This document shows positions 1 to 48,212 of a stretch of DNA of 48,212 nucleotides, in pieces; within the stretch, counting starts at the first letter, position 1, and each line of letters starts with the position of its first letter. The notes below the pieces were generated by a model. It ran no database searches. It worked only from the letters and a program-made list of their open reading frames with translations, and had not been told where the DNA came from. Position numbers and translations under genes: made by a program. This stretch comes from Kiloniellales bacterium (GTDB taxonomy: Bacteria > Pseudomonadota > Alphaproteobacteria > Kiloniellales > J153). The stretch lies in NCBI GenBank assembly GCA_036444495.1, contig JAZGBC010000059.1:1-48212 (forward strand), given 5' to 3'.

Positions 1-752
1 TTGAGGTCCTTCAGGTTGTCCCAGATGCGCCGGAACGAGACGGTGGCCTTCGACATCAATACCTCACCCTGGCTGGCCTCGATGGTCCACAGCATCTCGC
101 CGATGCCGTAGATGCCGATGGCGAGCACCAGGAAATTGATGCCGTGGTAAAAGCCGGTGAGATCGCCGAAGATCAATCTCGGCTCGCCACTGATGATATC
201 CAGCCCGACGGTACTGAGCACCATGCCGATCAAGATCGAAAACAAGGTCTTCGGAATGTCGTCACCGCCGAGCCCGATAAAAGTGGAGAAAGCCAAAACC
301 ATCAACGCGAAGGTCTCGGGCGGGCCGAAGGCCAAGGCCACTTCGGCGAGCGGCAGCGCGAACAGGGTGAACAGAACCACCGATATGGTGCCGCCCACGA
401 ACGACGCCACCGCCGCCGCCACCAGCGCCTTGTCGGCCTGGCCCTTGAGCGCCAGCGGGCGGCCATCGAAGGTCGTCGCCACCGCGGTCGACGCGCCGGG
501 AATCCCCAGCATGATCGACGAGATGGCGCCGCCATACATGGCGCCGTAATAAATTGCGGCGAGGAAGATGACCGCCGAGGTCGGCGGCACCAGGAAAGTC
601 ATCGGCAACAGAATCGCCACCCCGTTTACCGAACCCAGGCCCGGCATCGCGCCGATGAACAACCCGGCCACCACGCCGGCGACGACCAGCGCCAGGTTGA
701 GAGGTTCGAAAGCGATAACGAAACCGTCGATTAGGAGCCCAAGAACTTCCAT
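1..752 (-). CDS. tctA: Tripartite tricarboxylate transporter large permease TctA (N-terminal part; runs off window start)
   Basis: Absent from the ORF track because it has no stop in the window. My minus-strand translation from the ATG at 752 gives MEVLGLLIDGFVIAFEPLNLALVVAGVVAGLFIGAMPGLGSVNGVAILLPMTF..., a typical TctA N-terminus. In-frame TGA 9 nt upstream. Follows tctC-tctB. Confidence 0.85.
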   Translation of the reverse strand, partial: MEVLGLLIDGFVIAFEPLNLALVVAGVVAGLFIGAMPGLGSVNGVAILLPMTFLVPPTSAVIFLAAIYYGAMYGGAISSIMLGIPGASTAVATTFDGRPLALKGQADKALVAAAVASFVGGTISVVLFTLFALPLAEVALAFGPPETFALMVLAFSTFIGLGGDDIPKTLFSILIGMVLSTVGLDIISGEPRLIFGDLTGFYHGINFLVLAIGIYGIGEMLWTIEASQGEVLMSKATVSFRRIWDNLKDL

Positions 753-852
753 TCGTCGTCAACCTTCAGGTACCGGTCGGGGGAGAATGCGCAACACGCC
801 TTTCCGTTCTCCGGCCCGGTTAGAGGGCTGCACCCGGCGGCCCAGGGAGCTC

Positions 853-1350
853 CTAATAAAAGAAATCGTAAAGCGGATAGAACAGCGGTTCGGTGAAACC
901 CTTGGGGAGGGTCTTCCTCAGGGCGATCTCGAAAAAGAAGAACGCTGCAATCGGCGTACAGAAAGCCAGCGCTCCGGTAATCATCCAACTGTGTCGGCCC
1001 AGGAATCGAATGTAGAAAATAAAGAAAAGGGGTATCGCCCCGTAGACGCCGATAATATGGATCAGGCCGATCATGACCGTCAGCGAACCGGCCACAAGCA
1101 GAAACCACTTGAGCACCTGCCGCGTCATAAAGGGCTCGGTCGACCGTGAAGGCGGGCTTGTCCTGGTAACCCAGCGTACGATCATCCAGAGGCAGCACAG
1201 CAGCATCCCCAAAGACAGCCAGAACGGAAACGCCCCACCGCCCGGACCCTCGTCGGGGATCCAGCCGATGGGGAGTTCCGTACTTTTCCACATCAGGTAC
1301 AGCGAGAAGAGTGCCATGAAGAGCGCCATGACGAACTCGGCAACGCGCAT
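853..1350 (-). CDS. tctB: Tripartite tricarboxylate transporter small subunit TctB
   Basis: 165-aa hydrophobic 4-TM-like protein lying between the TctC-like and TctA-like genes. ATG start. Confidence 0.8.
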   Translation of the reverse strand: MRVAEFVMALFMALFSLYLMWKSTELPIGWIPDEGPGGGAFPFWLSLGMLLCCLWMIVRWVTRTSPPSRSTEPFMTRQVLKWFLLVAGSLTVMIGLIHIIGVYGAIPLFFIFYIRFLGRHSWMITGALAFCTPIAAFFFFEIALRKTLPKGFTEPLFYPLYDFFY

Positions 1351-1397
1351 GGCCGAAGCCCTACCCTATGTTCCCGACGTGTCGGGTTTGTGCCAGG

Positions 1398-2399
1398 CTA
1401 GTCGATCTCGCCCGCCGCCTTCAACATTTGGCGGTGTGCCTCACGCTCGGCAACGAAGTACTCGGTAAGCGCGCTGCCCGTCAACCAGCCGGGGATCAGG
1501 CCCTTCTTATTCAGATACTGCTGCCATTCATCGGACTTGTAGACCTTTTCGAAGACGCTCACGTAGAAGTCCTGAACGTCCTTGTCGATGCCCGCCGGTG
1601 CGATAACGCTGCGTTGCATGTAGTAGACCATGTCCGACCCGTAGCCGAGTTCCTCGAAGGTGGGAATTTCGCCGAAGCGTCCCTTCAGCTTGCCCTTCGG
1701 GGTGAAGCTGGCGAGAGGACGCGACTTTCCGGCCTCCCAAAAACCGGCTTGCTCGGACGGATTGTTGACGGTGGAGTCGATGTGCTTGCCGATCAGTTCC
1801 TTGGCAACCGTGCCGCCGCCCTTGTAGGGCACGTAGGTGACTTTGATGCCGAACTTCTTCTCGAGCATCCCGGTGACCAGGGAATCTTCCTGGCCCTTGC
1901 CGGTGCCACCCATCTTCCAGTTCGCTGCGCCTGCCGCCTTGACCGCGGCGACGTACTCGTCGACGGAAGTGATGCCGGAGTCGGTGGTCACCCACAGCTG
2001 GAACGTGTCCTCGGCCAAACGGGTGATCGGCGTGAACTCGGCAATATCGACACCGAGGCCGGGATTGCGCAGCGGCGTCGTGTAATAGCTGTTGAGCGTC
2101 GCCATGATTACGTGGGGATCGCCCGCGTGGTCCTTCAGATAGCGCAGGGCTTCGGCGCCCGAACCACCACCTTTATTGATCGGCACGAAGGGTTTCGATG
2201 ACAGGTTGTTTTTCTCAATGATGCCTTGGATGAAACGAGCCAGCCTGTCGGCACCACCGCCCTTGCCGGCCATGATGACGAACTCGACGGGCTTCTTCGG
2301 TTCCCAGCCCGCGGCGGCTTCCTTAGCCACCGAGACGAAGCTGAGGGCAACGCCGAGCGCGATGCCTAAACTCAGGATTTTCTTGGACAGCTCTCTCAC
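1398..2399 (-). CDS. tctC: Tripartite tricarboxylate transporter substrate-binding protein (TctC/Bug family)
   Basis: Bug/TctC-like periplasmic binding protein. I place the start at GTG 2399, with GGGAGG 5 nt upstream, giving the signal peptide VRELSKKILSLGIALGVALSFVSVAKEAAA. The track ORF extends to 2477. Confidence 0.85.
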   Translation of the reverse strand: MRELSKKILSLGIALGVALSFVSVAKEAAAGWEPKKPVEFVIMAGKGGGADRLARFIQGIIEKNNLSSKPFVPINKGGGSGAEALRYLKDHAGDPHVIMATLNSYYTTPLRNPGLGVDIAEFTPITRLAEDTFQLWVTTDSGITSVDEYVAAVKAAGAANWKMGGTGKGQEDSLVTGMLEKKFGIKVTYVPYKGGGTVAKELIGKHIDSTVNNPSEQAGFWEAGKSRPLASFTPKGKLKGRFGEIPTFEELGYGSDMVYYMQRSVIAPAGIDKDVQDFYVSVFEKVYKSDEWQQYLNKKGLIPGWLTGSALTEYFVAEREAHRQMLKAAGEID

Positions 2400-2671
2400 A
2401 TTAACCTCCCTAGTGGCCGCGCCACGGACTAGTGGCCGTGCCGTGGATTGTTGGGCGAGACTTATCGCTCCCGCCAAAACGTAATCCCATTATGGCTGAG
2501 GTGAGGGGTCACCCCACAACAGATTATTCGTTTCCGGCGGCGCCATGAACTCAAGAGTTCGTGCGCCGTGTCTGGGATTTTGTATACCAGCCGCACTTTA
2601 GGGGACACGTCCGCGATTGTACAGGGGGCATCGGCCCCAGACTCTCGGCTCCACCCGGCCCATCCGGCCGT

Positions 2672-3241
2672 TCAATCCTCGCCGGCCGGTTCCTCGGCCA
2701 GGCGGTGCCGGGTCATGAGCGGGATCTGCGCCAGCCCGAAAACGAGGGTCAGGCCGAGGATGCCGAAGACCTTGAAGCTCACCCAGACATCGGTCGACTG
2801 GGTGCGCCAAACCGCCTCGTTGAGCCCGGCCATGGCGATGAAAAAGAACGCAAAGCGCAGCGTCAGGCGCCGCCAGCCCGCCTCGTCCATGGCCCAGGCC
2901 GCGCCCAGGAGGGGCTTCAAGAGCGGCCGGCCCAGCGCCAGGCCGCCCAGGAGCACGGCAGCGAAGAGCGCCTGAACGATGGTGGGCTTCAATTTGATGA
3001 AGGTCTCGTCATTCAGCCACAAGGTCAGCCCGCCGAAAATTCCGACCACGACCGCGGTACATAGCGGCAGCCAGGGCACGCGCCGCGCAACCAGGAGCGA
3101 GAGCAGGATCGCCGCCGCCGTGGCCGCGATCAGCGCCGCGGTCGCGCTCATCAGGCCATAGCTCAGATAGGCGATGAAAAACACGGCCAGGGGCCCGTAT
3201 TCGACCGTGGGCTTGAGCCAGCGGGGTTTGCTTTCGGCCAT
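2672..3241 (-). CDS. yciB: Inner-membrane septation protein A family (YciB/IspZ)
   Basis: 189-aa multi-TM protein with N-terminus KPxxLKxxxEYGPLxxFF, typical of the YciB family. Confidence 0.8.
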   Translation of the reverse strand: MAESKPRWLKPTVEYGPLAVFFIAYLSYGLMSATAALIAATAAAILLSLLVARRVPWLPLCTAVVVGIFGGLTLWLNDETFIKLKPTIVQALFAAVLLGGLALGRPLLKPLLGAAWAMDEAGWRRLTLRFAFFFIAMAGLNEAVWRTQSTDVWVSFKVFGILGLTLVFGLAQIPLMTRHRLAEEPAGED

Positions 3242-3443
3242 GGGTCTCCTCGCGGCCCCGGAAAAAGACCAGGCAACGGCGCGCGGGGGGCCTTGCCGCC
3301 CTGACCCTAGCGCACGGGGCCTTGCTGCCCGGACCCTATCCCAGGGCCCTACCCCGCGTCACGGCCCAGGTTGCCCTTGGGCCCGGGCCAACGGTCCTGC
3401 TAATCTATGGCTCAAGAAACGAGGGACAGGGAGAGGACAGGGA

Positions 3444-5129
3444 GTGTCCAGTCAAGCAGTCTTAAACATCAAGCCGCGCGGGAGCCGCGCGCGGGGCCTC
3501 CGCGTCCTGGGCTGCGCCGCCGCGCTCAGCCTCGCGCTCGCCGCTCAGGCGTTCGCCGCCGGGCCGCGGGAGGTGGTCGGCTTTGCGGATAGCGATCGCG
3601 GCGGAGCCTCGAAGACCTGGGAGCTCCCCTTGGGACAACCCTATCTCTACGTGCCCTTTGTCGGTGACGACCTGGGGGGCGCGGTCAAGGCGCTCGACGT
3701 GGGCCCGGACCTGGGGGTGGCGCTGTTCCAGCGCGCCTTCTTCGCCTCGCGGGACGTGGGCTGCACGCCGGCCCTGGGCACCGACGCCCATCCGGAGCTC
3801 GAGTGGCTGGGCGCGACGGCGCGCTTCGAGCCCGGCTCGGGGCGCGAGGCGGGCGACGCCGCCGAGGTCCATCCCAAGACCGGCGGCTACAGCTCGCTCA
3901 TCATCTATCAGAAGACCCTGGGCCCGCCGCCCGGGCTTCTGCTGCTCGACCGGCGGCGGCGGAGCGGTTTCGGCTGCCGCAACGCCCTGCACAAGACCTT
4001 CTTCAACCGGCTCTTCGTGCCCGTGGCCGCCCCGCCCGCGGCGCGGCGCTGCTTCGACCTCGCCGGCGCCTACCGGGTCGAGGGCTCGGAGCAGAAGGTC
4101 CTGCAGTTCAATTTCAGCGACCGCTTCGTACTGCTTCAGCCCCAGGACCTGAGCGAACGCTACGCAGGTGTCGCGCACCGCTTCACGGTTTCGCTGTTCG
4201 ATGACCTGGGTTGCCGCGGCCAGGGCCTGAGCTTCAAATCCGCCGCCGTGACCAGCCGGGGCGTCCGTCTCGATTCCTACGAGTTCCGGGACCGGGCCCG
4301 CTCGGTGCTGATCTCTTACGAGAGCGGGGCGCTCTCGCCCTACCTCAAGATTGTCCCGCCGGCAGCACCGGCCATCGCCGAGGCCGCCCCGCCCGCGCCC
4401 AAGCCCGAGCCCCAGACCGCGGCGGCCGAGACCGCGCCGCCCGCACCCGAGCCCGAGCCCCAGACCGCGGCGGCCGAGACCGCGCCGCCCGCACCCGAGC
4501 CCAAGCCCCAGACCGCGGCGGCCGAGACCGCGCCCGAGCCGCCTGTGGCAAAGCCCATTCAGCCCGCCGCGCCGCCCGAGACCGCTGCGGCCGAACCCGC
4601 GGCCCCTCGGCCAAAGGTCGCCCCGCCCGGACAGCCCGAAGCGGAGATCATCTGGGCCGAGCCCGCCAAGGGCGCGCCCGCCCAGCCCGAAGCCGCCACG
4701 GTCCAGGAGGCCAAGGCCGTGCCTACGCCAGCGGCGAGCCCCGAACCCCCAGCGGCCAAGGCAAAGATCTTCGAGCCGGCACCGGCCAAGACCGAGCCCG
4801 CCCCCGGCCAGATTCAGCTGGCCATGCCCAAGCTGGAGCCCAAGGTGGTGCCCGAGGTTAAGCCGGGCACGAGCGCTTCGGTGGCGAGCCAGACCTTCAT
4901 CTTCCCGGTGCACGAGATCTACCGGCTCAATTTCTGCTTCAACTGGGACAAGGATTGCGGCGAGCCCGCGGCCCAGGCCTGGTGCAAGGTGCGCGGCTTC
5001 AACCGGGCCGCGGCCTGGACCGTGGACGAGAACATCGGCTCGCTCTTTCCCACCATCGTCCTGGGGGAGAACCGGGTCTGCGCCAAGTTCGTCTGCGACG
5101 GATTCCAGGAAATCACCTGCGCCAAGTAG
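3444..5129 (+). CDS. Secreted protein of unknown function: N-terminal globular region, proline-rich tandem repeats, six-cysteine C-terminal module
   Basis: In frame with track ORF 3174..5129. GTG at 3444 follows GAGAGGA and yields the signal peptide VSSQAVLNIKPRGSRARGLRVLGCAAALSLALAAQAFAAGP. APPAPEPEPQTAAAET repeats. C-terminus is CFNWDKDCGEPAAQAWC...CAKFVCDGFQEITC. Confidence 0.7.
   Translation: MSSQAVLNIKPRGSRARGLRVLGCAAALSLALAAQAFAAGPREVVGFADSDRGGASKTWELPLGQPYLYVPFVGDDLGGAVKALDVGPDLGVALFQRAFFASRDVGCTPALGTDAHPELEWLGATARFEPGSGREAGDAAEVHPKTGGYSSLIIYQKTLGPPPGLLLLDRRRRSGFGCRNALHKTFFNRLFVPVAAPPAARRCFDLAGAYRVEGSEQKVLQFNFSDRFVLLQPQDLSERYAGVAHRFTVSLFDDLGCRGQGLSFKSAAVTSRGVRLDSYEFRDRARSVLISYESGALSPYLKIVPPAAPAIAEAAPPAPKPEPQTAAAETAPPAPEPEPQTAAAETAPPAPEPKPQTAAAETAPEPPVAKPIQPAAPPETAAAEPAAPRPKVAPPGQPEAEIIWAEPAKGAPAQPEAATVQEAKAVPTPAASPEPPAAKAKIFEPAPAKTEPAPGQIQLAMPKLEPKVVPEVKPGTSASVASQTFIFPVHEIYRLNFCFNWDKDCGEPAAQAWCKVRGFNRAAAWTVDENIGSLFPTIVLGENRVCAKFVCDGFQEITCAK
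4386..4529 (+). repeat. 3 x 48-bp in-frame tandem repeat (APPAP[K/E]PEPQTAAAET)
   Basis: Units at 4386-4433, 4434-4481 and 4482-4529 are near-identical at DNA level. A partial fourth unit follows. Confidence 0.9.
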
Positions 5130-5328
5130 TTGCACGGCCACCCCCCCGACTCGTCTTGATTCTGGCCAAGGCACTGAAACGCCCGGCAGATACGGGCACC
5201 CCGGCCACAACCAGGCCGATTGCATCAAATTCGAGACGAATATTGCCTTGGCGCGCTTAACCCTTTGGCAAGTGTGGCTGGGCGAAAATGCCTAATCGTA
5301 TCAAGAAGATCAACCAGGGAGCACAGGA

Positions 5329-5748
5329 GTGTCACAAGCCTCAAACCCCGCCATCGAGCAGCAGGGACTTATCAAGACCGACTTCAACCCGGCGCCGGCC
5401 TCACAGGCCCGGGAGGCAGATAGTTCGACCGACGCCTTTCTCGAACACTATTTCAAGCGCATAAACCCCGAGACCGCCGCCAGTTTCACCGGAGAGCAAC
5501 GCGATGCGATCAAAGCCATGTTCGGCGCGCGCGGCATCGCCAAGCACTCGCTCGAGCTACGGCGCTCGGTTCCCTTCGGCAAGCGGCGCTTTTATCTGGT
5601 CTTCCTGATGGGACCGGAACGGCGTGCCTTCTCGCGCCTCTACAGCCAGGGAGCCATCTCCAAGCCCTTCAACGCGCTGTTTTATATCGGGCTCGGGGCG
5701 CTCTGCCTGGCGCCGGTTCTTCTGCTGCTCTACGGCTCGTACTTCTAA
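5329..5748 (+). CDS. Hypothetical membrane protein
   Basis: 139-aa ORF with GTG start after GGGAGCACAGGA and a hydrophobic C-terminal segment FYIGLGALCLAPVLLLLYGSYF. No family recognised. Confidence 0.5.
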   Translation: MSQASNPAIEQQGLIKTDFNPAPASQAREADSSTDAFLEHYFKRINPETAASFTGEQRDAIKAMFGARGIAKHSLELRRSVPFGKRRFYLVFLMGPERRAFSRLYSQGAISKPFNALFYIGLGALCLAPVLLLLYGSYF

Positions 5749-5796
5749 AGCCCGCCATCTATCACGGCGTTTTACGGCCCTCCCGGGATCGGGCGG

Positions 5797-7287
5797 CTAG
5801 CCCGAGAGCTTGCGGATCGTCTCGGAGGTCGAATGGCCGGGCGTGAGTTCGGCCAGCAGCACCCGGCCGCCGTGGGCTTTCACGATATCGGCGCCCACCA
5901 CCTGATCCTCGCGATAATCCGCGCCCTTGATCAGTACATCGGGCTTCAAGGCCTCGATCAGCTTGATGGGGGTTTCCTCGGAAAAGACCACCACCAGGTC
6001 CACGCTGGCGAGCGAGGCCAGCACCGCGGCGCGCGCGGCCTCGGCCTGCACAGGCCGCCCCGCACCCTTGAGGCGCTGGACCGAGGCGTCGCTGTTGAGC
6101 CCCACGATCAGATAGTCGCAAGCGCCCCGCGCCTGCTCGAAGAGCGAGATGTGACCCGGATGCAGCAGGTCGAAACAGCCGTTGGTGAAGCCCACCACCA
6201 GTCCGGCCTCGCGCCAGCGCGCCGCCTGCGCGACCACCGTCTCGAAATCCACCACCTTGGCCTCGGCCGCCATCAGGTCCGAGGCAAGCAGCGACCGGCG
6301 CAACTCGTCCCGGCCCACCACGGCGGTGCCCAGCTTGCCCACCACGATACCCGCCGCCGCATTGGCCAGACGCGCCGAATCCTCGAGCCCGATGCCAGCG
6401 GCCAAGCCCGCCGCCAGCACCGCGGCCACCGTATCCCCGGCGCCGGAGACATCGTAGACCTCCCGCCCGGAGGCTGGAATATGCCAGGTATCCACTGTGC
6501 TCCGATCGGCCCGAGTGGCGACCAGGGTCATACCCCGTTCGCTACGCGTGGCGAGCACCGCCGCCACCCCGGCGTCCTCGATAAGCGCCCGGGCCGCGGC
6601 GACCACTTCGTCATCCTCGCCCGTGGGCAGGCCGGTGGCCTCGGCGAGCTCGCGCCGGTTCGGCGTGACCAGGCTCGCGCCCCGGTAAAGGCCGTAGTCA
6701 CGGCCCTTGGGATCGACCACGACCGGGCAGCCGGCCTCCCCGGCCGCCGCAATCAGCGCGCGGATCGTTACGTCGTCGAGCACACCCTTGCCGTAGTCGG
6801 AGAGCACCAAGGCCCCCACGGGTTTCTCGCCGTCCAGGAGCCGGGCACAGACGGCCTCCAGGACCTGTCCCGCCACGTCGGGCGCCAGCGCCCCACGCGT
6901 CTCGCGGTCGGCACGCAGGAGCTGCTGGCCGGCGGCGATGTAACGTTCCTTGATGGTGGTCGGGCGGTTGGGCGCCTGAATCAGCCCGTCCTCCGCGCCC
7001 GGCAGATCGCCCGCCAACTCGGCCAGACGGGCGCCGGCAGCATCCTCGCCAATGACGGCGACGAGAGCCCCGGCCACCCCGAGGGCGGAGAGGTTGCGCA
7101 GCACGTTGCCGGCCCCGCCCAGCATGACCGCCTCGCGCTCCACCCGGAGCACCGGGACCGGACCCTCGGGGGAGACCCGGTCCACCGCCCCGTAGACGAA
7201 GCGGTCGAGCATGACATCGCCCACGATCAGCACCCGGGCCTGGGCGAGAGCCTCCAGCCGGGCCGCCAGGTCCGCGCCATCGGTCAT
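5797..7287 (-). CDS. hldE: Bifunctional D-beta-D-heptose 7-phosphate kinase / D-beta-D-heptose 1-phosphate adenylyltransferase
   Basis: Ribokinase-like N-domain (VLIVGDVMLDRFVYG) plus cytidylyltransferase C-domain (GFTNGCFDLLHPGH). ATG 7287 has GGAGG 10 nt upstream. An alternative GTG start lies at 7314. Confidence 0.9.
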   Translation of the reverse strand: MTDGADLAARLEALAQARVLIVGDVMLDRFVYGAVDRVSPEGPVPVLRVEREAVMLGGAGNVLRNLSALGVAGALVAVIGEDAAGARLAELAGDLPGAEDGLIQAPNRPTTIKERYIAAGQQLLRADRETRGALAPDVAGQVLEAVCARLLDGEKPVGALVLSDYGKGVLDDVTIRALIAAAGEAGCPVVVDPKGRDYGLYRGASLVTPNRRELAEATGLPTGEDDEVVAAARALIEDAGVAAVLATRSERGMTLVATRADRSTVDTWHIPASGREVYDVSGAGDTVAAVLAAGLAAGIGLEDSARLANAAAGIVVGKLGTAVVGRDELRRSLLASDLMAAEAKVVDFETVVAQAARWREAGLVVGFTNGCFDLLHPGHISLFEQARGACDYLIVGLNSDASVQRLKGAGRPVQAEAARAAVLASLASVDLVVVFSEETPIKLIEALKPDVLIKGADYREDQVVGADIVKAHGGRVLLAELTPGHSTSETIRKLSG

Positions 7288-7324
7288 TCCGTCAGAGCCT
7301 CCATGCCTATCCACCGCCCAGCCA

Positions 7325-7912
7325 TCATACCAGTCCCAGCTCCTGCTCCAGCGCCCCGCAGAGCATCTGTCCCAGAGTAATGTGCATTTCCTGGATCCGC
7401 GCGGTGCTTTCGGAAGGCACGATCAGGAGCGGATCGGCCAGGCCCTTGAGATCGCCGCCGTCCCGCCCGGCGAGCGCCGCCGCCACGAGCCCCAGCTCGC
7501 GGGCGGCTTCGAGCCCCAGGATCACGTTGCGGCTCTTACCCGAGGTGGTGATCCCCAGGGCCACGTCCCCCGGCTTCCCCAGCGCCCTGATCTGGCGGGC
7601 GAAGAGCTGGTCGAAACCCAGGTCATTGCCGATGGCGGTGAGTGCCGAGCTGTCCGTGGTCAGCGCCAGGCCCGCGATAGGCGCCCGGTCGCTCAGGTAG
7701 CGCACGCTGAGTTCGGTGGCCAAGTGCTGGGCGTCGGCCGCGCTGCCGCCATTGCCGAAAAAGAGGATCTTGCCGCCCGCCTCCAGCGCCCGGGCCGAGA
7801 CCTGGACCAGGCGCGCGAAGGGTCCGGCCAGGGCCTCGCCCACCGCCGCCGCGACGGCGGCGTGCTCCGCCATCTCGGCATGGAAATAGCCGTCCAGATC
7901 GATCCCGCCCAA
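7325..7912 (-). CDS. gmhA: D-sedoheptulose 7-phosphate isomerase (SIS domain)
   Basis: Motif FFGNGGSAADAQHLATEL and SIS-domain layout. Immediately upstream of hldE. TTG start at 7912, so the start is uncertain. Confidence 0.85.
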   Translation of the reverse strand: MGGIDLDGYFHAEMAEHAAVAAAVGEALAGPFARLVQVSARALEAGGKILFFGNGGSAADAQHLATELSVRYLSDRAPIAGLALTTDSSALTAIGNDLGFDQLFARQIRALGKPGDVALGITTSGKSRNVILGLEAARELGLVAAALAGRDGGDLKGLADPLLIVPSESTARIQEMHITLGQMLCGALEQELGLV

Positions 7913-8176
7913 GGCCTTGAGCCCCCCTGCGCTTTGTCCGCCGCTTCGCCTAGTCTACCCACCCGGAGGGCGCAAGCGAAATTCCTCTGGAAGAAGGTCC
8001 TCGGGAGCCTGGCGGATCGCGCCCGGAGCCGGGAAATGAACCGCTTTTCCCATGCCGTGAGGGCAGGGCTCCCACGGGCGGCATGCATGGTGATTCTGCT
8101 TGCAATTTGCCCTGAGATTCAGCATATCGGGCCGCCCAGACGTATCTGGTCATCTGCTGCTTGGGGAGGACGGGTG

Positions 8177-8665
8177 ATGCCAAAAACGCAGGCCCTCTTT
8201 CGATTGGGGATGGACTTGGATCTCGAGCCAAGAACAGCCCACAGAGAAGTCTCCACGGGAGTCTACAAACCCGCGGAGGACGGCGACGAGCGCAAGGATT
8301 TCTTCGTCGAACGCGACGGCGTGCGCTACGCCGGCACCCACTTGATCGTCGACCTGTGGGAGGCCGAGCGCCTGGACGACATGGAGCAAATCGAAGAAAC
8401 CCTGAGGGAGTGCGTCGCGGCGGCGGGCGCTACCCTGCTGCACATCCATCTGCACCACTTCACGCCGAACGCGGGCGTCTCCGGGGTGGCGGTGCTGGCC
8501 GAGTCCCACATAAGCGTCCACACCTGGCCGGAGTTGGGCTATGCGGCCTTCGACGTCTTCATGTGCGGCGACACCAAGCCGCAGGCGGCGGTCGAGGTGC
8601 TGCGCGAAGCCTTCAAACCGGCGCGCCTGGCGGTCACGGAACACCTGCGAGGCCGGATCACGTGA
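8177..8665 (+). CDS. speH: S-adenosylmethionine decarboxylase proenzyme (SpeH type)
   Basis: Self-processing motif AESHISVHTWPE. ATG 8177 follows GGGGAGGA. It is the C-terminal in-frame part of track ORF 7211..8665. Confidence 0.85.
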   Translation: MPKTQALFRLGMDLDLEPRTAHREVSTGVYKPAEDGDERKDFFVERDGVRYAGTHLIVDLWEAERLDDMEQIEETLRECVAAAGATLLHIHLHHFTPNAGVSGVAVLAESHISVHTWPELGYAAFDVFMCGDTKPQAAVEVLREAFKPARLAVTEHLRGRIT

Positions 8666-9510
8666 CCCGTTGGGTCGAGGAAACCCTGCACGGGGATTTC
8701 CGCATCCGGCTCAAGGCCTCGAACGTTCTCTACGACAGCCGGACCGAGTATCAGCGCATCGTGATCTTCGAGAACCCCTCCTTCGGGCGGGTGATGACGC
8801 TCGACGGCGTCGTGCAGACCACCGAAGGCGACGAGTTCATCTATCACGAGATGCTCGCCCACCTGCCGATCCTGGCCCACGGCTCGGCGCGCCGGGTACT
8901 GATCATCGGCGGCGGCGACGGCGGCATGCTGGAGGAGGTGCTCAAGCACCGCGCCATCGAGCAGGCCACCATGGTTGAGATCGACCCCGGCGTCATCGAG
9001 CTTGCCAAGACATATCTCGGTTCGATCTGCGGCAAGGCCTTCGAGGACCCGCGCACCGATCTGGTGATCGCCGACGGCGTGGACTTCGTCGCCAACTGCC
9101 AGGAGCGCTTCGACGTCATGATCGTGGACTCGACCGACCCCATCGGCCCGGGCGAGGTGCTGTTCACCCGGAACTTCTACGAGAGCTGCAAGGCCTGCCT
9201 GGCGCCGGGTGGCATCCTGGTGACGCAGAACGGGGTACCCTTCCTGCAGCGCGAGGAGCTGTCGCAGACGCTCGGCATCTTCAAGGCCATCTTCACCGAC
9301 GCCGCCTGTTATCTGGCGACCGTGCCCACCTACGTGGGCGGGCCCATGGCCTTTGGCTGGGGCACGGACAACGCCGAGCTGCGGCGGGCGGCGGTCGAGA
9401 CCCTGAGCGCCCGCCTCGAGGCGGCGGAGATCGAGACGAGATACTACACGCCCGAGGTGCACCTCCGCGCCTTCGCGCTGCCGGGCTATATCGCGGAGAT
9501 GATCGCCTAG
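8662..9510 (+). CDS. speE: Spermidine synthase
   Basis: Motifs LIIGGGDGG and IVDSTDPIGP. GTG 8662 overlaps the speH stop (GTGA). In frame with track ORF 8161..9510. Confidence 0.9.
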   Translation: MTRWVEETLHGDFRIRLKASNVLYDSRTEYQRIVIFENPSFGRVMTLDGVVQTTEGDEFIYHEMLAHLPILAHGSARRVLIIGGGDGGMLEEVLKHRAIEQATMVEIDPGVIELAKTYLGSICGKAFEDPRTDLVIADGVDFVANCQERFDVMIVDSTDPIGPGEVLFTRNFYESCKACLAPGGILVTQNGVPFLQREELSQTLGIFKAIFTDAACYLATVPTYVGGPMAFGWGTDNAELRRAAVETLSARLEAAEIETRYYTPEVHLRAFALPGYIAEMIA

Positions 9511-9515
9511 CTAAT

Positions 9516-10310
9516 CTATCGGGCCTGGAGGAGGCGCTGCTCCGCGCCCTCGAGCACGAGCGCGGTCAAGGGCCCGCCGTAGCAGGCGCCCGTATCGATG
9601 CCGATCCGGTTGGCCATGAGTTCGGGTTCATGGCTGGCCGAATGGCCATGCACCACGATCTTTCCGTGATCGGCCGGTGAGTTGAGGAAGGACTCGCGGA
9701 TCCATATCAGGTCCTGCGGACTCTGCTCCTCGAGCGGAATCCCCGGACGAACGCCGGCGTGGACGAAAAGGTAGTCGCCCTCCTCGTGGCTCAATTTCAG
9801 GCCGGAGAGGAAGGCCTTGTGCTCGCCGGGCACCAGCGCCGACAGCTCCGCCCGCAGCCAATCGACGGTATCGGGCGCCTCGCGCGCGGCCAGCGGGTCA
9901 ATCCCGTAGCTGCGCCAGGTCGCGTCCCCGCCGTTCATCATCGCCCAAAACATTGGATCCTTCATGGGTTCCGCCGCACCCTCCAGAAACCGGAGCATGA
10001 ATTGCTCGTGATTGCCCAGCAGATGGACGCTTTCGAAGCCGGGCAGCGGTTCCCCGAGCAAGAGGTCGATGACGCCGCGCGAATCCGGGCCCCGGTCGAT
10101 GTAATCGCCCAGATAGACCACGACCCGCCGCCGGCTCTTCGCCCGGCCTTCCTCGGCCCGCGCCGAATCTTCCAGTATCTTCCGGCGCAGCGCGCGCAGC
10201 TGATCGATGCAGCCATGAATGTCGCCAATGGCATAGGCCCGCACTCCCGTGGGAACGCGGGCCGCACTCTCGTCCTGGCGCTGGTCCCCGGAAACAGTGT
10301 CAAGGTCCAC
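9516..10310 (-). CDS. PPP-family metallophosphoesterase (PrpA/ApaH-like Ser/Thr phosphatase)
   Basis: Motifs GDIHGC, GDYIDRG, GNHE and VHGH. GTG start with GGAAGGA upstream. Confidence 0.8.
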   Translation of the reverse strand: MDLDTVSGDQRQDESAARVPTGVRAYAIGDIHGCIDQLRALRRKILEDSARAEEGRAKSRRRVVVYLGDYIDRGPDSRGVIDLLLGEPLPGFESVHLLGNHEQFMLRFLEGAAEPMKDPMFWAMMNGGDATWRSYGIDPLAAREAPDTVDWLRAELSALVPGEHKAFLSGLKLSHEEGDYLFVHAGVRPGIPLEEQSPQDLIWIRESFLNSPADHGKIVVHGHSASHEPELMANRIGIDTGACYGGPLTALVLEGAEQRLLQAR

Positions 10311-10404
10311 GGGAAATCCTTCCGGCTAATACCTAAAGGCGGCTTAGGGTAGTTTATCAGAGGAATCGCCCCCGGGCGCCAGGGGCAACGGAAACGAGAA
10401 AGGC

Positions 10405-11739
10405 TCAGTTTCCGAAGGGATCCGGGGTTTCTGGCCGGTCGATCGGCTGCCAGGTGGTCCGGCCGCCTTCGTCCAGGTGACACGCGAGCGCCTCGATCAC
10501 CTCCGGATCGTAGAGCACGCCCGCGTAGCGGCGCAGCTCGGCCAGCGCCTCGTCCACGCTCATGCCCGGACTGCCGGGGTGCCGCCCCATGAGCCCGAGA
10601 AAGCTGTTGGCCACCTTCAGTATGCGCGCACTCGGCAGGATCTCGGTGCCTGCCAGTCCCAGCGGCATGCCCCGGCCGTCGACCCGTTCCTCGAGCTGAC
10701 GCAGGGTGTCGGCCACCGGGCCATCCAGGTCCAGTCCGTGGAGCAGATCGATACTGGACTCCAGGCTGACGTGGGCCTGCCGGCACTCGGCGGGCGAGAG
10801 CCCCGCCTGGTGGGTCAGCATGACCTCGGGCACCAGCATCTTGCCGAGCGTAAGCAGATTGCCCGCGTTGCGCGCCGTCCGCCGCACGGCCGGCTCATCG
10901 CCCATGTCTTCGGCCAGCTGCTCGGCAAGCGCGCCAGCCCTTAGGGCATGATGTGCGGCATAAGGGTCCCGCTGGTCGACCGTGCCGGTCAAGGCCTCGA
11001 CTACCGCTTCGCGGGTCTCGGCGTGCCGCTTGCGCTCGGCCACCCGGAGGCTGACATCGCGTTCGATGACCAGCACGCCGAGCGGCAGTCCGGCCGCCGC
11101 GGCGAGGGGAACATGATCGGTCAGCAGCACGCGCTTCTGGTCATCCAGTTCCACCTCGATCCGCTGCTGCTGGGGCAGGCCGCTTTCGAGAGCGGCCAGA
11201 TTGGCCGTGCGCACGGCCGCCGCCTGCTCACCCGGCCAAAGGGCCTCGATGACCTGGCCGAGCATCTCGGCCGGCTCGTGCCCCGCCCGGCGGGCCGCGG
11301 TCTTGTTGGCGAAACGGCAGCGCCCTTCGGCGTCGATGATGGATATGCCAGTGGGTTGGGCGTCCACGATGCGCCGGAGCAAGGCCCGCTGCTGGCCCAG
11401 CGCCTCGCTGGTCTCGCACCAGAGCAATTCGATTTCGGCCAGCGCCCGCTCGTCCCGGCGGTGGCGAACCATCGAGGCGATCGCCATAACGGGGCCGAGG
11501 AACAGGGCGGCGAAGAGCGCCGCGGTCCCCACGAGGTCGAAAAGTTCGCGCTGGGAGACGACGGCGAAAAGCGTCACCACGACCACCCCCAGAATGGCCA
11601 CCACCGGCCAGTGCCGCGTTGGGGCGCTCGGGACCGGGGAGGCAGCTTCGCCAGAACCGGGCGTCGGGCTCATGGTTGCCGGATAACGCCGTCCCGGCTC
11701 TTCGAGAAGGTTGATAGGGGGCTGAATCGCCTCGGTCAC
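10405..11739 (-). CDS. Membrane-anchored PAS / degenerate HD-GYP domain protein
   Basis: Two N-terminal TM segments. PAS-like block (IVDAQPTGISIIDAEGRCRFANKTAARRAG). C-terminal HD-GYP-like block with EERVDGRGMPLGL in place of HHExxDGxGYPxGL and LTLGK in place of HDIGK. GTG start at 11739, alternative ATG at 11673. Confidence 0.7.
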   Translation of the reverse strand: MTEAIQPPINLLEEPGRRYPATMSPTPGSGEAASPVPSAPTRHWPVVAILGVVVVTLFAVVSQRELFDLVGTAALFAALFLGPVMAIASMVRHRRDERALAEIELLWCETSEALGQQRALLRRIVDAQPTGISIIDAEGRCRFANKTAARRAGHEPAEMLGQVIEALWPGEQAAAVRTANLAALESGLPQQQRIEVELDDQKRVLLTDHVPLAAAAGLPLGVLVIERDVSLRVAERKRHAETREAVVEALTGTVDQRDPYAAHHALRAGALAEQLAEDMGDEPAVRRTARNAGNLLTLGKMLVPEVMLTHQAGLSPAECRQAHVSLESSIDLLHGLDLDGPVADTLRQLEERVDGRGMPLGLAGTEILPSARILKVANSFLGLMGRHPGSPGMSVDEALAELRRYAGVLYDPEVIEALACHLDEGGRTTWQPIDRPETPDPFGN

Positions 11740-12015
11740 GTGATCGGTCCCTGCACTCGCCTTGGCCCTGGAAACCGCCTTGCGGGGATAGAGGCCTCGT
11801 CGGGCGGGTCAGGTCCATCATTCCGCTTTTGTCATTAAATTTGGCTTAAGCACGTTTCACCCGGCCCCACACCGCACCCCCGGCACGCGCATCGCGAGTG
11901 CCCGTGAACACCTTCCTAAACTCCTAAAATTCAGGGTTTTTCAACCACGAAACCGCACACTGGGCGCGCGGAGGCGGCTGTCCGCCGCCTTCGGGAAGAG
12001 GTCATCGGCAAGGTC

Positions 12016-13302
12016 ATGAAGCCAAGCGCCCAGCCGGCGCCGATCAGTCAGGAAGTCGCCTTTCTTGACTATGTCGAGCGCCTGAAGAAATTCACCTCAG
12101 GACGCCGCGCCGTGCTTGTGCGGCTCTCCGCGCTGCGCCCATACAACCGGCGTGACCACCACCTGCGCATCGCCGTCACAACCTTCGAACATCTGATCAA
12201 GGCCTTCGAGGGCACTGTCTTCCGGCTGTTCGACGATGACCTGGTGGTGATCTGCAACGGCGCCACGGTCGCCGATATGGACGAGGCGGTGCTTCACCTG
12301 CGCTACCTGTTCAGCGACGATCCCCTGCTCAAGTACGACGAGGACGGCCGCAAGCCCTTTTGCGAGTGGTATGACCTGGAGAAGGACTATGGCAAGTTCC
12401 TGCACGTGGCGCGGGAGACCTTGGACCGGTGCGAGCGGCAAGAGGCCGAGGAGACCATGCCGGAACTCATTGAGGACTCGCAGGACTCGCAGCCCAGCCA
12501 CCCGCTCGATCCACATAATCTGGCGGTGATCGAGACCGCCATCGCCCAGGCCGACCTCTCCACCATGATCCGGCAGCAGTCGATCTGCGCCATGACCTCC
12601 GACCGCAAGCCCGAGGCGGTTTACTCCGAGATCTACACCTCCATCGAGTCACTGCGGCGCACTTTGATGCCGACCATCAACCTCTACGCCAACCCCTGGC
12701 TGTTCCAGGACCTGACCCAGCATCTCGACCGGCGGGTGCTCAATTACCTGTCCCACGTGGACCGGAATGTGCTCGCCAAACCCTTCAGCCTGAACCTCAA
12801 TATCTCCACCCTGATCTCACCGCACTTCCTGGATTTCGACGATGTGCTGAACAAGCAGGCGCGCAGGGGAATCGTGATCGAACTTCAGCTCATCGACATC
12901 TATGCGGACCTGGCGAACTTTCTTTTCGCCCGCGACTTCCTGCGCGAGCGCGGCTACAGATTCTGCCTCGACGGCATGTCCCACTTCTCCTTGCCGCTCA
13001 TCGACCGCGAGAAGCTGGGGGTGGACCTGGTCAAGCTGTTCTGGAGCGCCGACCTGGGCGATCAGCTGGACGGCCCACGCGGGGAGTTCTTGCGCGAGGC
13101 CGCGCGCAAGGTGGGCTGCGAGCGGATCATCCTGGCCCGCTGTGATTCGGAGCACGCGCTGGAGTTCGGCCAGTCGCTCGGCATCACGCTCTATCAGGGG
13201 CATCTGCTGGACCACATGCTGACCGAGGGCGTGAGCCGCGACGAATCAGCCCGCGCCCTGTCCGACGCCCTGGCGCGCCACCGGGTGGCCAGCCGCAGCT
13301 GA
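12016..13302 (+). CDS. Degenerate EAL-domain protein (probable non-catalytic c-di-GMP-related protein)
   Basis: The C-terminal half aligns by eye to EAL landmarks, with catalytic motifs altered: SLNLNIS (N loop), VIELQ for EITE, LDGMSHFS for DDFGTGYS, DLVKLF for xxxKID, ARCDSE for AEGVE. YQGHLL is retained. Confidence 0.65.
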   Translation: MKPSAQPAPISQEVAFLDYVERLKKFTSGRRAVLVRLSALRPYNRRDHHLRIAVTTFEHLIKAFEGTVFRLFDDDLVVICNGATVADMDEAVLHLRYLFSDDPLLKYDEDGRKPFCEWYDLEKDYGKFLHVARETLDRCERQEAEETMPELIEDSQDSQPSHPLDPHNLAVIETAIAQADLSTMIRQQSICAMTSDRKPEAVYSEIYTSIESLRRTLMPTINLYANPWLFQDLTQHLDRRVLNYLSHVDRNVLAKPFSLNLNISTLISPHFLDFDDVLNKQARRGIVIELQLIDIYADLANFLFARDFLRERGYRFCLDGMSHFSLPLIDREKLGVDLVKLFWSADLGDQLDGPRGEFLREAARKVGCERIILARCDSEHALEFGQSLGITLYQGHLLDHMLTEGVSRDESARALSDALARHRVASRS

Positions 13303-13323
13303 TCCTTATTCTTTCAAGGAAAA

Positions 13324-14349
13324 TTAGGCCGGTCCACTGACCTCGGCCTCGGCGAAGGTCGCCATGCCGCCATGGCAAGCGCAGGCCGCCTTGAGCAGGG
13401 GAATCGCCAGCACCGCGCCCGAGGCCTCGCCCAGGCGCATGTCGAAATCGAACAACGCACGCTTATCCAGCCGTTCGAGCAGGCGCTTATGGCCCGGCTC
13501 GACCGAGACATGGGCGACCAGGCAATGACCGAGCGCACCGCCATCCATGGCGTGAAGCACCGCTGCCGCGGCGGTACAGGCGTAGCCGTCCAGGATCACC
13601 GGCGCGCGCGCCAAGCGCGCCGCGATCACCGCGCCCAGGATCGCCGCCAACTCGAAGCCGCCCAGATGGCGCAGCACCTCCAGCGGATCGCCGAGGGCCG
13701 CGCGGTGCTTTTCCACCGCCGCCTCGATGAGGTTGGTCTTCTGCGCCAGGCGCGCATCGTCGATGCCGGTGCCGCGCCCGGTCCAGTCGGTCGCCTGACC
13801 GCCGAACAGGGCAAGGCAGAGGGCCGCCGCGCTGCTCGTGTTGCCGATGCCCATCTCGCCCAGCGCCAGCAGGTCGATTCCCTCCTCCACCGCCATCATG
13901 CCGTAGGCGATGGCCCGGGCGCAGCCTTCCTCCTCCATGGCCGGGCCTTCGCTGAAATCGCGCGTGGGGTCGTCCAGCCCCATCTCGTGGACGCGCAATT
14001 CCGCGCCCGCCACGGCGCAAAGCTGATTGACCGCGGCCCCGCCCTCGATGAAGTTCCGGACCATCTGTTTGGTGACGTCGGCGGGATAGGCCGAGACTCC
14101 CTTGGCCGCGATGCCGTGGTTGCCGGCGAAGACGGCCGCGTGCGGCCGCTCGATGCGCGGGGGATGACGCGCTTGCCAGGTGGCCAGCCATTCGGCCAGC
14201 GATTCCAGGCGGCCCAGGGCGCCGGCCGGCTTGGTGAGCTGGGACTCCCGTGCCTTGGCCGCGGCGGCGGCGTCCGGGTCCGGGCCCGGCAGCTCGGCAA
14301 TCAGTGCGCGCACCTCGTCCAATGTGGCCAGCGGCCGGTCCTGGGACAT
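13324..14349 (-). CDS. cobT: Nicotinate-nucleotide--dimethylbenzimidazole phosphoribosyltransferase
   Basis: Motifs LTKPAGALGRLE and GEMGIGNTSSAAAL. Full-length at 341 aa. Confidence 0.9.
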   Translation of the reverse strand: MSQDRPLATLDEVRALIAELPGPDPDAAAAAKARESQLTKPAGALGRLESLAEWLATWQARHPPRIERPHAAVFAGNHGIAAKGVSAYPADVTKQMVRNFIEGGAAVNQLCAVAGAELRVHEMGLDDPTRDFSEGPAMEEEGCARAIAYGMMAVEEGIDLLALGEMGIGNTSSAAALCLALFGGQATDWTGRGTGIDDARLAQKTNLIEAAVEKHRAALGDPLEVLRHLGGFELAAILGAVIAARLARAPVILDGYACTAAAAVLHAMDGGALGHCLVAHVSVEPGHKRLLERLDKRALFDFDMRLGEASGAVLAIPLLKAACACHGGMATFAEAEVSGPA

Positions 14350-14462
14350 GATCTTGAACCCTCCCCGATGCCGGGCACGGCCGGCGTTTCCTCATGCGGT
14401 TTTCGCAGGGGCGCAACTGTCCTATAAACGGCCCGGGAAAACCACAGGAAACAGGCTGCGCG

Positions 14463-15254
14463 ATGCGGCCCGGCACCCGCACGATGGATTCTTTGGATAA
14501 GCTGACGCCCTGGTGGCGCGATCTTAAGGTCGCCCTCGGCACCTTGACGCGCCTGCCGCTCGGTCCCGCGGACGAGCAGGAAGAGGGTGACCTCGCCCGC
14601 GCCACCCGGACCTATCCCCTGGCCGGAGTCCTGATCGGACTGACCGGGGCGGCGGCCTTCTGGCTCTGTGATAGGCTGGCCTTGCCCTCGCTGGCCTGCG
14701 GCCTGATCGCCGTCGGGGTGACCGCGCTGATTACCGGTGCGCTGCACGAGGACGGCCTGAGCGATACGGCCGATGGTTTCGCCGGGGCCTTCGAGCGCGA
14801 ACGGAAACTGGAGATCATGCGCGACAGCCGGACCGGCGTCTTCGGCGTGCTGGCGCTGTTGCTCTCGGTGGGGCTGCGCGCCTCGGCGCTGGCCGAGATC
14901 GCCGAGCCCGGCCTGGTGGCCTTGGCGCTTATCGCCGCCCATTGCGCGGCGCGCGCGGCGCTTCCCGTCATCATGCGGCAGTTGCCGCTGGCACGCCCCG
15001 ACGGCCTGGCCGCCGAGGTGGGCCGGCCAGAAGCAGGCCACGCCGGGGCGGCGGCCGGGATCGCGGCCGTCGTGGCCTGGCTGACGCTTGGCTTTGGAAC
15101 CGGACTGCTGGTGCTGGTGGTCGGCGGCCTGGCGGCTGGCGCCCTGGCGTTTATCGCGCGGGCCCAGATCGGCGGCTATACGGGCGACGTCCTGGGCGCC
15201 AGCGAACAGGCGGCGGAGACGGCGATCCTGCTCGCCGTGGCGGCCGCGTTATGA
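14463..15254 (+). CDS. cobS: Adenosylcobinamide-GDP ribazoletransferase (cobalamin synthase)
   Basis: Polytopic membrane protein with CobS-like blocks (LTRLPL, HEDGLSDTADG, GGYTGDVLGA). ATG 14463 lies in frame within track ORF 14394..15254. Confidence 0.85.
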   Translation: MRPGTRTMDSLDKLTPWWRDLKVALGTLTRLPLGPADEQEEGDLARATRTYPLAGVLIGLTGAAAFWLCDRLALPSLACGLIAVGVTALITGALHEDGLSDTADGFAGAFERERKLEIMRDSRTGVFGVLALLLSVGLRASALAEIAEPGLVALALIAAHCAARAALPVIMRQLPLARPDGLAAEVGRPEAGHAGAAAGIAAVVAWLTLGFGTGLLVLVVGGLAAGALAFIARAQIGGYTGDVLGASEQAAETAILLAVAAAL

Positions 15255-15916
15255 ACAAGCCCCAGGGCACCACGACCCGCTGGTGGTGGATCCGCCATGC
15301 GCCCGTGATCAACCACGGCGGGCGCATCTATGGCCAGGACGATCCCGACTGCGACTGTTCCCATACGGCCACGACAAGCGCGCTGGCCGGACTCCTGCCG
15401 GCGGGTGCGGTCTGGCTAACCAGCCACCTCTCGCGCACGCAACTGACGGCCCAAGCCATCATCGCTCACCTGCCCGACGGCACGGCACCCGTCCCGCGCG
15501 CCGAGCCGGAACTGGCCGAGCAGCATTTCGGGGCTTGGCAGGGGCTGACCAACGAGGAGTTGGAGGCGCGCCGGGATGGGGACTGGCATCGTTTCTGGCT
15601 GGCCCCGGCCACGGAAGCCCCGCCCGGCGGGGAAAGCTTCGCCGACGTGGTCGAGCGGGTCTCGGCCACGGTCCAGCGCCTCTCGGCCGAGCACGCGGGC
15701 CGGGACATCGTCGCGATCAGCCACGGCGGCACGATCCGCGCGGCCTTGGCCCTGGCGCTCGGCATCGATGCGGAGCGGGCGCTTGCCTTCGCCATCGACA
15801 ACTATGCGCTTACGCGCCTGGACCACATCACCGGCGCCCCGGGCAGCCATGCGCCCCAGGTGGACGGCGTCTGGCGCGTCTGTCAGGTCAACCACGCGCC
15901 GACGCGACGGGACTGA
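15251..15916 (+). CDS. cobC: Histidine phosphatase family protein, probable alpha-ribazole phosphatase
   Basis: RHAP motif (WWIRHAPV), later SHGGTIRA. ATG 15251 overlaps the cobS stop (ATGA). Context is cobT/cobS. Confidence 0.75.
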   Translation: MNKPQGTTTRWWWIRHAPVINHGGRIYGQDDPDCDCSHTATTSALAGLLPAGAVWLTSHLSRTQLTAQAIIAHLPDGTAPVPRAEPELAEQHFGAWQGLTNEELEARRDGDWHRFWLAPATEAPPGGESFADVVERVSATVQRLSAEHAGRDIVAISHGGTIRAALALALGIDAERALAFAIDNYALTRLDHITGAPGSHAPQVDGVWRVCQVNHAPTRRD

Positions 15917-16032
15917 TACCAAGTCTCGCCAAGCCCCCCGCCCGTGATAGAATCCGTAAACGAATCCGATTCGTGCGCCCCGCGGGGGAACCCCCTGGGT
16001 TCGCGTGGCAACCAGCGAACGGAGAAGCTTCC

Positions 16033-16734
16033 ATGACGAGACTCATGCCTAAACGCGCGGCGGGACAGCGGCTCGGCCTTCTGGTCCTGCTGGCGCTTAG
16101 CCTCTTGCTCATCACACTGGCCCGGCCGGCCGCTGCAGCAAGCACGGCCGAGGAGTTGGTCGAGGAGTCGCGCTTTTCCATCGAGCGCATGCTGAACGAT
16201 CAGGTCATATCCGAACTCAGGAGCTATGTGGAGCGGGCCCGCGGTGTCCTGATCATCCCGGAGCTGGTCAAGGGCGGGTTCATCATCGGCGCCGAGGCAG
16301 GCTCGGGCGTCCTGATGGTGCGCGGTTCCGACGGCAGTTGGAGCGCGCCGGCCTTCTATACCCTCGCCGCCGGCAGCATCGGCTTCCAGATCGGCGGACA
16401 GGTTTCGGAGGTGGTCTTCACGCTCATGAACGAGGGCGCGGTCGAGGCCCTGCTCGGCAACGAGTTCAAGCTGGGCGCGGACGCCTCGGTGGCGCTCGGC
16501 CCCTATGGCAAAGGGGTGGAGGTCTCGACCACCACCAATCTGGGCGAGGATATCTATGCCTTCTCGCGCGCGGTGGGGCTGTTCGGCGGCGGCGCGCTGG
16601 AGGGCGCCAAGATCTTCAGCCGGGACGCGTTGAACGAGGCGTACTACGGCAACGAGGCCCCGCCCCGGGCCGTGGTGCTGGAGCGGCGCTTCTTCAACTC
16701 CCACGCCGACAAGCTGCGCCAGGCCCTGCCGTAG
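16033..16734 (+). CDS. SYLF (Ysc84-like, DUF500) lipid-binding domain protein, exported
   Basis: Signal peptide [49 protein letters not shown]...GSIGFQIGGQ...ADASVALGP pattern. In frame within track ORF 15088..16734. Confidence 0.7.
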   Translation: MTRLMPKRAAGQRLGLLVLLALSLLLITLARPAAAASTAEELVEESRFSIERMLNDQVISELRSYVERARGVLIIPELVKGGFIIGAEAGSGVLMVRGSDGSWSAPAFYTLAAGSIGFQIGGQVSEVVFTLMNEGAVEALLGNEFKLGADASVALGPYGKGVEVSTTTNLGEDIYAFSRAVGLFGGGALEGAKIFSRDALNEAYYGNEAPPRAVVLERRFFNSHADKLRQALP

Positions 16735-16810
16735 GCGCGCGCCCCGGCCCCGGCTTTTCACGGCGGGCGCGAGCGGCTATAGAGGGCGGCCCAGACAAGG
16801 GAGGCCCGCG

Positions 16811-17731
16811 ATGGCCGAGCCCACGACCGCCCGCCCGCGCGGGGTCTTCGCCGCCGCGCTGACCCCGCTCAAGGACGATCTCAGCCCCGATCCCGAGGCG
16901 GTGATCCGCCATTACCGCTGGCTGCTCCATGAGGGCTGCGACGGCATCGTGTGCCTGGGCACGACCGGGGAGGCCAACTCCTTCACCCTGGACGAGCGCC
17001 TGGGCCTGCTGGACGCCCTGGCCGAAACGGACTTGCCGGAGAAGCTCGTCGTCGGCACCGGCTGCTGCGCGGTGCCCGATACTGTGCGCCTGTCGAAGAA
17101 AGCCATGGAGATCGGCGCGGCCGGGGTCTTGGTATTGCCGCCGTTCTACTACAAGGGCGTCAACGACGAGGGCCTCTACGCGGCCTATGCCGAGACCATC
17201 GAGCGCATCGGCGACCCGGCGCTCAAACTCTACATCTACCATTTCCCCAAGATGACCGCGCTCGACATGAGCCTCGAGTTGATCGGGCGCCTGATCGCGG
17301 CCTATCCGGACAACGTGGTCGGGCTCAAGAACTCTTCCGGCGATTGGGGCAACATCTCCGCCATGATCGAGACTTTCCCCGGCTTCGACGTTTTCGCCGG
17401 CTCGGAGGAGTTTCTGCTCCCCACCCTGCGCCTGGGCGGGCCGGGCTGCATGTCGGCCACGGTCAACCTACTGGCCCCGCAGTCGGCGGAACTCTATGCG
17501 AAATGGCGGGACGCAGAGGCCGATGCGCTGCAGGAACGCCTGACCGCCCTGCGCCTGACCATCAGCAAGTACCCGCCCATTCCGGCGATGAAGGGCCTGC
17601 TGGCGCGCCAAAGCGGCCAGGCGGCCTGGGCCAAGGTGCGGCCGCCGCTGGTCGCCCTCGACGCCGCCCAGATCGAGCGCCTCGCCGCCGATCTCGCGGC
17701 CATGGGCCTGGATCTCCCCGCCGCGGCGTAG
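16811..17731 (+). CDS. Dihydrodipicolinate synthase/N-acetylneuraminate lyase family protein
   Basis: GTTGE motif (CLGTTGEANSF), YHFP, and Schiff-base Lys context GLKNSSGD. Substrate unknown. Confidence 0.8.
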   Translation: MAEPTTARPRGVFAAALTPLKDDLSPDPEAVIRHYRWLLHEGCDGIVCLGTTGEANSFTLDERLGLLDALAETDLPEKLVVGTGCCAVPDTVRLSKKAMEIGAAGVLVLPPFYYKGVNDEGLYAAYAETIERIGDPALKLYIYHFPKMTALDMSLELIGRLIAAYPDNVVGLKNSSGDWGNISAMIETFPGFDVFAGSEEFLLPTLRLGGPGCMSATVNLLAPQSAELYAKWRDAEADALQERLTALRLTISKYPPIPAMKGLLARQSGQAAWAKVRPPLVALDAAQIERLAADLAAMGLDLPAAA

Positions 17732-17761
17732 TACCGAGTCTCGTCGATATGGAGCCATTTC

Positions 17762-18073
17762 ATGGCGCTGAACCGTAAGGCCCTGGCCGCCTCTTTCTCA
17801 GTCTACCTGTTGCCCATCTTCACGATTCACTATGTCTATTTTTGGGGCTGGGGGATCGTTTCCGAGGTTTTCGCCGGCACGCACTACCGCACGCCCCTGT
17901 GGCTCGCCGGAGATGCGGTACTCGCGCTGGCGTTCCAAGCCGCTGTCTATTTTCTATTTATTTGGATGTTTTCGGGCCGCTGGTGGCGTTGGCTTTTGCT
18001 GCCGCCCGCGGCGGGGGCATCCTGGGTGGTGCTGAACTTGGCCTACACATTCGTGCTGCAGACGCATTTATGA
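17762..18073 (+). CDS. Small hypothetical membrane protein
   Basis: 103-aa ORF with three hydrophobic segments. ATG start 31 nt after the upstream stop. No family recognised. Confidence 0.45.
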   Translation: MALNRKALAASFSVYLLPIFTIHYVYFWGWGIVSEVFAGTHYRTPLWLAGDAVLALAFQAAVYFLFIWMFSGRWWRWLLLPPAAGASWVVLNLAYTFVLQTHL

Positions 18074-18131
18074 TCGCCGCCCAAACCGCCCCGGAGCCCC
18101 CCACCGCGGCCTGACGCGATACAGGTTCCGC

Positions 18132-18938
18132 TCACTCCGCTTTCGTGTAGCGCGCCTGCCCGGGCGGCAGGCGGCTGTCGTCCATAAAATCGTGATGGTG
18201 GACCACGGTCACGCCGTCCCCGATCAGGATCACGTTGTAGGCCGGCGGCGCCAGGTCGTAGGGCACGGGCTCGACCGTGACGAAATCGAGCGGCACCTGA
18301 TGCACCAGCGAGCGCAGGCAGGAATAGGGTATGCCCCGCCAGGAGCCGCTTATGGGCCGGTGCACGTGGCCGAAGAAGAGATGCTGGATGTTCGCCGCCC
18401 CATCCAGCGCGGCGGCAAATCCCGCCTTGTCCAGGAGCCCGATGCGGTCCAGGGAGGGAATCCCGATATCGAACGGCGGGTGGTGCATGAAGAGGTAGAC
18501 GGGGCGGCCGGCGGCCTCGTTTAGGCGCGCGCGCAGCCAGTCCTGGCGCTGGGCGCAGAAGCGCCCGGCGTGGATGCCCGGCTCGTGGGTGTCCAGCAGG
18601 ATCAGATCGCAGGCGGCGTTGGAGACCACCGACTGCACGAAACCGCCCTCATCGCGCGGGGCCTCGGGAAAGGCGCGGAGGAAGTTGTCCCGGTCGTCGT
18701 GGTTGCCGATCAGGAGCCGGCAGGGAATGCGCAAGGCCGTGAGCGCCTGGCGCAGGGACTCGTAGGATTCCGGCGCGCCCCCATCGGCCAGATCCCCCGT
18801 GAAGAGGCAAATCTCCGCATCGCCGTGATTCTCGTTGATGTCGGCGATGGCGGCTTCGAGCCGCGCGCGGGGATCGAGGCCAAAGAGACGCTGGCCCGGG
18901 GGGATGAAATGCAGATCGGAGACCTGGATAAGCTTCAT
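18132..18938 (-). CDS. Calcineurin-like metallophosphodiesterase (GpdQ/CpdA-like)
   Basis: Motifs SDLHF, GDLAD, GNHDD, MHHPP and GHVH. Lies 31 nt downstream of ugpC on the same strand. Confidence 0.8.
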   Translation of the reverse strand: MKLIQVSDLHFIPPGQRLFGLDPRARLEAAIADINENHGDAEICLFTGDLADGGAPESYESLRQALTALRIPCRLLIGNHDDRDNFLRAFPEAPRDEGGFVQSVVSNAACDLILLDTHEPGIHAGRFCAQRQDWLRARLNEAAGRPVYLFMHHPPFDIGIPSLDRIGLLDKAGFAAALDGAANIQHLFFGHVHRPISGSWRGIPYSCLRSLVHQVPLDFVTVEPVPYDLAPPAYNVILIGDGVTVVHHHDFMDDSRLPPGQARYTKAE

Positions 18939-18969
18939 CGAGGGCGCGCTCCCTGCGACGGCCGGCGGT

Positions 18970-20052
18970 TCATGCCCCGCCCAGGCGGACCCCGGTTTCG
19001 GGATCGAAGAGATGCAACTGCGCCGGATCGACGGCCAGCGGCAGCACTTCCCCCTCGCTCAGGTGCCGGGTGCCTTGCAGGCGTACGGTCAGGTCCGCGC
19101 GATCGTCGCCGAAGTGCCCGTGGATGATCGTATCGGCGCCCAGTTGCTCGGTCACCTCGGCGATGAAGTGCGCCACCTCCTGCCCGTCCGAGGCGACCTC
19201 CAGGTGTTCCGGACGGATGCCGAGGGTCACGTTACGCCCGGCCAGGGAAGCGAAACCCGGCGGCAGGGCCAGGCTGTCGCCGCCCGGCAGCGCGACCCGA
19301 GCGCCCTCTCCGTCGATCCGGGCACTCAGCAAATTCATGGCCGGCGAGCCGATGAAGCCGGCGACGAAAAGGCTGGCCGGGCGCTCGTAGAGCTCGAGCG
19401 GCGAGCCCAACTGCTCCACCACTCCCTCGTTGAGCACCATGAGCCGGTGGCCCAGCGTCATGGCCTCGACCTGATCGTGGGTGACGTAGACGCTGGTGAT
19501 ACCCAGGTCCTGCTGCAGCTTCTTGATCTCCAGGCGCATCTGCACGCGCAGCTTGGCGTCCAGGTTCGAGAGCGGCTCGTCGAACAGGAACACGCTCGGC
19601 TCGCGCACGATGGCCCGGCCCATGGCCACCCTCTGCCTCTGCCCGCCGGAGAGCTGACGCGGCCTGCGCGGCAGGAACTCACTGAGTTCGAGCATGGCCG
19701 CGGCTTTCTGCACGCGCGCCTCGATCTCGGCCTTGGGCAGGCTGCGGATCTTCAGGCCATAGGCCATGTTGTTGTAGACGGTCATATGCGGATAGAGCGC
19801 GTAGTTCTGGAACACCATGGCGATGTCGCGCTCGGCCGGCTCCAGATCGTTGACCACGCGGCCGCCGATGGCGATCTCACCCTCGGTGATGGTCTCCAGC
19901 CCGGCGATCATACGTAGAAGCGTCGACTTGCCGCAGCCCGAAGGGCCGACGATGACCAGGAATTCGCCGTCGGCTATGCCGCAGTCCACTCCGTGGATGA
20001 CCGCCGTCTCGCCGTAGGATTTGTGAACCTTGCGAAGCTCGATCTCAGCCAT
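18970..20052 (-). CDS. ugpC: sn-glycerol-3-phosphate ABC transporter ATP-binding protein
   Basis: Walker [10 protein letters not shown], signature LSGGQRQR, Walker B FLFDEP. MalK-type C-terminal domain. Confidence 0.9.
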
Positions 20053-20073
20053 GATGAAGGCTCCGGGTCATGC

Positions 20074-20919
20074 CTATTTCTCGGTCTCCACCAGACCCTT
20101 GACGAACTGACGCTGCATCACCAGGACCACGACCACCGGCGGCAGCATGGCCAACATGGTGGTCGCCATGATGATATGCCACTCCGCCTGCGTGTCGCCG
20201 ACCGACAGCATGCGGTTGATGCCGATGAGCATGGTGTACATGTCCTGGTCGGTGGTGATCAGGAGCGGCCAGAGATATTGGTTCCAGCCATAGATGAACA
20301 GGATCACGAAAAGTGCGGCGATGTTGGTGCGCGACAGCGGCAAGAGGATGTCGAGAAAGAACCGCATGGGCCCCGCGCCATCGACGCGCGCGGCCTCGGC
20401 CAACTCGTCGGGCACGGTCATGAAGAACTGGCGGAACAGGAAGGTGGCCGTGGCCGAGGCGATGAGCGGCAGGGTCAGCCCGGCATAAGTGTCAAGCATA
20501 CCGAGATCCGAGACCACCTTGTAGGTCGGCAGGATGCGTACCTCCACAGGCAGCATGAGGGTGATAAAAATCATCCAAAAGAAGAACATGCGGAAGGGAA
20601 AGCGGAAATAGACGATGGCGTAGGCCGAAATAATCGAGATCGCGATCTTTCCCACCGTGATGCCGAGCGCCATGATCAGGCTGTTCAGCATCATCCGGCC
20701 GACCGGTATTCCCACCGCCTTGGTCCCGCCGAACATTGCTTGAACATAATTCTCCACAAAGTGCTCTCCGGGAAGCAGCGGCATGGGCACCTGAAGGATC
20801 GCCTTTAGATCGTGGGTCGAGGCGACGAAGGCCATGTAAATCGGGAAGGCGAGGATCACCATCCCGATCAGGAGGATCGCGTGGGTCATGACGGTGAGAA
20901 GCGGGCGGTGCTGAACCAT
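20074..20919 (-). CDS. ugpE: sn-glycerol-3-phosphate ABC transporter permease
   Basis: MalG-type permease with EAA loop [20 protein letters not shown]. The start overlaps the ugpA stop by 1 nt. Confidence 0.85.
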
Positions 20920-21800
20920 CAGTAATGCACCTTGCGCTCGATGTAGCGGAACTGAAATACGGTGAGCGCAATCACGATCGCCATCAGCACAACGGACTGC
21001 GCCGCCGAGCCGCCAAGGTCGAGCGCCAGGAAGCCGTCATGGAAGACCTTGTAGACCAGGATGTTTGTGGCCCCGGCGGGCCCGCCTTCGGTGATTTGAT
21101 GGATGATGCCGAATGTGTCGAAGAAGGCGTAGACCACGTTGACCACGACCAGGAAGAAGGTGGTCGGAGTCAGCAGCGGGAAAATAATGGTCCAGAACCG
21201 GCGTGCCGGACCCGCGCCGTCGATCGCCGCCGCCTCGATCAGCGACTTGGGGATCGCCTGCAGGCCGGCCAGAAAGAACAAGAAATTGTATGAGATCTGC
21301 TTCCACGCAGCGGCGAAGATCACCAGGGCCATGGCCTGGTTTCCGTTCAGTGAATGGTTCCAGTCCATGCCGAGGCCGCGCAGGGCGAAGACGAAAATGC
21401 CGACCGTCGGATTGAACAGGAACAGGAACAACACGCCCGCCACCGCCGGCGCCACGGCATAAGGCCAGATCAACAGAATCTTGTAGGCCGTCGCGCCGCG
21501 GATTACGCGATCGGCCTGGACCGCCAGAAAGAGCGCAGTGGACAGGGCCAACAACGCCACGCTGACGCTGAACACGGCTGTCACCTGTATCGACGTCAGA
21601 TACTGAGGTTCGGCGAAGAGATCCGCGAAATTCTCGAACCAGACGAACTCCGATTTCAGGCCGAAGGGGTCCTCAATCAGCAGCGACTGGTACAGCGCCT
21701 GGCTCGCCGGCCAGATGAAGAAGATCAGCGTGACCGCGATCTGCGGCGCTACAAGGATGTACGGGAGCACCCGGCTCCGAAAGACGACGCGCTTTTCCAT
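20919..21800 (-). CDS. ugpA: sn-glycerol-3-phosphate ABC transporter permease
   Basis: MalF-type permease with EAA loop [20 protein letters not shown]. Confidence 0.85.
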
Positions 21801-21823
21801 GGCTCGAGATCGGGTCGAGGCCT

Positions 21824-21890
21824 AGTACCCAGGATCATAGCAGGCCGGGCGGGAACCGCCCGCCACAAGGGCGGACGGTTCCTGGGCCTT
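21824..21890. repeat. Short relative of the AGTACCC-terminated palindromic element (ugpB-ugpA spacer)
   Basis: 21824-21844 AGTACCCAGGATCATAGCAGG matches 20 of 21 nt of the left arm of the 268-bp copy at 40527. CCCAGGA (21828-21834) pairs with TCCTGGG (21880-21886). Internal GGGCGG-GAA-CCGCCC hairpin. Confidence 0.5.
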
Positions 21891-21902
21891 ATGGGGACAA
21901 CA

Positions 21903-23222
21903 TCAATTGCTGGCTTTCTCGAACTTGCGCAGCAATCTGTTGCCGCGCGCGACGGCGTCGTCCAGCCCCTGTTTCGCCGTCTTCTTGCCGGCGAAAATGG
22001 CTTCCAGCTCCTCGTAGATGATAGCGCGGGTCTGCACGAAACTGCCGAAGCGCAAGCCCTTCGAGTTCGCCGTCGGCGCCTTGCCGCCCATCTGAAGGAT
22101 CGGGATGTCGCGGCCCGGGTAGTCGTTGTAGAACTTGACGTTCTTCATCAGTTCGTAGGCGCCTTTGGTGATGGGAACGTAGCCCGTATAGGCGTGCCAA
22201 TAGGCCTGAACCATGGGCAGCGACAAGAAGTTCATGAACTTCGCCACGCCCTTGTAATCCTCGGCCGAGTGGCCGCCCAGGACCCAGAGGCTGGCGCCGC
22301 CGATGATGGTGTTTTGCGGCGGGTTTCCGACATCAGGCCAGTAGGGAAGGTTGGAAACCCCGAACTCGAACTCGGCGCCGGCCTTGAAACTGCCATAGCC
22401 GGCCGAAGATTCCGTGTACATGGGGCATTCACCGCTGATGAACTTGGGATTGCCCAGATTGCGGCGGCCGCCGTAAACGAAGATCTTCTCCTTCTGCCAA
22501 TCGGCCAGTTGCTGGATGTGCTTGACGTGGGCCGGGCTGTTGAAGGTGAATTCGGTGTCCAGCCCAGCGAAGCCGTTTTCCTTGGTGCCAAAGGGAATGT
22601 CGTGCCAGGCGCTGAAGTTCTCCAGGTGAACCCAGGAAATCCAGGCGGTGCTGAAGCCGCATTGATAACCACCGGCGATCAGCTTGCGCGCGGCATCGGC
22701 AACCTCGGGCCAGGTTTTGGGCGGGTTGGCGGGGTCGAGCCCGACCTTCTTGAAGGCGTCTTTGTTGTACCAGAACACCGGTGTTGAGGAGTTGAATGGC
22801 ATGGACAGCATCTTGCCGTCGGTTGTGGTGTAGTAGCCGGTCACGGCGCTCAGATAAGAGCTCGGGTCGAAGGCCTGCCCGGTCTCCTGCATCAGTTCGT
22901 AAATCGGCTTGATCGCGCCTTTGGCGCCCATCATGGTCGCAGTGCCGACCTCGAAGACCTGCAGGATGTGCGGCGGCTTGCCGGCCCGGAAGGCGGCGAC
23001 GCCGGCCGTCATGGTCTCGCTGTAGTTGCCCTTGTAGGTGGCTACCAGCTTGTACTCCGACTGCGAGCGGTTGAAGTTGTCGGCGATCTCATTGACCCGT
23101 TCGCCGAGCGCCCCGCCCATGGCGTGCCACCACTGAATCTCTGTCTGGGCCGAGGCCGCCGTGGCCGCGGTTCCAATGAAGAGCGCCACCGCCATGGCGG
23201 TGAACATTTTGAAACGTCTCAT
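21903..23222 (-). CDS. ugpB: sn-glycerol-3-phosphate ABC transporter periplasmic binding protein
   Basis: Long collinear similarity to E. coli UgpB as I recall it (YKGNYSETMTAGVAAFRAGKPPHILQVFEVGTATMM..., FNSSTPVFWYNKDAFKKVGLDP). Signal peptide present. Confidence 0.9.
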   Translation of the reverse strand: MRRFKMFTAMAVALFIGTAATAASAQTEIQWWHAMGGALGERVNEIADNFNRSQSEYKLVATYKGNYSETMTAGVAAFRAGKPPHILQVFEVGTATMMGAKGAIKPIYELMQETGQAFDPSSYLSAVTGYYTTTDGKMLSMPFNSSTPVFWYNKDAFKKVGLDPANPPKTWPEVADAARKLIAGGYQCGFSTAWISWVHLENFSAWHDIPFGTKENGFAGLDTEFTFNSPAHVKHIQQLADWQKEKIFVYGGRRNLGNPKFISGECPMYTESSAGYGSFKAGAEFEFGVSNLPYWPDVGNPPQNTIIGGASLWVLGGHSAEDYKGVAKFMNFLSLPMVQAYWHAYTGYVPITKGAYELMKNVKFYNDYPGRDIPILQMGGKAPTANSKGLRFGSFVQTRAIIYEELEAIFAGKKTAKQGLDDAVARGNRLLRKFEKASN

Positions 23223-23513
23223 GATTTTGCTCCCTGTCTATCGGAGGATCGATTGCCGCGCCGCACCCGAAGGATTTACGGCCGCGGGGGTTTTAGTCAC
23301 CCGATGCGATGCCTTTGATGCAAGGAGGTTAAGCCATTTTGCTCGGCCTTGCCAAGCGTCTCGGCCGGCCAATCGTGGGGTTGTGAAGCCCCCGCCAGCG
23401 CGCCTTGCGCCGGGCCCCAGGGCGTGGTTTCTGGCCCGCGCAAGCTTCGGATAGAGCGGGATGACTACCCGGGCTAGAACCGGGTCGATCATGCACTGCC
23501 AAGGAGCCACGCG

Positions 23514-24395
23514 ATGACCCCGGAAACCGCCGCCGAGGAGCGAAAACCCGCCGCAAAGGGCCTCACCCAGCGGCATCTGGCACTGATCGAGCGGGCCTGC
23601 GCCTATATCGACGGGCGCGACGGGCAGGGGGTGACGCTCGCCCGCTTGGCCGCGCAGGTCGGGGCCAGCCCCTGGCACCTGCAGCGTCTGTTCAAGAAGG
23701 CGACGGGGCTCAGCCCGCGCGAATACGCCGATGCCCGGCGCGCGCGCCGCTTCCGCAGCGAACTGAAAGGAGGCGAATCCATCGCGGGCGCCACCTATGG
23801 GGCGGGCTACGGCTCTTCCAGCCGGGTCTACGAGGACGCCCGGCGCCGCCTCGGCATGACGCCGGCCTCCTACGCCAAGGGCGGCAAGGGCGCGCGCATC
23901 GCCTACGCCACCGTCGATTCGCCGCTCGGCCGCCTCCTGGTAGGGGCCACGGCCAAGGGCATCTGTTTCGTCTCGCTGGGGGAAACCGACGCCCCGCTGG
24001 AGGCCGCGCTCGAGGCCGAGTTCCCGGAGGCCGAGGTCATCGTCCGGGACGAGGAAACCATTGCGCCGGCGCTCGACGACCTTCTGGCCCACCTGGAGGG
24101 CAAGACGCCGCACCTGGCCTTGCCGCTCGACGTGCGCGCCACCGCGTTCCAGCGCCGCGTCTGGCAGGAGCTCATGGCCATCCCGCCGGGCGAGACGCGC
24201 AGCTATTCGGAGATTGCAGCCGCCCTGGATCTGCCCAAGGGCCAGCGCGCCGTGGGCCGGGCCTGCGCCACCAATCCGGTGGCCATCGTGGTGCCCTGCC
24301 ACCGGGTGCTGCGCGCCGACGGGGCCTTGGGCGGCTATCGCTGGGGCCTGGAGCGTAAAGAGGCCCTGCTGAGGCGCGAGGCCGGGCACGGCTAA
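23514..24395 (+). CDS. AraC-type HTH / methylated-DNA--protein-cysteine methyltransferase fusion (Ada-like, without N-terminal Zn methylphosphotriester domain)
   Basis: AraC HTH block (LARLAAQVGASPWHLQRLFKKATGLSPREY) followed by an MGMT domain with active site VPCHRV. AAGGAG RBS. Confidence 0.85.
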   Translation: MTPETAAEERKPAAKGLTQRHLALIERACAYIDGRDGQGVTLARLAAQVGASPWHLQRLFKKATGLSPREYADARRARRFRSELKGGESIAGATYGAGYGSSSRVYEDARRRLGMTPASYAKGGKGARIAYATVDSPLGRLLVGATAKGICFVSLGETDAPLEAALEAEFPEAEVIVRDEETIAPALDDLLAHLEGKTPHLALPLDVRATAFQRRVWQELMAIPPGETRSYSEIAAALDLPKGQRAVGRACATNPVAIVVPCHRVLRADGALGGYRWGLERKEALLRREAGHG

Positions 24396-24441
24396 CACCT
24401 GGACCTTGCCCCGGCGCGGGCGCGCGGGCTAGACGGGATTC

Positions 24442-25146
24442 ATGGCCCGCCAAGCGGACGACCGGAAAACCTTGCAGGTCGCGGGACGCAGCGTCCCGCT
24501 CGTGATCGTGCGCCATCCGCGCGCGCGGCATATGTCTTTGCGCCTGGAGAGCGCCGGGGCGGGCCTGCGGCTCACCTTGCCGCGGCGCGCCTCGCTCAGC
24601 GAGGGGCTGGCCTTCGCCGAATCCAAAAGCGAATGGATCCGGCGCCAATTGGCGGCCCAGCCCGCGCGCGTACCTTTCGTCCCCGGGTCCATCGTGCCGG
24701 TCCTGGGCCGGGAGCACGTCATCCGCCACGCGCCCTGGGCGCGGCGCGGGGTCTGGCGCGAGCACGGGGTTCTCTGGGCCTCGGGCTTGGCCGAGCACCT
24801 GCCCCGGCGCGTGACCGACTACCTGAAAGGCGAAGCGCGGCGCGAGATCACGGCGCGCGCCCAGGACAAGGCGCGCAGGATCGAGCGCGAGATCCGGCGC
24901 GTTACCCTGCGCGACATGACCAGCCGTTGGGGCAGCTGCGGCGACGGGCGGCTCGCCTTCTCCTGGCGCCTGATCCTGGCGCCCGAAGCCGTGCTCGACT
25001 ACGTGGTGGCGCACGAGGTGGCGCATCTGCGCTACATGAGCCACGGACCGCGCTTCTGGGCGCTCACCGCGCGCCTGACCGAGGACGTGGCCGGACCCAC
25101 GCGCTGGCTCAAGACCCAGGGCGACAGGCTGCTCGCCTACGGCTGA
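24442..25146 (+). CDS. YgjP-like (DUF45) zinc metallohydrolase
   Basis: C-terminal HEVAHL zinc motif and overall YgjP/SprT-like layout. Confidence 0.7.
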   Translation: MARQADDRKTLQVAGRSVPLVIVRHPRARHMSLRLESAGAGLRLTLPRRASLSEGLAFAESKSEWIRRQLAAQPARVPFVPGSIVPVLGREHVIRHAPWARRGVWREHGVLWASGLAEHLPRRVTDYLKGEARREITARAQDKARRIEREIRRVTLRDMTSRWGSCGDGRLAFSWRLILAPEAVLDYVVAHEVAHLRYMSHGPRFWALTARLTEDVAGPTRWLKTQGDRLLAYG

Positions 25147-25170
25147 ACCCCTATTGTGGGGACACCATAC

Positions 25171-25623
25171 TTAATTCAGGGCTGCGCCGGGCACCCAGAT
25201 ATAGCCGTCCGGGTCCACCAGATAACATTCGCGCAGGCCGTGGGGCTTGTCGGCCGCAGGCATGAGTACCTGGACCCCGCACGCCCGGGCCCGCGCCTCG
25301 GCGGCGTCGGGGTCGATGCCGTAGAGGCGCAACTCCACGCCCGCCCCGCGCACGTCGGCGCCGGCGAACCAGGTGAGCATGGGATTGGCCTCTCCGGCCT
25401 CGTCCAGGTAGGTGTGATCGGCGTGCAGCATGACATCGTGACCCGCGTGGCGGAGCACCGCGAAGTCCTCGTCGCTGTAAACCTCGTCTAGGCCCAGCAC
25501 CCCGGTCAGGAAGGCCACGCTGCGCGCCACATCGGAAACAAGCAGGTTGACGCCCACGCCCTTGAGCGACCGGCCGTACTCGGCCGGATCCATCCAGGGT
25601 TCTTTATCTCCTCGCTTTTGCAT
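25171..25623 (-). CDS. VOC (glyoxalase/bleomycin-resistance/dioxygenase) superfamily protein
   Basis: 150 aa, with a paired beta-alpha-beta-beta-beta-like pattern and a C-terminus typical of VOC proteins (ECYLVDPDGYIW). Confidence 0.65.
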   Translation of the reverse strand: MQKRGDKEPWMDPAEYGRSLKGVGVNLLVSDVARSVAFLTGVLGLDEVYSDEDFAVLRHAGHDVMLHADHTYLDEAGEANPMLTWFAGADVRGAGVELRLYGIDPDAAEARARACGVQVLMPAADKPHGLRECYLVDPDGYIWVPGAALN

Positions 25624-25656
25624 GACTCAGGCCACCCCAAGCCGATTATGGCGAAA

Positions 25657-26871
25657 CTAAACCACCGGTACTTCGAGTGCCGGGCCGGCGGCCGCCTCGT
25701 TAAGCGCCAGCGCCTCGACCAGGTCGCGGACCTCCCCGAGCGCATGGGCGTGGCGCGCGTTGGCGCGGGCCTCGCCCAGGTCCGCGGGCAGATCGAGCAA
25801 AGTCAGCCCGCGATAGAAGAGCTCGCGAAAAACGACGCGTTCGCTGAACCCGGGCTGCAGGCGGAAGCCCAGGCGTTTCGAGAGGCGGGCCAAGAGCCCG
25901 GCTATCTCGCGCGAGTTGCGCGAATCGATATGGGCCAAGCGGTTACGCATGACGATCCAGTCCAGGGGCATCGTACCCGTGGTTTTGCGCCGCTCGATCT
26001 CCTCCAGCACCATCCGGCAATAGCGGCTGGGCTCCAGGACCGCGCGCCTGTCGCGGTCGACGCGCGCCAGCACGTCGATGTCCAGGAAGGAGTCGTTCAG
26101 CGGCGTGATCAGGCTATGGGCCTGGGCATGGCCCAGGCGCGCCAGGTGGGTATTGCTGCCCGGCGTGTCGATCACCACGAAGCGGCAGTCCGCCATGGCC
26201 GACAGCGCCTGATCCAGGAGGCCCTCCTCTTCGGCGCGGGCCTCCGCGCGCCCGGGCGCCTCGGAAGACTCCAGGCAACGGTGCAGGGACATGGCGATCT
26301 TTCGCCCGGTCTTCTTCACGAAGGACTCGCGGTTGGCGATGTAACGCGTCAGCGTTCCCTGGCTGCCGTCCAGGTCGATCGAGCCCACTTTCCGGCCACC
26401 GCCGAGCAGGGCCACGATCAGGTGCATGGCGGTAGTGGACTTTCCCGTGCCGCCCTTTTCGTTGCCCAGCACGATGACGCGCGGGCCCGGGCCGCCCTTT
26501 CCGTTGCCGCGCCGCGCCCTCGCGCCCAGCGCGGGTGTGGAAACCCCGAGCGTCCGGCAGATCTCCTCGACCCGCGTCCGGGTCCGATCGGAAACCTCGC
26601 CCTCGGCGCGGGCCAGCGCGGCGGCGATGCGGGCGAGCAGCCTGGCGGTCGGCTCCTGGCCGGCCAGCGCCCTGAGCGCGCCCAAGGCCTTGGCCCGGCC
26701 CTGCTCGGGCGCAGACTGGATTCCCCGCACGTAGGAATCGAAAAGATCGATTGCATGATGCACATCGAAGGTTTTGAGGGCGTCCACGCCGTCCAGAACC
26801 CCGTCCAACGCATGACGTCGGGCGAAGCTGACCTCGCCGTCCGCGCTGGCAGCGAGTGCGGCGCTGGCCAT
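25657..26871 (-). CDS. mipZ: MipZ-type ParA-like ATPase with TerB-like N-terminal extension
   Basis: The C-terminal part, about 280 aa, is collinear with Caulobacter MipZ as I recall it (VIVLGNEKGGTGKSTTAMHL, VIDTPG, MRNRL). The N-terminal 110 aa or so carry two ADGEVS/AEGEVS helix motifs like TerB. ATG 26871 follows GGAAG. The track ORF runs to 27219 through a region I treat as intergenic. Confidence 0.75.
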   Translation of the reverse strand: MASAALAASADGEVSFARRHALDGVLDGVDALKTFDVHHAIDLFDSYVRGIQSAPEQGRAKALGALRALAGQEPTARLLARIAAALARAEGEVSDRTRTRVEEICRTLGVSTPALGARARRGNGKGGPGPRVIVLGNEKGGTGKSTTAMHLIVALLGGGRKVGSIDLDGSQGTLTRYIANRESFVKKTGRKIAMSLHRCLESSEAPGRAEARAEEEGLLDQALSAMADCRFVVIDTPGSNTHLARLGHAQAHSLITPLNDSFLDIDVLARVDRDRRAVLEPSRYCRMVLEEIERRKTTGTMPLDWIVMRNRLAHIDSRNSREIAGLLARLSKRLGFRLQPGFSERVVFRELFYRGLTLLDLPADLGEARANARHAHALGEVRDLVEALALNEAAAGPALEVPVV

Positions 26872-27175
26872 GGCCGCTTCCAATAATGATCTATTGCGCG
26901 CGCGCTGGGCGCCGCCCCGGATCGGATCCCGTAATCTGCCGAGCAGGTCCAACTCTTTCCCCCCGGACCTCGGCTTGGCGCGCGCCAATCGGGCGCCACC
27001 CAAATCTCCCCGTACCGGCGTGATCGCCGGCGAAAGCGGCCCGCTTTGGCCTGTTTTCCTCGTCCCCGCGACTCGGGCCGATGGGAAGTCTACCCCGGCG
27101 GGCCGCGCCGTGGGGCAAAAAACTGTACCGGGCAAGGAACAAGGACCGCGGCGTGATGACGCCGCTTGAGCTCTT

Positions 27176-29206
27176 CTAGGGATCTGTGCGCGAACGTAGG
27201 CGCCTTGCAACGGCATCACTGCCGCCGCTTTTGTCCGCAGAATTGCCCAACGAACGCAGGATGCGCGCGATCAGGCCGCCGCCTTTGTCCGCATCGATGT
27301 CCGCCACCGCGGGCCCGCCGCCGGGCAGCGGGCGCGCCGCCAGGCCCTGGTGCGCGCGGATCATGATCCGGCCCCACAGCCGGGCGGGCAGGGAACCGCC
27401 GGTCACCCCCTTGGTCGGCGTTCCGTCGTCGTTGCCCAGCCAGACGCCGCCCACGAAGTCCGCGGTGAAGCCGATGAACCAGGCGTCGCGGAACTCCTGG
27501 CTGGTGCCGGTCTTGCCGGCGGCCGGGCGGCCGGGGTCGGCGGCCTTGCCGCTGCCCCAGGCCACCGTCGCGCCCATGAGGTTGGTCATGCGGTCCACCT
27601 CGCGCGGCGCCACGACCCGGCCGGGCCCGCCGCCCGCGCGGCGGTAGAGCAGATCGCCGTCCGTCCCGCGAATCTCCTCGATGCCATAGGGCCAGACCCC
27701 GAATCCCCGGTTGGCGAAGACCGCATAGGCCCCCGTGAGCTCGATCAGCGTCACCTCCGAGGCGCCCAGCGCGATGCTCGGGCCCGGATCCAGCTTCGAG
27801 GTGATGCCCAGACGCCGCGCCGCGGCCGCGACCTTGCCGCGCCCGCTGCGCTCGCTCAGCCGCACGGCCACGGAATTGAGCGAGCGGGCGAAGGCCTCGC
27901 GCAGGGTGACCCGGCCATAGTAGCGCCCGTTGTAGTTCCTGGGCTTCCATCCATCGACCGTGACCGGCGCGTCGGGCAAATGGTCGTCGGGCTTGAAGCC
28001 CTGTTCCAGACCGGCCAGGTAGACGAAGGCCTTGAAGGCCGAACCCGGTTGGCGCAAAGCCTGGGTGGCGCGGTTGAACTGGCTTGCGTCGTAGCTGCGG
28101 CCGCCCACCATGGCGCGCACGGCCCCATCGGGGCTCATGACCAGCGCCGCCCCCTGGGAAACGCCCCGGGCCGCTCCTTCGACCTCCAGGAGCGCGGCCA
28201 ACTCCTCCTCGACGATGCTCTGGTGATAGGGGTTGAGCGTGGTGATGACCGTCAGGTCCTCCTCGACGGCGCCCAGGTAGCTCCGCACCTGGGCCATCAC
28301 CCAGTCGGCGAAGTAGCGCGCCTGGGCCCCGGCCACCGCCCGCCCGCGGGTCTTTGCCGCGCCGGCGCGCCGGGCCCGGGCATCGGTGATGAAGCCCGCC
28401 TTCGCCATGGCGCCGAGCACCAGCGCCGTGCGTTTCGCCGCCCGGTTCCTGTTGCGCGCCGGGCTGTAGCGCGTGGGCGCCTTCAGCAACCCGGCCAGCT
28501 GCGCCGCCTCGTACAGCGACACCGCGGCCGCCGGCTTGCCGAAATAGCGCCGCGCGGCGGCGTCCACCCCATAGGTGCCCGCCCCCAGGTAGACCCGGTT
28601 GAGATAGAGCGAGAGGATCTGCTCCTTGCTGAACTTGCGCTCCAGCCACAGGGCCAGCAGGGCCTCTTGAATCTTGCGCTTTACGGTGCGCTCGGGGGTC
28701 AGGAACAGGTTCTTGGCGAGCTGCTGGGTGATGGTCGAGCCGCCCTGGACGATGCGCCCGGCGCGCAGGTTGGCGAGCATGGCGCGCGCGATACCCCAGG
28801 GGTCCACACCCATGTGCGCGTAGAAACGCCTGTCCTCCACCGCGAGCACGGCCTGGATCAGATGCGGCGGCAGATCGCGCACCTGAACCCTTTCGCCGTA
28901 GATATCGCCGTAGGTGGCCAGGAGCGTCCCGTCGGCGGCCATGACCGTGACGCTGGGCTGGCGCGCCATGCGCCCCAGATCGTCCACCTCGGGCAGGCCG
29001 TAGGCGTACCAGGCGATCACCCCGGTCAGCAGCACCGCGGCCCAGATGGCCGCGCTGCCGCCCCAGACGATGGTCCGCCTGAGCCAGCGTCCGCGCCGCG
29101 CGCCCTTCTTGGCCTTCTTGGGCTTGGGACGCCCGGCCGTCGTACGGCGTCCGGCCTTGCCCCGGCCCTGGCTATCGGCGCGCTGCTGTCTTCGCTTGAG
29201 GAACAT
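27176..29206 (-). CDS. Class A penicillin-binding protein (glycosyltransferase + transpeptidase)
   Basis: GT51 motifs EDRRFYAH and GGSTITQQLAKN. Transpeptidase motifs SAFK, SLN and KTGT. N-terminal TM anchor. ATG 29206, with a GTG one codon upstream. Confidence 0.9.
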   Translation of the reverse strand: MFLKRRQQRADSQGRGKAGRRTTAGRPKPKKAKKGARRGRWLRRTIVWGGSAAIWAAVLLTGVIAWYAYGLPEVDDLGRMARQPSVTVMAADGTLLATYGDIYGERVQVRDLPPHLIQAVLAVEDRRFYAHMGVDPWGIARAMLANLRAGRIVQGGSTITQQLAKNLFLTPERTVKRKIQEALLALWLERKFSKEQILSLYLNRVYLGAGTYGVDAAARRYFGKPAAAVSLYEAAQLAGLLKAPTRYSPARNRNRAAKRTALVLGAMAKAGFITDARARRAGAAKTRGRAVAGAQARYFADWVMAQVRSYLGAVEEDLTVITTLNPYHQSIVEEELAALLEVEGAARGVSQGAALVMSPDGAVRAMVGGRSYDASQFNRATQALRQPGSAFKAFVYLAGLEQGFKPDDHLPDAPVTVDGWKPRNYNGRYYGRVTLREAFARSLNSVAVRLSERSGRGKVAAAARRLGITSKLDPGPSIALGASEVTLIELTGAYAVFANRGFGVWPYGIEEIRGTDGDLLYRRAGGGPGRVVAPREVDRMTNLMGATVAWGSGKAADPGRPAAGKTGTSQEFRDAWFIGFTADFVGGVWLGNDDGTPTKGVTGGSLPARLWGRIMIRAHQGLAARPLPGGGPAVADIDADKGGGLIARILRSLGNSADKSGGSDAVARRLRSRTDP

Positions 29207-29299
29207 CACACAATACTTAGGAGAGCGGCCCGAGTCGCGCCAGAAATCCGGGCGAATCCGGGGGAAAGACGGCGCGTTTCATGACGCGCGGCGCCCAGC

Positions 29300-33066
<3,767 letters not shown>

Positions 33067-33086
33067 TGCTTAAGACCTGGCGCGCC

Positions 33087-34205
33087 TCAGACCCGCATGG
33101 GCATGAGCACGTAAAGCGCGCTCGAATCCGACTGATCGCTGACCACCGTGGGGGAAGCGGAATCAGACAGCTTGAATTGGGCCAACTCGCCCTCGATCTG
33201 CTGGGCGATATCCAAGAGATAGCGGGAGTTGAAGCCGATCTCGATCTCCGGGCCGCCGTATTGGATCGCCACCTCCTCGGTCGCCGAGCCGCTTTCCGGG
33301 CTGCTGGCCGACAGGGTGATGCCGTCCCCCTGGATCACCAGCTTGACCGCCCGGCTCTTCTCCGAAGAGATGGTGGAAACCCGGTCGACCGCCTCGGCGA
33401 AATCCTTGCAGTGCACCTCGACGATCTTGTCGTTGCCCGACGGGATCACCCGCTCGTAGTCCGGAAAGGTGCCGTCGATCAGCTTGGAGGTGAGCAGGGT
33501 CTCATCGAAGGTGAAGCGGATCTTGGTATCCGACAGGGACACCTGGATCGGCTCGTCGGTCTCGTCGATCAGCTTGCGCAGTTCGAGGACCGTCTTGCGC
33601 GGGATGATGACGCCGGGCATGTCCGCCGCGCCGTCGGGTAACGGCATCTCGAAGCGCGCCAGGCGGTGCCCGTCGGTGGCCACCGCGCGCAGCACCGGAA
33701 TACCGTTGGACTCGGTGGCGTGCAGATAAATCCCGTTCAGGTAATAGCGCGTCTCCTCGGTGGAGATGGCGAAACGGGTCCGGTCCACGATGTGCTTCAG
33801 CTCGCCCACCTGCAGGGTGAAGGAATGGGGCAGGTCCGCCTCGCCCATGGCCGGGAAGTCCTCCTTGGGCAGGGTGGAGAGCGTGAAGTGCGAGCGGCCC
33901 GCCTCCACGGTGATCTGCCCGCCGTCGCCCGCCGATTCGATCTTGACCTGCGAGCCTTCGGGCAGCTTGCGGACGATATCGTAGAAGGTATGGGCGGGCG
34001 CGGTGGCCGAGCCGGGATCGGAAACCTCGGCGGCCACCGCATCGACGATGGTCAGGTCCATGTCGGTGGCGGTCAGCGACAGCTTGCCGCCCTCCACATC
34101 GATGAGGACGTTGGACAGGATCGGTATTGTGTTGCGCCGCTCGACAACGCTCTGGACGTGGGCCAGGGTTTTCAAGAGCGCCGCGCGTTCTATTGTCAGC
34201 TTCAT
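33087..34205 (-). CDS. dnaN: DNA polymerase III beta sliding clamp
   Basis: MKLTIERAALLKTLAHVQSVVERRNTIPILSNVLI... from ATG 34205, the internal Met of track ORF 33087..34349. 372 aa. Confidence 0.95.
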   Translation of the reverse strand: MKLTIERAALLKTLAHVQSVVERRNTIPILSNVLIDVEGGKLSLTATDMDLTIVDAVAAEVSDPGSATAPAHTFYDIVRKLPEGSQVKIESAGDGGQITVEAGRSHFTLSTLPKEDFPAMGEADLPHSFTLQVGELKHIVDRTRFAISTEETRYYLNGIYLHATESNGIPVLRAVATDGHRLARFEMPLPDGAADMPGVIIPRKTVLELRKLIDETDEPIQVSLSDTKIRFTFDETLLTSKLIDGTFPDYERVIPSGNDKIVEVHCKDFAEAVDRVSTISSEKSRAVKLVIQGDGITLSASSPESGSATEEVAIQYGGPEIEIGFNSRYLLDIAQQIEGELAQFKLSDSASPTVVSDQSDSSALYVLMPMRV

Positions 34206-34546
34206 GGCCTTCGATAAGTCTCTTCGGGTGTGACGGAACCGGCGGCCCGGCCCCTTCCGGGGCCCGCCGACAGCCAACCGACCCGAGGTTGCTGGGCTAC
34301 TTCTGCGCCGCTTGGCGGAGAGTGCGTTGCGCCACCCTCGAAACGGCAACGCAGTATAGCGCGGCGGCGCACAAAGCGTAAGCTTTTAGCGCGGTTAGGG
34401 GGATTTTCTCGGGGGCCCTCCGGCCCCCCCGGCGAGCCCCGAATTGCGGCCCCACGGGGTTGCCGGGATCGCCCGCCGCCGACAGCCAAAAGGCGGGCCG
34501 AGAGTGCGGTTTCGCGGCTTTTCGTCCTATAGAGCCGGACCGGCGG

Positions 34547-35962
34547 TTAGGCCTCGAGCATGCGGCGCAGCAGCTCGATGTCCTCGGCGAAGGTGGGATC
34601 GGTGGATTTCAGCTCCTCGACCTTGCGCACCGCGTGCATGACGGTGGTGTGGTCGCGGCCGCCGAATTTCCGGCCGATTTCGGGCAGCGAGCGCGAAGTG
34701 AGCTGCTTGGACAGGTACATGGCGACCTGCCGGGGGCGGGCCACGGCGCGCGCGCGGCGGGCCGAGTGCATATCGGTGATCCGCACGTTGAAATGCTCTG
34801 AGACGCGCTTCTGGATCTCCTCGATGGTCACCCGGCGATCGTTGGCGCGCAGCAGGTCGTGCAGCACTTCCTGGGTCGATTCCAGGGTAATGGGCCGGCC
34901 CACCAGGGTGGTGTGCGCCACGATCCGGTTGAGCGCCCCCTCCAGTTCGCGAACGTTGGAGGTGATCTTGTGCGCCAGGAACTCCAGCACCTTGGAAGGT
35001 ATCTCGGTCTTGGTCTGCTCGGCCTTGGACTGCAGGATGCCCAGGCGCAGTTCGTAGGTCGTGGGGTGAATGTCGGCGACCAGCCCCCAGCCCAGGCGCG
35101 AGCGCATGCGCTCCTCCACACCCTCCAGGTCGGACGGGCTCTTGTCGGCGGAGATCACTACCTGCCGGTTCTGATCCACCAGCGCATTGAAGGTATGGAA
35201 GAACTCCTCCTGGGTGGCCTCGCGCCCACCGATGAATTGCACGTCGTCGATCATAAGCACGTCGACCGTGCGGAACTGCTCCTTGAAGGCCATGGTGTCC
35301 TTGGTTCTGAGCGCACGCACGAACTGGTACATGAACTTTTCGGCCGAGAGATAGATGATCCGCCGGTCCGGGTTGCGCGCCTTGATCTCCCAGGCGATGG
35401 CGTGCATGAGGTGGGTCTTGCCCAGACCCACCGGCCCATAGAGGAACAGCGGATTGAAAGGCACCACGCGGGCCTCGGCCACGCGCCGCGCGGCGGCATA
35501 GGCCAGTTCGTTGGGCTTGCCGACCACAAAATCCTCGAAGGTGAAGCGCTCGTCGAGCGGCGCGTTCAAATCGCGGTAGGCGGCCTCGTTCTCCGTCGGC
35601 ACGGAATGCGCGGCCGTGGGGGCCGCGGCCACAGGCCGCCCTTCGCGTACGGGCTTCGTCTCGGGCGCGCAGTTGGGCTTGGGCACCGGGCGCTCGGGCG
35701 GCCGGACGACGATCTCGATGCGCGAGACATTATCGGCCTCGTCCTGCCAAAGCGCCTGAATGCGCTCGGCATAGTTACTGATCACCCAATCGCGCATGAA
35801 GCGCGTGGGCACAGCCATGCGCACGGCGCCTTGCTTGACGCTGACCAGCGTCAAGGGCTTGAGCCAACTGCGGAATGCGTTTTCCCCTACTTCCGCGCGC
35901 AGGCGTCCCCGGACCCGCGCCCAAGACTCGTCGACGAGGGCGTCATCTACGACACCGACCAT
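34547..35962 (-). CDS. dnaA: Chromosomal replication initiator DnaA
   Basis: Walker [14 protein letters not shown], Walker B IDDVQF, C-terminal DNA-binding block [12 protein letters not shown] at 35962, with a TTG two codons upstream. Confidence 0.95.
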
Positions 35963-36718
35963 CTGCAAAACCCCCGATGCTCCTGCAGCCTCCCGATCCG
36001 GCCGCGCCGGATCGACTCCGACCGGCGTAGACCCCCCCGGGAAACGCCAGCACTCTTCTTAAGCTTACGCTCGGGTCGAACCGCAGGAATATTCCTCCTC
36101 GCGCGCCACACGATCTCACGCCAAAACCAATTTGCGGTACTAGCGACGACCCCGAAAACGGAAGATCGCGAGCATTCAACATTCTGCGACACAGGTTTGG
36201 ACTGCCCTGTTTTCCGTGACCCGACATACTTCGCGGGCGCCAATAAAGTTACTTGATCGCCCCACGAGAAATATTAGTGAAAACCGGTTGTGTCCCCGTC
36301 TTTGAGCCTACTTTTAAGACGCATTTTCAACATATCTATTTCGCAGGCCCTTTTTTTATTATAACTCACGTCAAATTTATTCTACTTGACGCTCTTAGAG
36401 CGTACTCACCCACTGTACCCGCCGGGGGCATTCGTGACAAGCGGATCGAAAAGAGAACGGACATTTTTTTGCCGCTTGGAGTCGTGTGATGCAACGTTGC
36501 AACAGATTTGCTTTTAACAATCGGCACGCGACTTTCGATTCTTGTCTCCATCAATCCAAACCCGATTCCCCTGTTCCGTTTATACGATGTGAAAGAATTT
36601 TTCCAGCAAGTGCGCACTGGCGCAATTGGGGTGCCACTCGCCGGCATACAAAACCCGGCGCGGTGTGTTCCCGCGATCCAGGATGGAAGTTGATGGAAGG
36701 CGTCCGTCCGCGACAATG
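35963..36718. promoter_or_regulatory. AT-rich non-coding region upstream of dnaA (dnaA promoter region; possible origin-associated sequences)
   Basis: About 750 bp with no convincing ORF. Visibly lower GC than the flanks, with T/A runs such as CCCTTTTTTTATTATAAC at 36348-36365 and ACATTTTTTTG at 36461-36471. Contains the 12-bp palindrome TGCAACGTTGCA at 36490-36501. Confidence 0.4.
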
Positions 36719-36750
36719 AAAAACCGCGCCCGGTCAAACGGGGCGCGGCC
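36719..36750 (-). terminator. Rho-independent terminator of rpsT
   Basis: The minus strand reads GGCCGCGCCCC-GTTTGACC-GGGCGCGG followed by TTTTT. The 8-bp GC stem is 36724-36731 paired with 36741-36748. About 58 nt after the rpsT stop. Confidence 0.8.
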
Positions 36751-36807
36751 AACATTTGCGTGGTGCAATTCAAAGGGCGGTCAAACGTCCCTCCGCCCTC
36801 GGCAAAC

Positions 36808-37071
36808 TCAACTCATCGACTTGATGCGCGCGGACAGGCGCGAGAGTTTGCGCGCAACGGTGTTGCGGTGAAGCAGGCCCGCCTGCGCACCGCGGTGGAG
36901 TTCGGGCTGCGCGGCGTTGAACGCAGCGCGCGCCTCGTCCTGCTTTCCGCCAGCAATGGCAAGGTCCACCTTTTTGACGAAGCTACGGATGCGGCTCATG
37001 CGCGCACCGTTGATCACCGCACGGCGGGCGTTGCGCCGGATCCGCTGCTTGGCGGAAGCATGATTGGCCAT
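36808..37071 (-). CDS. rpsT: 30S ribosomal protein S20
   Basis: [35 protein letters not shown]..., a typical S20. Confidence 0.95.
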
Positions 37072-37234
37072 CGGCTCAACCCATTCTCGGTTTGACTGCT
37101 AGAGGGCCGGGGTTATAGCCCCCGCCCCGCGCAGCGTCAAGCGCCCCGGGCATGGGGACGGGGGGCCGTATGGAAGGGCTTGTGCCGGGGCGGGGCATAT
37201 AAGCATAAGCCATTGAAATAGAATGAGTATTATT

Positions 37235-38011
37235 CTAACGCTGCTTCCATTTTGCTGGCCGCTTCTCGGTGAATGCGGTCATGCCTTCCTTGCGGTCCTC
37301 GATGGCGAAGGTGGCGTGGAAGGAACGGCGCTCGAACCTGATGCCCTCGGCCAGCGTCGTCTCGTAGGCCCGGTTGACCGCCTCCTTGGCCATCATGACG
37401 ATGGGCTGCGAGAGCGAGGCAATCTGCTCGGCCGTTTTCATGGCCTCGTCCAACAGATCGGATGCCGGCACGACGCGCGCCACCAAACCCGCGCGCTCGG
37501 CCTCCTCCGCATCCATCATGCGGCCCGTCAAGCAAAGCTCCATGGCCTTTGATTTTCCGACGATACGCGTGAGCCGCTGCGTGCCCCCGATACCGGGTAT
37601 GGTTCCGATGGTGATTTCCGGCTGACCGAACTTGGCATTGTCGGCGGCGATGATGATGTCGCACATCATGGCAACCTCGCAGCCGCCGCCGAGCGCATAG
37701 CCCGCGACCGCGGCAATGACGGGCTTGCGCGTTTGCGCGATACGCTCCCAACCCCTTGTAATGAAATCCTCGCAGTAAACCTCGCTGTAGGTCTTGTCCT
37801 TCATCTCCTTGATGTCGGCGCCCGCGGCAAAGGCTTTTTCCGACCCGGTAAGGACGATACAGCCAATCTCTTGATCCGCTTCCAACACATCGAGCGCATC
37901 GCTCAACTCGGTCATGAGGGATGAATTGAGCGCGTTCAATGCTTTCGGTCTGTTGAGCGTAATAAGGCCAACGTTGCCGCGCTTTTCGACAAGAATATTC
38001 TCATAAGCCAT
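37235..38011 (-). CDS. Enoyl-CoA hydratase (crotonase family)
   Basis: Motifs [28 protein letters not shown] and GYALGGGCE. Confidence 0.9.
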
Positions 38012-38067
38012 GCGCCTTGCCCTCCAAGTATTACTTTTCGACGGATCGCGGTTTTACTTGCCGCGTT

Positions 38068-38478
38068 TCATTCGGGTTGCAGGGTAAATCGGACGACGAG
38101 CGCGCCCTTGTCTTCCAGGTATATCATCTGAAGCCTCTCGCCTTCCCGGGAGAAGAGGGAGTCGGCCTTGGCCTCCCAGCCAAGCTGGGGCAGCGTGCTC
38201 AGATAGAAGCGAATGACGTCCTCCCGCGCGACCGCGCCCTCGGCGTAGGCCTCCACGATCCGCCCCGAGGCCGTGTCGAAGGTCATGCCCGCATCCGGCA
38301 CCTCCTCGAGCCCCGGCATGAGCGGCAAGTCCGCGACATCCGCCATGAAATCCGGTTTCTCCGCCGCCTGGGCGTTGAGGGGTGAAATGCCGAGGAATCC
38401 CGCCGCGCCCAGCGCAATCAGAAACATCAGGGCAGCCGCGCAGCCGCCGGCAAGGGGGAGTTTTCGGTCTTTTCTCAT
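38068..38478 (-). CDS. Hypothetical exported protein
   Basis: 136 aa with an N-terminal signal/anchor (LPLAGGCAAALMFLIALGAAGFLGISPLNAQAA). No family recognised. Confidence 0.55.
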   Translation of the reverse strand: MRKDRKLPLAGGCAAALMFLIALGAAGFLGISPLNAQAAEKPDFMADVADLPLMPGLEEVPDAGMTFDTASGRIVEAYAEGAVAREDVIRFYLSTLPQLGWEAKADSLFSREGERLQMIYLEDKGALVVRFTLQPE

Positions 38479-38495
38479 GGGCGCATTCTCTACCC

Positions 38496-38528
38496 AGTAC
38501 CCTCTATCACAATAGGATAGAGGGTACT
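38496..38528. repeat. 33-bp perfect palindrome with AGTACCC/GGGTACT termini
   Basis: AGTACCCTCTATC-ACAATAG-GATAGAGGGTACT, a 13-bp stem with a 7-nt loop. Overlaps the mutM stop codon (minus strand reads TAG-TACCC). Confidence 0.8.
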
Positions 38529-39366
38529 AACGCTGGCGCGCGGGACAATAGAAAGTCGAGCGGCCCGACTGCACGATGCGACGGATTCCGCCGCTTTTCG
38601 CCAGGTCACAGGTGCAATCGGGGCAGGCCTCGCCCTCCCGGCCATAGACGGCCCACTCGTGCTGGAAATAGCCCAGCTCGCCGTCGGCCTGCACGTAGTC
38701 GCGCAAGGAGGAGCCGCCGGCCTCGATCGCGCGGGTGAGCACGTCGCGCACCGCCGCGGCCAGGCGTTCGGCGCGCCGGCCCTGGACGCTATAGGCCTGA
38801 CGCCGGGGGGACAGGCCGGCGAAATACAGGCTCTCGCTGACATAGATGTTGCCCAGGCCGGCCAACACGCGCTGGTCCATGAGCGCGGCCTTGATCGGTG
38901 TGCGCTTGCCCTTGAGCCGCGCCGCCAGCACGGGACCGTTGAAATCGTTGGATAAAGGCTCCGGTCCCAGGCCTTCGAGCAGCCGGTGCCCGTGCAGCGC
39001 CGCCTCGGGCACCAGATCCATGATCCCGAAGCGCCGCACGTCGTTGAAACGGATCTCGGCGCCCCGATCGGTCAGGAAGATGACATGATCGTGGGGCCCA
39101 AGCGCCGCACCGTCGCCGTTCAGCACGAGGCGCCCGGACATGCCCAGGTGGCAGAGCAGCACCTCGCCGCCGTCCAGATGGACCAGGATGTACTTGCCGC
39201 GCCGTCCCAGGCGCTCGACCCGGCGCCCGGTCAGGCGTTTGGCGAAGTCCTCGGGCAGGGGAAAGCGCAGGTCCGCGCGGCGCTGGATTACGCGCACCAG
39301 GCGGCGGCCTTCCAGCGTGGGCCGCAGGCCCCGCACGATAGTTTCGACTTCGGGCAACTCGGGCAT
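38527..39366 (-). CDS. mutM: Formamidopyrimidine-DNA glycosylase
   Basis: N-terminal MPELPEVE from ATG 39366, the internal Met of track ORF 38527..39474. C-terminal zinc finger CPDC...16 aa...CPARQ. Confidence 0.95.
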
Positions 39367-39463
39367 GGTCGCAGGTGATGTTCGCCGGACGCCGCCGCGC
39401 GAGCGCCGCGCGGAAACCTGGGCGGCACAGTAGCGCGATCCGAACCAGCGCGCTATGGTCCTA

Positions 39464-39731
39464 AGTACCCACAATCATAGGAGGATGGCACGTATGACGG
39501 TCTTGCGGGGTCTCTCGGCTAGGAGCGTGGTCCGACGTGATGCGGGGACATCACGAGGGCCGCGCGACGACGCCCGAAGGGCGTGCAAGGCCGCCCGGAG
39601 GGTCGCTTTTCGCGGCCTCTGGAGAGCGTCATCGCCGCTTGCCGATGTCCCGCATCGCCTGCGCGGCGCTTCCTGCCCAGTGGGCGCGATAAGCCGATCC
39701 TACGTACCATCCTCCTATGATTGTGGGTACT
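39464..39731 (+). repeat. 268-bp palindromic MITE-like / structured-RNA-like element, copy A
   Basis: Left arm AGTACCCACAATCATAGGAGGATGG (39464-39488) and right arm CCATCCTCCTATGATTGTGGGTACT (39707-39731). Conserved core at 39517-39668. Ends 2 nt before the ubiE ATG. Confidence 0.85.
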
Positions 39732-39733
39732 AG

Positions 39734-40528
39734 ATGTCAGTGAAAACAAAGGATAACAGGGAGGCTGGCGCCACCACTCACTTCGGCTTCGATGAGCTTC
39801 CCGAGGCGGAAAAGGCGCCGCGGGTGCGCGGCGTCTTCGAGAGCGTGGCCAACCGCTACGACCTGATGAACGACCTCATGTCGGGCGGCATACACCGGCT
39901 GTGGAAGGCGGCCCTGCTCGACTGGCTGAACCCACGCCCGGGCATGAGTCTTGTCGACGTGGCCGGCGGGACGGCCGATGTCGCGCTGGGCGCGATCAAG
40001 CGCGTCGGTCCGGCGCGCGCCGGACCGGTCATCGTCTGCGACATGACCCCCGAGATGCTGCGCATCGGGCGCGACCGGGCGCTAGATAAGGGAATCGTGG
40101 GGCGGAACCTGCCGGGCGGCCTCTATTGGGTCTGCGGCGATGCGGAGGCCCTGCCGCTCGCCGAGCGCAGCGTGGAGGCCTACACCATCGCCTTCGGCCT
40201 GCGCAACGTGACCCGCATCCCCCAGGCGCTCAGCGAGGCGCGGCGCGTGCTCAAGCCGGGCGGGCGCTTCCTCTGCCTGGAGTTCAGCCGGGTCGTCGTG
40301 CCGCTCGTGGCCGAGCTTTACGAGCTTTACTCCTTCCGGGTGTTGCCGGCCCTGGGCGCGGCGGTCACCGGGGACGGGGACGCCTACCGCTACCTGGTGG
40401 AGTCTATCCGGCGTTTCCCGCCCCAGGAGGAACTGGCCGCCATGATGACCGAGGCGGGCTTCGAGCAGGTCCGCTACCGGAATCTGACCGGCGGAATCGC
40501 GGCACTCCACTCCGGCTGGCGTCTGTAG
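39734..40528 (+). CDS. ubiE: Ubiquinone/menaquinone biosynthesis C-methyltransferase
   Basis: Motifs THFGF, VANRYDLMNDLMSGGIHRLWK and the SAM motif VDVAGGTADVA. Confidence 0.95.
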   Translation: MSVKTKDNREAGATTHFGFDELPEAEKAPRVRGVFESVANRYDLMNDLMSGGIHRLWKAALLDWLNPRPGMSLVDVAGGTADVALGAIKRVGPARAGPVIVCDMTPEMLRIGRDRALDKGIVGRNLPGGLYWVCGDAEALPLAERSVEAYTIAFGLRNVTRIPQALSEARRVLKPGGRFLCLEFSRVVVPLVAELYELYSFRVLPALGAAVTGDGDAYRYLVESIRRFPPQEELAAMMTEAGFEQVRYRNLTGGIAALHSGWRL

Positions 40529-40794
40529 TACCCAGGATCATAGGAGGATGGCAGGAATGACGGTTTTGCAGGTTCGCTCGGCTAGGAGCGTGGTCCGACG
40601 TGATGCGGGGACATCACGAGGGCCGCGCGACGACGCCCGAGGGGCGTGCAAGACCACCCGAAGGGTCGCTTTTCGCGGCCTCTGGAGGGCGTCACCGCCG
40701 CTTGCCGATGTCCCGCATCGCCTGCGCGGCGTTTCCTACCCAGTGGCCGCGAAAAGACGATCACGCCTATCGTCCTCCTATGATCCTGGGTACT
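40527..40794 (+). repeat. 268-bp palindromic MITE-like / structured-RNA-like element, copy B
   Basis: Left arm AGTACCCAGGATCATAGGAGGATGG (40527-40551) and right arm CGTCCTCCTATGATCCTGGGTACT (40771-40794). Core at 40580-40731 is near-identical to copy A. Starts inside the ubiE TAG stop. Confidence 0.85.
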
Positions 40795-40812
40795 AGGGCC
40801 CGCGGGCGAACC

Positions 40813-42363
40813 ATGCTGCGCACAATCCGCATCCTGTGGCGTCTCCTGCACATCGCGCAGACGCTGGCCCGCCACGACATCCTCGCCGTGCTCGAGGAGT
40901 TGCAGGTCGTGCCGGGGATCGTCTGGCTGGCGCGCCTGGTGGCGCGCCGCCGCGCGGAGGGCCGGCCCGGGCAGAAGCTGGCGCGCGCGGCCAACGAGGC
41001 GGGGCCCAGCTTCATCAAGCTAGGGCAGTTCTTCTCCACCCGCGCCGATTTGCTGGGCGAAGAGCTGGCCGCCGACCTATCCGAACTGCAGGACCGCCTG
41101 CCGCCCTTCGCGAGTGCCGAGGCAAGGGCCACCATCGAGAAGGAACTGGGCCGGCCGGTCGATGAGCTTTTCGAGTCCTTCGAGGACGAGCCCATCTCCG
41201 CTGCATCCATCGCCCAGGTGCACCTGGCGGTCACCCGCGGCGAGGACGGAGAGTCCGGCCGAGAGGTCGCGGTCAAGGTGCTGCGCCCGGGCATCGAGCG
41301 CGCCTTCGAACGCGATCTGGAGCTCCTCTACTGGCTGGCCGAGATGGCCGCGCGAACCCGGCCGCGCCTGCGCCGCCTGAAACCGGTCGAGGTGGTGCGG
41401 CTTTTCGAGGAAACCGTGCGCATCGAGATGGACCTGGCGCTGGAAGCCGCTGCGGCCTCGGAACTGGCCGACAACTTCGCCGGAGACCCCAGCTACCACA
41501 CGCCGGTCATCGACTGGCAGCGCACCTCGCGCCGGGTGCTCACCATGGGGCGCATCGGCGGCACGCCCATCGACGACCGCGAGGGGCTCATCGCCGCCGG
41601 CCACGACCTGCGCGAGGTGATGACCAAGGCCGCAACGATCTTCTTTAACCAGGCCTTCCGCGACGGCCTGTTCCACGGCGACCAGCACGCGGGCAACATG
41701 TTCGTGGACGCGGACGGCAACATCGTGGCCGTGGATTTCGGCATCATGGGGCGCCTGGACCGCCAAACCCGCACTTTCCTGGCGGACATGCTGCTGGCGC
41801 TTCTGGCGCGCGACTACAAGCGCCTGGCCGAGGTGCACCTGGAGGCCGGTTTCCTGCCGCCCGGACAGTCGCCCGAGGCCTTCGCCCAGGCCCTGCGCTC
41901 TGTGACCGAGCCCATCTTCGACCGGCCCCTGCACGAGGTCTCCTTCGCCCGGCTGCTGGCGCGGCTCCTGCGGCTCAGCGAATCCTTCGACATGCCGGTG
42001 CAGCCCCAGCTTCTGCTGCTGCAGAAGAATATGCTGATGGCCGAAGGCGTGAGCCGCCGGCTCGACCCGGACCTCAATATCTGGACCCTCGCCCAGCCGC
42101 TCATCGAGGAATGGATGCGCGAGAACCGCGGCCCCGAGGCCCGGCTGCGCGGGGCGGTGGAAGAGCTTTCCACCACCCTGGAACGCCTGCCCTCGCTCGT
42201 CTCCAACATGGAGAGCGTGGCCAAGGACCTGGCCGGGGGCGGTCTGCGCCTGCATCCGGAGACCGTGGAGGCCATGGGCGGCACGGGTGGCCGGCGCGAT
42301 GCCCGCTGGGCGCTCTGGATCGCCATCGGCGCCGCCGTACTGGCGATCCTGGCGGTCTTCTAA
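40813..42363 (+). CDS. ubiB: Ubiquinone biosynthesis protein kinase-like UbiB (ABC1/ADCK family)
   Basis: Motifs ISAASIAQVH, VAVKVLRPGI and HGDQHAGNMF, plus a C-terminal TM segment. ATG 40813 is the first start outside the repeat. Track ORF 40600..42363 reads through the repeat. Confidence 0.9.
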   Translation: MLRTIRILWRLLHIAQTLARHDILAVLEELQVVPGIVWLARLVARRRAEGRPGQKLARAANEAGPSFIKLGQFFSTRADLLGEELAADLSELQDRLPPFASAEARATIEKELGRPVDELFESFEDEPISAASIAQVHLAVTRGEDGESGREVAVKVLRPGIERAFERDLELLYWLAEMAARTRPRLRRLKPVEVVRLFEETVRIEMDLALEAAAASELADNFAGDPSYHTPVIDWQRTSRRVLTMGRIGGTPIDDREGLIAAGHDLREVMTKAATIFFNQAFRDGLFHGDQHAGNMFVDADGNIVAVDFGIMGRLDRQTRTFLADMLLALLARDYKRLAEVHLEAGFLPPGQSPEAFAQALRSVTEPIFDRPLHEVSFARLLARLLRLSESFDMPVQPQLLLLQKNMLMAEGVSRRLDPDLNIWTLAQPLIEEWMRENRGPEARLRGAVEELSTTLERLPSLVSNMESVAKDLAGGGLRLHPETVEAMGGTGGRRDARWALWIAIGAAVLAILAVF

Positions 42364-42434
42364 CGACCGCCAAGCCCCTATTAACGTAGCGGTGGCTGGA
42401 TGCAAGACGCCTACACACTCGTAATAGTTGAGTA

Positions 42435-42463
42435 TTGATTAAATAACTCGACTTGATTATAAT
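42435..42463 (+). promoter_or_regulatory. Sigma-70-like promoter TTGATT-N17-TATAAT for the toxin-antitoxin pair
   Basis: TTGATT at 42435-42440, a 17-nt spacer, then TATAAT at 42458-42463. About 60 nt upstream of the antitoxin ATG, in an AT-rich spacer. Confidence 0.6.
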
Positions 42464-42490
42464 ACGTAAATTACGTAAATTACGTATATT
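42463..42490 (+). promoter_or_regulatory. Three 9-bp tandem repeats, each containing the palindrome TACGTA (candidate operator)
   Basis: ACGTAAATT, ACGTAAATT, ACGTATATT, then ACGG. TACGTA at 42463-42468, 42472-42477 and 42481-42486, immediately after the -10 box. Confidence 0.55.
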
Positions 42491-42525
42491 ACGGACTATA
42501 TAGGCAGCTATCTAGGGTAACAGTA

Positions 42526-42780
42526 ATGCAGAAAGCTTCAGCCGCAATGGTGGCTAAGAACTTTGGCAAATTTCGAGAGGCCGCCCTTTCCGAGCCGCTA
42601 ACTATTCAAAATCACGGGCGCGATTCCGTGGTTATGGTGTCGGCGAAAGAATACCACAGACTGAAGAAACTCGACCGAACGGTTCTTGCTTTTCGGGAAT
42701 TGTCTGAGCGCGAAATCCACGCCATCTCAGAATCCAAGATGGACAAACGACACGCGCATCTCGATGAACTAATGGACTAA
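42526..42780 (+). CDS. Type II antitoxin, Phd/YefM family
   Basis: 84 aa. N-terminal pattern AKNFGKFREAALSEPLTIQNHGRDSVVMVSAKEYHRLKK is typical of Phd/YefM. Lies 3 nt upstream of the next ORF. Confidence 0.75.
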   Translation: MQKASAAMVAKNFGKFREAALSEPLTIQNHGRDSVVMVSAKEYHRLKKLDRTVLAFRELSEREIHAISESKMDKRHAHLDELMD

Positions 42781-42783
42781 ATA

Positions 42784-43218
42784 ATGCCGCTACCCAAGCC
42801 GGAGCCTGGTTTAGTTCTCTCATATGGCTATCTCTGGAAGTGGCAAGATGAAAGAGGCGACGACGCTGGCGAAAAAAACCGCCCATGCGTCATCGTCCTT
42901 TCTACGGAAAATATCGACGGGGACACGGTCGTCTTGGTCGTACCGGTGACAAGCCAACAGCCCCGCCCCGACCGCCGTTCAGTGGAAATCCCAGCAAAGG
43001 TCCAAGCCCACCTGGGGCTAGACGGAGAACAATGCTGGGTCATCACTGATGAGGTGAATAAATTCATCTGGCCGGGGCCCGACCTATCCCAAATACCGGC
43101 CCGGCCCGGGGAGTTTCATTACGGATTCATACCGCCCAAACTCTATGACAAAATCATAGACGACTGCAGAGACATAGCTAAGGCTCGACAATTAAAGTCA
43201 GTGACGCGAACGGCCTAA
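42784..43218 (+). CDS. PemK/MazF-like putative toxin
   Basis: 144 aa. PGLVLSYGYLW...GEKNRPCVIVLS...VVLVVPVTSQ...VEIP...WVITDEV follows the MazF/PemK beta-barrel pattern (G-x-hydrophobic ... RP-x-VV-x-S ... VP-x-T ... D). The assignment is by eye. Confidence 0.6.
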   Translation: MPLPKPEPGLVLSYGYLWKWQDERGDDAGEKNRPCVIVLSTENIDGDTVVLVVPVTSQQPRPDRRSVEIPAKVQAHLGLDGEQCWVITDEVNKFIWPGPDLSQIPARPGEFHYGFIPPKLYDKIIDDCRDIAKARQLKSVTRTA

Positions 43219-43333
43219 TCAGCCGGGGCGGTAGAGGCTTGGGGCGAATTTCTACCCCCCGCCGGCGAAGCCTTGTCAGAAACGCCCCCGCTGTTTACCT
43301 TATCTACGCTGGACAACCGTAAAATATGAGGAA

Positions 43334-44545
43334 ATGACACTGCTTGCTGGAAAACGCATCCTGCTGGTCGTCTCCGGCGGGATCGCGGCGTACAAGACGC
43401 TGGACCTGATCCGCCGCCTGCGCGAGCGGGGGGCCGGCGTGCGCTGTGTCCTGACCAAGGGGGGCGCGGAGTTCGTGACCGCCCTGTCGCTGGCCGCGCT
43501 CAGCGAGGAGAAGGTCTATTCCGACCTCTTTTCGCTCACCGACGAGGCCGAGATGGGCCATATCCGCCTGTCGCGCGAGGCGGATCTCGTCGTGATCGCC
43601 CCGGCCAGCGCCGATATCCTGGCCAAGATGGCCGGCGGCCGGGCCGACGACCTGGCTTCCACCCTGCTGCTCGCCACCGACAAGCGGGTGCTCGCCGCGC
43701 CCGCCATGAACGTCCGCATGTGGGAGCATCCGGCCACCCAAGCCAATTTGGCGCTGCTCATCGAGCGCGGCCTGCTCACCGTCGGCCCCAACGAGGGCGA
43801 CATGGCCTGCGGCGAATACGGCATGGGCCGCATGGCCGAGCCGGACGAGATCCTGGCCGCGATCGAGGGCTTTTTCGGCGGAGACGCGCGCCTTTCCGGG
43901 CGGCGGGCGCTGGTAACCAGCGGACCCACCTACGAGGCGATCGACCCGGTACGCTACCTCGCCAACCGCTCCTCGGGCCGCCAGGGGCACGCCATCGCCA
44001 CGGCGCTCTCGCGCCTGGGGGCCGAGACCCTGCTGGTGACCGGCCCGACCCGGCTCGCGGACCCGGCGGGCGTGCAGGTGGTGCATATCGAATCTGCCGA
44101 GGAAATGCTCACCGCCTGCCAGGAGGCCCTGCCCGTGGACGTGGCGGTCTGCGCGGCCGCGGTCGCAGACTGGCGCGTCAAGCAGGCGAGCGGGCAGAAG
44201 CTCAAGAAGAACGGCGGCGGCCCGCCGGAGCTGGCGCTCACCGTCAACCCGGACATCCTGGCCTGCCTATCGGCCGCCGGAAACCTGCGGCCGCGGCTGG
44301 TCGTGGGCTTCGCCGCCGAGACCGAAAAGGTCGTGGAAAACGCCAAGGCGAAGCTCAAAGCCAAGGGCTGCGACTGGATCCTGGCCAACGACGTCTCGGC
44401 GGAGAGCGGCACCTTCGGCGGCGCGCAGAACACGATCCACCTGGTCGAAGCCGGCGGCGTCGAGCCCTGGCCGCGCATGGCCAAGGAGGAGGTCGCCGAA
44501 CGCCTGGCCGCGCGCATCGCCGATCACCTGCCTGATGCGGCATGA
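43334..44545 (+). CDS. coaBC: Bifunctional phosphopantothenoylcysteine decarboxylase / phosphopantothenate--cysteine ligase
   Basis: Flavoprotein N-domain ([21 protein letters not shown]) plus a DFP C-domain ([23 protein letters not shown]). Confidence 0.95.
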
Positions 44546-45021
44546 GCATTCCATGCATTCCCGTCGAGCGCCTGCCCCATGGCCAGGGCCTGCCGCTGCC
44601 CGCCTACGCGACCACTGAGAGCGCTGGCATGGACCTCTTGGCCGCGGTCGAGGCCGAGGTGGTGCTGCGGCCCGGCGAACGGCGCCTGATCCCGACAGGC
44701 ATCGCCATCGCCCTGCCGCCGGGCACCGAGGCCCAGGTGCGCCCGCGCTCGGGACTGGCGCTGAAATACGGGGTCACCGTGCTCAACGCGCCGGGCACCA
44801 TCGATACCGACTACCGCGGCGAGGTCGGAGTCATCCTGATCAACCAGGGGCAGGAGCCCTTTAGCGTGACGCGAGGGGCGCGCATCGCCCAGTTGGTCAT
44901 CGCGCCCTGCCTGCAGGCGGGCTGGCGTCCGGTCGAAACCCTGGAAGACAGCGCGCGCGGGGCCGGCGGCTTCGGCTCCACCGGTACGGAGCAACCGGAC
45001 CCGGCGCTGGAGGAAATCTAG
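44542..45021 (+). CDS. dut: dUTP diphosphatase
   Basis: Motifs [24 protein letters not shown] and GFGSTG. The ATG overlaps the coaBC stop (ATGA). Confidence 0.95.
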
Positions 45022-45028
45022 GGACACC

Positions 45029-45484
45029 ATGCTGCGCCTGTCGAAAAAGCTGCTCTTCGCAATCGAGGCCGTGGTGGACATCGCCTATCACGCCGGGCCG
45101 GGACCTGTGCGCTCGACCGACATCTCGCGGCGTCAGGGCATCCCGCGGCGCTATCTGGAACAGGTGCTCCAGCAGCTCGTTCACAAGAAGATCCTGGCCG
45201 GCCAGCGCGGACCGCGCGGCGGCTACCGCTTGGCGCGCGAGCGCCGCCGCATCACCGTGGGCGAGATCATCCGCGTGGTGCGCGAACTGGAAGGCACGCG
45301 CGATCCGGCCATGGAAAGCGACGGTTCCGAGATCGGCCACAAGGTGGTGCGTCCACTCTGGATCGAGATGCAGCGGGAGATCATGGACCGCTTCGACCAG
45401 ATGACCATCGAGGAGCTTTGCCAGCGGGCGGGCGCGCTCGACATCCCGAGCGAGGCCTCCAAGATCCCCGACTTCAGCATCTAG
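45029..45484 (+). CDS. Rrf2-family transcriptional regulator (no Cys cluster; CymR-like)
   Basis: Rrf2 winged-helix N-terminus ([19 protein letters not shown]...[19 protein letters not shown]). Only one Cys seen, so probably not an Fe-S type. Directly upstream of cysK. Confidence 0.8.
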
Positions 45485-45491
45485 AAGAGCC

Positions 45492-46475
45492 ATGGCCGAA
45501 CCGCTGCCCGTCCCCTGCCCCGAAACCTCCGGCGAATTCCGTGGCCATATCTATGGCAGCATCCTGGAGACCATCGGGGCCACGCCGCTGGTGCGCCTGT
45601 CCAAGCTGGCCGCGGCCCACGGGGTAAAGGCCGACATCCTGGGCAAATGCGAGTTCTTCAATCCGCTGTCCTCGGTCAAGGACCGCATCGGCCTCGCCAT
45701 GGTCGAGGCGCTGGAGGCGCAGGGCAAGATCGGGCCCGACAGCGTGATCGTCGAGCCCACCAGCGGCAACACGGGCATCGCGCTGGCCTTCGTCTGCGCC
45801 GCCAAGGGCTACCGGCTGATTCTCACCATGCCCGACACCATGTCGGTCGAGCGGCGCAAGATGCTGCGCCTCTTGGGCGCCGAGCTGGTGCTGACCGACG
45901 GCGCGGAGGGCATGCGCGGGGCCGTGGCGAGGGCGGAGAAGCTGATCGAGGAGCTGCCCGATGCGGTCATGCCCCAGCAGTTCAACAACCCGGCCAACCC
46001 GGAGATTCACCGCCTGACCACGGCCGAGGAAATCTGGAAGGACACGGACGGCGGGGTCGACGTGGTGATAAGCGGCGTGGGCACGGGCGGCACGCTCACG
46101 GGCGTGGCCTGCGCGCTCAAGGCCTACAAACCCGGGATCAGCATGATCGCGGTGGAGCCGGAGGACAGCCCCGTGCTCTCGGGCGGCGAGCCGGGCCCGC
46201 ACAAAATTCAGGGCATCGGTGCGGGTTTCGTGCCCGAAGTCCTGGACACCAAATGCATCGACGAGGTGCTGCGCATCGGCAACGACACGTCCTTCGCCAT
46301 CGCGCGCGAGGCGGCGAGGCTGGAGGGCCTGCCGGTGGGCATCTCCTCGGGCGCCGCGCTGGCCGCCGCGCTCGAGGTGGGCGCGCGGCCCGGGATGAAG
46401 GGCAAGATGATCGTCACCATCCTGCCGTCCCATTCGGAGCGCTACCTGACTACCGATCTTTTCGAGGGGCTGTAG
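45492..46475 (+). CDS. cysK: Cysteine synthase A (O-acetylserine sulfhydrylase)
   Basis: PLP-lysine motif [18 protein letters not shown], and the GTGGT loop. Confidence 0.9.
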
Positions 46476-46487
46476 AGGTCCCACGTC

Positions 46488-47327
46488 ATGACCATGGACC
46501 TGAGCGACGAACAGATCGAACGCTATGCCCGGCACCTGGTCCTGCCCGAGGTGGAGGAGGAGGGCCAGGCCAAACTGCTCGGTTCCCGCGTGCTGGTGGT
46601 GGGTGCGGGCGGGCTGGGCTCGCCGCTGCTGCTCTACCTCGCCGCCGCCGGCGTAGGGACGCTCGGCGTGGTGGACGACGACACGGTGGACCTTTCCAAC
46701 CTGCAGCGCCAGGTGGTCCACGACACCTCCAACCTGGGTATGCGTAAGACCGAAAGCGCTGCGCGGCGCCTGGCCGAGATCAACCCGGAGGTGCGCGTCG
46801 TGCCCCATGATCTGCGCCTGACCCGCGCGACGGTCATGGAGCTGATCGCGGGCTATGACCTGGTGGCCGACGGCTCGGACAACTTCCCGACCCGCTATAT
46901 CCTGAACGACGCCTGCTATCTGGCGGGCAAGACGCTTATCTCGGCCGCCATCATGCGCTTCGACGGGCAACTGGCCACCTTCAAGGCGCACACGCGCGCG
47001 GCCGACCGGCCCGAGGCCCACCCCTGCTACCGCTGCATCTTCGGCGACCAGCCCGAGGACCCCAAGCAGTCCTGCGCCGACGTGGGTGTCTTGGGCGCAC
47101 TCGCCGGCACGCTGGGCGCGCTCCAGGCCACCGAGGTCATCAAGGAGTTGCTCGGCATCGGGGAAAGCCTGTCGGGCTCGTTCCTGCTCTACGATTCGCT
47201 CGCCGCCACCTTCCGCAAGATCAAGGTGAGCGCCGATCCGGCCTGCCCGCTCTGCGGCCCCCAGGCCACGATCAAGGACCTGGACTCCGTCTCCTACCGC
47301 GACCGCGAGCCCATCTGCGCCGCGTGA
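46488..47327 (+). CDS. HesA/MoeB/ThiF-family E1-like adenylyltransferase (no rhodanese domain)
   Basis: Motifs RYARHLVLPEV, nucleotide loop VVGAGGLGSP, and two CxxC pairs (CYRC, CPLC). Confidence 0.85.
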   Translation: MTMDLSDEQIERYARHLVLPEVEEEGQAKLLGSRVLVVGAGGLGSPLLLYLAAAGVGTLGVVDDDTVDLSNLQRQVVHDTSNLGMRKTESAARRLAEINPEVRVVPHDLRLTRATVMELIAGYDLVADGSDNFPTRYILNDACYLAGKTLISAAIMRFDGQLATFKAHTRAADRPEAHPCYRCIFGDQPEDPKQSCADVGVLGALAGTLGALQATEVIKELLGIGESLSGSFLLYDSLAATFRKIKVSADPACPLCGPQATIKDLDSVSYRDREPICAA

Positions 47328-47407
47328 GGCGGGGTGGGACCGGCCTCTTGGCGCGCGGGGCCAATTTCGCTTCAATCAAGCCTGCTCCACCTCAAACGGC
47401 GGGAAAC

Positions 47408-48136
47408 ATGATGCGCTTAATCGCCGCGGCGCTGACGGTCATTGCGGGCTTCATGGGCGATCCGGCGGCCGCCGGCGAGCGGGTCGATCTGGAGTTGGTG
47501 CTGCTCGCCGACGCGTCGCAATCCATCGACGAGGGGGAACTGCGCTTCCAGCGCCAGGGCTACGCCGCCGCCATCACCCACCCGGACGTGCTCGCCGCCA
47601 TTACCCACGGCTACCTGCAGCGCATCGCGGTGACCTATGTGGAGTGGGCCAGCGAGACCGAACAGGACGTGGTGGTGCCCTGGACCGTCATCGACGGCCC
47701 CGATAGCGCCGCCGTCTTCGCCAAGGAATTGCTGGAAAAGCCGCGCCTGGCCTTCGGTCCCAACGCCATCGGCCCGGCGTTGGCCGCCGCCCACGCGCTC
47801 ATCGCGGGCGACGAGGTGGTGGGCACGCGGCGGGTCATCGATTTCTCCGGCGACAGCGCCTGGGAGGGCGGGGGAATCCCGGTCTCCCAGGCCCGGGCCG
47901 CGGCGCTATCCGATGGGATCGTGATCAACGGCCTGGCCATCCTGTGCCGCGACTGCGCGAGCGGCCGGCCGGTCTATTACGACCTGGAAGAGGCCTTCGC
48001 CAGCTTCATCACCGGCGGCCCGGGCAGCTTCGTCATCACCGCCGACGGCAAGACGAGCTTCGCCGAGGCGGTGCGCCGCAAGCTGATCCTTGAGGTGGCC
48101 GAGGGGCGGCGCGCGAGGGGCTATAACGACGGGTGA
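47408..48136 (+). CDS. DUF1194 (vWA-like) domain protein, exported
   Basis: Signal peptide MMRLIAAALTVIAGFMGDPAAA. LVLLADASQSID...VTYVEWAS...IDFSGDS...VINGLAI pattern, typical of DUF1194. In frame within track ORF 47324..48136. Confidence 0.7.
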   Translation: MMRLIAAALTVIAGFMGDPAAAGERVDLELVLLADASQSIDEGELRFQRQGYAAAITHPDVLAAITHGYLQRIAVTYVEWASETEQDVVVPWTVIDGPDSAAVFAKELLEKPRLAFGPNAIGPALAAAHALIAGDEVVGTRRVIDFSGDSAWEGGGIPVSQARAAALSDGIVINGLAILCRDCASGRPVYYDLEEAFASFITGGPGSFVITADGKTSFAEAVRRKLILEVAEGRRARGYNDG

Positions 48137-48212
48137 GCGGGGCGCACTGCGCTGCCCCACCCTTCGTCCCTCGACAGGCTCGGGATGAGGAAGCTCAGGG
48201 TGAGGTCCTCAT

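Follow-up and report, generated by a model that had tools for sequence, protein, structure and literature searches.

The two 268-nt units that bracket ubiE in the DNA analysed here (a stretch of 48,212 nt, hereafter the window) are genuine copies of one element. We consider it probable that they represent a dispersed, non-coding and non-autonomous mobile element, broadly of the MITE/REPIN class. The family is unnamed and comes from uncultured Alphaproteobacteria. As far as the compared copies tell, evolution keeps the fold, and not the sequence, of the element ends.

Copy A occupies positions 39464-39731 and copy B positions 40527-40794, both on the + strand, which is the sense strand of ubiE. 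They were delimited by repeat search, alignment and nhmmer. The repeat search returned a single direct-repeat family in the window (39464-39733 and 40527-40796, 270 nt, 90% identical, 1063 nt from start to start). Pairwise alignment of the two copies placed no indel within the unit and gave 29 differences over 272 aligned columns, a count that includes two flanking nucleotides on each side; the copies have an identical stretch of 63 nt in common. With nhmmer, copy A scored 303.7 bits on the + strand and 67.5 bits on the - strand, and copy B scored 298.8 bits on the + strand. The preliminary description of two 268-bp units in the same orientation, each starting with AGTACCC and ending with GGGTACT, was thus borne out. 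It had also given terminal inverted repeats of about 25 nt; inverted arms are indeed present, but that length was too short, since A has arms of 41 nt (88% complementarity) and B has arms of 42 nt (81%). The co-variation it had seen between the arms (CACAATC/GATTGTG in A, CAGGATC/GATCCTG in B) is real and extends to a third compensated pair further in. Against the three compensated Watson-Crick pairs observed, 29 random substitutions would be expected to give 0.36 (P = 0.004). The arm motif GTACCCANNATCATAGGAGGA occurred five times in the window, four of them in element arms, against 0.68 expected.

The gene ubiE (39734-40528, + strand) encodes a class I SAM methyltransferase of 264 aa. Read directly from the sequence, copy A ends 2 nt before the ubiE ATG at 39734, and copy B begins with the A in the TAG stop codon of ubiE (40526-40528), both as first described. 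Copy B leaves 18 nt of spacer before the ATG of ubiB (40813-42363, + strand; ABC1 kinase-like, 516 aa). The mutM/fpg gene (38527-39366, - strand, 279 aa) is divergent from ubiE. Between the two genes lies a conserved block, CACAGTAGCGCGA...GCGCGCTATGGTC (39426-39461, + strand), which is kept in five syntenic loci. In relatives this block ends 6 to 9 nt upstream of the ubiE start codon; here copy A parts it from the ATG by 268 nt. This ubiquinone-biosynthesis operon lies a few kb from dnaA. The GC-skew profile, examined for a replication origin or strand bias, was uninformative across the 48 kb. If oriC is the rpsT/dnaA spacer, the sense strand of 3/3 copies would be the lagging-strand template.

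The same locus was compared in three relatives, L005, L006 and L007, whose UbiE proteins are 76-78% identical to that of the window (nearest 78%). Gene order agrees, and neither position carries the element in any of the three. The mutM-ubiE spacer is 97 bp in the relatives and 367 bp in the window, and the ubiE-ubiB spacer is 5-38 bp and 284 bp, respectively. With 268 nt taken out, ubiE regains its TAG stop and the spacing ahead of its start codon. By this comparison, both copies are insertions. Because A and B differ in arm subtype, they are most likely two separate insertions, one on each side of ubiE.

We add to these copies two miniature remnants elsewhere in the window. The first, AGTACCCTCTATC-CTATTGT-GATAGAGGGTACT (38496-38528, - strand), is 33 nt long, overlaps the mutM stop codon TAG and has the arm subtype of L079 and L082b. 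The corresponding position carries a full but decayed copy in L005 and none in L007. The second is a degenerate copy, CTAGTACCCAGGATCATAGCAGG, followed by an unrelated GC hairpin (21822-21895, no strand assigned, right-hand boundary approximate). It has the GG arm variant as in copy B and sits in an ABC transporter operon, between the genes for the binding protein and the permease. Derivatives with internal deletions that retain both tips are the 33-nt remnant and a 44-nt copy in L001. A different hairpin element of about 105 nt with the same AGT...ACT/CTAG ends was seen at L001:2101-2208. Three family members, namely copy A, copy B and the remnant at the mutM stop, fall within 2.3 kb, and about 1.6 kb past copy B there is a toxin-antitoxin island; insertions have thus accumulated at the ubiquinone-biosynthesis operon.

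Translated chance ORFs across the element served as protein queries against public metagenome data. They gave 3 plus about 58 matches (E<1e-3) in a 90%-cluster database and 53 genuine cluster representatives in a 50%-cluster library, from which two spurious matches had been removed (P0205 and P0238, long matches to repetitive adhesin-like proteins). More than 100 further ORF-called copies were counted across assemblies, of which seven distinct contexts were read, and the source assemblies are independent (NCBI, ENA and JGI). Most matches lie on contigs of 0.4-1.2 kb, as expected because a repeat breaks assemblies. Full copies range from 268 to 345 nt. They are dispersed over many unrelated intergenic contexts, among them infB|rbfA (L075), gatC<>ruvX (P0122), after pdxJ (L080) and after mutM (L077); in L081 and L082, copies abut or are nested. 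The arm motif was a poor bait because the arms are hypervariable. Its exact-pattern scan of genome contigs gave one real match, the L001 miniature copy, its metagenome scan a single chance match in a low-GC contig, and its viral-contig scan 66 single chance matches; a degenerate core pattern gave zero matches in the viral contigs. Searched by BLASTN against PLSDB plasmids, copy A and the core consensus returned nothing or chance 30-nt matches only.

Rfam 15 gave zero matches over the whole window at the gathering threshold, and A, B and four further copies gave noise only under permissive thresholds (E>=0.56, at most 25 bits). The early suggestion of a non-autonomous MITE or structured RNA module outside the named families therefore has the empty sites, the dispersal, the negative Rfam result and the fold behind it. 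In general terms the element has several features of a MITE. It is shorter than 600 bp and its ORFs are unconserved; it has inverted ends (the arms of A and B, and a 33-bp stem in 9/9 copies); it is dispersed, as counted across assemblies; and it has empty sites at A and B in all three relatives and at the mutM stop in L007, although these relatives are distant.

The comparative fold rests on nine full DNA copies. It is a predicted branched structure, not the simple rod, in which a 33-bp closing stem formed from both ends carries two hairpin domains. It has 103 pairs, 95.9% of cells are paired, and 49 pairs show double-sided (compensatory) changes. None of 500 shuffles matched the observed covariation, and slid controls were 35-46% paired. 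In copy A the 5' arm of the closing stem P1 (39464-39497) pairs with the 3' arm (39698-39731); the AGT tip and the TCA at stem pairs 12-14 are invariant, as are the TGA and terminal ACT of the 3' arm. The left hairpin domain, helices 2-4 (39498-39593), contains a CTAG at 39519 and a GTGATG/CATCAC apical hairpin. The right hairpin domain (39603-39697) consists of helix 6, GGGTCGCTTTTCGCGGCCTCTGG / CCAGTGGGCGCGATAAGCCGATC, and apical hairpins. In copy B the closing stem is formed by 40527-40560 and 40761-40794, all of these features being on the + strand. Double-sided changes were found at 25/33 pairs of the closing stem, 10/19 of helix 2, 4/10 of helix 3 and 9/20 of helix 6. RNA folding z-scores of the copies were -9.5 and -10.9. 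A viroid-style rod is the MFE fold of copy A, but its comparative support lies below that of the branched fold: in the core, 95.2% of cells are paired in the branched fold and 80.9% in the rod, with 26 and 9 compensated pairs, respectively.

The end sequences are the least conserved part of the element. Identity of the closing stem between copies falls to 42-45% with pairing kept, while the core stays at 64-72%; between subfamilies the values are 42-59% for the stem and 64-77% for the core. Between subfamilies, up to 58% of the arm sequence differs, and this holds even for two abutting copies of the L081 contig. What is fixed in the family is the AGT...ACT termini, one TCA/TGA triplet and the core. 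In pairwise comparisons of copies, broken pairs stay at 3-9, whereas compensated pairs climb with divergence from 1-5 to 20-27. These counts fit selection on a propagating lineage plus slight in-place decay.

The AGT/ACT termini are invariant in 9/9 copies. A complete CTAG is present at 6/11 left and 8/11 right junctions, and CTAG is 2.4-6-fold depleted in the window (24 occurrences against 58 expected from a Markov or 150 from a mononucleotide model). Insertion is linked to (C)TAG sites such as stop codons, which had not been described for these units before. Since the element begins with AG and ends with CT, insertion remakes CTAG at both junctions and preserves an upstream TAG stop. Copies insert at T|AG or CTAG, which in this GC-rich genome mostly means stop codons or positions adjacent to start codons. 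The junctions are equally predicted by TA duplication within CTAG, by CTAG duplication, or by no duplication.

The enzyme that moves the element would act in trans from outside the window. Pfam searches of about 40 ORFs, several of which had no Pfam match, found no transposase or recombinase domain in the window, including the Y1 HUH (RAYT) type, so the statement that no transposase lies nearby holds across all 48 kb. Long read-through ORFs, scanned with Pfam for a fused transposase domain, gave PrmA only. No transposase bounded by ends like those of the element was found. The transposase adjacent to the L079 copy, the one such gene observed near any copy, was rejected as an autonomous partner; it belongs to a separate IS5/IS1182-like IS with its own 20-bp TIRs, which sits at the internal CTAG of the element copy. 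Because the arms vary jointly while three terminal pairs, the TCA/TGA 11 bp in and the core are fixed, the data suggest that the enzyme sees a folded single strand (replication-exposed DNA or RNA) and not two double-stranded inverted repeats.

A narrower, mechanism-specific form of the mobile-element reading is a classical IS630/Tc1-mariner-type MITE, in which a DDE transposase would bind double-stranded TIRs and cut and paste the element into the TA of CTAG, duplicating the TA, with the hairpin incidental. We hold this possible, though on balance doubtful. Many copies have junctions of the form C-TA-[GT...AC]-TA-G, and removal of the element plus one TA gives sensible stop codons at ubiE and mutM. 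Two insertion sequences have a target preference of this kind: IS630 prefers the TA within 5'-CTAG-3' and duplicates it (Tenzen & Ohtsubo 1991, as cited in PMC2170065), and Agrobacterium IS870 depends on CTAG as its target (Fournier 1993, as cited in PMC13630536). However, a TIR sequence conserved throughout the family was not found, and sequence-specific TIR binding does not predict arms that diverge so far between subfamilies yet match within every copy. The presumed TA flanks are TA in 12/18 cases; all six altered flanks differ at the outer base, the inner base being intact throughout, which suggests that the inner A/T is part of the element. A transposase of the IS630 type was not observed.

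Less probable is a structured RNA that serves the host, as a cis leader, a module for intercistronic processing or a small RNA gene, and whose copies have multiplied; the fold would then be kept for RNA function. The very strong covariation and conserved core would suit this explanation, as would the G-U over A-C excess of 57:14 on the sense strand, although alifold energies of -173 and -168 kcal/mol indicate only moderate strand asymmetry. The A, B, L075 and P0122 copies run with the downstream gene, and several copies end 2-8 nt ahead of a start codon. However, in L080 and L077 the copy lies antisense to the genes on either side, neighbouring genes are functionally unrelated, relatives manage without the element at the same loci, and some copies are decayed or internally deleted. 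No sigma-70 promoter or intrinsic terminator consensus was found in or around A and B, and Rfam holds no matching family.

A similarly unlikely proposal gives the 200-nt branched core an active role, as a scaffold, guide or catalytic fold of RNA or ssDNA that would recruit a host- or element-encoded enzyme and direct insertion to CTAG. Hypervariable ends around a conserved core are the opposite of what a classical MITE shows; this weighs against the main reading and leaves room for an independent function of the core. Subfamilies with almost completely diverged ends still show selection on both the sequence and the structure of the core, and the L001 hairpin with the same ends and the sense-strand G-U excess also bear on this proposal. 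If true, it would make the family a new class of structure-defined mobile element and not an internally deleted insertion sequence.

A coding role for the units, in which AGGAGG-N8-ATG in the left arm would start translation of a small arginine-rich protein of 78-82 aa from each, is very improbable. The absence of a coding signature noted earlier was correct in that neither ORF nor Shine-Dalgarno sequence is conserved, and incorrect in that one frame is open per copy (78-92 aa), with AGGAGG 8 nt before the ATG. A, B and L075 keep the frame open throughout, and gene callers annotate such ORFs in public data. However, Shine-Dalgarno sequence and ATG occur together in only 3/9 copies, L076 and L080 have in-frame stops, and the frame is shifted in 5/9 copies by 1-nt indels at alignment columns 52 and 281. 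The opposite-strand frame is just as open, 17/82 residues differ between A and B, and no match has a recorded Pfam domain except fused neighbour genes. We therefore rejected a protein-coding gene. A local tandem-type duplication of a spacer, or an assembly artefact of one contig, is almost certainly wrong: A and B are close and in the same orientation, but related copies occur in the independent assemblies, gene order is as in relatives, and compensated arm changes are unexpected from duplication followed by drift.

Taken as copies of a mobile element, A and B are expected to be transcribed inside the ubiE-ubiB mRNA because both are in sense orientation. They would there form predicted structures of about -165 to -170 kcal/mol each, which places such a structure (about -165 kcal/mol) in the ubiE leader and in the ubiE-ubiB spacer. 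Correia RNA is a substrate of RNase III, and by analogy these structures would be likely RNase III substrates. Recombination between A and B could plausibly delete or amplify ubiE because the copies share the 63-nt identical stretch. In a wider sense, a well-supported structured repeat with about 100 base pairs, 49 of them covarying, is now on record from marine or sediment Alphaproteobacteria that are poorly known. It escapes Rfam-based screens, and its copies, mislabelled by gene callers as hypothetical proteins, pollute protein databases. A fixed core, free but paired ends and CTAG-regenerating tips reverse the textbook MITE, and this conservation pattern offers a concrete handle on folded-single-strand recognition of bacterial hairpin repeats.

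Like Correia elements (NEMIS/CREE) of Neisseria and IS630/Tc1-mariner-style MITEs, the element is small, non-coding and non-autonomous, with inverted ends and junctions compatible with TA in CTAG, and it lies in intergenic regions by start and stop codons. Those elements are co-transcribed as long RNA hairpins; for the present element transcription is predicted. Unlike them, it has its least conserved sequence at the ends and its most conserved in the 200-nt core, and a branched fold of about 100 supported pairs. Correia elements occur in Neisseria and ERIC in Enterobacteria, whereas the hosts here are uncultured Alphaproteobacteria; on description, not sequence comparison, we set both apart.

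REPINs are inverted REP doublets mobilised by RAYT, an IS200/IS605-like HUH transposase. Like them, the element is a hairpin-forming non-autonomous repeat with co-evolving arms, without clear target duplication and with presumed single-strand recognition; it too is intergenic, including the binding-protein/permease spacer of ABC operons. Unlike REPINs, it is about 2.5 times longer and has no pair of inverted 20-40-nt GTAG-headed REP hairpins, having instead AGT...ACT ends, a single 33-bp stem, a conserved branched core and CTAG-type junctions, and no RAYT gene was found in the window. ERIC/IRU and YPAL of Enterobacteria (127-168 bp) are likewise imperfect palindromes over their whole length; they lie in intergenic regions that are transcribed, show insertion-type polymorphism among relatives, and differ in size, sequence and hosts. 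To our knowledge, hypervariable but paired ends are not known for ERIC. Integron attC sites are smaller (57-141 nt), belong to gene cassettes beside an integrase, and have R/L boxes and not AGT/ACT-CTAG ends. The likeness is one of logic: in attC, too, short fixed motifs at the base of a stem accompany free sequence with kept pairing, and the recombinase recognises the folded single strand.

The preliminary description had placed two same-orientation repeats of 268 nt at both sides of ubiE. The repeat search and the pairwise alignment agreed with it: copy A (39464-39731) and copy B (40527-40794) are 90% identical without any indel, in a window that is one complete MAG contig of 48,212 bp with a GC content of 66%. 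As it had also read, copy A stops 2 nt before the ubiE ATG (39734) and the first base of copy B is the A of the ubiE stop TAG (40526-40528); 18 nt lie between the end of copy B and the ubiB ATG at 40813. Both copies are imperfect palindromes over the whole length (copy A matched its own reverse complement at 68.6%), and folding prediction gives them energies of -164.5 and -169.7 kcal/mol (z-scores -9.5 and -10.9). Terminal inverted repeats were present as claimed, but the arms are 41-42 nt, not about 25 nt. The arms do co-vary between the copies: their differences are compensated at three stem positions, compared with a mean of 0.36 pairs in a simulation with 29 random substitutions (P = 0.004). 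We infer that A and B are independent insertions with different arm subtypes. Because an identical 63-nt stretch is common to both, the two copies could recombine.

The orthologous mutM-ubiE-ubiB loci of three syntenic relatives (L005, L006 and L007; UbiE 76-78% identical to that of the window) were compared for empty sites, and the element was absent from the mutM-ubiE and ubiE-ubiB spacers of all three. The mutM-ubiE spacer is 97 bp in these relatives compared with 367 bp in the window, and the ubiE-ubiB spacer is 5-38 bp compared with 284 bp. When 268 nt are taken out, the spacing before the ubiE start becomes that of the relatives, and the ubiE TAG stop is still intact. A block CACAGTAGCGCGA...GCGCGCTATGGTC (39426-39461), conserved in five syntenic loci, ends 6-9 nt ahead of the ubiE start codon in the relatives, and copy A falls exactly between this block and the ubiE ATG. 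Judged by sequence against the relatives, both copies are insertions. The block itself is a candidate promoter and may give a nearly leaderless ubiE mRNA.

DNA pattern scans of genome contigs and metagenome with the arm motif gave almost no matches, and PLSDB plasmids gave no match to the element. Chance ORFs through the GC-rich element, translated and used as protein queries, were the productive bait because gene callers elsewhere had annotated such ORFs. The sense-frame query found the protein matches P0121-P0123 plus 53 genuine cluster representatives, and the antisense-frame query about 58 matches at E<1e-3. In these metagenome assemblies, from NCBI and ENA, nearly all matches sit on contigs of only 0.4-1.2 kb, the pattern expected of an assembly-breaking repeat.

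The element is dispersed, and the genes around the nine full copies whose DNA was read are unrelated. Copies lie in the infB/rbfA spacer (L075:122-448), 3' of pdxJ directly against the start codon that follows (L080:1540-1884), and 22 nt past mutM on a syntenic 419-kb contig (L077:5925-6192); the P0122 copy, read at the protein level, lies in the gatC<>ruvX spacer and ends 8 nt ahead of ruvX. Two abutting copies have one CTAG in common (L081:68-336 and 337-603), a full copy stands beside a truncated one (L082:346-613), and another is cut off at an internal CTAG by an IS (L079:390-623). nhmmer separates the orientations clearly (e.g. 304 vs 68 bits), and these are mixed: copies A, B, L075 and P0122 point the same way as the flanking genes, those in L080 and L077 the opposite way. 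The L079 IS (600-2135) is IS5/IS1182-like, with a DUF772 + DDE_Tnp_1 transposase and perfect 20-bp inverted repeats that include CTAG; since its far side is not the remainder of the element, a rearrangement followed.

A protein-coding element, of which no signature had been seen, is ruled out by an AGGAGG-N8-ATG in only three of nine copies, in-frame stops in L076 and L080, 1-nt indels at columns 52 and 281 that shift the frame in five copies, and an equally open antisense frame. The preliminary description could assign the unit to no named family, and a search of Rfam 15 gave no family match.

The fold is under selection. RNAalifold on the nine-copy alignment predicted a 33-bp closing stem formed by both ends and, inside it, a 3-bp hairpin between a left and a right hairpin domain. 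This structure has 103 pairs; 95.9% of cells are paired, and 49 pairs show double-sided changes. None of 500 shuffles reached any of five measures, and pairing went down to 35-46% when partners were slid by 1-3 columns. A single rod, which copy A by itself is predicted to adopt at minimum free energy, explains the core less well (80.9% paired, 9 compensated pairs) than the branched fold (95.2%, 26). In sequence, the closing stem evolves fastest (42-59% identity between subfamilies vs 64-77% in the core); despite this divergence 25 of its 33 pairs covary, pairs 1-3 (AGT/ACT), 12-14 (TCA/TGA) and 32-33 (GA/TC) being invariant. Between any two copies, broken pairs stay at 3-9 while compensated pairs climb from 1-5 to 20-27 with divergence; selection of the fold in the lineage that propagates, followed by slight decay of each copy once inserted, would give this pattern. 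The two strands differ moderately (G-U 57 vs A-C 14 in sense orientation; alifold -173 vs -168 kcal/mol). An extra palindromic insert of 42-78 nt, CCGTCCTCCGCAGCAGCGGC...GCTGCCGCTGCGGAGGGTGG, is found at the right hairpin domain tip in L075 (300-360) and L080 (1625-1705), and is also visible in translated matches P0144 and P0151.

The tips are AGT...ACT in all copies and the flanking dinucleotides approximately CT and AG, so that both junctions read CTAG. Across the window CTAG falls far below expectation (24 sites, where a Markov model predicts 58 and base composition 150); 5 of the 24 sites lie in elements. Two more are supplied by a tandem 19-nt repeat CTAGTGGCCGNGCCNNGGA (two copies, 2408-2446) closely upstream of a TctC-family receptor gene. 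Insertions exactly at TAG stops occur in ubiE (copy B), in mutM and at a mini copy in L001. The mutM insertion is a 33-nt remnant (38496-38528, minus strand), a perfect hairpin with AGTACCC...GGGTACT tips that overlaps the stop codon; it is a family member of a further arm subtype that has lost its interior. At this site L005 has a full but decayed copy (1795-2062), and L007 has an empty site, CGCTAGGCTAGAC.

Because the element ends are palindromic with the target, TA duplication within CTAG, CTAG duplication and no duplication predict the same junction. IS630 prefers the TA within CTAG (Tenzen & Ohtsubo 1991, as cited in PMC2170065), and IS870 requires CTAG (Fournier 1993, as cited in PMC13630536). 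All six departures from the TA flank fall at the outer base, a hint that the element includes the inner A/T. An AG...CT element entering CT|AG creates two new CTAG sites, which would explain the abutting copies in L081 and L001. In L001 the 44-nt mini copy abuts a different hairpin element of about 105 nt (2101-2208; arms AGTTCCACGACACAGAGATTTTGACT...) that likewise has AGT...ACT tips and CTAG junctions, which suggests a wider superfamily with one common insertion machinery.

Past ubiB, the ubiB-coaBC interval, only about 95-110 bp in relatives, contains a low-GC island (42400-43300). In it, ACGTAAATTACGT-type repeats (42463-42495) come ahead of a Phd/YefM antitoxin (42526-42780), which is followed by a PemK/MazF-like toxin (42784-43218).

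Pfam scans of the window ORFs found no transposase or other mobilising enzyme in the 48,212 bp, in line with the preliminary description, and an enzyme encoded outside the window would mobilise the element in trans. As arm sequence is free and arm pairing is not, this enzyme would recognise a folded single strand rather than two sequence-specific double-stranded repeats. The AT-rich 840-bp dnaA-rpsT spacer (35969-36807) may be the origin of replication, in which case the lagging-strand template carries the sense strand of A, of B and of the L077 copy alike (n=3, not significant).

The data show insertion relative to relatives, dispersal, a selected fold, fixed tips and CTAG association. The earlier reading as a non-autonomous, MITE-like or structured module holds, and the element fits best as a new family of bacterial non-autonomous elements of the hairpin type, among which it is an unusual variant. 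A further remnant (21822-21895) lies between the solute-binding-protein and permease genes of an ABC transporter operon, where REP-type elements classically sit. It consists of a solo arm CTAGTACCCAGGATCATAGCAGG, with the GG arm variant seen in copy B, and an unrelated hairpin rich in GC. A and B would both be transcribed inside the ubiE-ubiB mRNA, and there their perfect 33-bp stem would lend itself to cleavage by RNase III, of which Correia elements are known substrates.

Follow-up and report, generated by a model that had tools for sequence, protein, structure and literature searches.

TA-Flanked Repeats with a Conserved, Structured Core around ubiE in a Kiloniellales Bacterium: Probable Copies of a Dispersed MITE Family

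Introduction

What are the two long, nearly identical sequences that bracket ubiE in an uncultured alphaproteobacterium, and why do their interiors vary less than their ends? The window, that is, the whole stretch of DNA analysed here, is an entire contig of 48,212 bp from an NCBI MAG labelled Kiloniellales bacterium. An earlier note on this DNA drew nested hairpins in the conserved cores of the two sequences and attributed them to selection on the structure of a plus-strand RNA, or possibly of single-stranded DNA, so that the repeat would be "not merely" a decaying MITE. Here we analyse the two copies, the corresponding loci of relatives that lack them, and the family to which they belong.

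Results

Two Copies of a Repeat with a Conserved Core

A 270-nt direct repeat, far beyond chance, occupies positions 39464-39733 and 40527-40796 of the window with a spacing of 1063 nt (Table 1). Its copies, A and B, align without gaps at 90% identity, have terminal inverted repeats of 41-42 nt with 81-88% complementarity, and fold far more stably than their shuffled versions on either strand (z from -9.6 to -11.2). Copy A fills the divergent mutM-ubiE spacer, with a conserved intergenic block on its left, and stops 3 nt short of the ubiE ATG; copy B overlaps the ubiE stop codon at its left end, and 19 nt separate its right end from the ATG of ubiB. The flanks of copy A are AA (39463-39464), a degenerate TA, on the left and TA (39731-39732) on the right, and those of copy B are TA on both the left (40526-40527) and the right (40794-40795), the left TA and the first G of the element together making the TAG stop codon of ubiE (40526-40528). 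Pfam places coaBC and dut downstream and, a few kilobases upstream, dnaA and dnaN; GC skew was uninformative on this contig for origin placement and replication orientation.

The description of the two cores given in the earlier note is accurate. They lie at the same offset, both beginning 53 nt from the left end of the element, and differ at exactly the six positions listed there and at no others: 39578 (A/G), 39590 (G/A), 39593 (G/A), 39598 (G/A), 39625 (A/G), and 39632 (T/C), all six being transitions. The outer parts are indeed more diverged, with 95 of 116 positions identical against 146 of 152 in the core (18% versus 4% divergence; Fisher p = 1.6e-4). Gene conversion between copies 1 kb apart might account for the near-identity of the cores, and the ratio of outer to core divergence is in fact somewhat more extreme for A versus B than for A versus other members of the family. 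However, every one of our comparisons, not just that of A with B, shows the core to be better conserved than the outer part, and we regard this explanation as quite improbable.

Table 1. Coordinates of genes, repeat copies, and helices of the consensus fold in the window
Feature	Position	Strand	Remarks
Solo left-end remnant CTAGTACCCAGGATCATAGCAGG	21822..21845	+	matches the terminus of copy B at all but one base
mutM/fpg	38527..39366	-	Pfam; divergent from ubiE
Native mutM-ubiE intergenic block	39421..39460	+	by-eye alignment with L116, L117, L118
P1 5' strand (left terminal inverted repeat)	39464..39497	+	pairs with 39698-39731
Copy A, GTAC...GTAC	39465..39730	+	266 nt; nhmmer 293 bits
Left arm (P2-P3-P3a)	39498..39593	+	copy B 40561-40656
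P2	39498-39519 with 39574-39593		20 bp; 10/20 pairs with double changes
Core A	39517..39668	+	P3/P3a, P2 3' strand, mini-hairpin, P4 5' strand, P5/P6; core B 40580-40731
P3	39525-39533 with 39557-39565		9 bp, two conserved G·U pairs
P3a hairpin	39537-39554		GTGATG-loop-CATCAC
Mini-hairpin at four-way junction	39594..39602	+	CCC-GGA-GGG; 98% paired
Right arm (P4-P5-P6)	39603..39697	+	copy B 40666-40760
P4	~39603-39626 with 39672-39697		~23 bp; 12/23 pairs with double changes
P5	~39627-39636 with 39661-39669		
P6 hairpin	39641-39660		CGATG-loop-CATCG
P1 3' strand (right terminal inverted repeat)	39698..39731	+	consensus fold
ubiE	39734..40528	+	class I SAM-dependent methyltransferase, PF01209
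P1 strands, copy B	40527-40560 and 40761-40794		
Copy B	40528..40793	+	nhmmer 281 bits
Mini-hairpin, copy B	40657-40665		CCC-GAA-GGG; family consensus CCC-GNA-GGG
ubiB	40813..42363	+	ABC1 kinase-like, PF03109

Relatives Carry the Operon without the Element

Three relatives (L116, L117, and L118) keep the gene order mutM(-)/ubiE(+)/ubiB(+), and all three lack the element; since their UbiE is only 75-78% identical, the empty sites in them are approximate. The mutM-ubiE spacers are 97, 97, and 75 nt, respectively, versus 367 nt in the window, and the spacers from the ubiE stop to the ubiB ATG, as read from the sequence, are 5, 5, and 15 nt versus 284 nt, an excess of about 270 nt at each site. 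The native intergenic block upstream of copy A is conserved in these element-free relatives, and ggcggcacagtagcgcgatcc...gcgcTATGGTc is common to all. Past this block the relatives continue as ...cgccatGTG, where GTG is the ubiE start, and the window as ...ccta[copy A]gATG. At the ubiE/ubiB junction the relatives read ...ggcgcgtcTAGcctccATG and the window ...ggcgtctgTA[copy B]TAGggcccgcgggcgaaccATG. Removal of each copy along with one TA gives back a normal TAG stop of ubiE in one case and cTAg just before the ubiE start in the other; ubiB starts 17 nt past the collapsed position. Comparison with the relatives shows both window copies to be insertions: copy B into the TA of the ubiE TAG stop, and copy A into a cTAg placed 1 nt upstream of the ubiE start.

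Within the native block lies a -10-like hexamer TATGGT (39454-39459), which in the relatives stands 6 nt before the ubiE start and in the window is separated from it by copy A. It may be a promoter element, although a promoter consensus scan found none at this block; another hexamer, TATGAT, lies in the right terminus of copy A.

This arrangement bears on the model of the earlier note, in which the core acts in a structured plus-strand RNA, as leader, processing site, or RNase III substrate, to regulate mutM-ubiE-ubiB. In its favour, both window copies have the sense orientation for ubiE and ubiB; copy A, placed after the conserved upstream block and ahead of the ubiE start, probably forms part of a transcribed leader; the fold has great stability; and hairpin transcripts of the Correia/NEMIS MITEs can be cut by RNase III in Neisseria (PMC2229807). 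On the other hand, the relatives manage the same operon without the element, and the other insertion sites described below never adjoin any of these genes. In view of these and further observations on strand and fold, such a regulatory RNA is very improbable, and as a selected function it is already largely refuted; an incidental effect on the ubiE and ubiB mRNAs would be likely, if the copies are transcribed.

A Dispersed Intergenic Family Flanked by TA

When one genome per species was scanned with the terminal pattern CATAGGAGGA...TCCTCCTATG, matches appeared in an Inquilinaceae MAG and in two MAGs labelled "Proteobacteria bacterium," with two element-bearing contigs in each of the latter. 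Among the carriers are the Inquilinaceae chromosome OZ252296 and the MAGs B21D1T1 and B40T1L10. A 20-base core pattern matched 106 stretches of metagenomic DNA, and nhmmer with a seven-copy profile identified 89 full-length copies, 84 of them unique; contigs often break inside the repeat, and many copies are cut by contig ends. Altogether the alphaproteobacterial MAGs and metagenomes contain about 100 copies of the family, which occupy 60 distinct sites, every one of them intergenic, in DNA that is mostly 60-70% G+C. Copies at different sites are up to 97% identical (median 87%), and solo termini and truncated copies also occur in the carrier loci. The anatomy shown by this collection is that of a TA-flanked element of about 266 nt, GTAC...GTAC, with terminal inverted repeats of about 33 nt and no coding capacity.

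Among 73 distinct pairs of flanks the consensus is [T>C>A,G]A on the left of GTAC...GTAC and T[A>G] on the right. The commonest pairs are TA/TA (21 of 73, the only ones with TA on both sides), TA/TG (15), and CA/TA (14), and most of the others have TA on one side only. In addition, at no fewer than 10 of the 60 sites (at least 10) the flanking TA and the terminal G (C on the other strand) form the TAG stop codon of a neighbouring gene. The flank pattern and the stop codons are compatible with duplication of TA followed by AT-to-GC decay of the outer base. Such a duplication is the favoured mode of insertion, and the reconstructed stop codon and start site would agree with it; insertion between A and T without duplication seems less likely, since it would destroy the stop codons of the neighbours. 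The same sites show TAG stop codons to be preferred landing sites in a GC-rich genome.

The neighbourhoods of these sites give no support to the proposed link with mutM-ubiE-ubiB. None of the other 58 insertion sites has ubiE, mutM, or ubiB as a neighbour. Orientation relative to co-directional neighbours is random, with 15 sense and 19 antisense cases (p = 0.61), and of the other sites 13 are between divergent genes and one is between convergent genes. A conserved position upstream of ubiE, hinted at by locus L007, which ends in ...GGGTACTAGATG, was likewise ruled out by the neighbours of other sites.

About 811 kb of carrier loci, as well as plasmid and viral collections, yielded no transposase-bearing autonomous element with matching termini, and solo termini, tried as a route to such a partner, proved to be truncated remnants only. 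Neither a recombinase gene near any copy at the carrier loci nor a RAYT-like gene adjoining any copy in its neighbourhood was seen. The terminal and core sequences gave no match in a literature search.

A Perfect Four-Way Junction with Covarying Helices

Covariation was counted over the 84 unique copies in a structure-blind MAFFT alignment. RNAalifold gives as consensus a perfect four-way junction with zero linker nucleotides, a fold that most members, copy B among them, also adopt at minimum energy and that either single strand can form; only copy A favours a single long hairpin. The junction joins the terminal stem P1, a left arm (P2, an internal loop, P3, and the P3a hairpin), a mini-hairpin, and a right arm. 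In this fold 92.4% of the cells are paired, versus 36-45% in slid controls; 49 of the 114 pairs have double changes, versus 18-26 in slid controls; and there are 390 covarying cells, versus 77 in shuffled and 41-93 in slid alignments. In P1, which consists of the terminal inverted repeats, 22 of the 33 pairs have double changes and 95% of cells are paired. The best evidence for pairing from the two window copies themselves also comes from this stem, outside the core: three P1 pairs are fully compensated between A and B by transversions (C-G to G-C, A-T to G-C, and C-G to G-C).

The most sequence-conserved part of the family is formed by P3 and P3a, whose helices are nearly invariant, although collection of the copies by an exact core pattern brings some ascertainment bias on P3. 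Seven copies form a divergent clade that shares only 35-58% identity with the rest in P1, P2, and P4; it retains the pairing in these helices and is 85-91% identical to the rest in the mini-hairpin and the 3' side of P3, the latter lying outside the core pattern that was used to collect the copies. The family is thus a set of covarying helices around a sequence-constant core, the constant stretch of about 60 nt comprising P3/P3a and the mini-hairpin. The covariation that the earlier note proposed to look for among homologues is present, and its view that structure is maintained, rather than left to decay as in a simple repeat, is borne out by the double changes seen family-wide and by the divergent clade, which is still paired.

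The individual helices fared less well, as three of the four drawn from copy A fail in the family, a further point against a regulatory RNA of that shape. The long-range helix between 39539-39552 and 39644-39656 exists only in the minimum-energy fold of copy A itself, and the family has the local hairpins P3a and P6 in its place; ACGCCC-GAA-GGGCGT belongs in the consensus to the 3' strand of P2, and GCG-TCAT-CGC to a strand of P5. The sole drawn helix to match is the hairpin around 39589-39604, which corresponds to the mini-hairpin (39594-39602). Placed on the consensus fold, the six core substitutions, said to fall in loops or to preserve pairing, divide evenly: 39632 and 39598 are unpaired; 39590 (G·U to A-U) and 39625 (A·C to G-C) improve a pair, as had been claimed; and 39578, supposedly in a loop, breaks its pair with 39513 (U-A to G·G), as 39593 also breaks a pair (G-C to A·C).

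A single long hairpin, including the long-range helix mentioned above, was rejected as inferior to the four-way junction on both pairing and covariation: it pairs 83.4% of the cells, has little covariation in its inner helices, and places double changes in 17 inner pairs, versus 27 for the junction. It still pairs as well as this because the two arms resemble each other's complement, and their partial complementarity suggests a duplicated ancestral palindrome. The same property fits the possibility that the covariation is a mutational by-product, arising in a neutral MITE by intrastrand template switching or arm-to-arm gene conversion, and fits an origin as a palindrome of palindromes; the mismatches, which are strand-symmetric and mostly of the transition type (771 cells versus 376 of the transversion type), agree with it as well. 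However, the superiority of the junction over the long hairpin argues against this, and the constancy of sequence in P3/P3a and in the mini-hairpin across clades would be left unexplained, so that we give it the same low credence as gene conversion between A and B.

Two smaller features of the fold may be added. Some members have an extra hairpin of 30-34 nt in P6, and two different extra hairpins occur at the same point of P6 in different subfamilies. The loops of P3a and P6 are complementary over 4-5 bp in the window copies and in L007/L015, and family-wide this complementarity is marginal (mean longest run 2.74 versus 2.53 in shuffled loops, p ~0.03). Pairing of a Shine-Dalgarno with an anti-Shine-Dalgarno sequence, AGGAGG with CCTCCT in P1, was considered and dismissed, as only the pairing is kept across the family: the consensus at this site is AGAAGGG / CCCTTCT or GATTAGG / CCTAATC.

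Strand Symmetry and Absence of Coding Potential

The tolerance of G·U pairs, which had been taken as a sign of a plus-strand RNA, turned out not to be specific for that strand. The family has 425 G·U and 346 A·C cells; positions with any such cell number 48 and 52, respectively, and minority cells 175 and 194. The bias is opposite in the two arms, 294 G·U versus 39 A·C cells in the left one and 72 versus 207 in the right one. Folded as DNA, the two strands of copy B are equally stable (-85.8 and -86.2 kcal/mol).

One feature does distinguish the strands. The loop of the mini-hairpin is GNA in 72 of the 84 copies (GAA in 39, GCA in 28, and GGA in 5), so that within CCC-GNA-GGG the N is free and the G and A are fixed. 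C(GNA)G is an exceptionally stable mini-hairpin in DNA, a stability reportedly described by Hirao and Yoshizawa in the 1990s. The strand-specific GNA loop is a hint, though not proof, that the plus strand folds as single-stranded DNA.

These data should be considered together with the possibility of a structure-dependent mobile element, in which the junction and the constant core would function on one strand, either as a folded single-stranded DNA intermediate acted on by a structure-specific recombinase, by analogy with integron attC sites, IS200/IS605 ends, and CTX phage attP, or as an active RNA. It would accommodate a constant core set within covarying helices even in the most divergent clade, the absence of linkers at the junction, the plus-strand-specific mini-hairpin, termini that covary rather than stay constant, and the two extra hairpins at one point of P6, which resemble expansion segments of structured RNAs. 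Nevertheless, we consider it rather unlikely: G·U and A·C are symmetric overall with the arms biased oppositely, both strands fold equally well as DNA, orientation is unbiased relative to transcription, and recombinase genes are missing from the vicinity of the copies. In addition, neither an internal promoter nor an intrinsic terminator was found in the element, Rfam 15 gave no match on the window at the gathering threshold, and in E-value mode the window copies and four other carrier loci gave only chance-level Rfam matches.

Both window copies, and most family members with them, have an open frame of 82-92 codons. A coding ORF across the element was nevertheless rejected, since four of the six core differences would be non-synonymous and the indel lengths in the family are not divisible by three. 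The variability of alignment columns lacks a 3-nt periodicity (0.41, 0.46, and 0.40 by codon position), and the frame has no Pfam or NCBIfam matches. The stop-free frame is explained by GC content and shared ancestry.

Discussion

Comparison with Known Repeats

Bacterial MITEs that duplicate TA, have terminal inverted repeats, and yield stable hairpin transcripts have been reviewed (PMC2229807); among known elements, the TA-duplicating families, such as RUP (the repeat unit of pneumococcus) and Correia, come closest to ours (PMC2229807). Like the family described here, RUP and other MITEs derived from IS630/Tc1-mariner are small, non-coding, intergenic, and multicopy, and the RUP-type elements have terminal inverted repeats, insert at TA, and carry TA at both ends (PMC2229807). 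RUP is 107 bp long with termini that match IS630-Spn1, in contrast to the 266 nt of our elements, for which no partner is known; also unlike RUP, their interior is a conserved four-way junction, and the core is more conserved than the termini. The Correia/NEMIS elements of Neisseria duplicate TA, as our elements probably do, and resemble them in having terminal repeats of at least about 25 nt, in inserting near the starts and stops of genes, and in the long hairpins that their transcripts form (PMC2229807). They are, however, simple hairpins of 100-155 bp with an IHF site and no sequence similarity to our elements, which are larger, branched, and found in Alphaproteobacteria. The CIR repeats of Caulobacter and Brucella are likewise alphaproteobacterial and intergenic, with a predicted fold of two arms in place of a single stem-loop (PMC2229807). 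They differ in having a conserved GANTC methylation motif in a loop and no closing terminal stem; inspection by eye revealed no GANTC in the window copies or in the family alignment.

Two further systems may be compared. REPINs are also intergenic repeats that form hairpins and keep their pairing through compensatory changes, which Bertels and Rainey in 2011 reportedly interpreted as selection on a folded single strand. REPINs are only about 100 nt long, consist of two short REP palindromes, do not duplicate TA, and depend on RAYT, none of which is seen here. In integron attC and other folded single-stranded DNA sites structure is conserved over sequence in the helices. The attC sites thus share with our family helices with better conserved structure than sequence, and imperfect palindromes that flank genes. 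Unlike attC sites, the elements here have TA flanks and lack R''/R' core sites (RYYYAAC / GTTRRRY), an integrase, and a cassette array, and they flank ubiE, which is a core gene in conserved synteny.

Nature of the Element

Taken as a whole, the small size, below the limit of about 600 bp for bacterial MITEs, the inverted termini, TA flanks, lack of coding capacity, many intergenic copies, and presence or absence at the same locus make it probable that the two cores are the central parts of copies of a TA-targeting MITE, a non-autonomous DNA transposon, with a structured core. The statement that the repeat is not merely a MITE is at variance with its full MITE anatomy and behaviour. A passive MITE needs only its termini, and here the interior is more conserved and the termini covary, which is at odds with ordinary recognition by a transposase; the branched architecture is also unusual. 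Because of the branching, the covarying termini, and the conserved interior, the structure-dependent and mutational explanations continue to deserve weight. In particular, the repeat could be a self-contained mobile unit dependent on its structure, with the core as the substrate of a structure-specific recombinase on one strand or as an active RNA, and this we hold to be unlikely.

If the copies are MITEs, they would be mobilised in trans by a TA-duplicating DDE transposase, possibly of the IS630/Tc1-mariner type, a class that is suggested by the TA flanks only. The constant core may then be required for mobility, as a site of recognition or assembly. The helices could be maintained as folded DNA, or as RNA transcribed from either direction, through selection, hairpin-templated correction, or both. 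For the host, the copies would be incidental; if transcribed, they would place a very stable structure in the leader of ubiE and between ubiE and ubiB.

The repeats appear to represent an undescribed MITE family of uncultured marine-type Alphaproteobacteria (Kiloniellales, Inquilinaceae, and unclassified MAGs). Since the termini and helices change by compensated double substitutions while the core is fixed, the family provides an informative natural test of whether selection on a folded strand or repair templated by the palindrome maintains the hairpins of MITEs. Were it a structure-dependent unit after all, it would represent a new mode of mobilisation for TA-flanked bacterial repeats. The locus affected in the window is the essential ubiquinone operon, only a few kilobases from dnaA, where a 270-nt hairpin splits ubiE from its conserved upstream block and another breaks the tight ubiE-ubiB junction, which makes the locus a testable case of repeat-driven operon rewiring. 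For annotation, the insertions explain two inflated spacers and spurious ORFs of 80-90 codons.

Two minor observations concern sequences at the margin of the family. The loci L004 and L008 from Stappiaceae share the motif TTTCATAGGAGGAT and were rejected as members, since the MITE they carry is another one, whose termini are perfect over 51 bp and whose interior is AT-rich and unstructured. The solo left-end remnant in the window (Table 1) is directly followed by unrelated sequence.

ubiE Start Region

Upstream of ubiE, the window shares a conserved intergenic block of 40 nt with relatives whose UbiE proteins are 75-78% identical to that of the window (mutM/ubiE/ubiB loci L116 and L117, which lack the element; see the table). 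In the relatives, the block ends with TATGGT, just 6 nt upstream of a GTG start lacking a Shine-Dalgarno sequence; the ubiE mRNA in these bacteria may therefore be leaderless or near-leaderless. The start codon of ubiE in the window is ATG instead of GTG, and a hexamer resembling TATGGT, TATGAT, is supplied 12 nt upstream of it by the right terminus of copy A, one of the two MITE copies flanking the gene.

Variation in the Repeat Family

In the family alignment A3, two unrelated hairpin-forming inserts of 30-34 nt, CTCGCCTCGGCGAAGCCTCCGGCGGAGCCAGGGT and GCCCGCCTCCCGAAGTCGTACGGAGGGCAG, occur in different MITE subfamilies at the same point of the 3' strand of the right-arm helix P6. The inserts of a divergent clade differ from these: some lie in the internal loop that separates P3 from P2 in the left arm (A3 columns 120-134), others in the right arm.

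In the window, the solo left terminus of the family is flanked by two convergent-looking ORFs, and the sequence after it forms an unrelated GC-rich hairpin (GGGCGGGAACCGCCC...); the terminus is probably what a deletion has left of a third MITE copy.

Unusual copies were also seen at other loci. The terminal 20 nt (CCAGTACTTACTTTCATAGG) of a truncated copy in L003 are present in three tandem repeats, which may be a trace of repeated abortive events at one end, and the same triplication is found in L057 and L083. Sharing of one flank only was observed in two sets of loci (L012/L022; L016, L066/L095, and L045): the copies in L012 and L022 have identical right flanks but different left flanks, and the copy in L016 has the left flank of L066 and the right flank of L045:2013. 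Either copies have recombined with one another, or the metagenome assembly is chimeric at the repeat.

Probable Replication Origin and Other Repeats

Beyond dnaN and dnaA lies a gene-poor stretch of approximately 1.2 kb with lower G+C content (0.60), whose sole ORF is small and S20-like by synteny with L118, another relative lacking the element. The chromosomal replication origin is probably located within this contig, 3.5-5 kb from both repeat copies; GC skew along the contig was uninformative.

A separate MITE of about 275 nt, with 51-bp perfect termini and an AT-rich, unstructured interior, was observed in the Stappiaceae MAG loci L004 and L008. Its termini share the motif TTTCATAGGAGGAT with the terminal stem P1 of the window family, a similarity that may be due to chance or to a common transposase lineage. 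Finally, four tandem copies of a GC-rich 48-54-nt unit (GCCGAG(A/G)CCGC...CCCGAGCCCCAGACCGCGGCGGCC) in the window look like a Pro/Ala/Glu-rich repeat within a coding region.

Coordinates of the features discussed
Feature	Location	Strand	Remark
Block upstream of ubiE	window 39421-39460; L116:2461-2500; L117:613-652		
Solo left terminus of the MITE family	window 21822-21888 region		CTAGTACCCAGGATCATAGCAGG, one mismatch to the end of copy B
dnaN	window 33087-34349	minus	
dnaA	window 34547-35968	minus	
dnaN/dnaA and gene-poor stretch	window 33087-37234		
Tandem repeat	window 4377-4588		
P6 insert	A3 columns 222-254		Examples: L072, L030, L096, L093
Truncated MITE copy	L003:7361-7486		
Stappiaceae MITE	L004:7726-7995; L008:3463-3739
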